DNA of 64,000 bases, from the NCBI RefSeq assembly GCF_030013595.1, contig NZ_CP122768.1; one strand, 5' to 3'. The stretch's first letter is position 1; each line of letters starts with the position of its first letter. The notes under the pieces are model-generated. The model worked only from the letters and a program-made list of their open reading frames with translations, was not told the DNA's origin and ran no database searches. Position numbers and translations under genes: made by a program. This stretch comes from Escherichia coli (lineage in GTDB: Bacteria > Pseudomonadota > Gammaproteobacteria > Enterobacterales > Enterobacteriaceae). Of the stretch, positions 1 through 64,000 are shown piece after piece.

Positions 1-779
<779 letters not shown>

Positions 780-896
780 TTATGTGGTCGGATGAGTTCT
801 AATTTAGCCGTCGCCGGAGAAAAGGGAAAAGGGGAGTGCGGGGTTTGTGATGGAATTCAAAAAGAATACGCCCATTGGAAATGCCGGATACGACGC

Positions 897-943
<47 letters not shown>

Positions 944-944
944 G

Positions 945-1044
<100 letters not shown>

Positions 1045-1059
1045 ACTTCGACCATTTCA

Positions 1060-2625
<1,566 letters not shown>

Positions 2626-2651
2626 AGATAGTGCCGTGTTTGCTCACTGGC

Positions 2652-2728
<77 letters not shown>

Positions 2729-2745
2729 AACCATTAAACGTCAGC

Positions 2746-2878
<133 letters not shown>

Positions 2879-2888
2879 CCATTGCAAA

Positions 2889-14769
<11,881 letters not shown>

Positions 14770-15051
14770 TTAACATCTGTTGTTATTTTGCACGGTTTTT
14801 GTCGGGTATGGATTTGGCGATTGCTTCACAAATGCACACTTTCAGGGCAACAACTGCCTGATTTTTGGGCAAGATAATTAACGTTTTCGTATAGTAACAG
14901 AGTGAAAGTATTTTAAATCAAGGGATTAGATTTATGCTTTAATCGCAAATTGCGATCTAAATCAAATTAATCAGTTAAAGATAACCGCAGCGGGGCCGAC
15001 ATAAACTCTGACAAGAAGTTAACAACCATATAACCTGCACAGGACGCGAAC

Positions 15052-16572
15052 ATGTCTTCTCATCCGTATGTCACCCAGCAAAATACCCCGCTGGCGGACG
15101 ATACCACTCTGATGTCCACTACCGATCTGCAAAGCTATATCACTCATGCTAATGACACTTTTGTGCAGGTGAGCGGCTATACCTTGCAAGAGTTACAAGG
15201 TCAACCGCACAACATGGTGCGTCACCCGGATATGCCAAAAGCGGCGTTTGCGGATATGTGGTTCACCCTGAAAAAAGGGGAGCCCTGGAGCGGCATCGTG
15301 AAAAATCGCCGCAAAAATGGCGACCATTATTGGGTGCGGGCCAATGCGGTACCGATGGTGCGCGAGGGAAAAATCAGTGGCTATATGTCGATTCGCACCC
15401 GGGCGACGGATGAAGAGATCGCGGCGGTGGAGCCGCTGTACAAAGCGTTGAACGCCGGACGTACCAGTAAGCGTATTCATAAAGGCCTGGTGGTGCGTAA
15501 AGGCTGGCTGGGTAAACTGCCTTCATTACCGCTTCGCTGGCGGGCGCGTGGCGTGATGACCCTGATGTTTATCTTGCTGGCGGTCATGCTTTGGTTTGTT
15601 GCTGCCCCGGTGGTGACGTATATCCTCTGTGCGTTAGTGGTATTGTTGGCAAGCGCCTGTTTTGAATGGCAGATTGTCCGCCCGATAGAAAATGTCGCCC
15701 GTCAGGCACTGAAGGTGGCGACCGGAGAGCGTAATAGTGTTGAGCATCTGAATCGCAGCGATGAGCTGGGGCTGACATTACGCGCGGTAGGGCAGCTTGG
15801 CCTGATGTGCCGTTGGCTAATTAACGATGTCTCAAGCCAGGTGTCCAGTGTCAGAAACGGCAGTGAGACGCTGGCGAAAGGCACCGATGAACTGAACGAA
15901 CATACCCAGCAGACAGTTGATAACGTTCAGCAAACGGTGGCGACCATGAACCAAATGGCGGCGTCGGTGAAACAGAACTCTGCCACGGCGTCGGCTGCCG
16001 ATAAACTTTCTATCACTGCCAGTAATGCGGCAGTGCAGGGCGGGGAGGCGATGACCACGGTGATCAAGACAATGGACGATATCGCCGACAGTACCCAGCG
16101 CATTGGCACCATTACTTCGCTGATTAACGATATTGCGTTTCAGACCAATATTCTGGCCCTGAATGCGGCGGTGGAAGCGGCACGAGCCGGCGAACAAGGC
16201 AAAGGTTTTGCAGTGGTGGCAGGGGAAGTGCGTCATTTAGCCAGCCGCAGCGCCAATGCTGCCAACGATATTCGCAAGCTGATTGATGCCAGTGCTGATA
16301 AGGTGCAATCCGGTTCGCAGCAGGTACACGCAGCCGGACGGACGATGGAAGATATTGTGGCACAGGTGAAAAACGTCACCCAGTTGATCGCCCAGATTAG
16401 CCATTCAACGCTGGAACAGGCCGATGGGCTTTCCAGCCTGACCCGTGCAGTGGATGAGCTTAACCTCATCACCCAGAAAAATGCCGAGCTGGTGGAAGAG
16501 AGTGCGCAGGTGTCGGCGATGGTGAAACACCGCGCCAGCCGACTGGAAGACGCGGTGACGGTGCTGCATTAA
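15052..16572 (+). CDS. aer: Aerotaxis receptor Aer (506 aa)
   Basis: PAS domain N-terminus, central TM hairpin, HAMP and methyl-accepting signalling domain. Confidence 0.9.
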
Positions 16573-16611
16573 TCGATATGCCGGATCCGGTGTTTGATAC
16601 ACGATGGCTGA

Positions 16612-16645
16612 TGCGATGCTGGCGCATCTTATCAGGCCTACGGGG
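16612..16645. repeat. REP element between aer and yqjI
   Basis: gatgcgatgctggcgcatcttatcaggcctac is a classic REP palindrome. Confidence 0.55.
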
Positions 16646-16677
16646 GGGTAGGGCACGCCACATCCGGCAATCGGTGA

Positions 16678-17301
16678 TTAATCCAGTTGCGTAATATCAA
16701 AAGCGGCGCGGTCGATCACCGCAATGATCTTTTTTATTTGTGCATCAGTGATATCGCTCTGGTTGACGCGTAAATCCAGCACCGCTTTAAAATTATCCAG
16801 CGCCCGCTTCATTTGCGGGTTCTGGCGGAGTGCAGCACCAACGCAACGCGCTTTGATGCGTTCTTCGATCATCTCCACCTGTTCGCGGTTTTCTTCCAGC
16901 CACTGCGCGCCCTGTTCGGTCAACGCAATCTGCTTCTTACCACCTTCCTCTTCGCGGATGGTAATCAGCGACTGCTCCTGCAGAAAATCCAGCGTCGGGT
17001 AGATGACACCCGGGCTTGGGGTGTAATTCCCCTGGGTTAGATTCTCAATCGCTTTAATCAATTCGTAACCGTGGCTGTCATCGCGCGAGAGAATATCCAG
17101 AATCACCAGACGCAATTCACCGTGACCAAAGAAACGCTGCCGACGACCGCCGCCGCGACCGTGGCGACCACCGCAGCATTGACCGTGTTCATGCTGGTGA
17201 CCGTGTCCGCAGTGCTCATGTTCTGACTTCTCACCTTTGCAGCAGCCTTCATGGCGTGGCTGGCCTTCATGTTTACAACACCCTTCGTGATGATGGCTCA
17301 T
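16678..17301 (-). CDS. yqjI: PadR-family transcriptional repressor YqjI (207 aa)
   Basis: His/Cys-rich N-terminus (MSHHHEGCCKHEGQPRHEGCC...) followed by PadR-like winged helix; divergent from yqjH. Confidence 0.85.
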   Translation of the reverse strand: MSHHHEGCCKHEGQPRHEGCCKGEKSEHEHCGHGHQHEHGQCCGGRHGRGGGRRQRFFGHGELRLVILDILSRDDSHGYELIKAIENLTQGNYTPSPGVIYPTLDFLQEQSLITIREEEGGKKQIALTEQGAQWLEENREQVEMIEERIKARCVGAALRQNPQMKRALDNFKAVLDLRVNQSDITDAQIKKIIAVIDRAAFDITQLD

Positions 17302-17577
17302 ATCAGCCTCCTTTTGCTTAATTAGATATATCTAATTTATGTCTAATATGAGCGCTTTTGCAAGTATAAAAATGATTTTTAAACGTGAATACACCTCACA
17401 TCCAGGCCGGATAATTCGTTCACGCCGTATCCAACAGCCTTGCTACGACGCTGAATGTCTTCTCATACTTCAGATATATCAGTTCTACAAATCGCTTGCA
17501 TTTATCATGATTAACAATCATTATCATTTGCGAAATTTATTTAGATATATCTGATTACTATCACGAAGGCGATAACA
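17302..17577. promoter_or_regulatory. yqjI/yqjH divergent control region with palindromic operators and Fur-box-like element
   Basis: Palindromes ttagatatatctaa (~17322-17336) and tttagatatatctga (~17540-17554); gattaacaatcattatc (~17508-17524) resembles a Fur box. Confidence 0.45.
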
Positions 17578-18342
17578 ATGAATAACTCCCCCCGCTACCC
17601 GCAGCGCGTTCGCAATGATCTGCGCTTCCGTGAATTGACTGTGCTACGCGCTGAGCGTATTAGCGCCGGTTTTCAGCGCATTGTCCTTGGCGGCGAGGCG
17701 CTGGACGGTTTTACATCGCGCGGCTTTGACGATCACAGCAAACTCTTCTTTCCTCAATCTGATGCTCACTTTGTGCCGCCAACGGTAACGGAAGAGGGCA
17801 TCGTCTGGCCGGAAGGACCACGCCCACCGTCGCGTGACTATACGCCGCTGTATGACGAACTACGCCATGAACTGGCGATTGATTTCTTTATTCACGACGG
17901 TGGCGTCGCCAGCGGCTGGGCGATGCAGGCGCAACCGGGCGATAAACTCACGGTGGCAGGTCCGCGCGGTTCGCTGGTGGTGCCAGAGGATTACGCGTAT
18001 CAGCTGTATGTCTGCGATGAATCCGGAATGCCCGCACTGCGCCGCCGCCTGGAAACGTTGAGCAAACTTGCCGTTAAACCGCAAGTTAGCGCGCTGGTTA
18101 GCGTGCGGGATAACGCCTGTCAGGATTATCTCGCGCACCTTGATGGTTTTAATATCGAATGGCTGGCACATGATGAGCAGGCAGTAGATGCGCGTCTGGC
18201 GCAGATGCAAATCCCTGCCGATGATTACTTCATCTGGATAACCGGCGAAGGCAAAGTCGTTAAGAATTTAAGCCGCCGCTTTGAAGCGGAACAGTATGAT
18301 CCACAGCGGGTACGTGCAGCGGCTTACTGGCACGCAAAGTAA
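17578..18342 (+). CDS. yqjH: Siderophore-interacting ferric reductase YqjH/NfeF (254 aa)
   Basis: Full ORF MNNSPRYPQRVRNDLRFRELTVLRAERISAGF...; FAD-binding siderophore-interacting protein family. Confidence 0.85.
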   Translation: MNNSPRYPQRVRNDLRFRELTVLRAERISAGFQRIVLGGEALDGFTSRGFDDHSKLFFPQSDAHFVPPTVTEEGIVWPEGPRPPSRDYTPLYDELRHELAIDFFIHDGGVASGWAMQAQPGDKLTVAGPRGSLVVPEDYAYQLYVCDESGMPALRRRLETLSKLAVKPQVSALVSVRDNACQDYLAHLDGFNIEWLAHDEQAVDARLAQMQIPADDYFIWITGEGKVVKNLSRRFEAEQYDPQRVRAAAYWHAK

Positions 18343-18355
18343 CTGATATATAAAA

Positions 18356-18390
18356 AGAAAAAGGCTGACGATTTCTCGTCAGCCTTTGCT
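18356..18390 (+). terminator. Rho-independent terminator of yqjH
   Basis: aggctgacga-tttc-tcgtcagcct hairpin followed by T-rich tract immediately after the yqjH stop. Confidence 0.6.
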
Positions 18391-18825
18391 ATGTCTGGCC
18401 CTGCTGTCTCTTAATTGGTTGTGTAATTAATTGAAATTAAACAGGTAAATGCAATTTATTTTTTATCGATATGCCTTTTTGTATGCCTATTGGGAAAAAC
18501 ACGCTTTCTTCAACAGGGAATAAAAGCCGCTTTTATGGTGTTTTGAAACGGGTTTTAAAATGGCGCTCGTGGTGCTCTCGGGCACTCAATGGCGCTCTGT
18601 GATGTGGCTGGTGGTATGTGGCCGCCATGCATAATGGGGCTGATTTTGTTCATGGCCCGGCAGCGGGTGAGCATTTTTTACCATATTCAGGGTAAAAATG
18701 GGCGAAAAAGTTCATTTCTGGCATGGCCTGAAATGCCACGCAGCCCGCGCCGCGTGTGCTCTTGCCGGGGAAAACGGCGCGGAATAATGACCGCCACCCC
18801 ACCTTATGGCGGGCAGTCCCACGAA

Positions 18826-18905
18826 ATCCCGGTTATTTCCGTTTATTCCCGGATTAATCCCGCCTTCTCCCGCATTCTCCCGGCTGTTCCCGGAATTAAT
18901 CGCCG
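18826..18905. repeat. Iteron-like array of ~7 units (TCCCGG/TCCCGC, 10-11 bp period)
   Basis: aaatcccggttatttccgtttattcccggattaatcccgccttctcccgcattctcccggctgttcccggaattaat. Confidence 0.4.
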
Positions 18906-18916
18906 TGGGGTGGTGG

Positions 18917-19207
18917 TTATCTGGTGTGGTCGTAGTTCTGCCGTAGTCGTTCACCCTCAGCGCAATGACGCGGTTTTTTAACGCCGCTGGTAACGCAACG
19001 CGGGCAGGTCATGACGTGGCTGATATACGCATCACGGGCAGCCAGCCACGTCGCTGACGGGGCGCACATATCCGCCAGCGCCTGGCCGTTGCTGGTGGTG
19101 TTGTCTTCCGGCCATGTTTCGGGCTGGTGCGCTTCCGGTAAATCCGGTGCAGGTAATGCCCGGATAAACTCACACAATGCATCCGGCAGGCTGAATAACT
19201 TATGCAT
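18917..19207 (-). pseudogene. Probable remnant of a rep/helicase-like gene (96-aa ORF)
   Basis: Shares a ~40-nt segment (acatatccgccagcgYctggccgttgctg) and peptide motif SNGQ(A/T)LADM with the intact helicase gene at 20446-20490; no RBS. Confidence 0.3.
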
Positions 19208-19629
19208 AAATCTGATGTTCTGAATCGCTGAAAACGTGCGTTTTATGGCGTTTTTTCGTGATTTCTGCGTGTTCTGATGTGCTCATTTCGCTGTATCCCT
19301 TGTGTGGCGCGGGCTGCGCGTGTGTTTCGGTGTTCTTTTTTACCGCCAGAAAACGGTAATCAGGCATATAAACACGGCTGTAAGCCGCGCCGCGTCTGGC
19401 TTCGCGTGATTTTGTGCGTCAAAAAGTGCATTTTTGCCCTTAAAAAGCGTTATTCGTAATTCACTGGTAAATGCTCCGCAGGCCGCGCCATTGCTGGCCT
19501 TTTCGCTATTCTGTGTGGTTTTGCTGTTTAACCCGTTTTGCACACTAAAATTGCCTTGCATCCCGCGCCACGTAAGGGATTGCCGGGTTTTTATGTTGCG
19601 TTTTTTGCCGTGCGTAATATTGTGCAAGT

Positions 19630-19875
19630 TGGTGGGACTGGTGGGAACTGTGGGAACCGCCTAGAACCACGCGGCTTTCAGTGGTTCCCACCAGTTCCCA
19701 CGTTGGCTTTTTGTGGGAACCGTGGCGGTTATTTTTTGTTCTTTGCGGTTCCCACCAGTTCCCGCAGAGTTCCCACTCAAAAACGAACAATAATCATACT
19801 GATGGTTTTATTATTTACTGATTTATATATGTTTTATTTTTACGGTTCCCACAGTTCCCACCAGTCCCACCACTT
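19630..19875. repeat. Putative origin of replication: at least 11 GTTCCCAC/GTGGGAAC octamer iterons in both orientations flanking an AT-rich stretch
   Basis: Octamers at 19631, 19640, 19649, 19683, 19693, 19712, 19747, 19757, 19768, 19844, 19853; AT-rich tract 19776-19840; immediately downstream of the helicase gene. Confidence 0.6.
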
Positions 19876-19906
19876 TTTCAGTTTTTAAAAACGCAATTTT
19901 TGTGAA

Positions 19907-21745
19907 TTATTCATCAATTGCGAATAACAATGCATTCTGGCCGATGGCGTAAACGCGGTGTTTCTCCCCGTTAACGGAAACGCGTTTTGTGTATCGGCGT
20001 TTCCCGTCCGTGTCGCGGTCAACAATCGCGCCAGCATCGTCAAGACTGGCCGCTATGCGTTTCAGGTCGTAGCCGCTGGCCGCCTCACATAGTGCTTCCG
20101 GTAAAAACCAGTAAACCCGCTCGCCGTTGCTCCCCGGTCGCCACCATCCGGCGCGGGTGCTTACTGGTTCGCTGTATGTGCTGCCCCCTTCAAAGCGTGA
20201 AGCATGGCGGGCGATAAACCCCGCGACGGCCCGGAGTATTTTCACGTCCTCCGATTGCCCCCGCCCACGATAGTCCGCCCACGCATCAAACATCGCTTTC
20301 ACTGCCTCCAGTGCTTCGCCCTGTTTCCACGGCAGAATCCCGGCAGTTATCGCCATTTCCCCGGCCAGTGCGCACAGTGTGAAACGCGCGGCGGCGCGTG
20401 CCTCCTGTCCGGTGCTTACGGGGAATTGTTCGCGCAGTATGGCGTACATATCCGCCAGCGTCTGGCCGTTGCTGTCGGTGCTGGTGGTGTCACTTTCATT
20501 GCGGGAAATCAGCCAGCGCACAAACTCCGGCCCGGCGTGGCCGTAATGGGTAGCCGCATTACCGCGCAGTGTTTCGGCAAATTTCCGGCCTGCTCCCCGG
20601 CGTTCTGTGTCGTTGTCGGGGTTGTGGGGTAGTGCCATTCCGTGAAGACAGTCAAATGCCCCGTAAAGCCGCTGTGCCGGAATATCCAGTAACCGCATTT
20701 CCTGCCCGGCCTTGATGCGCTGGCCGCCGCTTTCCATGTGTTTACCCACGGTCATTTCCCCGGTGGAAATAATCATGGTGCGCCATGTGTTGACCGGGCG
20801 GGCCATGCCGGACACCTTGCCACGCTGACGGCCTGTTCCGTTGCCAAGCTGATAAATCAGCCCGCCAATATCTCTGGCCGGGGCTTCGCCAATTTCATCC
20901 AGTATCAGCGCGGTATCGTTCCGCATGGTTGCCAGCCCTTCAAGCCCGGTGCTGGTGGCGTTCCAGTTGCGTTTAAAGTTGCGGGGTTCTCCCCATACGC
21001 TACAGGCCACCAGCGCCCCCACGCTTTTCCCGCTGGAACTGTCGCCCATGAAATGAAATCCGCCGCTGTCCACATCAAGCAACCACAGCAACGGCCCGGC
21101 GAGCGATGCACACACGGCCAGCATGGTTACCGGGTTTCCCCGGCATAATGCGGCCACGTTGTCGCGCCAGCCCTCCGGCGTTCCTGCGGTGGCGTACTCC
21201 TGTGAGCCTGCTTCTGTTGACTGAAACACCACATCACCATCACCGATAACCCCGCCCGGCATGACAAACAGGGCCGGGGAGTGCCACCCGGTGGCCGTGG
21301 CCGCGAGCGCCCGGCGTTTTGGTGCTGACTCCATGATGTATTCAGTCAGTGCCTGCCGTTGTTTGTAGGGAATGGTAACGCCCATGCGTAGCAGTTCCTG
21401 CCGGAGTTCTCCGCCGTCTCCGGCGAGCATTTCCATCGGTGCGGCCCATTCCCGCCACTGGCCTGACGGCGTGAGAAAACGGAGTAATCGCCCGTAGTTT
21501 TCGTCTTTGCTGTCGCTGGTCATGGCGATGACCTCCAGCGGGGAACATATAAACGTGTCTGTGTTGGTTGAGTCGCGCACGCCGTGCCAGTAAAGGCCGG
21601 GTTTCAGTATCTGGCCGCCGTCCACCTGTACATGCTGCGAATAAGTGGCGTAGCCCGGACGCGCCGGGCTGACTTTGGGGTGTTTCTTGCGTGGTGGTTT
21701 TCTCTTCCCGGATGTGACCGGGGTTTTAGTGGTTGTCCGGGTCAT
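19907..21745 (-). CDS. Replicative helicase, P4-alpha-like/SF3-type (612 aa)
   Basis: Walker A (GDSSSGKS) and Walker B (ALILDEIGE) motifs; overlaps primase stop by 20 nt; followed by iteron origin. Confidence 0.75.
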   Translation of the reverse strand: MTRTTTKTPVTSGKRKPPRKKHPKVSPARPGYATYSQHVQVDGGQILKPGLYWHGVRDSTNTDTFICSPLEVIAMTSDSKDENYGRLLRFLTPSGQWREWAAPMEMLAGDGGELRQELLRMGVTIPYKQRQALTEYIMESAPKRRALAATATGWHSPALFVMPGGVIGDGDVVFQSTEAGSQEYATAGTPEGWRDNVAALCRGNPVTMLAVCASLAGPLLWLLDVDSGGFHFMGDSSSGKSVGALVACSVWGEPRNFKRNWNATSTGLEGLATMRNDTALILDEIGEAPARDIGGLIYQLGNGTGRQRGKVSGMARPVNTWRTMIISTGEMTVGKHMESGGQRIKAGQEMRLLDIPAQRLYGAFDCLHGMALPHNPDNDTERRGAGRKFAETLRGNAATHYGHAGPEFVRWLISRNESDTTSTDSNGQTLADMYAILREQFPVSTGQEARAAARFTLCALAGEMAITAGILPWKQGEALEAVKAMFDAWADYRGRGQSEDVKILRAVAGFIARHASRFEGGSTYSEPVSTRAGWWRPGSNGERVYWFLPEALCEAASGYDLKRIAASLDDAGAIVDRDTDGKRRYTKRVSVNGEKHRVYAIGQNALLFAIDE

Positions 21746-22769
21746 GCTCCATTTCCCATAGCATCAAATCGTTAAAGTCGGAAAGGTCTGGTGATGCACC
21801 GGGCGGCCATTCCGGGAATGTGACGTAACACCCGGCCAGCAATGCGGCTTCGTTGGCTGCTCTGGAACCGGGGTTATCTTTTGATGCCCGGTCATCATCC
21901 CCGGCGATAACGAGAGATATGCGCGAGCCGTATCGCTCACGCAGCGCCATAGCCACATGTTTAAGGTTTCCCGCATTCATGGCACACACCACGGCCATGA
22001 CGTTCCAGTACTGGAGAAGGGCGGCCCCGGTGGCCCACCCCTCACACACGTAAACGTCATGTTCCGGCGCTTCCGGGGCCATCAGGTCAAAGCTCCCCAT
22101 AACATGGAAAGCCCCCTGCACCTGACCATCACGGAGAAACATTTTTCGACCGTCCGGGCTGATAATCTGCACGTTCACCACTTCGCCGCATACGTTGTAC
22201 AGCGGGACAAGCAAATCATTACCTGACTGATACAGATTGCCGGGCTGTAGCCGTTTTTTCATGAGATAGGGATGAGAAGGGTTTGCCACCTCCGCCCGGC
22301 CAAGCAACTCAAAGGCCCGGCAGGCGGTCAGTTTCTGGCGCTGGTGGCGCTGTTGCTGTTCCCGCTGGCGGAGTCTGGCCGCCTCCTGTTCTGCGGCCTG
22401 TACCCGCACCCGTTGCGCCTCCCGTTGTTCGCGGGTCATTACATCAGGTTTGCCCAGCGCGGGCAGGCACAGCCCCAGCCTGTCCGCCACAATACGGGCG
22501 GCATCAGTCTGCCGCACATTCCATAAATAAGCCCCCAGCGCCACAAGGTCGCCGCCGCTGTCCCCGGTGGCGAAGTCGTGCCAGCATCCGTCCACCAGCG
22601 AGACGGAAAAACTGCCCGCGTGACGGTCTGCACGCGTGGGGTTACGACACACCCATTCAGTGGCCTGCCGTTTACCTTCGGGCAGCCATTCGGGAACAAG
22701 GATTTCTGCATGTTGTGCCGCCACTGCGGCAACGCTACGGATTGCGTTAATCGTGGCTATGTCACGCAT
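21726..22769 (-). CDS. DNA primase with zinc-binding and TOPRIM domains (about 347 aa from MRDIATIN start)
   Basis: Zn-binding region C..HAGSFSV..GCWHDFATGDSGGDLVALGA; TOPRIM motifs VYVCEGWATG and LVIAGDDD; start chosen at ATG 22769 overlapping upstream stop (ATGCGTGA); longest ORF extends to 22919. Confidence 0.7.
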   Translation of the reverse strand: MRDIATINAIRSVAAVAAQHAEILVPEWLPEGKRQATEWVCRNPTRADRHAGSFSVSLVDGCWHDFATGDSGGDLVALGAYLWNVRQTDAARIVADRLGLCLPALGKPDVMTREQREAQRVRVQAAEQEAARLRQREQQQRHQRQKLTACRAFELLGRAEVANPSHPYLMKKRLQPGNLYQSGNDLLVPLYNVCGEVVNVQIISPDGRKMFLRDGQVQGAFHVMGSFDLMAPEAPEHDVYVCEGWATGAALLQYWNVMAVVCAMNAGNLKHVAMALRERYGSRISLVIAGDDDRASKDNPGSRAANEAALLAGCYVTFPEWPPGASPDLSDFNDLMLWEMEHDPDNH

Positions 22770-23076
22770 GTTGCCCGTCCTCCCTGATTTCCCCGGTGCG
22801 GCAGCGCCAGTTATACGCCTCCACAACCTCACTGAATCCGGCCACAAGTTCAGCCGTAACAGCGATGGAATCGCCCAGGCTGCGTAGTTCATTTGGACCA
22901 AGAGCATTATTGTCGCCAATTACCGAAAGTAGCCGCCCTGTGCCAGCCAGCGCATCAAGCAGTTTGCGGGCGCAGTAATCCGCATCATCAAACATTGCGC
23001 GGGCTTCCTGTGCGTCTGCGTTTTTGATGGCCGCAACCAGTAGTTCAGGTATCCGGGTGTTATACATATCACGCAT
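22762..23076 (-). CDS. Hypothetical small protein (104 aa)
   Basis: ORF MRDMYNTRIPELLVAAIKNADAQEARAMFDD...; start overlaps upstream stop and stop overlaps primase start via identical CATGCGTGA junctions. Confidence 0.5.
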   Translation of the reverse strand: MRDMYNTRIPELLVAAIKNADAQEARAMFDDADYCARKLLDALAGTGRLLSVIGDNNALGPNELRSLGDSIAVTAELVAGFSEVVEAYNWRCRTGEIREDGQHA

Positions 23077-23365
23077 GGCTTACCTCCCCGGCCTGCTGGT
23101 CGTAACACTCCATCAGTTCGGCCATACAGCCAATGAGGGCAGGGGCTGTCTGTAGAAATCCGGCTAACTGGCAGATCTCGTCTCTGGAATAGGTGATGGG
23201 GTTTTCGCGTAACTGGCTTTCCTCCAGTGCCTTACCAACAAAGGCAATCCCCGCAAGTAAATTCACTCTGTGCCAGTCTGCATCAACGCGCAGACTCCAG
23301 CGGCTTTCTTCGTCCGGCATACTGCTCATGGCGGCTTTCATTGACTCACGCAGACAATCACGCAT
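23069..23365 (-). CDS. Hypothetical small protein (98 aa, start at internal Met MRDCLRES)
   Basis: ORF linked to neighbours by the same CATGCGTGA stop/start overlap; longest ORF extends to 23446. Confidence 0.45.
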   Translation of the reverse strand: MRDCLRESMKAAMSSMPDEESRWSLRVDADWHRVNLLAGIAFVGKALEESQLRENPITYSRDEICQLAGFLQTAPALIGCMAELMECYDQQAGEVSHA

Positions 23366-23555
23366 GACGCACCCCCTGAGCCGGAACGCGGCCAGCAAAC
23401 AGCAACACAAAATCACGCGCCAGCATACGGCGGGCGGTTGTTTCATCGGGTGCGTTGACGGATTCGCGGTGTGGGCGGTCGTTCAGGTCGGAACGGCGAA
23501 CAGCCAGAAAGTGAAAGGTAAATTCAGGGTGTAACGGGGTTGGGGTCGTAGCCAT
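23358..23555 (-). CDS. Hypothetical small protein (65 aa)
   Basis: Strong Shine-Dalgarno AAGGAGG 8 nt upstream of ATG at 23555; the longer 201-aa ORF has junk-like composition upstream of this Met. Confidence 0.5.
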   Translation of the reverse strand: MATTPTPLHPEFTFHFLAVRRSDLNDRPHRESVNAPDETTARRMLARDFVLLFAGRVPAQGVRHA

Positions 23556-23582
23556 TCTGGCAGCCTCCTTTTGCAAATTTAA

Positions 23583-23621
23583 GGAGTCACCGCCTGAGTT
23601 CCTACACTCATAAGGGGCGGT
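23583..23621. promoter_or_regulatory. Inverted repeat GTCACCGCC-N21-GGCGGTGAC upstream of the small-gene operon (candidate operator or 5' hairpin)
   Basis: Perfect 9-bp inverted repeat 26-70 nt upstream of the 23555 start codon. Confidence 0.3.
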
Positions 23622-23744
23622 GACGCTGGCAGGGGTAGGAATACCGGCGCAAAAGGAAACCGGCCAGCCTTTCGGCTGCCCCACCAGCGCCACCATAGAT
23701 ACAGTGCGGGTCTTGCCGCTGTGCATGGGTGCGCGATGGCACGA

Positions 23745-23775
23745 CACAAAAAAAGACGCTGGGCGCGTCTGTGTC
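23745..23775 (-). terminator. Rho-independent terminator downstream of alpA
   Basis: Minus-strand agacgcgcccagcgtct hairpin followed by TTTTTTT. Confidence 0.45.
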
Positions 23776-23981
23776 GCCTTTTGCTCATTAAACGGGTTCC
23801 TACGCCCGGCTGGTGGATTTACACCAGCGGGGGAAATATAACGCCCACCAGCGATGGCAGGCAAGCAATATTTGCGGTTGCCGCCCATCCCGTGGGGCGT
23901 GTGGTGGTTGTTTTGGGCGTGAGAACGCCCCGGCCCTGTTACGGGCCTTTCTGGCATTTTCATAATGATTATCGCGGTTGG

Positions 23982-35016: not shown

Positions 35017-35924
35017 AACGCGCTCCGGGTGTGAGACAGATTTTCAAAGGTGAGATCGGCATGAACCAGCAGTGTGCCGCGACGATGCGCCCAGCAGCCT
35101 GTAGAAACAGCAACGCCGATGGTTGACGGATGGCGGGCGGCAGATTCGATATGTACGCCCATCACTGAACTGTTACCAGTCAGCCCTTGTGGACCAATCC
35201 CCAGACGGTTGAGTCCTTCTTCCAGGCGTAGCTCCAGCTCTGCCGCTTTTGGATTTGGATGGCGGCTGCCAATCGGGCGCAAAATGGCTTTACGCGAGAG
35301 CACTGCGGCGGTTTCCACCGAGGTGGCGATGCCCACGCCTACCAGTACCGGTGGACAGGCGTTTACGGCGAGGGTGGAGATATTTTCGAAGACGAATTTC
35401 ACCACGCCTTCGTATCCTTCCGACGGCATTAACACTTTCGAGCGGCCTGGTAGCGTGCAGCCGCCGCCTGCCATGTAAACTTCGATTTCCGCATCGTCAC
35501 CGTCGGGGACGATATCCCAGGTGACCCACGGTACGCCGCTGCCGGTATTTTTGCCGGTGTTCACTTCGTCAAAAATTTCCACCGCGTTGTGGCGCAGTGG
35601 CGCTTTGACGGTTGCTTCTTCCACAGCTTGCTTAAGAATGCTTTGCAGCTCGCCAAGCAGCGGGAAACGGGAACCGACTTTAACGAAGAACATAATCTCC
35701 CCGGTGTCCTGACAGGTAGGACGATTCAGGTCGATTGCTTTTTGCATGTTGTCGAACATCGTGTGGTAGATGATTTTCCCCATCGACGACGTTTCGGCAT
35801 CCTTTAGCTGTTTTAGTTTATCCACCACGTCATCGGGCATTCGGGTAGAAATCATGGCGGTAAAGTTAGCGACAATCTCCGTCAACTTATTCACTGCCTG
35901 TTGCTTATTACTTTCGCTCATCAT
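35013..35924 (-). CDS. ttdA: L(+)-tartrate dehydratase alpha subunit TtdA (303 aa)
   Basis: Start at [14 protein letters not shown] (internal to the longer ORF); Fe-S hydro-lyase family. Confidence 0.85.
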
Positions 35925-36130
35925 GGCAACTCCAGTTTCTTTATTTGTCTGGAAAAATTCACCGCAACAAACTACCACTAAAAATGTGGTTTTATATTTT
36001 TTGCCACCGTGAATATGTAATTAACAGTTCGTGAATCAACGCGAAAATAAGAATGAATATTGCGCCAGAGCAGGGAATGGCAATGTTTTGCGAAATACAC
36101 TGCGCTTATCACAACTGCGGATAATTAACG

Positions 36131-37063
36131 ATGCTGAATAGCTGGCCTTTAGCCAAAGACTTGCAGGTACTGGTAGAAATCGTCCACAGCGGGAGTTTTA
36201 GTGCTGCAGCGGCGACGCTTGGGCAAACGCCTGCATTTGTCACCAAGCGGATCCAAATCCTTGAAAATACGCTGGCAACAACGCTGTTGAACCGCTCCGC
36301 CCGCGGCGTGGCGCTGACTGAAAGTGGCCAACGTTGTTACGAGCATGCGCTGGAAATCCTCACCCAATATCAGCGACTGGTCGATGACGTCACGCAAATC
36401 AAAACGCGCCCGGAGGGGATGATTCGTATTGGCTGTAGTTTTGGTTTTGGGCGCAGCCATATTGCGCCAGCTATTACCGAACTGATGCGCAATTATCCTG
36501 AGTTACAGGTGCATTTTGAATTGTTCGATCGGCAAATTGATTTAGTGCAGGATAATATTGATCTGGATATTCGGATTAATGACGAAATTCCTGATTATTA
36601 TATTGCGCATCTGTTAACGAAAAATAAACGAATATTATGCGCAGCACCTGAGTATCTGCAAAAATATCCGCAGCCACAATCCTTACAGGAATTAAGTCGT
36701 CATGATTGTCTGGTGACCAAAGAGCGCGATATGACCCACGGAATATGGGAGTTGGGGAACGGTCAGGAGAAAAAATCGGTGAAGGTAAGCGGGCACCTTT
36801 CCTCCAATAGCGGTGAGATTGTGCTGCAATGGGCGCTGGAAGGAAAAGGAATTATGCTGCGTTCTGAGTGGGATGTTTTACCGTTTCTGGAGAGTGGCAA
36901 ACTGGTGCGAGTATTGCCGGAGTATGCACAAAGCGCCAATATCTGGGCTGTTTACCGGGAGCCGCTCTATCGCAGCATGAAATTACGTGTCTGCGTGGAA
37001 TTTCTGGCGGCATGGTGCCAGCAACGGCTGGGCAAGCCCGACGAAGGCTATCAGGTTATGTAG
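36131..37063 (+). CDS. ttdR: LysR-family activator of ttd operon TtdR (310 aa)
   Basis: LysR N-terminal HTH and substrate-binding domain; divergent from ttdA. Confidence 0.85.
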
Positions 37064-37075
37064 ATCCACCAGAAA

Positions 37076-37693
37076 TCACTCGGGATCCTTTTCGCGCTTT
37101 CTTTTGAATTTCGTCCAGATTTTTGTCTCCTGACGACGCCACAGACGCTGGATGTTGTCATGATGACGCAGCAGGATCAGGCAAGAGAGCATCGAAACCG
37201 GGAAGGTGAATTGTGGCTTAAACCACCAGACATAAAACGGAGCAATCAGTGCGCTTACAATCGCTCCCAGCGACGAGTATCCGCTCAATAGCACGGTCAG
37301 TAACCAGGTTCCCGCCATTACTCCGGTGAGATCCCAGCCAATTGGTGCGATGGCACCAAAAGCGGTAGCAACGCCTTTTCCTCCTTTAAAACCGAAGAAA
37401 ACGGGCCAGATGTGTCCAAGGCAGGCGGCGATGGCAATTAAGCCTAGCCAGAAGGGGCTGACACCTAATTCATACGCACCCCAGACGGGCAACATTCCTT
37501 TCAGAACGTCGAAAATCAGTACTGCTACGGCTGCTCCCTTGCCACCGATACGTAACACATTGGTTGCGCCTGGATTGCCGGAGCCGCTGGTTCGCGGATC
37601 GGGCAGCCCACACAAGCGGCAAACCAGAATGGCACTGGAAATGGAGCCGCAGAGGTACGCGATGAGGATCATTCCAGGCGCGATTGCACTCAT
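37076..37693 (-). CDS. plsY: Glycerol-3-phosphate acyltransferase PlsY (205 aa)
   Basis: [27 protein letters not shown]... integral membrane PlsY family. Confidence 0.9.
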
Positions 37694-37797
37694 AAGCTGT
37701 TCCGTTTTGAAAATTCGTGTTCAACGATGAATCTGTGGATAATACGCACATTTCGCCGGAAGTGGTATCCGGTTAGCCAAAAAGCAGGCAGGACGTG

Positions 37798-38166
37798 ATG
37801 GATATTGTATTTATAGAGCAACTTTCGGTAATCACCACCATTGGTGTTTACGACTGGGAACAGACCATCGAACAGAAGTTAGTGTTCGATATCGAAATGG
37901 CGTGGGATAACCGTAAAGCGGCGAAAAGTGATAATGTGGCGGATTGCCTCAGTTACGCTGACATTGCAGAAACGGTAGTCAGCCACGTCGAGGGGGCGCG
38001 TTTTGCGCTGGTGGAACGTGTGGCGGAAGAGGTGGCGGAGCTGCTGTTAGCACGCTTCAACTCGCCGTGGGTGCGTATCAAACTCAGCAAGCCAGGCGCA
38101 GTGGCGCGGGCGGCGAATGTTGGCGTCATCATTGAGCGTGGCAATAATCTGAAAGAAAATAATTAA
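37798..38166 (+). CDS. folB: Dihydroneopterin aldolase FolB (122 aa)
   Basis: MDIVFIEQLSVITTIGVYDWEQTIEQKLVFDIEM... Confidence 0.9.
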   Translation: MDIVFIEQLSVITTIGVYDWEQTIEQKLVFDIEMAWDNRKAAKSDNVADCLSYADIAETVVSHVEGARFALVERVAEEVAELLLARFNSPWVRIKLSKPGAVARAANVGVIIERGNNLKENN

Positions 38167-38256
38167 TTTTACAGCTGTTAAACCAAACGGTTATAACCTG
38201 GTCATACTGCAGTAGTTCGGACAAGCGTTACATTTTTATAATTTAGGGGTTTATTG

Positions 38257-39078
38257 ATGAGCGATATGCACTCGCTGCTGATAGCGGCAATATTGGGTGT
38301 GGTCGAAGGATTGACAGAATTTCTGCCGGTATCCAGCACGGGCCATATGATTATTGTCGGTCACTTGTTGGGGTTTGAGGGCGACACGGCGAAAACCTTT
38401 GAAGTCGTGATCCAGTTAGGATCAATTCTGGCAGTGGTTGTCATGTTCTGGCGACGTCTGTTTGGCCTTATTGGTATTCACTTTGGTCGCCCGTTGCAGC
38501 ACGAAGGAGAAAGCAAAGGCCGTTTAACGCTGATCCACATTCTGCTTGGCATGATCCCAGCGGTAGTACTGGGGCTATTGTTCCACGACACGATTAAATC
38601 ATTGTTTAACCCGATAAATGTGATGTATGCACTGGTCGTTGGCGGTCTGTTGCTGATTGCCGCTGAATGCCTGAAGCCGAAAGAGCCGCGTGCGCCGGGT
38701 CTTGATGATATGACCTATCGTCAGGCGTTTATGATTGGCTGTTTCCAGTGTCTGGCGCTGTGGCCGGGTTTCTCCCGTTCCGGGGCGACCATTTCAGGTG
38801 GGATGCTGATGGGGGTGAGCCGTTACGCTGCTTCCGAGTTTTCGTTCCTGCTGGCGGTGCCGATGATGATGGGCGCAACGGCGCTCGATCTCTACAAAAG
38901 CTGGGGCTTCCTGACAACCGGCGATATCCCGATGTTTGCCGTTGGGTTTATCACCGCTTTTGTGGTGGCGCTGATAGCGATTAAAACCTTCCTGCAATTG
39001 ATTAAGCGCATTTCGTTTATCCCGTTCGCCATTTATCGCTTTATTGTGGCGGCTGCGGTGTATGTCGTGTTCTTTTGA
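38257..39078 (+). CDS. uppP: Undecaprenyl-diphosphatase UppP/BacA (273 aa)
   Basis: [30 protein letters not shown]... BacA family membrane protein. Confidence 0.9.
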
Positions 39079-39158
39079 TTGAGGAATAGTGTCGGATATG
39101 ACGCTTGTGCGTCTTATCCGACCTGGCCGGTGTTTGCAATAAATTGAAATTCAAGTGC

Positions 39159-40397
39159 TTAATCAGGCTTTGGACAACGTTGTTCCTTCCAGCTGGCTAC
39201 CGCCGCAATCCGCCGTCGGGTCAGCTCCTCGCGAATCTCCACACCTTTAAATCCCGCTTCAACGACGGCTTTTGTTGGCACTGACTGTACCACTTCCCAG
39301 GCTTCGCGCAACCAGCGGCCTTGCGGGTAGTCCGCTGATTCAAAACCGGTTCTGCCGCGCACGTCAGCCTCGCTGGTCAGCGCCAGTTGCTCGACACGCT
39401 GCGGTTTACGCCAGGCATCGATGGAATCAAATAATTTGACGATGGTTTTCGGATTCAGCATTGGGAAGGTGTGGATGAGATCGTGAAACTCAGCCACCAG
39501 TCTGGCTAAATCGCGAATTTCATTTGGCACGCGCAGACGCTGACAGAGTTGTTCCACTAACTTAACACCCGCCGGGCCATGACCATGATGACGCGGCCAA
39601 AGTTCTGGTGGCGTCAGTCCTTTACCGAGATCGTGGCATAAAGTTGCGAAACGGACATCGACCTGCGGACTTAGCATCGCCGCCATTGAGAGCGTCATTA
39701 AGGTGTGAATACCGGTGTCGATTTCCGGATGCCACCTGGCAGGGGCCGGAACGCCAAACAGGGCGTCAATTTCCGGGAATAAAACGCGTAGTGCACCACA
39801 ATCGCGCAGTACCTGGAAGAACACCTGGGGATTGCGGGTGGTGAGGGCGCTTTCCGTCTCTTTCCATACCCGTTCAGGCGTCAGGTGTTCCAGTTCACCC
39901 GCATGGGTCATCTCGCGCATCAGTGCCAGAGTTTCATCGGCAATACGAAAACCGAGGTGGGCATAACGCGCAGCAAAACGCGCCACGCGCAATACGCGTA
40001 ACGGATCTTCGCCAAAAGCGGGGGAAACATGGCGCAACAGACGATTTTGCAGATCGCCCAGACCGTTGTACGGGTCGATAATCTCGCCGTTATCGTCCTG
40101 GGCCAGCGCATTAATGGTCAGATCGCGACGCTTAAGATCATCTTCCAGCGTGACATCCGGTGCGGCATAGCAGGTAAAACCGGTGTAACCGGAACCGGAT
40201 TTCCGTTCAGTACGTGCCAGCGCATACTCTTCATGCGTTTGCGGATGCAGAAAAACAGGAAAATCGCGGCCTACCTGCTGGTAGCCCGCGTCGAGCATCT
40301 CCTGTGGCGTACTGCCGACCACCACCCAATCTCTGTCTTTGACCGGTAGCCCTAACAATGCATCCCGAACAGCACCACCGACCAGATAAATCTTCAC
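39159..40397 (-). CDS. cca: CCA tRNA nucleotidyltransferase (412 aa)
   Basis: [28 protein letters not shown]... plus HD domain. Confidence 0.9.
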
Positions 40398-40460
40398 GCC
40401 ATCATCCCTTCGTCAAATACACAATTCCTAATAATAAGACAGTGCAACGAAGAAGGCGAT

Positions 40461-41081
40461 TTAGTTCATCCAGCGATCTTTGCGTTTGCGGCTTGGGATC
40501 AGGTGCGGCAGTACCAGACCGAGCAGCAAGCCAAGCCCCAGCACGCCGCCGCCATACATAAACCATTGCATGATGATGGTGCGCTGTTTGTCATCCAGCT
40601 GTACGCTGGCGGCATCGACCTTTTTCTGCGCGACAATCAGCTCGTTTTTCAGTTTCTGATTTTCTTCTTTTAACCCGTTGATCACGCTGTCGCTCTGCGC
40701 CACTTTTTGCTGCATTTCTGCGGTGCGTTGGTTCCAGGTGTTATCGATATTGGTGAGTTTATCGGTCAGGGTTTTGACCTGATTTTCCAGATCTGGCACA
40801 CGGGAGCGCAGGCTTGGCTCTGTGCTAAGTTGTTTCAACGGGATCCAGGCGGTACGGCCAGAGCTGTCTTTCACCTGGGCATAATTGGTGTTGGCGTCAG
40901 TTTGTAATAAGGTCACTTCCTCGCCGGCGTTAACCGTGCCCACGAGGCGATAATGATCTCCCGGACCGCTACGGACCCAGGTATTCAGTTCATCAGAAAC
41001 ATAGCGCGTTTCTTCAGCGTGTGAGACGGCAGTCGCGCTAAGTGCGAGTAAAGTTAATCCGATCAGGCGTAATTTTGGCAT
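40461..41081 (-). CDS. ygiM: SH3-domain signal-peptide protein YgiM (206 aa)
   Basis: Signal peptide, SH3b-like region, coiled-coil, C-terminal TM anchor. Confidence 0.8.
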   Translation of the reverse strand: MPKLRLIGLTLLALSATAVSHAEETRYVSDELNTWVRSGPGDHYRLVGTVNAGEEVTLLQTDANTNYAQVKDSSGRTAWIPLKQLSTEPSLRSRVPDLENQVKTLTDKLTNIDNTWNQRTAEMQQKVAQSDSVINGLKEENQKLKNELIVAQKKVDAASVQLDDKQRTIIMQWFMYGGGVLGLGLLLGLVLPHLIPSRKRKDRWMN

Positions 41082-41322
41082 CAGGCTGTCGTTATTGTCA
41101 TGGAAAGTGGAACGATAGTAGTGGCATCAGTGTCGCTACGCAAAGCATTCGACATCAATCGGAATCCTCTGTGTCAGGTCTTGCCACTGCTTCAAACTTT
41201 TACGCCCGTCAAATTGCCCGTTGCATGGCAATTTGGCGCAAAATACTATCTACTGACAAAAAAGATCGCATTAAGTTCGCCGTTCATCGTCACTTATGTG
41301 ACATAACCGATAAGTAAAGGCC

Positions 41323-42624
41323 ATGGCTCAGGAAATCGAATTAAAGTTTATTGTTAATCACAGTGCCGTTGAGGCGTTGCGTGACCATCTCAATACGCTG
41401 GGCGGCGAGCACCATGACCCCGTGCAGTTGTTGAATATTTACTACGAAACGCCGGATAACTGGCTGCGTGGGCACGACATGGGCTTGCGTATTCGTGGCG
41501 AAAACGGTCGCTATGAGATGACCATGAAAGTTGCAGGAAGAGTGACAGGCGGCTTACACCAGCGCCCGGAATATAACGTGGCGTTGAGCGAACCGACGCT
41601 CGACCTGGCGCAGTTACCGACGGAAGTCTGGCCGAACGGCGAATTGCCTGCCGATCTCGCTTCCCGCGTACAACCGCTGTTCAGCACCGATTTTTATCGC
41701 GAAAAGTGGCTGGTAGAGGTTGATGGTAGCCAAATTGAAATCGCCCTCGACCAGGGGGAAGTGAAAGCGGGTGAATTTGCTGAACCTATCTGCGAGCTGG
41801 AACTGGAACTGCTTAGCGGCGACACGCGCGCGGTGCTGAAACTGGCGAACCAACTGGTATCGCAAACCGGATTACGCCAGGGCAGCCTGAGCAAAGCGGC
41901 GCGTGGCTATCATCTGGCGCAGGGCAATCCGGCGCGTGAAATCAAACCGACCACCATTTTGCATGTTGCGGCAAAAGCCGATGTGGAACAGGGGCTGGAA
42001 GCGGCGTTCGAGCTGGCGTTAGCGCAATGGCAGTATCATGAAGAACTGTGGGTACGCGGCAACGATGCGGCGAAAGAACAGGTGCTGGCAGCCATTAGCC
42101 TGGTCCGTCATACGCTGATGCTGTTCGGTGGTATTGTGCCGCGTAAAGCGAGCACTCACTTACGTGATTTGCTGACCCAATGCGAAGCGACCATTGCTTC
42201 TGCGGTTTCTGCCGTGACGGCGGTCTACTCTACCGAAACGGCAATGGCGAAGCTGGCGTTGACCGAATGGTTGGTAAGCAAAGCATGGCAGCCATTTTTA
42301 GATGCCAAAGCGCAGAGTAAAATGAGCGATTCCTTCAAACGCTTTGCCGATATCCATCTTTCCCGCCATGCCGCTGAACTGAAAAGCGTTTTCTGCCAGC
42401 CGTTGGGCGATCGCTACCGTGACCAGTTGCCACGCCTGACGCGTGATATTGACTCAATCCTGTTGCTGGCGGGTTACTACGATCCTGTCGTCGCGCAAGC
42501 CTGGCTGGAGAACTGGCAGGGGCTGCGTCACGCTATTGCGACCGGGCAACGCATCGAAATTGAACATTTCCGTAATGAGGCAAACAATCAGGAACCGTTC
42601 TGGTTGCACAGCGGAAAACGTTAA
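41323..42624 (+). CDS. ygiF: Inorganic triphosphatase YgiF (433 aa)
   Basis: CYTH-domain N-terminus [23 protein letters not shown]... Confidence 0.85.
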
Positions 42625-42646
42625 TCAGGCAAGGATAAAATCGCTT

Positions 42647-45487
42647 ATGAAGCCGCTCTCTTCACCGTTACAGCAGTACTGGCAGACCGTTGTTGAGCGG
42701 CTGCCAGAGCCTTTAGCCGAGGAATCACTTAGCGCACAGGCGAAGTCAGTACTTACTTTTAGTGATTTTGTGCAGGACAGCATAATTGCGCATCCAGAGT
42801 GGCTGACGGAACTGGAAAGCCAACCGCCGCAGGCCGACGAATGGCAGCATTACGCTGCCTGGTTGCAGGAGGCGCTCAGTAATGTGAGTGACGAAGCCGG
42901 GTTAATGCGTGAACTGCGGCTATTCCGGCGGCGCATTATGGTGCGCATTGCCTGGGCGCAAACGCTGGCACTGGTTACTGAAGAGAGCATATTGCAGCAG
43001 CTCAGCCATCTGGCGGAGACGCTGATTGTTGCGGCGCGTGACTGGCTGTATGACGCCTGCTGCCGCGAATGGGGAACGCCGTGCAATGCGCAGGGCGAAG
43101 CGCAACCGCTGCTGATTTTAGGCATGGGTAAGCTGGGCGGCGGGGAACTGAATTTCTCCTCTGATATCGATCTGATTTTTGCCTGGCCGGAACATGGTTG
43201 TACGCAGGGTGGACGCCGGGAACTGGATAACGCCCAGTTTTTTACCCGCATGGGGCAGCGGCTGATTAAAGTGCTGGATCAACCAACGCAGGATGGCTTC
43301 GTCTATCGCGTGGATATGCGGCTGCGTCCGTTTGGCGAAAGTGGCCCGCTGGTGCTGAGCTTTGCGGCGCTGGAAGATTATTACCAGGAGCAAGGGCGCG
43401 ACTGGGAGCGTTACGCGATGGTTAAGGCGCGGATTATGGGCGATAGCGAAGGCGTCTATGCTAACGAGTTGCGTGCGATGCTGCGCCCGTTTGTTTTCCG
43501 TCGTTACATCGATTTCAGCGTGATTCAGTCGCTGCGCAACATGAAAGGGATGATTGCCCGTGAAGTGCGTCGGCGCGGTTTGACCGACAACATCAAACTT
43601 GGCGCGGGTGGCATTCGTGAAATTGAATTTATCGTCCAGGTATTCCAGCTTATTCGCGGCGGGCGCGAGCCGTCGCTGCAATCGCGCTCTTTACTACCAA
43701 CGCTCAGCGCTATTGCCGAGCTGCATCTGCTTTCTGAAAACGATGCTGAACAATTGCGAGTGGCGTATCTGTTCCTGCGGCGTCTGGAAAACCTGCTGCA
43801 AAGCATTAACGACGAACAAACCCAGACGCTTCCTTCTGATGAGCTTAACCGTGCGCGGCTGGCGTGGGCGATGGACTTTGCTGACTGGCAGCAACTGACT
43901 GGGGCGCTGACCGCACATATGACCAATGTGCGCCGGGTGTTTAATGAATTGATTGGCGACGACGAAAGCGAAACTCAGGAAGAGTCGCTGTCGGAACAGT
44001 GGCGTGAGCTGTGGCAGGATGCGTTGCAGGAAGATGACACTACGCCAGTGCTGGCGCATCTTAGCGAAGATGATTGCAAACAGGTGCTGACGCTGATTGC
44101 CGATTTTCGCAAAGAGCTGGATAAGCGTACCATCGGGCCGCGCGGGCGTCAGGTGCTCGACCATCTGATGCCGCATCTGCTAAGTGATGTCTGTGCGCGT
44201 GAAGACGCTGCTGTCACGCTGTCGCGCATTACCGCCTTGCTGGTGGGAATTGTTACCCGCACTACCTATTTAGAATTGCTCAGTGAATTCCCCGTGGCGC
44301 TTAAACATTTGATTTCTCTGTGTGCCGCATCGCCGATGATTGCCAGCCAGCTAGCGCGTTATCCATTATTGCTGGACGAACTGCTCGATCCAAACACTCT
44401 CTACCAGCCGACGGCGATGGATGCCTACCGTGATGAACTGCGCCAGTATTTGCTGCGCGTGCCGGAAGATGACGAAGAACAACAGCTTGAGGCGCTGCGT
44501 CAGTTCAAACAGGCGCAACTGTTACGTATTGCGGCAGCGGATATCGCCGGTACGCTACCGGTAATGAAAGTGAGCGATCACTTAACCTGGCTGGCGGAGG
44601 CTATGATAGATGCCGTCGTTCAGCAGGCGTGGGTTCAAATGGTTGTCCGCTACGGTAAGCCAAATCACCTGAACGAACGCGAAGGGCGTGGTTTTGCGGT
44701 GGTCGGCTACGGCAAGCTGGGCGGCTGGGAGTTAGGCTACAGTTCCGATCTTGACCTGATCTTCCTCCATGATTGCCCAATGGATGCGATGACTGACGGC
44801 GAGCGGGAAATCGACGGGCGACAGTTTTATCTGCGTCTGGCGCAACGCATTATGCATCTGTTCAGTACGCGAACCTCTTCCGGCATTTTGTATGAAGTGG
44901 ATGCACGGTTGCGTCCGTCCGGGGCGGCGGGAATGCTGGTGACATCCGCAGAAGCGTTTGCCGATTATCAGAAAAACGAGGCCTGGACGTGGGAACATCA
45001 GGCGCTGGTGCGTGCGCGTGTAGTGTACGGCGATCCGCAGCTCACCGCGCACTTTGACGCAGTACGCCGGGAGATTATGACGCTGCCGCGCGAAGGCAAA
45101 ACCCTGCAAACAGAAGTGCGGGAAATGCGCGAGAAAATGTGTGCCCATCTCGGCAATAAACATCGCGATCGCTTTGATATCAAAGCCGATGAAGGCGGAA
45201 TTACCGATATCGAATTTATTACTCAATATCTGGTGTTGCGCTACGCTCATGAAAAACCGAAGTTAACGCGCTGGTCAGACAACGTGCGCATTCTGGAACT
45301 ACTGGCGCAAAACGACATTATGGAAGAGCAGGAAGCGATGGCGCTGACCCGTGCTTACACGACGCTGCGCGATGAACTTCATCATCTGGCATTACAGGAA
45401 TTGCCGGGCCATGTGTCGGAGGATTGCTTCACCGCAGAGCGTGAACTGGTGCGGGCAAGCTGGCAGAAGTGGCTGGTGGAAGAATGA
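42647..45487 (+). CDS. glnE: Glutamine synthetase adenylyltransferase/adenylyl-removing enzyme GlnE (946 aa)
   Basis: Start at [21 protein letters not shown] (internal to the longer ORF); duplicated nucleotidyltransferase domains. Confidence 0.9.
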
Positions 45488-45534
45488 AGTATGGTATTAT
45501 CGCGCGCAAATTTTGAATCTCTCAGGAGACAGGA

Positions 45535-46968
45535 ATGAAAGTAACGCTGCCAGAGTTTGAACGTGCAGGAGTGATGGTGGTTGGTGATGTGATGCTGGAT
45601 CGTTACTGGTACGGCCCCACCAGTCGTATCTCGCCGGAAGCGCCGGTGCCCGTGGTTAAAGTGAATACCATCGAAGAACGTCCGGGCGGCGCGGCTAACG
45701 TGGCGATGAATATCGCTTCTCTCGGTGCTAATGCACGCCTGGTCGGGTTGACGGGCATTGACGATGCAGCGCGCGCGCTGAGTAAATCTCTGGCCGACGT
45801 CAACGTCAAATGCGACTTCGTTTCTGTACCGACGCATCCGACCATCACCAAATTACGGGTACTTTCCCGCAACCAACAGCTGATCCGTCTGGATTTTGAA
45901 GAAGGTTTCGAAGGGGTTGATCCGCAGCCGCTGCACGAGCGGATTAATCAGGCGCTGAGTTCGATTGGCGCGCTGGTGCTCTCTGACTACGCGAAAGGTG
46001 CGCTGGCAAGCGTGCAGCAGATGATCCAACTGGCGCGTAAAGCGGGCGTTCCGGTGCTGATTGATCCAAAAGGCACCGATTTTGAGCGCTACCGCGGCGC
46101 TACGCTGTTAACGCCGAATCTCTCGGAATTTGAAGCTGTTGTTGGTAAATGTAAGACTGAAGAAGAGATTGTTGAGCGCGGCATGAAACTGATTGCCGAT
46201 TACGAACTCTCGGCTCTGTTGGTGACCCGTTCCGAACAGGGTATGTCGCTGCTGCAACCGGGTAAAGCACCGCTGCATATGCCAACTCAGGCGCAGGAAG
46301 TGTATGACGTTACCGGTGCGGGCGACACGGTGATTGGCGTCCTGGCGGCAACGCTGGCTGCGGGTAATTCACTGGAAGAAGCCTGCTTCTTTGCCAATGC
46401 GGCGGCAGGCGTGGTGGTCGGCAAACTGGGGACATCCACGGTTTCGCCGATCGAGCTGGAAAATGCAGTACGTGGACGTGCAGATACCGGCTTTGGTGTG
46501 ATGACCGAAGAGGAACTTAAGCTTGCTGTAGCGGCGGCGCGTAAACGCGGTGAAAAAGTGGTGATGACCAACGGCGTCTTCGACATCCTGCACGCCGGGC
46601 ACGTCTCCTATCTGGCAAATGCCCGCAAACTGGGAGACCGCCTGATTGTCGCCGTCAACAGCGATGCCTCCACCAAACGGCTGAAAGGGGATTCCCGCCC
46701 CGTTAACCCGCTCGAACAGCGTATGATTGTGCTGGGCGCACTGGAAGCGGTCGACTGGGTGGTGTCGTTTGAAGAAGACACGCCGCAGCGCTTAATTGCC
46801 GGGATCCTGCCAGACCTGCTGGTGAAAGGTGGCGACTATAAACCAGAAGAGATTGCCGGGAGTAAAGAAGTCTGGGCCAACGGCGGCGAAGTGCTGGTGC
46901 TCAACTTTGAAGACGGTTGCTCGACGACCAACATCATCAAGAAGATCCAACAGGATAAAAAAGGCTAA
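45535..46968 (+). CDS. hldE: Bifunctional heptose 7-phosphate kinase/heptose 1-phosphate adenylyltransferase HldE (477 aa)
   Basis: [27 protein letters not shown]... ribokinase-like plus cytidylyltransferase domains. Confidence 0.9.
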
Positions 46969-47385
46969 CCGGAAAGCGTTTCACAGATCTCGCTTCGTAC
47001 CTGGCAGGCCTATTGACGCTGTTGTTTTTTCAACCTAGAGTAAAGGAACAAGGGTAAGGGAGGATTTCTCCCCCCTCTGATGAGTTGTTAGTAAGTCGGG
47101 AAACTTAACAGTAACAACACAACCAGTATGATGACGAACTTCATCATAACCCTTTCCTTCTGTAAGGCCCCTTCTTCGGGAGGGGCTTTCCCGTTTCAGC
47201 CCCTTGCTGACTTCCCGATTGTTGATGAACGCCGGACCCCGCGCAATGCTTACCCAGAGGCAGTTTTGCCTTCCCCGAGCGGTCACGCAAAATGCTGCAA
47301 CAGCCCGATCATTTGCACTTTTTATCGGAACGCAGATATAAAGAATCCCCGGCTTTTTGGGCCAGGGATGTTCATAGTTGAAAAT

Positions 47386-49047
47386 TTATTCTACGTTTTC
47401 GGCGACGGGAGTTGTTGAGGTTAAGGGTGAAGTCAATGCCGCCAGCGAGCCGCCAGAAACACCGATTTCATTGAGCAAGGAGTCAATCAGTGGTGCCTGT
47501 GTGCGGTAAGAGAGTGCGGCAGACAATGCCTGTTCTGCCAGGTTTCCGCCACTAACGCTGCCTGATGCTGCATCCCCCGCAGCACCACCTCGGTTTAATC
47601 CATCGACCTGAATAATCTTGATGCCGTCGATAGACTTCATCGGCTCAACGGATTTCTCTATTACTGCAGGTAACGACTGTAATAGCGCCAGTTTGAATTT
47701 AAGGCTGGTTTGTTCATCAGAAAGTACGTTGATAGCGTCGTTCAGCGCACGTTGCGCTTCTGCTTCCGCCAGACCCTTTTTACGCGTAGCTTCGGCTAAC
47801 TCAACGATTGCCGCCGCCTGCATCTCTGCGGCTTCTTTCTCTGCTTTCGCCCGCACGGTCAGTTCAACCGCTTTGGTTTCTGCATCCTGCGCGGCAGCGA
47901 TTAGGGCAACTTGTTTAGCACGATCGGCTTCTGCGGTCTGGCGAGTTGTTTCTACGTTTTGCTGGGCGCTTACCGCTTCTGCAAGTGCAAGGTTGGCACG
48001 CGCTTCCGCTTGTGACTGCTGTTCCGATTTGGCGGCAATAGCGATCGATTTCGTCTGGTTGGCGATTTCGGTGACCTGCTGCTGTTCGATCTCTTTAATG
48101 CGAACTTCACGTTCAGCTTCAACTTTTCTGGAACGGACGGCCTGTTCGCGGTCGATTTCCGTTTCCTGAATCTGTCGTTCAGCCAGAATTCGCGTCTGCT
48201 CTGCTTCCCGACGACGCTCGGCCTCAAAAGCCGCAATTTTCGCATTCTGCTCAGCGGTACGGGTTTTAACCTGCTGCTCCTGCTCAAGCGTCATAAACGC
48301 TTCTTGTTGTTCAATCTCCAGCTTCCGCGAAAGCGCATCACGGTTTTTCTCACGCACCGCAACTTCTACATCCTGTTCAACTTCGTTACGTTCGCGACGA
48401 CGGCGCTCCGTCTCCTGCGTCAGCTTGGTTAAACCTTCGGCGTCAAAGGCGTTGTTAGGATTGAAATGTTCTTTCGACGTCTGGTTAAAGTTGGTAAGTG
48501 AAACGCTTTCCAGTTCCAGGCCGTTTTTCGACAGATCTTCAGCTACGGTATTTTGTACGCCCTGCACGAAGTTCTCGCGGGTATCCTGTAACTCATGCAT
48601 GGTCATTTGTGCAGCTGTTGCACGGAGGGCATCGACAAATTTATCTTCAACCAACATACGTAAGTCTTCAGGCGACAGGGTGCGTTGCCCCAGCGTCTGG
48701 GCGGCGGTGGCAATACCTTCCACTGACGGTTTTACCCGCACAAAGAAAGCGACAACGACATCGACGCGCATACGATCTTTCGTAATCAGGCTATCAATGG
48801 TTGAGCGGCTGACTTCCAGCTTCAGAGTATTCATATTGATGGGGATTATTTCATGAAAGATCGGCATCACGATTGCGCCACCGCTCATTACCACTTTTTG
48901 CCCACCTAAACCAGTACGAACAAAAGCTTGCTCTGCCGAAGCGCGACGATAGAGCCTGGCGAAAATAATTCCAATAATAAACAGAATGCATACGGCAATA
49001 ATCGCGGTAAACATCCAGGAGGGCACAGAATTAACAATATCATCCAT
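47386..49047 (-). CDS. yqiK: Flotillin-like inner-membrane protein YqiK (553 aa)
   Basis: N-terminal TM segment, SPFH/band-7 domain, long Ala/Glu-rich coiled coil. Confidence 0.8.
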   Translation of the reverse strand: MDDIVNSVPSWMFTAIIAVCILFIIGIIFARLYRRASAEQAFVRTGLGGQKVVMSGGAIVMPIFHEIIPINMNTLKLEVSRSTIDSLITKDRMRVDVVVAFFVRVKPSVEGIATAAQTLGQRTLSPEDLRMLVEDKFVDALRATAAQMTMHELQDTRENFVQGVQNTVAEDLSKNGLELESVSLTNFNQTSKEHFNPNNAFDAEGLTKLTQETERRRRERNEVEQDVEVAVREKNRDALSRKLEIEQQEAFMTLEQEQQVKTRTAEQNAKIAAFEAERRREAEQTRILAERQIQETEIDREQAVRSRKVEAEREVRIKEIEQQQVTEIANQTKSIAIAAKSEQQSQAEARANLALAEAVSAQQNVETTRQTAEADRAKQVALIAAAQDAETKAVELTVRAKAEKEAAEMQAAAIVELAEATRKKGLAEAEAQRALNDAINVLSDEQTSLKFKLALLQSLPAVIEKSVEPMKSIDGIKIIQVDGLNRGGAAGDAASGSVSGGNLAEQALSAALSYRTQAPLIDSLLNEIGVSGGSLAALTSPLTSTTPVAENVE

Positions 49048-49073
49048 TATTAAATTTCCTTTTGATTAATAAA

Positions 49074-49703
49074 TTACAATATTTGGGGCCAGGGATTGTT
49101 TTCCGCCAAATATCGCGTTGCAGAAAGTCGGCAAATAATTAACACTTTGTCTCCTTTAGTGAAAATTTTTCCTTCTTCAGGCTCCAGTAGTAAATAATGT
49201 ATTTGGCCAAATTGATCGGTGAGTTTTCCTTCGCAGGGATTACCTGAAGTGGCTTGATGACCGGTAATTAACGCCATGCTACCAATATATTCTTCTTCTG
49301 TAATAGCTGAGCTCTGGTCGCGTGGAATCCAGGGCGCAACTATTTTACCGGTATAATGCACCGCAATAATCGTAAACAGTAAACTGACAGGAACCACAAA
49401 CAGGTTCGAGAGTGGTGATTGCCAGACCATGATGCAGGTATGCTGCAACAGGATGCCAATAAGACCAAAAAAACCAGCCAGTAAGCAAAGAACGACGAGA
49501 GCTGGCAATCTTCCGATATTGAGATAATGAAGTGCCTGGCTAATATGACCTGTGGTTATGGAATCATAATGGTCAAGATGTGCATCAAGTGCACCGGAGA
49601 GCATGTGACCGCAGATAAGCGCAAAAATTTCTAAAAGGCCGATCAACAGTATAAAGGAAATAGCGAAAAGATAAGGGGTGTTATAGTCGGCGAATAAAAT
49701 CAT
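49074..49703 (-). CDS. yqiJ: Inner-membrane protein YqiJ (209 aa)
   Basis: Multi-TM ORF immediately downstream of yqiK. Confidence 0.8.
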
Positions 49704-49971
49704 ATGTCACTCCAATGTCCATTTAGTGACGCAATATTTACTTTAGGATAGTTTCCTTGCTTACATTTATCTTTGTTAATAATAACACATGTTAGAGAAG
49801 TTCTGGAAGAGAAAGTCTTTTAATATGGTTTTTTATTTTTCACTAAAAAGTGTGATCGGGGACAATATATTTACGCACGTTATGTTTAAAGGCACTACAC
49901 TGATTGGGGAATACTGAAATCAGAAAAAGCATATGGCCTTAAAAGGTATGCGATAACCGGAGGATGTGCTT

Positions 49972-50172
49972 ATGGATCATAGTCTTAATTCTTTAAATAA
50001 TTTCGATTTCCTGGCGCGTAGTTTTGCCAGAATGCACGCAGAAGGTCGCCCGGTCGATATTCTGGCCGTTACTGGTAACATGGATGAAGAACATAGAACC
50101 TGGTTTTGCGCACGTTATGCCTGGTATTGCCAACAGATGATGCAAACCAGAGAACTTGAATTAGAACACTGA
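49972..50172 (+). CDS. glgS: Glycogen synthesis/surface composition regulator GlgS (66 aa)
   Basis: [58 protein letters not shown]... Confidence 0.85.
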
Positions 50173-50177
50173 TATTA

Positions 50178-50200
50178 CGGGCCGTCTGGCCCGTTTTTGT
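50178..50200. terminator. Bidirectional hairpin terminator between glgS and ubiK
   Basis: acgggccgtctggcccgt hairpin followed by TTTTT. Confidence 0.5.
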
Positions 50201-50206
50201 GTTGCT

Positions 50207-50506
50207 TTATTCTGCTTTATCAATAGGCGGGATAGCCGGAGGAGATTGAAGATCTGCTACCGAATTATTGCGCGCTTCCAGTTCACTGATGCGCTGCTCC
50301 AGTAACGCCAGTTTTTCACGAGTCCGTAACAGGACTTGCGTCTGAACGTCGAATTCTTCGCGGCTTACCAGATCGAGACGCGTCAGCTGCGCTTGTAGGG
50401 TTTGGCGGATTTTTTTCTCCACATCTTCCCCGAACTCCCTGATTCCTTTAGGCATTGATTCGTGAACCTGGCGAGCGATTTGCTCAATTTTTTTCGGGTC
50501 AATCAT
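50207..50506 (-). CDS. ubiK: Ubiquinone biosynthesis accessory factor UbiK/YqiC (about 99 aa from MIDPKKIEQ start)
   Basis: BMFP-family coiled-coil protein; start chosen at internal Met. Confidence 0.7.
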
Positions 50507-50629
50507 TGTAGTTTCCCTGTACTGATAGGTGTTGAGTGCCATTGTAGTGCGATAAGGGTAAGTCATAAACCAGAATTATGTGAAGCTATGCGTTGCTGCC
50601 GCTAATCATTAGCGTTATAGTGAATCCGC

Positions 50630-50780
50630 TTATTCTCAGGGCGGGGCGAAATTCCCCACCGGCGGTAAATCAACTCAGTTGAAAGCCCGCGAGCGCTTTG
50701 GGTGCGAACTCAAAGGACAGCAGATCCGGTGTAATTCCGGGGCCGACGGTTAGAGTCCGGATGGGAGAGAGTAACGATTC
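50630..50780 (+). ncRNA. FMN riboswitch (RFN element) in the ribB leader
   Basis: Conserved RFN segments AGGGCGGGGCGAAATTCCCCACCGGCGGTAAA ... GGTGTAATTCCGGGGCCGACGGTTAGAGTCCGGATGGGAGAGAGTAACG upstream of ribB. Confidence 0.75.
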
Positions 50781-50879
50781 TGTCGGGCATGGACCCGCTC
50801 ACGTTATTTTGGCTATATGCCGCCACTCCTAAGACTGCCCTGATTCTGGTAACCATAATTTTAGTGAGGTTTTTTTACC

Positions 50880-51533
50880 ATGAATCAGACGCTACTTTCC
50901 TCTTTTGGTACGCCTTTCGAACGTGTTGAAAATGCACTGGCTGCGCTGCGTGAAGGACGCGGTGTAATGGTGCTTGATGATGAAGACCGTGAAAACGAAG
51001 GCGATATGATCTTCCCGGCAGAAACCATGACCGTTGAGCAGATGGCGCTAACCATTCGCCACGGTAGCGGTATTGTTTGCCTGTGCATTACTGAAGATCG
51101 CCGTAAACAACTCGATCTGCCAATGATGGTAGAAAATAACACCAGCGCCTATGGCACCGGTTTTACCGTGACCATTGAAGCAGCTGAAGGTGTGACTACC
51201 GGTGTTTCTGCCGCTGACCGTATTACGACCGTTCGCGCAGCGATTGCCGATGGCGCAAAACCTTCTGATCTGAATCGCCCGGGCCACGTTTTCCCACTTC
51301 GTGCTCAGGCTGGTGGTGTACTGACGCGTGGCGGCCATACTGAAGCGACTATTGATCTGATGACGCTGGCAGGCTTTAAACCGGCTGGTGTGCTGTGTGA
51401 GCTGACTAATGACGATGGCACGATGGCGCGTGCACCAGAGTGCATTGAGTTTGCCAATAAACACAATATGGCGCTCGTGACTATTGAAGACCTGGTGGCA
51501 TACCGTCAGGCACATGAGCGTAAAGCCAGCTGA
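50880..51533 (+). CDS. ribB: 3,4-dihydroxy-2-butanone 4-phosphate synthase RibB (217 aa)
   Basis: [45 protein letters not shown]... Confidence 0.9.
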
Positions 51534-51572
51534 AAATCGCTGCTTAATTTACTGTCTTAATCAAGAAACCGA

Positions 51573-51601
51573 AGTTGTAGCTGGCTTCGGTTTTTATTTT
51601 G
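51573..51601 (+). terminator. Rho-independent terminator of ribB
   Basis: aaaccgaagttgtagctggcttcggttttta hairpin plus T-tract. Confidence 0.5.
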
Positions 51602-51770
51602 CCCTGCTATGCAAGATGTTAATTCCGCTTCTCTTTCTATGAGAAAATTTCATTAATATCAGGCATTCTTTTTCATTATGATCAAAATCATATAATTGTT
51701 CCGTTATTATGCGACCATATGAATATATCCGAAAAAGGATATGTGAAATTTATGCGCTAAATGTTTAGTA

Positions 51771-51965
51771 TTGTTAAATATTAAGGGTAAAAGGATGTTT
51801 ATCGCCTGGTACTGGATTGTATTGATTGCTCTGGTTGTGGTGGGTTATTTCCTGCATTTGAAACGTTATTGTCGGGCGTTTCGCCAGGACAGAGACGCAC
51901 TGCTTGAAGCACGGAACAAATACTTAAACAGTACGAGAGAAGAGACAGCCGAAAAGGTAGAATAA
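51771..51965 (+). CDS. Small single-pass membrane protein (64 aa; start uncertain)
   Basis: ORF with one hydrophobic helix (FIAWYWIVLIALVVVGYFL) and basic C-terminus; not firmly identified. Confidence 0.3.
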   Translation: MLNIKGKRMFIAWYWIVLIALVVVGYFLHLKRYCRAFRQDRDALLEARNKYLNSTREETAEKVE

Positions 51966-52022
51966 GGCGTTAGTGAAGCTGGCAGAAGTTGTCCATGCGC
52001 TGGACAACTTCTGATGTTGCTT

Positions 52023-52796
52023 TTAACCAATTCCCGCCGTTTGTAGCAGCACTAAACTGAATCCCATCACTGACATTCCACATAGTACGCCATAGCTGGG
52101 GTTATTATTAGGGTCAATCTCTTTGGCGAGCGGCATTAATTCATCAACCGAGAGCGCCACCATAATTCCTGCAACCGCCGCCATGATTGCCGCCATGACC
52201 ACCGGGGAAATCATGCTACCGAGGATTAACCACGCCAGCACACCACCAAGAATTTCTGCCAATCCAGAAATCCCCGCCCAAAGAATCGCGGTGCGTTTAG
52301 AACCCGTTGCTGCATAAACCGGGCCTGCAACCGCCAGACCTTCAGGGATATTGTGCAACGCGACGGCCAGTGCGATGCCAAATCCCAGCTCCAGGTTGCT
52401 GCTCGCAGTGACAAAGGTGGCAATCCCTTCCGGGAAGTTATGCAGACTGATGCCGAGAGTGAGCAGAATGGCTGTGCGCTTGATCGATTTTGGCAACGGC
52501 TGCACCGATTTTTGCATTAAATCCTGCGGATGCGCATGTGGCAACATGCGGTCCAGGCCAAAATAGCCAAGCAGACCGAAGATAAACATTCCATAACCCA
52601 ACACAGGCGACATTCCTTCGGCGGCTAGTGCGGCAGGAAGCATTTCCATTAATGAGATGAGCAACATGATCCCCGCCGCAAATCCTAGCGAAAACGCCAG
52701 TAAGCGGTTCGAGGGTTTTTGCCCGAGAACGCCGAGAAACGCGCCAATAAACGTGGCTGCCCCCGCCAGTATGGTCAGAATGAGAGGTACTGACAT
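52023..52796 (-). CDS. zupT: Zinc transporter ZupT (257 aa)
   Basis: [25 protein letters not shown]... ZIP family; start at internal Met of the longer ORF. Confidence 0.85.
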
Positions 52797-52911
52797 CGAC
52801 AACTCCTTATAAATCTTCACCTTCAGGCAGATCGTCAAAATAACTGATGATCATCATCATTGTTATCCGGGTTCTTACTCCGCCGAACAAGCGTATTGTG
52901 AGGATATCAAA

Positions 52912-53727
52912 ATGACACCTTTAGTTAAGGATATCATCATGTCTTCAACACGTATGCCAGCATTGTTTTTAGGTCACGGTAGTCCGATGAACGTGCTGGA
53001 AGATAATTTGTATACCCGCAGCTGGCAGAAGTTGGGGATGACATTGCCACGCCCGCAAGCGATTGTGGTGGTTTCGGCTCATTGGTTTACCCGTGGAACA
53101 GGAGTGACCGCGATGGAGACGCCGCCCACGATTCATGATTTTGGTGGCTTCCCGCAGGCGCTGTACGACACCCATTATCCGGCTCCTGGATCACCGGCTT
53201 TGGCTCAGCGATTGGTTGAGCTGTTAGCGCCAGTACCTGTCACACTGGATAAAGAAGCCTGGGGCTTTGACCACGGTTCCTGGGGCGTGCTGATTAAGAT
53301 GTATCCTGACGCGGATATCCCGATGGTGCAGTTGAGTATCGACAGTAGCAAACCCGCCGCCTTGCATTTCGAAATGGGGCGCAAACTGGCAGCGCTGCGG
53401 GATGAAGGAATAATGTTGGTCGCCAGCGGTAACGTGGTGCATAACCTGCGTACGGTGAAGTGGCACGGTGATAGTTCACCGTATCCTTGGGCGATGTCGT
53501 TTAATGAGTATGTGGAAGCGAATCTGACGTGGCAAGGGCCGGTAGAGCAGCATCCTCTGGTGAATTATCTCGACCATGAAGGTGGCGCGTTATCTAACCC
53601 AACGCCAGAGCACTATCTGCCGTTGTTGTATGTGTTAGGTGCGTGGGATGGGCAGGAGCCAATTACCATTCCGGTCGATGGTATAGAAATGGGCAGTTTA
53701 AGTATGTTGTCGGTGCAGATAGGCTAA
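52912..53727 (+). CDS. ygiD: Extradiol-type 4,5-DOPA dioxygenase family protein YgiD (271 aa)
   Basis: LigB-family aromatic ring-opening dioxygenase motifs (LFLGHGSPMN...). Confidence 0.8.
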   Translation: MTPLVKDIIMSSTRMPALFLGHGSPMNVLEDNLYTRSWQKLGMTLPRPQAIVVVSAHWFTRGTGVTAMETPPTIHDFGGFPQALYDTHYPAPGSPALAQRLVELLAPVPVTLDKEAWGFDHGSWGVLIKMYPDADIPMVQLSIDSSKPAALHFEMGRKLAALRDEGIMLVASGNVVHNLRTVKWHGDSSPYPWAMSFNEYVEANLTWQGPVEQHPLVNYLDHEGGALSNPTPEHYLPLLYVLGAWDGQEPITIPVDGIEMGSLSMLSVQIG

Positions 53728-53734
53728 TAAAAGA

Positions 53735-53762
53735 ACCCGAAGCCAGAACGACTGGCTTCGGG
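53735..53762. terminator. Bidirectional hairpin between ygiD and dsbI
   Basis: cccgaagccag-aacgac-tggcttcggg. Confidence 0.45.
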
Positions 53763-53772
53763 TGTTGCTGAG

Positions 53773-54444
53773 TTAGCCTCTGATGATTTTAAGCGCCCAT
53801 GCGCCACTCATAATGACCAGCAGCACCAGACACATACCAAAAGCCAGCATACAAGCCTGAGCCATATTCATAAAATGCCATGGTGGTAGCAGATACCAGC
53901 CTTCAGATTGCTGATACATTTCCACAAACCACTGTTGCGTGCTGCTCAGTGTGACGCCATCAGGAACGATTGGTGCGTCATAGCCACAATCCCCGGTAGG
54001 CTTGAACCAATTTGGTGCCCACTGTGCCAGCGGCAGGTTAAAGGGAAAAGTTGGATCGGTAGAGCAACCCTGTACGCCAAACAGTGAATCGGGATCCGGA
54101 TTATGTACTGCATGGTGGATATCGTTCAGTTTGAGCGAAAACTTCAGTCCCAAAATGCTGCCGTAAAATGCCATCACGCAGCCAATTAGCTTTAGGATGA
54201 TGTTCTTTGGGTTGATCGCTGCAACCAATCCTCCAATAACCATCACAAACATGGCGTAGCGAATGTATACACATTGCTCACAGGGTGCCATGTAGAGATA
54301 GATCTGGAAGAAAGCGTGCGCCAGGATAATTAACGCGCCCATCGCAACGGCCATTAACAACCACAACAAGCGTTGCTCCTGCCATCTGACCAGTGTGTCA
54401 ACTGGTGATGTGCGAAGATCTTTCCACATTCCCTTAATACCCAT
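53773..54444 (-). CDS. dsbI: DsbB-like thiol:disulfide oxidoreductase DsbI (223 aa)
   Basis: Membrane protein with CEQC motif in first periplasmic loop; follows dsbL. Confidence 0.8.
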
Positions 54445-54458
54445 AGCCTGTTTCCCTG

Positions 54459-55127
54459 TTATTTGCTTGCTAACTCACGGATAAGGTCTGCCATCGCGTC
54501 GATGGATTTGATGCTCTTGGTGTAGATCAAGTACTTACCATTAACGACATAGGCTGGAACCCCCTGGATTTTGGCGACATCATAAGAGGCTTTCCATTTT
54601 TCCAGTGTTTCTTGAACCGCTGGTTCTTTCAGTGCCGCTTCAAAATCCGCCTGACTCATACCTGCGGCATCCAGACCGGTTTTGATAAAAGCAGCCGGAT
54701 CTTTACCGTCAGACCAGCGTTCTTTTTTGTCGTGATAAGCCGCGTAGTAGGCAAACTTGGCTTTCTTAAACTGAGAGTTAGCATCAAATAAGGAAATGCC
54801 TGCTGCTTTATCTTTATTGATCAAGACCGCAAAGACTTCGCTTGCTTGTTTGCCGTATTCACCTTTGGTTTCCAGATGGAACGGCGTGAAAGCAACGATA
54901 TCTTTCACTTTTTCCGATACCGGACCGGTAACCGCTTTGTCGTACTTGTAACAGAACGGGCAGGCGTAGCTGAATACCTTAATCAGCGTTTTGTCGGCAT
55001 TCGGAATAGGTTTTTCCAGAACCATGTAATCCGTGCCTTCGGTAAATGCAGAAGCGGTAAATGAAACAGCCAAAGCTGCGGTAAGCAGTATGGTTTTAAA
55101 TAGTGATGAGATCCCTAATTTCGACAT
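54459..55127 (-). CDS. dsbL: DsbA-like periplasmic thiol:disulfide oxidoreductase DsbL (222 aa)
   Basis: Signal peptide and thioredoxin-fold CPFC active site. Confidence 0.8.
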
Positions 55128-55144
55128 TTTTATTCCCTTCTTAA

Positions 55145-56941
55145 TTATTTGAACATCTGTTGTGGACGGACTAACAGTGCACGATAGTGAGTCTGATTGG
55201 GTTTATCTGACAGCACGTCGATTTCCACTTTCACTTCTTTGGTTTTGTAATCGATTTCGTTCAACTTACCGACGGTTGGCTGCCCGACATCGAACAAATG
55301 AATAGAACCACCGAAGCCAAACATGGTGTTACGGTCGGCTTGATATTCAATGATGGAGGTAATCGGGCTATAGAAATCGTAGCCACGTTCTTTACCGTAT
55401 TCCCACACTTGCTGAACGGTGCCTTTCTTCTCATCAATCTTATATTCCACAAAGCGGGAGTATTTCATGGTTGGTAAGGCAGGTTGTTCCAGATGACGCC
55501 CATCGCCATTATCAAAAATGGTGAGCGTTCCTTTGCTGGAAATCCAGGCGGTATGCTGGGTGTAGGTAAAGTCGAAGTCTGAGTTTTCGCACAGGCCATT
55601 TTCGTTACAGGTAATTGGCTTACCGTTAGCATCAACCGGTTTCAGCAGCTTGCTGGCCAGTGGTTTTTCCCAGCCTTTAGACGGCGCAAGTATCCATTTC
55701 ACTTGTTTATCACGACCAATTTTCACAACACCCTGGTGACGAGAAGAGAGGATGATTGAGTCGTCTTTTGCGTCATAGGCGATGGAGTTGACGTGTGCCC
55801 AGTTACGCCCTGGTCCTACACCCAGCGCGTCGCCAAATGGTGTGTCTGGTTCCAGTTTGGCCTGTTGTCCTGCATGGGCAAGGTCAACGTTAACGCAAAC
55901 TGCACCTGCATCCAGCGCGCCGAGCAGTGCATCGCGTTTCGGATCGAGGATCTTGGTCAGATCCCATACATCGACAACGCGACCAGATTTATCGACTTCG
56001 AGGATATGGTCACGAATGGTGGTGACGTGTACGCCGTCATCGCGACGGTAATTGCTCTTACCTACGCGCAACAATACTGTGCCATTAGGCGTCTCAATGG
56101 ACTCATGAGTGGCGTCAGCAAATCCGCGCGGTAGTTTGTGATCTTCGAGCACCTGCCCCATCATGTCGAACTCGTACCAGTGCTGACCTTGTACAGCGGT
56201 AAAGGTGCCGCGTGGCGTTTCACGGATGCCCATCAGATAACCACGCTTGTTGATATCGCGGTCACGACCATCGTAGAAAGTGTCTTGATCCAGCCACCAG
56301 CGGTATTCACCTTCGGTATCGACGATGAAAGTAAAGGGCGCGATATCAAAAGGTAGTGCGCCGGTTGCCGGACCCGCATCAAGGATACCGGCATTTTTAT
56401 CTTTCTCACCATGCCAGTGGAGATCGGAACCTTGGGCGGTAAAGGTGTGGGTATTAACCAGATAGAGGCGATCTTCAAAACCCGGTGCGACTTTAATAAC
56501 TTTGGTCTGTTGTAAATCGGAGATAGAGCGGTTATCCATGTAATTATTGACGATGGCCGAAGTATGCACCACATAATCATCTTTCATGACCTTGCCGTTT
56601 TCTTTCCACTCAACGGTCACTTTGTTAGCAAATTTCTGATAAAGACCAAAAATCGGTACACCATCGTAAGTTTTTAGTGATTCCTGACCCACGGGATAGC
56701 TGATTTCTACGCCTTTTTCGCCCTTCCCATGGACGGTAACTTTGACATCAGAAATGACATGGCTATCTAAGTCAACCAAAGCGGTCAGTGGTGCATTGCC
56801 GTAGGGATCGACAATGACCGCACCCAGTTGCCCGGCAGGTGGTGCGGGTTTAAAACCTGCTGCCATCACCCCCGGTGCTGACAAACCCAGAGTTATCGCC
56901 ACAGCTCCGGCTACCAGAGTTTTTCTATATTTATCAAACAT
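55145..56941 (-). CDS. assT: Periplasmic arylsulfate sulfotransferase AssT (598 aa)
   Basis: Signal peptide and beta-propeller-like arylsulfotransferase sequence; first gene of assT-dsbL-dsbI. Confidence 0.85.
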   Translation of the reverse strand: MFDKYRKTLVAGAVAITLGLSAPGVMAAGFKPAPPAGQLGAVIVDPYGNAPLTALVDLDSHVISDVKVTVHGKGEKGVEISYPVGQESLKTYDGVPIFGLYQKFANKVTVEWKENGKVMKDDYVVHTSAIVNNYMDNRSISDLQQTKVIKVAPGFEDRLYLVNTHTFTAQGSDLHWHGEKDKNAGILDAGPATGALPFDIAPFTFIVDTEGEYRWWLDQDTFYDGRDRDINKRGYLMGIRETPRGTFTAVQGQHWYEFDMMGQVLEDHKLPRGFADATHESIETPNGTVLLRVGKSNYRRDDGVHVTTIRDHILEVDKSGRVVDVWDLTKILDPKRDALLGALDAGAVCVNVDLAHAGQQAKLEPDTPFGDALGVGPGRNWAHVNSIAYDAKDDSIILSSRHQGVVKIGRDKQVKWILAPSKGWEKPLASKLLKPVDANGKPITCNENGLCENSDFDFTYTQHTAWISSKGTLTIFDNGDGRHLEQPALPTMKYSRFVEYKIDEKKGTVQQVWEYGKERGYDFYSPITSIIEYQADRNTMFGFGGSIHLFDVGQPTVGKLNEIDYKTKEVKVEIDVLSDKPNQTHYRALLVRPQQMFK

Positions 56942-57425
56942 GGATATATCTCCTTATATAACGCAAATATATAATAATGATGAATATCGACTGTTGAGGT
57001 GGTGCTAATAAATTTGTTTTGTGAATTAAAATGTATTAATAATAATCGTTATGAATATTTTTTACTGGTTTTAGATTTTTTGTATTTCTCTGTAACAAAT
57101 ATTTTCTTTTGGTCGATACTAGGTGGGCAATATATCAATAACAATATTCAATATTGTGTAGTGTGATCCCAGCGACATTGTTTTTTAATTATTAAATCTA
57201 TTTTTGATGCGGTGTTGGATATAAATAAACTTATAAAACAATAGGTTACCAAGTGATTTTATTGATTAATTTAATTACAGTATCGCTTACATATGACGAT
57301 TTAATATTAAATTAGGAATTAATGTTAAATAAAAGTGATGGATGTGATTGATTATATATAGATGGGGGTGATGATTTGCGAAGTATAATAAATTGCCCCG
57401 GTAAACGGGGCAATATTGAACAGTA
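56942..57425. promoter_or_regulatory. ~480 bp strongly AT-rich intergenic region upstream of assT, including the ygiC terminator hairpin (~57392-57413)
   Basis: Very low GC with curved-DNA-like A/T tracts; hairpin ttgccccggtaaacggggcaa next to the ygiC stop. Confidence 0.4.
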
Positions 57426-58586
57426 TTACTCAACAAAAATATGCGGATAAAACCGAGACATATCCTGGGTGATCAATGCACGGTCTTCACGAATGCCAAT
57501 TCCGGCAGGTTGATCGTTCACCAGCCAGCTACCAATCAGCATATAGCTGTCGCCGAATTTCGGTAACGGGTGGAATTGCTGAACAATCATCCCTTCTTCG
57601 CCATACGGACCTTCCGCTGCTTCAATGGTTTTGCCGTTCTCAATGATCGACACGTTTGCGCCTTCACGGGAGAAGATCGGTTTAACCACATATTTTTCCA
57701 TTTGCGGATGATCATCTTCCGCAAAATAAGCGGGCAGCAGGTTCGGGTGATTCGGGAACATCTCCCACAGTAGCGGTAGAAGCGCTTTGTTGGAGATAAT
57801 GCTCTTCCACGCCGGTTCCAGCCAGCGTACGCCTGCATCCTCCAGCTTGGTGGAGAACATCTCACGCAACATAAATTCCCACGGATACAGCTTGAACAGG
57901 TTGGAAATCACCTGATCCTGTAAATCCGTGAACTGACCTTTTTCACCTAACCCGATATCGTCGATGTAGAGGAACTCGGTAGCGATTTCAGCTTCCGTCG
58001 CGCAGTCCTGCAAATACTGAATGGTTCCGCGATCTTCCACCGTGTCGCGACAGCAGGTGAGATGCAGCAACTGGAAGCCATACTGTTCACGCAGCTCGAC
58101 AAAGCGATCGATCAGCTTCTCTTGCAGACTGTTAAACTGGTCGCTGCCTTCCGGCAGGTTACCGGCGTTAAGCTGATCTTCCAGCCAGATCCACTGAAAG
58201 AACGCCGCCTCGTATAGTGACGTTGGCGTATCGGCGTTATTTTCCAGAAGTTTAGGTTCGCCAGTACCATCCCACGCCAGATCAAGACGCGAATATAGCG
58301 ATGGCTGGTGAGTCAGCCATGACTGGCGCACAAAACTCCAGGTGTGTTTTGGAATGCGGAATTTGGTCATCAGCTCATCGCTGGCGATCACTTTTTCAAC
58401 CACTTTCAGGCACATCTGGTGCAGTTCGGCGGTGACTTCTTCCAGCTTTTCAACCTGAGCGAGGGTCAACTTGTAGTAAGCATCTTCACACCAGTACGGT
58501 TCGCCGTACATGGTGTGAAAATTGAAACCGTATTCGTGGGCTTTTTCGCGCCAGTCCGGGCGCTCGGTAATACTGACTCTTTCCAT
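57426..58586 (-). CDS. ygiC: Glutathionylspermidine synthase-like protein YgiC (386 aa)
   Basis: ATP-grasp-like GspS homologue; synteny ygiB-ygiC. Confidence 0.85.
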
Positions 58587-58591
58587 CGGTA

Positions 58592-59263
58592 TCAGCCACC
58601 CATTGAACGAGAAGAGGTGCCGGTTGCGCTACGCTGCATAGTGCTTTGTTTGGCAACAGATTCACCAAAACCGCCACGAGTAACGGTGGTGGTGGTTGCC
58701 GGTTTTGGTGCCATTGCCGTCTTCGGTACGGTCATGGTGCGGCCTGGCTGCGCTGCGCCATAGTTTTTACCCGTCGCGTCGGTATATTTACCGTAAGCCG
58801 GGCTGGCCGGGTTTTTCGAGGAGAACAGCGGCTGCTGTGCAAATCCCGCGCCGCCGCCCATCAGACGCCCCATCATGTAACCGGCCATCAGCGGCATCCA
58901 GAAACTCCCGCTGGATTGCTGGGCCTGCGCCTGGTTTTCTGGTGCCATGCCAGCCTGGGCTGGTGCCTGCTGGCACTGACCTTCACCAAATTCAGCAACA
59001 CAGTCTTCACGGGTGGCGTATTTCGGCGCAGTACGTTCGGCTTCTTTCAGCGCATTGTTGTACGCGGTGGTACATTCGGCGCTTTTGCCTGGGTTTGCAG
59101 CTGAACAGTCGTCAGCATTTTGATAGAGAGACACTGTTTCATCACTCTTTTCACAGCCCGCCAGCATAAAAACAGTGGCAACCGCGAGAGCGACTGGTGT
59201 CAGATGGCGTGCGCTCCAGTTTTTGCGGAACGATGCGTGGCGTATGGATTTTGTCCGTTTCAT
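58592..59263 (-). CDS. ygiB: DUF1190 lipoprotein YgiB (223 aa)
   Basis: Start at [12 protein letters not shown]...; lipobox LAGC; Gln/Ala-rich. Confidence 0.8.
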
Positions 59264-59410
59264 TTTTGTCTTCCGGGACCAGTGGTAAATACCCATCAGA
59301 ATAGAGGATGGCTGGTCGAAATTGAAGCGAGAAGGGGGAAGAATGCGGCAGATAACCCGTATCTTTACGTTGCCTTACGTTCAGACGGGGCCGAAGCCCC
59401 GTCGTCGTCG

Positions 59411-60892
59411 TCAGTTACGGAAAGGGTTATGACCGTTACTGGTGGTAGTGCGTGCGGATGTTTGCTGAACGACTGGTGCCGGGCTATCAGGCGCATAACC
59501 ATCAGCAATAGCATTCTGTTCCGGCGTTTGCGGGGCAACGTTTTCCGGATTAGTGGAAACCGGTTTGCTCAGCGCATTGTTCAGTGCCAGCAGATCCTGC
59601 TCGTTCAACGTACCCAGAGCTGACTTAATATTCAACTGGTTAATCAGGTAGTTATAACGCGCATTCGCCAGCTCTTGCTTGGCGTTGTACAGCGTGGTGG
59701 TCGCATCCAACACATCAACAATGGTACGCGTACCGACCGAGTAGCCCGCTTCCATCGCGTCTAATGAGCTTTGAGCGGAAACTACGGCTTGTTTGTAGGC
59801 GTTAATGCTACTGATAGAAGCATTAATGTTGTTGAAGGAGGAACGTACGGTTTGCACGACGCTACGATGCGTGCTTTCCAGTTGCTCGCTGGCACCAACA
59901 AAGTTGTACTGTGCCTGTTTCACCTGCGAGTTAACCATTCCGCCCTGATAAATCGGCAGCGAGAAGCTCAGGCCAACTTTGTTCTGGCCCATATTGCTAT
60001 CGTCATACTGGGTACCAGCGGCACCACGGGTTTTCGAACCGCTATAAGAGGTGTCAGAAATCCCGGTAGAAGCCGTTAAATCCAGAGTCGGTAAGTGACC
60101 ATCCTGCGCCTGGCGAATTTGCTCGCGCGCCAGGTCTTGGCTCAAGCGTGCCTGTAACAGCGACAGGTTGCGTTTTTCGGCTTCTTTCAGCAGCGCGTTA
60201 ACCGGCTGTGGTTTGTTGGTTTTAAAGTTTTCGACATTCAGCGCCGCCAGTTCCGGATAGTAGTTACCGGTGATCTGGCGCAGCTGCTCTACCGCGTTAT
60301 CAAGGTTATTACGTGCGGTCACTTCGTTCGCCAGCACGGTATCGTACTGTGCGCGGGCGTTCTGCACGTCGGTGATCGCTACCAGGCCCACGTTAAAACG
60401 TTGGGTGGTTTGATCTAATTGACGGTAGATCGCTTCTTTTTGCGCCTGTGTATAGGAAAGAACGTCAATAGCATTCAACACGTTGAAATAAGCGGTCGCG
60501 GTGTTGAGGATCAAGGTTTGTTGATCGGTCTGATACGTGACGTCCTGAATCCCAGCTGCTTTTTCCTGCAGCGTTAACGCACGCCATTTCGACATATCAA
60601 AAATGGATTGAGTTAACTGCAGGGACGCACTGGTCGCGTTAGAGTTGATGCCGTTCGCGTCGCGGTAGCCGTTGCTATAGGTGTAATCTGCACCTAAACC
60701 TAGCTGTGGCAGTAATGGACTGCGCGCTTCATTAATTTTTTCAAAGGCAGCATCACGATCGGCGGCAGACTTACGCAATTCCGGGTTACTAAGGCGTGCT
60801 TGCTGATAAACTTGCATCAGGTTCTCGGCCTGGCTCAACGAACTGAACCCAGAGAGGCTCAGGCCGATAAGAATGGGGAGCAATTTCTTCAT
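59411..60892 (-). CDS. tolC: Outer membrane channel TolC (493 aa)
   Basis: MKKLLPILIGLSLSGFSSLSQAENLMQVYQQARLSNPELRKS...; start at internal Met of the longer ORF. Confidence 0.9.
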   Translation of the reverse strand: MKKLLPILIGLSLSGFSSLSQAENLMQVYQQARLSNPELRKSAADRDAAFEKINEARSPLLPQLGLGADYTYSNGYRDANGINSNATSASLQLTQSIFDMSKWRALTLQEKAAGIQDVTYQTDQQTLILNTATAYFNVLNAIDVLSYTQAQKEAIYRQLDQTTQRFNVGLVAITDVQNARAQYDTVLANEVTARNNLDNAVEQLRQITGNYYPELAALNVENFKTNKPQPVNALLKEAEKRNLSLLQARLSQDLAREQIRQAQDGHLPTLDLTASTGISDTSYSGSKTRGAAGTQYDDSNMGQNKVGLSFSLPIYQGGMVNSQVKQAQYNFVGASEQLESTHRSVVQTVRSSFNNINASISSINAYKQAVVSAQSSLDAMEAGYSVGTRTIVDVLDATTTLYNAKQELANARYNYLINQLNIKSALGTLNEQDLLALNNALSKPVSTNPENVAPQTPEQNAIADGYAPDSPAPVVQQTSARTTTSNGHNPFRN

Positions 60893-61096
60893 TTGCATTC
60901 CTTGTGGTGAAGCAGTATTTAGCGCGATCAAACTGTAAAATTATTGCGGATTCTAGCAGAAGCCGCTACCGCAAAAGGTTGGCGTTACGTGCCATAGGGC
61001 GTTAATGTGCCTCAATTTAACACATGACTGCTCAAACGGCAGTCAAACGTCGCTGAAATTCACATTTAATTCACTATTAGTGCCAGGACATTAACA

Positions 61097-61726
61097 ATGC
61101 TTAAGCCAGACAACCTGCCCGTTACATTTGGCAAAAACGATGTAGAAATTATTGCACGAGAAACACTTTATCGCGGCTTTTTTTCATTAGATCTTTATAG
61201 ATTTCGTCATCGTCTATTCAACGGGCAAATGAGTCATGAGGTACGGCGGGAAATTTTTGAGCGCGGTCACGCCGCAGTCTTGCTACCCTTTGACCCAGTG
61301 CGTGATGAAGTTGTGCTGATTGAGCAGATTCGGATTGCCGCGTACGACACCAGCGAAACCCCCTGGCTACTGGAGATGGTTGCCGGGATGATAGAAGAGG
61401 GTGAAAGTGTGGAAGATGTTGCCCGTCGCGAAGCGATTGAAGAGGCGGGGCTGATAGTCAAACGGACCAAACCGGTGTTAAGTTTCCTGGCAAGCCCGGG
61501 GGGCACCAGTGAGCGTTCGTCAATTATGGTGGGCGAAGTGGACGCCACGACCGCAAGCGGTATTCACGGTCTGGCTGATGAAAACGAAGATATTCGCGTT
61601 CATGTGGTAAGCCGGGAACAGGCATACCAGTGGGTAGAAGAGGGGAAAATCGACAACGCAGCGTCGGTCATCGCTTTGCAATGGCTGCAGCTGCATCATC
61701 AAGCGTTAAAAAATGAGTGGGCATAA
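61097..61726 (+). CDS. nudF: ADP-ribose pyrophosphatase NudF (209 aa)
   Basis: Nudix box GMIEEGESVEDVARREAIEEAG. Confidence 0.9.
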   Translation: MLKPDNLPVTFGKNDVEIIARETLYRGFFSLDLYRFRHRLFNGQMSHEVRREIFERGHAAVLLPFDPVRDEVVLIEQIRIAAYDTSETPWLLEMVAGMIEEGESVEDVARREAIEEAGLIVKRTKPVLSFLASPGGTSERSSIMVGEVDATTASGIHGLADENEDIRVHVVSREQAYQWVEEGKIDNAASVIALQWLQLHHQALKNEWA

Positions 61727-62149
61727 ATGAAGCGTTACACACCTTACTTTCCTGAAATGATGCGCCTGTGCGAGATGAACTTTTCACAATTGCGCCGTTT
61801 GTTACCGCGCAATGACGCACCCGGCGAAACTGTAAGCTATCAGGTGGCAAACGCACAATATCGGCTGACGATTGTGGAATCGACCCGATACACTACCCTG
61901 GTGACAATAGAACAGACTGCGCCCGCGATCAGTTACTGGAGCCTTCCGTCAATGACGGTGCGTCTGTATCATGACGCGATGGTGGCTGAAGTGTGTTCAA
62001 GCCAGCAGATTTTTCGCTTCAAAGCGCGGTATGATTATCCTAGTAAAAAGTTGCATCAACGCGACGAAAAGCATCAAATTAATCAGTTTCTAGCGGACTG
62101 GTTGCGATACTGTTTAGCACATGGAGCGATGGCGATTCCGGTTTACTAG
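61727..62149 (+). CDS. yqiB: DUF1249 protein YqiB (140 aa)
   Basis: ORF starts at the nudF stop; synteny nudF-yqiB-cpdA. Confidence 0.8.
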
Positions 62150-62173
62150 CGTCGTGAAACCTAAGGACACCAT

Positions 62174-63001
62174 TTGGAAAGCCTGTTAACCCTTCCTCTG
62201 GCTGGTGAGGCCAGAGTCAGGATTTTACAAATTACCGACACTCACCTGTTTGCGCAAAAGCACGAAGCCCTGTTAGGGGTAAACACCTGGGAAAGCTACC
62301 AGGCGGTGCTGGAGGCGATTCGGCCACACCAGCACGAATTCGACCTGATTGTCGCGACAGGTGATTTAGCGCAGGATCAATCCTCTGCGGCCTATCAGCA
62401 TTTCGCTGAAGGCATCGCAAGTTTTCGTGCGCCCTGCGTCTGGCTGCCGGGCAACCACGATTTCCAGCCCGCGATGTACAGCGCGTTACAGGATGCGGGT
62501 ATCTCCCCGGCGAAGCGGGTGTTTATTGGTGAGCAATGGCAAATCCTGTTGCTGGATAGCCAGGTGTTTGGCGTGCCGCACGGTGAGCTGAGCGAGTTTC
62601 AGCTTGAGTGGCTGGAACGTAAACTGGCCGATGCGCCAGAACGCCATACGTTGCTGCTGCTGCATCATCATCCGCTACCTGCAGGTTGTAGTTGGCTTGA
62701 TCAACACAGCCTGCGTAACGCGGGCGAACTGGATACCGTGCTGGCGAAGTTTCCGCACGTCAAATACTTGCTGTGCGGTCATATTCATCAGGAGCTGGAT
62801 CTCGACTGGAACGGTCGCCGCCTGCTGGCAACGCCGTCGACCTGTGTGCAGTTTAAGCCGCACTGTTCCAACTTTACGCTGGATACCATCGCGCCCGGCT
62901 GGCGTACTCTCGAGTTACATGCTGATGGCACGCTGACCACCGAGGTGCATCGCCTGGCGGACACACGTTTCCAACCTGATACCGCTTCAGAAGGCTACTG
63001 A
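62174..63001 (+). CDS. cpdA: 3',5'-cyclic AMP phosphodiesterase CpdA (275 aa)
   Basis: Metallophosphoesterase motifs (ITDTHL, GDLAQD, GNHD, HHHP, GHIH); TTG start. Confidence 0.9.
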
Positions 63002-63582
63002 TGTCTACGCTTCTTTATTTACACGGTTTCAACAGCTCGCCGCGCTCTGTAAAAGCGAGCTTGTTAAAAAACTGGCTGGCGGAACATCACCCTGACGTAG
63101 AGATGATTATTCCGCAGTTGCCGCCGTATCCTTCTGACGCGGCAGAACTGCTGGAATCCATTGTCCTGGAACATGGCGGCGATTCGCTGGGTATTGTCGG
63201 TTCGTCACTGGGGGGATATTACGCCACCTGGTTGTCGCAATGTTTTATGCTGCCCGCAGTGGTGGTCAACCCGGCGGTGCGCCCGTTTGAACTGCTGACG
63301 GACTATCTCGGTCAGAACGAGAACCCCTACACCGGGCAGCAATATGTGCTAGAGTCACGCCATATTTACGATCTCAAAGTCATGCAGATTGACCCGCTGG
63401 AAGCGCCGGATTTGATCTGGCTGCTGCAACAGACGGGAGATGAAGTGCTGGATTACCGCCAGGCGGTGGCGTACTACGCTTCCTGCCGCCAGACTGTCAT
63501 AGAAGGCGGCAACCACGCATTCACGGGCTTCGAAGATTATTTCAACCCGATCGTCGATTTTCTTGGTCTGCACCATCTCTGA
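63001..63582 (+). CDS. yqiA: Esterase YqiA (193 aa)
   Basis: Alpha/beta hydrolase with GSSLGG nucleophile elbow; overlaps cpdA stop. Confidence 0.85.
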
Positions 63583-63610
63583 CGATCAACTCGAATTGCT
63601 AACTTAAACC

Positions 63611-64000
63611 ATGACGCAAACTTATAACGCTGATGCCATTGAGGTACTCACCGGGCTTGAGCCGGTTCGCCGCCGTCCGGGGATGTATACCGATACCACT
63701 CGCCCTAACCATTTGGGGCAAGAAGTTATTGATAACAGTGTCGATGAAGCACTGGCGGGTCACGCAAAACGCGTGGACGTAATCTTACATGCTGACCAGT
63801 CGTTAGAAGTGATTGACGATGGGCGTGGGATGCCGGTGGATATTCACCCGGAAGAGGGTGTACCGGCGGTTGAACTGATTCTTTGCCGTCTGCATGCAGG
63901 CGGTAAATTCTCTAACAAAAATTACCAGTTCTCTGGCGGCCTGCATGGCGTGGGGATTTCGGTAGTTAACGCCCTGTCGAAGCGCGTGGAAGTTAACGTA
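63611..64000 (+). CDS. parE: DNA topoisomerase IV subunit B ParE, N-terminal part (continues beyond window end)
   Basis: [48 protein letters not shown]... GHKL ATPase N-terminus. Confidence 0.9.

What the first reader, a model, noticed from the sequence alone, without database searches (positions are those of the whole stretch)
53773..57425. assT-dsbL-dsbI islet with a ~480-bp AT-rich upstream region
An arylsulfate sulfotransferase with its dedicated DsbA/DsbB-like pair sits between ygiD and ygiC. This cluster is known from uropathogenic E. coli and, as I recall, is absent from K-12. The upstream 56942-57425 region is extremely AT-rich, a plausible silencing target or complex promoter.
Basis: partly seen in the sequence, partly recalled or inferred. 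Interest (0 to 1): 0.35.

Follow-up and report, generated by a model that had tools for sequence, protein, structure and literature searches.

The report
Known assT-dsbL-dsbI operon, AT-rich promoter
This is the already characterised three-gene operon for a periplasmic aryl sulfotransferase and its private disulfide-forming enzyme pair. It is present in about a quarter of sequenced E. coli and absent from K-12, and its very AT-rich upstream region holds a conserved promoter and comes in two sharply different versions.

Summary
Three intact minus-strand genes, assT (55145-56941), dsbL (54459-55127) and dsbI (53773-54444), lie between ygiD and ygiC. A 484-bp spacer (56942-57425) precedes them at 27% G+C, the only stretch of that size in the 64-kb window below 33%.

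AssT matches the solved CFT073 enzyme and keeps all its catalytic residues. DsbL matches solved DsbL, and DsbI passes NCBI's DsbI model.

The cluster is in 1508 of 5426 complete E. coli genomes.

It is not a UPEC-specific mobile island. E. albertii, E. whittamii and cryptic Escherichia lineages carry it at the same site, it has no mobility signatures, and the enteroaggregative strain 042 and animal isolates also have it.

Silencing of the AT-rich region is inferred, not shown. The Salmonella Typhi orthologue is repressed by H-NS and activated by LeuO, and the CFT073 chromosomal copy is silent in laboratory culture.

Added here:
- a promoter module conserved with fixed spacing across five genera;
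- two discrete spacer alleles in E. coli, about 78% identical, with nothing between;
- a different chromosomal position for the operon in Salmonella and Citrobacter.

The system is already known, so interest is low to moderate.

The parts
55145..56941 (-). assT (astA): periplasmic PAPS-independent aryl-sulfate sulfotransferase precursor, 598 aa with a 27-aa signal peptide
   Evidence: Pfam PF05935 (454 bits) and PF17425. PDB 3ELQ/3ETS/3ETT match at E = 0 over residues 28-598. His436, His252, His356, Asn358, Arg374, Thr501 and Cys418/Cys424 (mature numbering) are all present (residue list from PMC13426309).
54459..55127 (-). dsbL: DsbA-like periplasmic dithiol oxidase with a CPFC active site, starting 17 bp after the assT stop
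   Evidence: Pfam PF01323. PDB 3C7M (E. coli DsbL) E = 2e-127 and 3L9U (Salmonella DsbL) E = 1e-121. Scores far below the DsbA equivalog cut-off (78 vs 279 bits). CPFC at residues 56-59.
53773..54444 (-). dsbI: membrane DsbB paralogue that reoxidises DsbL, starting 14 bp after the dsbL stop
   Evidence: NCBIfam NF003304 DsbI equivalog, 416 bits against a cut-off of 212. Pfam PF02600. CEQC at residues 55-58 and a second Cys pair at 127/153.
53735..53763 (.). 12-bp-stem G+C-rich hairpin between the convergent dsbI and ygiD stops: operon terminator, probably bidirectional
   Evidence: Terminator scan, inverted repeat I13 at 100% complementarity, sequence read.
56942..57425 (-). 484-bp AT-rich ygiC-assT spacer (G+C 0.27): regulatory region of the operon, here in its minority form (allele A)
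   Evidence: Composition. No Rfam hit. No ORF conserved between alleles. Two discrete alleles among E. coli genomes.
57392..57414 (-). ygiC terminator hairpin (TTGCCCCG-loop-CGGGGCAA, then a T-run)
   Evidence: Terminator scan. The stem is identical and the loop differs between alleles A and B.
57262..57331 (-). Distal conserved block found only in Escherichia (TTTATTTAACATTAAT...AAATCGTCATATG.AAGCGATA.TGTAATTAAA); candidate regulator or nucleation site of unknown partner
   Evidence: About 90% identical between alleles A and B while the neighbouring segments are 69-76%. Conserved in E. whittamii and the SCPM lineage but not alignable to Salmonella or Citrobacter.
57162..57177 (-). TGTCG-N6-TCACA: conserved CRP-like site with an invariant GATCACA, centred about 60.5 bp upstream of the predicted start
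   Evidence: Fixed spacing and an invariant right half in 17 sequences from 5 genera. Weak on its own: matches with 2 mismatches are as frequent as chance in the window (21 found, 25.7 expected).
57116..57144 (-). Predicted sigma-70 core promoter: -35 TTGTTA (57144-57139), 17-bp spacer, -10 TAGTAT (57121-57116). Predicted start near 57109, giving a leader of about 168 nt
   Evidence: Read from the sequence. TTGTnn-N17-TA(C/G)TAT is conserved in Escherichia, Pseudocitrobacter, Citrobacter, Salmonella and Intestinirhabdus. At 8 of 12 consensus matches it falls below the scan's reporting threshold. The start site is not mapped.
56942..57006 (-). Proximal leader segment, 63 of 65 bases identical between alleles A and B, containing the Shine-Dalgarno AAGGAG (56955-56950)
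   Evidence: Alignment. AAGGAGATATATCCATG is also conserved in Salmonella and Citrobacter.
52912..53727 (+). ygiD (4,5-DOPA extradiol dioxygenase), flank on the dsbI side
   Evidence: Pfam LigB and RefSeq annotation of matching genomes.
57426..58586 (-). ygiC (glutathionylspermidine-synthase family), flank on the promoter side
   Evidence: Pfam GSP_synth at 547 bits and RefSeq annotation.

Best explanation
The region is the known assT-dsbL-dsbI operon. AssT is exported to the periplasm and moves a sulfuryl group from a phenolic sulfate ester to another phenol by a ping-pong mechanism through a transient sulfo-histidine (His436). Its one essential disulfide (Cys418-Cys424) is introduced by DsbL, which the membrane protein DsbI reoxidises. 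All of this is established for the CFT073 proteins, which are essentially identical to those encoded here.

The three genes are read from one promoter region in the 484-bp AT-rich spacer and end at a strong hairpin shared with convergent ygiD. Within the spacer, a conserved TTGTTA-N17-TAGTAT promoter sits behind a conserved TGTCG-N6-TCACA site. This is inferred from conservation. The surrounding DNA, at 27% G+C, most likely keeps the operon silent through H-NS binding until an antagonist such as LeuO, or a specific growth condition, relieves it. That part is inferred from the Salmonella Typhi orthologue and from the silence of the CFT073 copy in culture.

In evolutionary terms the cluster is an old resident of the ygiC|ygiD site in the genus Escherichia and is missing from a large part of E. 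coli, including K-12. It is not a recently acquired mobile islet.
For: Gene identity. Mechanism of the proteins: PMC13426309, PMC7810732, PMC6067686.

Operon layout: gene gaps of 17 and 14 bp, terminators, and 'tri-cistronic operon' in PMC7810732.

Presence and absence: 1508 of 5426 genomes carry the cluster, and K-12 derivatives are empty with a 37-bp spacer.

Ancestry: the cluster occupies the same site in E. albertii, E. whittamii, Escherichia sp. MOD1-EC7003 and the SCPM lineage, and its divergence tracks that of the flanking genes. G+C of the genes is 0.45-0.49, close to the neighbours. There are no terminal repeats, integrase or tRNA. The only 'plasmid' hits are mislabelled records of 0.7-4.9 Mb.

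Promoter module: it is conserved with fixed spacing in 17 sequences from 5 genera, whichever chromosomal site the operon occupies.

Silencing: the composition is extreme. H-NS represses and LeuO activates the S. Typhi cluster (PMC4264507). The CFT073 chromosomal copy is not expressed under assay conditions, yet is reported as up-regulated in the urine of infected mice (PMC7810732).
Against: No H-NS, LeuO or CRP binding data exist for this E. coli sequence, and no start site has been mapped. The -35 and -10 hexamers match only 8 of 12 consensus positions. The CRP-like site is no better than chance by sequence alone.

Only about 90 bp of the core and about 35-45 bp at the ribosome-binding site align with the Salmonella and Citrobacter upstream region, so regulation may not transfer.

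G+C of 0.27 is also roughly what unconstrained DNA drifts to under the E. coli AT-biased mutation spectrum, so AT-richness need not be selected.

The K-12 'empty' 37-bp spacer shows no similarity to either end of the cluster. It looks instead like the REP-type hairpin in the Salmonella and Citrobacter ygiC-ygiD spacer, so a simple deletion does not explain the empty allele.
Confidence: 0.8

Rival explanations
1. The cluster is a horizontally acquired virulence islet specific to uropathogenic E. coli, and the AT-rich DNA is the foreign-DNA signature that draws xenogeneic silencing.
For: It is absent from K-12, O157:H7 and many commensal-type genomes. The literature describes DsbL/DsbI as lacking from commensal or enteric pathotypes (PMC6067686). 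The operon occupies a different site in Salmonella and Citrobacter, so it has moved at least once.
Against: It sits at the same site in four other Escherichia species-level lineages, with divergence in proportion to the flanks. The coding G+C is near that of the host. It has no integrase, tRNA or flanking repeats. It is present in EAEC 042 and in pig, poultry, duck, marmot and wastewater isolates. Only the spacer is AT-rich, not the genes.
Confidence: 0.1
2. The AT-rich spacer is mostly unconstrained filler. Only the roughly 90-bp core promoter and the ribosome-binding region matter. Its composition and its 22% divergence between alleles reflect neutral decay towards mutational equilibrium plus a barrier to recombination, not selection for silencing or for different regulation.
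For: Divergence is concentrated in three spacer segments (69-76% identity), while the core, the distal block and the proximal leader are conserved. Substitutions are mostly transversions, with 34 A<->T changes out of 103, which keeps G+C at 0.27-0.28 in every lineage. There is no ORF, RNA family or stable structure. Other spacers in the same window are equally 'switched', such as nfeF|nfeR at 82%.
Against: A 70-bp distal block far from the promoter is conserved across Escherichia. The length is held at 483-484 bp in four lineages. H-NS would bind DNA of this composition whatever produced it. This reading is compatible with the best explanation rather than exclusive of it.
Confidence: 0.35
3. 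The spacer hides an unannotated small protein gene or a small RNA.
For: The spacer is unusually long, and mechanical ORFs of 20-55 aa exist on both strands.
Against: Every such ORF is broken by stops in allele B and in E. whittamii. No Rfam match was found at E <= 1. The predicted leader folds no better than shuffles, with z = +0.98.
Confidence: 0.03

Closest known systems
assT(astA)-dsbL-dsbI operon of uropathogenic E. coli CFT073 (Grimshaw et al. 2008; Malojcic et al. 2008, 2014; Totsika et al. 2009, as cited in PMC7810732 and PMC13426309)
   Same: The three genes have the same order and the same ygiC|ygiD site. The proteins are essentially identical: tblastn rounds to 100%, and nucleotide identities are 97.3%, 99.6% and 99.9%. 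All catalytic and redox residues are kept.
   Different: The 484-bp upstream spacer is a different allele, only 78-80% identical to that of CFT073. CFT073 also carries a fimbrial operon between yqiD and ribB that this window lacks.
assT-dsbL-dsbI cluster of Salmonella enterica serovar Typhi, regulated by H-NS (negative) and LeuO (positive) (Gallego-Hernandez et al. 2012, as summarised in PMC4264507)
   Same: The genes are orthologous: 86-88% amino-acid identity to S. arizonae. The upstream region is AT-rich, and the module TGTCG-N6-TCACA-N17-TTGTTn-N17-TACTAT and the ribosome-binding site are conserved.
   Different: In Salmonella and Citrobacter the operon lies between yqiD and ribB, not between ygiC and ygiD. 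The rest of the upstream region is not alignable. The primary paper could not be read here, so its mapped start sites could not be compared.
'Switched' intergenic regions / horizontal regulatory transfer in E. coli (Oren et al. 2014, as described in Thorpe et al. 2018, PMC5890482)
   Same: Two discrete, highly divergent spacer alleles (<90% identity) occupy one locus between well-conserved genes, and their distribution does not follow the flanking gene similarities.
   Different: The two alleles are still homologous along their whole length and have the same length. They share three conserved blocks, so this is deep allelic divergence rather than replacement by unrelated DNA. An effect on expression has not been tested.

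Membership tests
PAPS-independent aryl-sulfate sulfotransferase (ASST, Pfam PF05935) | C-terminal beta-propeller sulfotransferase domain plus an N-terminal Ig-like domain | tested here: met
   PF05935 at 454 bits over residues 146-587, and PF17425 at 100 bits over residues 42-127. The match to 3ELQ covers the full length.
PAPS-independent aryl-sulfate sulfotransferase (ASST, Pfam PF05935) | Catalytic His436 with His252, His356, Asn358, Arg374 and Thr501 | tested here: met
   All six residues are present at the mature-protein positions; the residue list comes from PMC13426309.
PAPS-independent aryl-sulfate sulfotransferase (ASST, Pfam PF05935) | Periplasmic location and the essential Cys418-Cys424 disulfide | tested here: met
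   A 27-residue signal-like N-terminus precedes the first residue of the crystallised chain. Cysteines are at mature positions 418 and 424. Formation of the bond itself cannot be tested in silico.
PAPS-independent aryl-sulfate sulfotransferase (ASST, Pfam PF05935) | Sulfuryl-transfer activity between phenolic substrates | not testable with these tools
   Shown for the near-identical CFT073 enzyme (PMC13426309).
DsbL/DsbI dedicated oxidase pair | A DsbA-fold protein with a CPFC motif that is distinct from housekeeping DsbA | tested here: met
   3C7M at E = 2e-127. DsbA equivalog score of 78 bits against a cut-off of 279. CPFC at residues 56-59.
DsbL/DsbI dedicated oxidase pair | A DsbB paralogue that meets the DsbI equivalog model and has two periplasmic Cys pairs | tested here: met
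   NF003304 at 416 bits against a cut-off of 212. CEQC at residues 55-58 and Cys127/Cys153.
DsbL/DsbI dedicated oxidase pair | Encoded immediately downstream of assT in one operon | tested here: met
   Gaps of 17 and 14 bp on the same strand, with a single terminator after dsbI.
H-NS-silenced, LeuO-antagonised promoter (as at S. Typhi assT) | An extended AT-rich tract over the promoter | tested here: met
   484 bp at G+C 0.27, the lowest in the 64-kb window.
H-NS-silenced, LeuO-antagonised promoter (as at S. Typhi assT) | Sequence homology to the S. Typhi regulatory region | tested here: inconclusive
   Only the core of about 90 bp and the ribosome-binding site align (75-85%). The distal half is unrelated. 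The comparison used S. arizonae and Citrobacter, not Typhi.
H-NS-silenced, LeuO-antagonised promoter (as at S. Typhi assT) | H-NS binding and repression, and LeuO-dependent activation | not testable with these tools
   The only support is indirect: the CFT073 chromosomal copy is silent under laboratory conditions (PMC7810732).
Mobile genomic island | Integrase or transposase, tRNA or att site, flanking direct repeats, atypical composition of the cargo | tested here: not met
   There are only three ORFs, all accounted for. There are no boundary repeats. Coding G+C is 0.45-0.49 against 0.51-0.53 for the neighbours. No true plasmid copies were found.
Switched intergenic region (Piggy / HRT definition) | Two or more IGR clusters below 90% identity between the same conserved gene pair | tested here: met
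   261 genomes are at >=95% and 1247 at 60-80% identity to the window allele, with none between. Flanking ygiC is 98.7% and assT 97.3% identical.
Class I CRP-dependent promoter | A TGTGA-N6-TCACA site centred near -61.5 | tested here: inconclusive
   The right half and its extension GATCACA are invariant. The left half is TGTCG or TGTTG. The geometry gives about -60.5 from a predicted, unmapped start. By sequence alone the site is no better than chance.

The most novel reading that the evidence does not exclude
The two spacer alleles may be old, non-recombining regulatory variants of one operon that give different silencing or induction behaviour. Allele A, the window type, is in 261 genomes. 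Allele B, the CFT073/UTI89/ST131/042 type, is in 1247. They are about 22% divergent but share three conserved blocks and the same 484-bp length. Each is closer to the allele of a different Escherichia species (A to E. whittamii at 89%, B to the SCPM lineage at 84%) than to the other, which suggests a trans-species polymorphism or introgression confined to the promoter. Together with the operon's alternative chromosomal position in Salmonella and Citrobacter, this would make assT a natural experiment in regulatory rewiring of an H-NS-silenced locus.
Probability: 0.2. Interest if true: 0.45.

Novelty: already known. Interest (0 to 1): 0.2.

Why it matters
The operon is a textbook case of a substrate-dedicated disulfide-bond system, and its enzyme is used as a read-out in DsbA-inhibitor screens and in biocatalytic sulfation. 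Finding it here adds no new biology.

This analysis adds three pieces of context:
- It corrects the habit of calling the cluster UPEC-specific. Its distribution follows lineage, and it looks ancestral to Escherichia.
- It gives a concrete, testable promoter model.
- It shows that the strains studied so far (CFT073 and other B2 strains) carry only one of two very different upstream alleles, so expression results from CFT073 may not hold for strains like this one.

Tried and rejected
1. Small gene or RNA in the spacer. Rfam at E <= 1 found nothing. All mechanical ORFs are broken in the other allele and in E. whittamii. The predicted leader has no excess structure, z = +0.98. Rejected.

2. Mobile-element scars. 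No terminal direct or inverted repeats and no tandem arrays beyond a 7-bp CAATATT mini-repeat were found. Rejected.

3. Plasmid-borne copies. The three 'plasmid' hits are records of 0.7-4.9 Mb, which are mislabelled chromosomes. Rejected.

4. The distal half of the Escherichia spacer as a carried-over piece of the yqiD upstream region from a Salmonella-like arrangement. The local alignment score was below the shuffle mean (z = -0.6), while the positive control gave z = 34. Rejected.

5. The CRP site judged by sequence alone. Matches with 2 mismatches are at chance frequency in the window. It is kept only as a conservation-based hypothesis.

6. Reading the primary regulation and structure papers (PMC3347046, PMC2258680, PMC2614742). 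None is held, so the mapped S. Typhi start sites could not be compared.

7. Phylogroup assignment of the allele A carriers. This is not possible from strain names. It was only shown that 042 (commonly assigned to phylogroup D) and B2 strains carry allele B, and that the neighbourhood is mosaic.
Full report
**Observation.**
- assT at 55145-56941 (598 aa)
- dsbL at 54459-55127 (222 aa)
- dsbI at 53773-54444 (223 aa)

Convergent ygiD (52912-53727, +) lies on one side. Co-oriented ygiC (57426-58586), followed by ygiB and tolC, lies on the other. The spacer 56942-57425 is 484 bp at G+C 0.269, against 0.521 for the window. It is the only place in the 64 kb where a 484-bp window falls below 0.33.

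**Identity of the genes.**
- AssT carries the Arylsulfotrans and Arylsulfotran_N domains. It matches the solved CFT073 enzyme (3ELQ, 3ETS, 3ETT) at E = 0 from residue 28 onward.
- In mature-protein numbering it keeps His436, His252, His356, Asn358, Arg374, Thr501 and the Cys418/Cys424 pair. The review PMC13426309 gives these as the sulfo-histidine nucleophile and the sulfuryl-binding residues, and it reports a single essential disulfide.
- DsbL matches the solved E. coli and Salmonella DsbL structures (3C7M, 3L9U). It has a CPFC motif and scores far below NCBI's DsbA cut-off.
- DsbI passes the NCBIfam DsbI equivalog model at 416 bits against a cut-off of 212 and has the CEQC pair and a second Cys pair.
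- Gene gaps are 17 and 14 bp. A 12-bp-stem hairpin follows dsbI, and a second hairpin ends ygiC.

The published mechanism therefore applies directly. It comprises periplasmic ping-pong sulfuryl transfer, with DsbL introducing the disulfide and DsbI reoxidising DsbL (PMC13426309; PMC7810732; PMC6067686).

**Distribution.**
Among 5426 complete E. coli genomes, 1508 (28%) carry the whole cluster. The rest match only the ygiD and ygiC ends, 340 bp apart. The K-12 derivatives TG1, NCM3722 and Origami2 are in the empty class. In TG1 the two stop codons are separated by 37 bp containing a short hairpin.

CFT073, UTI89, ST131, O2:K1:H7 APEC and O6:K2:H1 strains carry the cluster. So do the enteroaggregative strain 042 and isolates from pigs, ducks, chickens, a marmot and wastewater. 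The collection is biased towards clinical isolates, so 28% is not a population frequency.

**Acquired islet or ancestral?**
A protein-guided scan of one genome per species, followed by tblastn of the neighbours, shows the cluster at the same ygiC|ygiD site in five lineages:
- E. albertii
- E. whittamii
- Escherichia sp. MOD1-EC7003
- a divergent lineage labelled E. coli SCPM-O-B-8794
- Pseudocitrobacter

The nucleotide divergence of the cluster tracks that of the flanking genes. Coding G+C (0.45-0.49) is close to that of the neighbours. There is no integrase, tRNA or boundary repeat, and the only 'plasmid' hits are mislabelled records of 0.7-4.9 Mb. The parsimonious reading is an old resident of Escherichia that is missing from part of E. 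coli.

One loose end remains. The K-12 37-bp spacer resembles neither end of the cluster. It looks like the REP-type hairpin in the ygiC-ygiD spacer of Salmonella and Citrobacter, so the empty allele is not a simple deletion product.

**Position in other genera.**
In Citrobacter, S. enterica subsp. arizonae and Intestinirhabdus the same three genes lie two genes away, between yqiD and ribB. The blocks [assT-dsbL-dsbI] and [ygiD-zupT-yqiD] are exchanged without inversion.

The E. coli yqiD-ribB spacer is homologous to the first 118 nt or so of the Salmonella yqiD-assT spacer (z = 34). This marks where the Salmonella copy begins. In CFT073, 042 and AVS0533 that same yqiD|ribB site holds a four-gene fimbrial operon that this window lacks. 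In Budviciaceae and Edwardsiella the cluster is in unrelated surroundings.

**Anatomy of the AT-rich spacer.**
An alignment of 14 upstream regions and a pattern search show one module kept with fixed spacing in all Enterobacteriaceae copies, whichever site they occupy. The module is TGT(C/T)G-N6-TCACA, then 17 nt, then TTGTnn, then 17 nt, then TA(C/G)TAT. Its window coordinates are:

| Element | Window coordinates |
|---|---|
| TGTCG | 57177-57173 |
| TCACA | 57166-57162 |
| TTGTTA (-35) | 57144-57139 |
| TAGTAT (-10) | 57121-57116 |

I read this as a sigma-70 promoter with a start near 57109 and a leader of about 168 nt, preceded by an upstream regulator site. The geometry (centre about -60.5) and the invariant GATCACA fit a class I CRP site. 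By sequence alone, however, such a match is no better than chance, so this is a hypothesis.

Two further blocks are conserved within Escherichia. One is distal, at about 57331-57262. The other is the last 65 nt before the ATG, which includes AAGGAG at 56955-56950.

The spacer holds no Rfam family and no ORF that survives in other alleles. Its leader has no excess structure.

**Silencing.**
I could not test protein binding.
- The composition is extreme.
- The review PMC4264507 states that H-NS regulates the S. Typhi assT-dsbL-dsbI cluster negatively and LeuO regulates it positively, depending on growth conditions.
- PMC7810732 reports that the chromosomal CFT073 copy is not expressed under its assay conditions, although it was reported as up-regulated in the urine of infected mice.

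A caveat applies. G+C of 0.27 is also about what unconstrained DNA reaches under the AT-biased mutation spectrum of E. coli (general knowledge). AT-richness may therefore be a by-product, although H-NS would bind such DNA in either case.

**Two spacer alleles.**
Searching the 484 bp alone gives a bimodal result:

| Identity to the window spacer | Genomes |
|---|---|
| >=99% | 259 |
| 95-99% | 2 |
| 80-95% | 0 |
| 76-80% | 1247 |

The window carries the minority allele (A). CFT073, UTI89, ST131 and 042 carry allele B.

The divergence is confined to the spacer. Between the window and CFT073, four consecutive 100-bp windows of ygiC just upstream of its last 75 bp (57501-57900) are 100% identical. 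The spacer windows are 69-86% identical, and assT then returns to 94-100%.

Over 42 kb of the window compared with CFT073, coding genes are mostly 97-99% identical and most spacers 95-100%. The only comparable outliers among regions longer than 100 bp are nfeF|nfeR (82%) and the yqiD region (73%).

Changes between the alleles are mostly transversions (61 against 42 transitions, 34 of them A<->T). G+C stays at 0.27-0.28 in every Escherichia allele.

Allele A is closest to the E. whittamii spacer (89%). Allele B is closest to the SCPM lineage (84%). The assT coding sequences show no such split. The neighbourhood is strongly mosaic, with patches of 86-94% identity in assT, dsbL and ygiD that differ from strain to strain.

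This fits the known phenomenon of 'switched' intergenic regions, or horizontal regulatory transfer, in E. coli (PMC5890482). Whether the two alleles differ in expression is untested.

**Verdict.**
The points added here are the promoter module, the dimorphic spacer, the alternative chromosomal position and the likely ancestral status. These are details of a known kind, not a new kind of system.

Noticed in passing
window 56942-57425: The spacer exists in E. coli as two discrete alleles of the same length that are about 78% identical: 261 genomes have the window type and 1247 the CFT073 type. The flanking ygiC and assT are 97-100% identical. Allele A is closer to the E. whittamii spacer than to allele B.
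   Followed up: yes
L008-L014, L019 (assT at about 6001) compared with window 51534-57425: In Citrobacter, Salmonella arizonae and Intestinirhabdus the same operon, with the same promoter module, lies between yqiD and ribB rather than between ygiC and ygiD. The two blocks are swapped without inversion.
   Followed up: yes
window 51534-52022; L059 12667-18382; L060 25457-31183: The yqiD|ribB site that holds assT in Salmonella holds a four-gene chaperone-usher fimbrial operon in CFT073, 042 and AVS0533. It is empty in this window. The adjacent small gene yqiD exists as two alleles only 73% identical, and the genomes examined that carry the fimbrial operon all have the divergent form.
   Followed up: partly
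window 18406-26713: An 8.3-kb segment absent from CFT073 abuts a tRNA with anticodon CAT (26713-26788). It encodes a tyrosine integrase, a Toprim-domain protein, a DUF927 protein and an Ash-family protein, which looks like a P4-like integrative satellite element.
   Followed up: partly
window about 17250-17550 (nfeF|nfeR spacer): This is another AT-rich divergent-promoter spacer, only 82% identical between this strain and CFT073 while its flanking genes are 97.5% identical. It is a second 'switched' intergenic region in the window.
   Followed up: no
window 54300-54900, 55600-55900 and 56200-56900; ygiD 53100-53400: Short patches of 86-93% identity interrupt otherwise 99-100% identical coding sequence in pairwise comparisons, and they differ from strain to strain. 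This points to frequent recombination with divergent Escherichia donors around this locus.
   Followed up: partly
L001 1629-1665 (K-12 TG1 ygiD-ygiC spacer): The 37-bp 'empty site' contains the hairpin TACCGGATGGC-ACTC-GCCATCCGGTA (assT orientation), which resembles the REP-type hairpin in the Salmonella and Citrobacter ygiC-ygiD spacer. It shares nothing with either end of the assT cluster, so the origin of the empty allele is unexplained.
   Followed up: partly
L014 and L019, upstream of assT (alignment A1 columns 698-883): C. amalonaticus and Intestinirhabdus carry insertions of about 185 and 130 bp, with a G+C-rich hairpin (GGCCCCGAAGGGG), in the predicted assT leader between the conserved promoter and the ribosome-binding site. 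This looks like a small repetitive element.
   Followed up: no
hit H9 (NZ_CM185152.1); hits H131-H133: One E. coli genome has an IS3-family insertion splitting assT. Three records filed as plasmids in PLSDB that carry the cluster are 0.7-4.9 Mb long and are evidently chromosomal.
   Followed up: no
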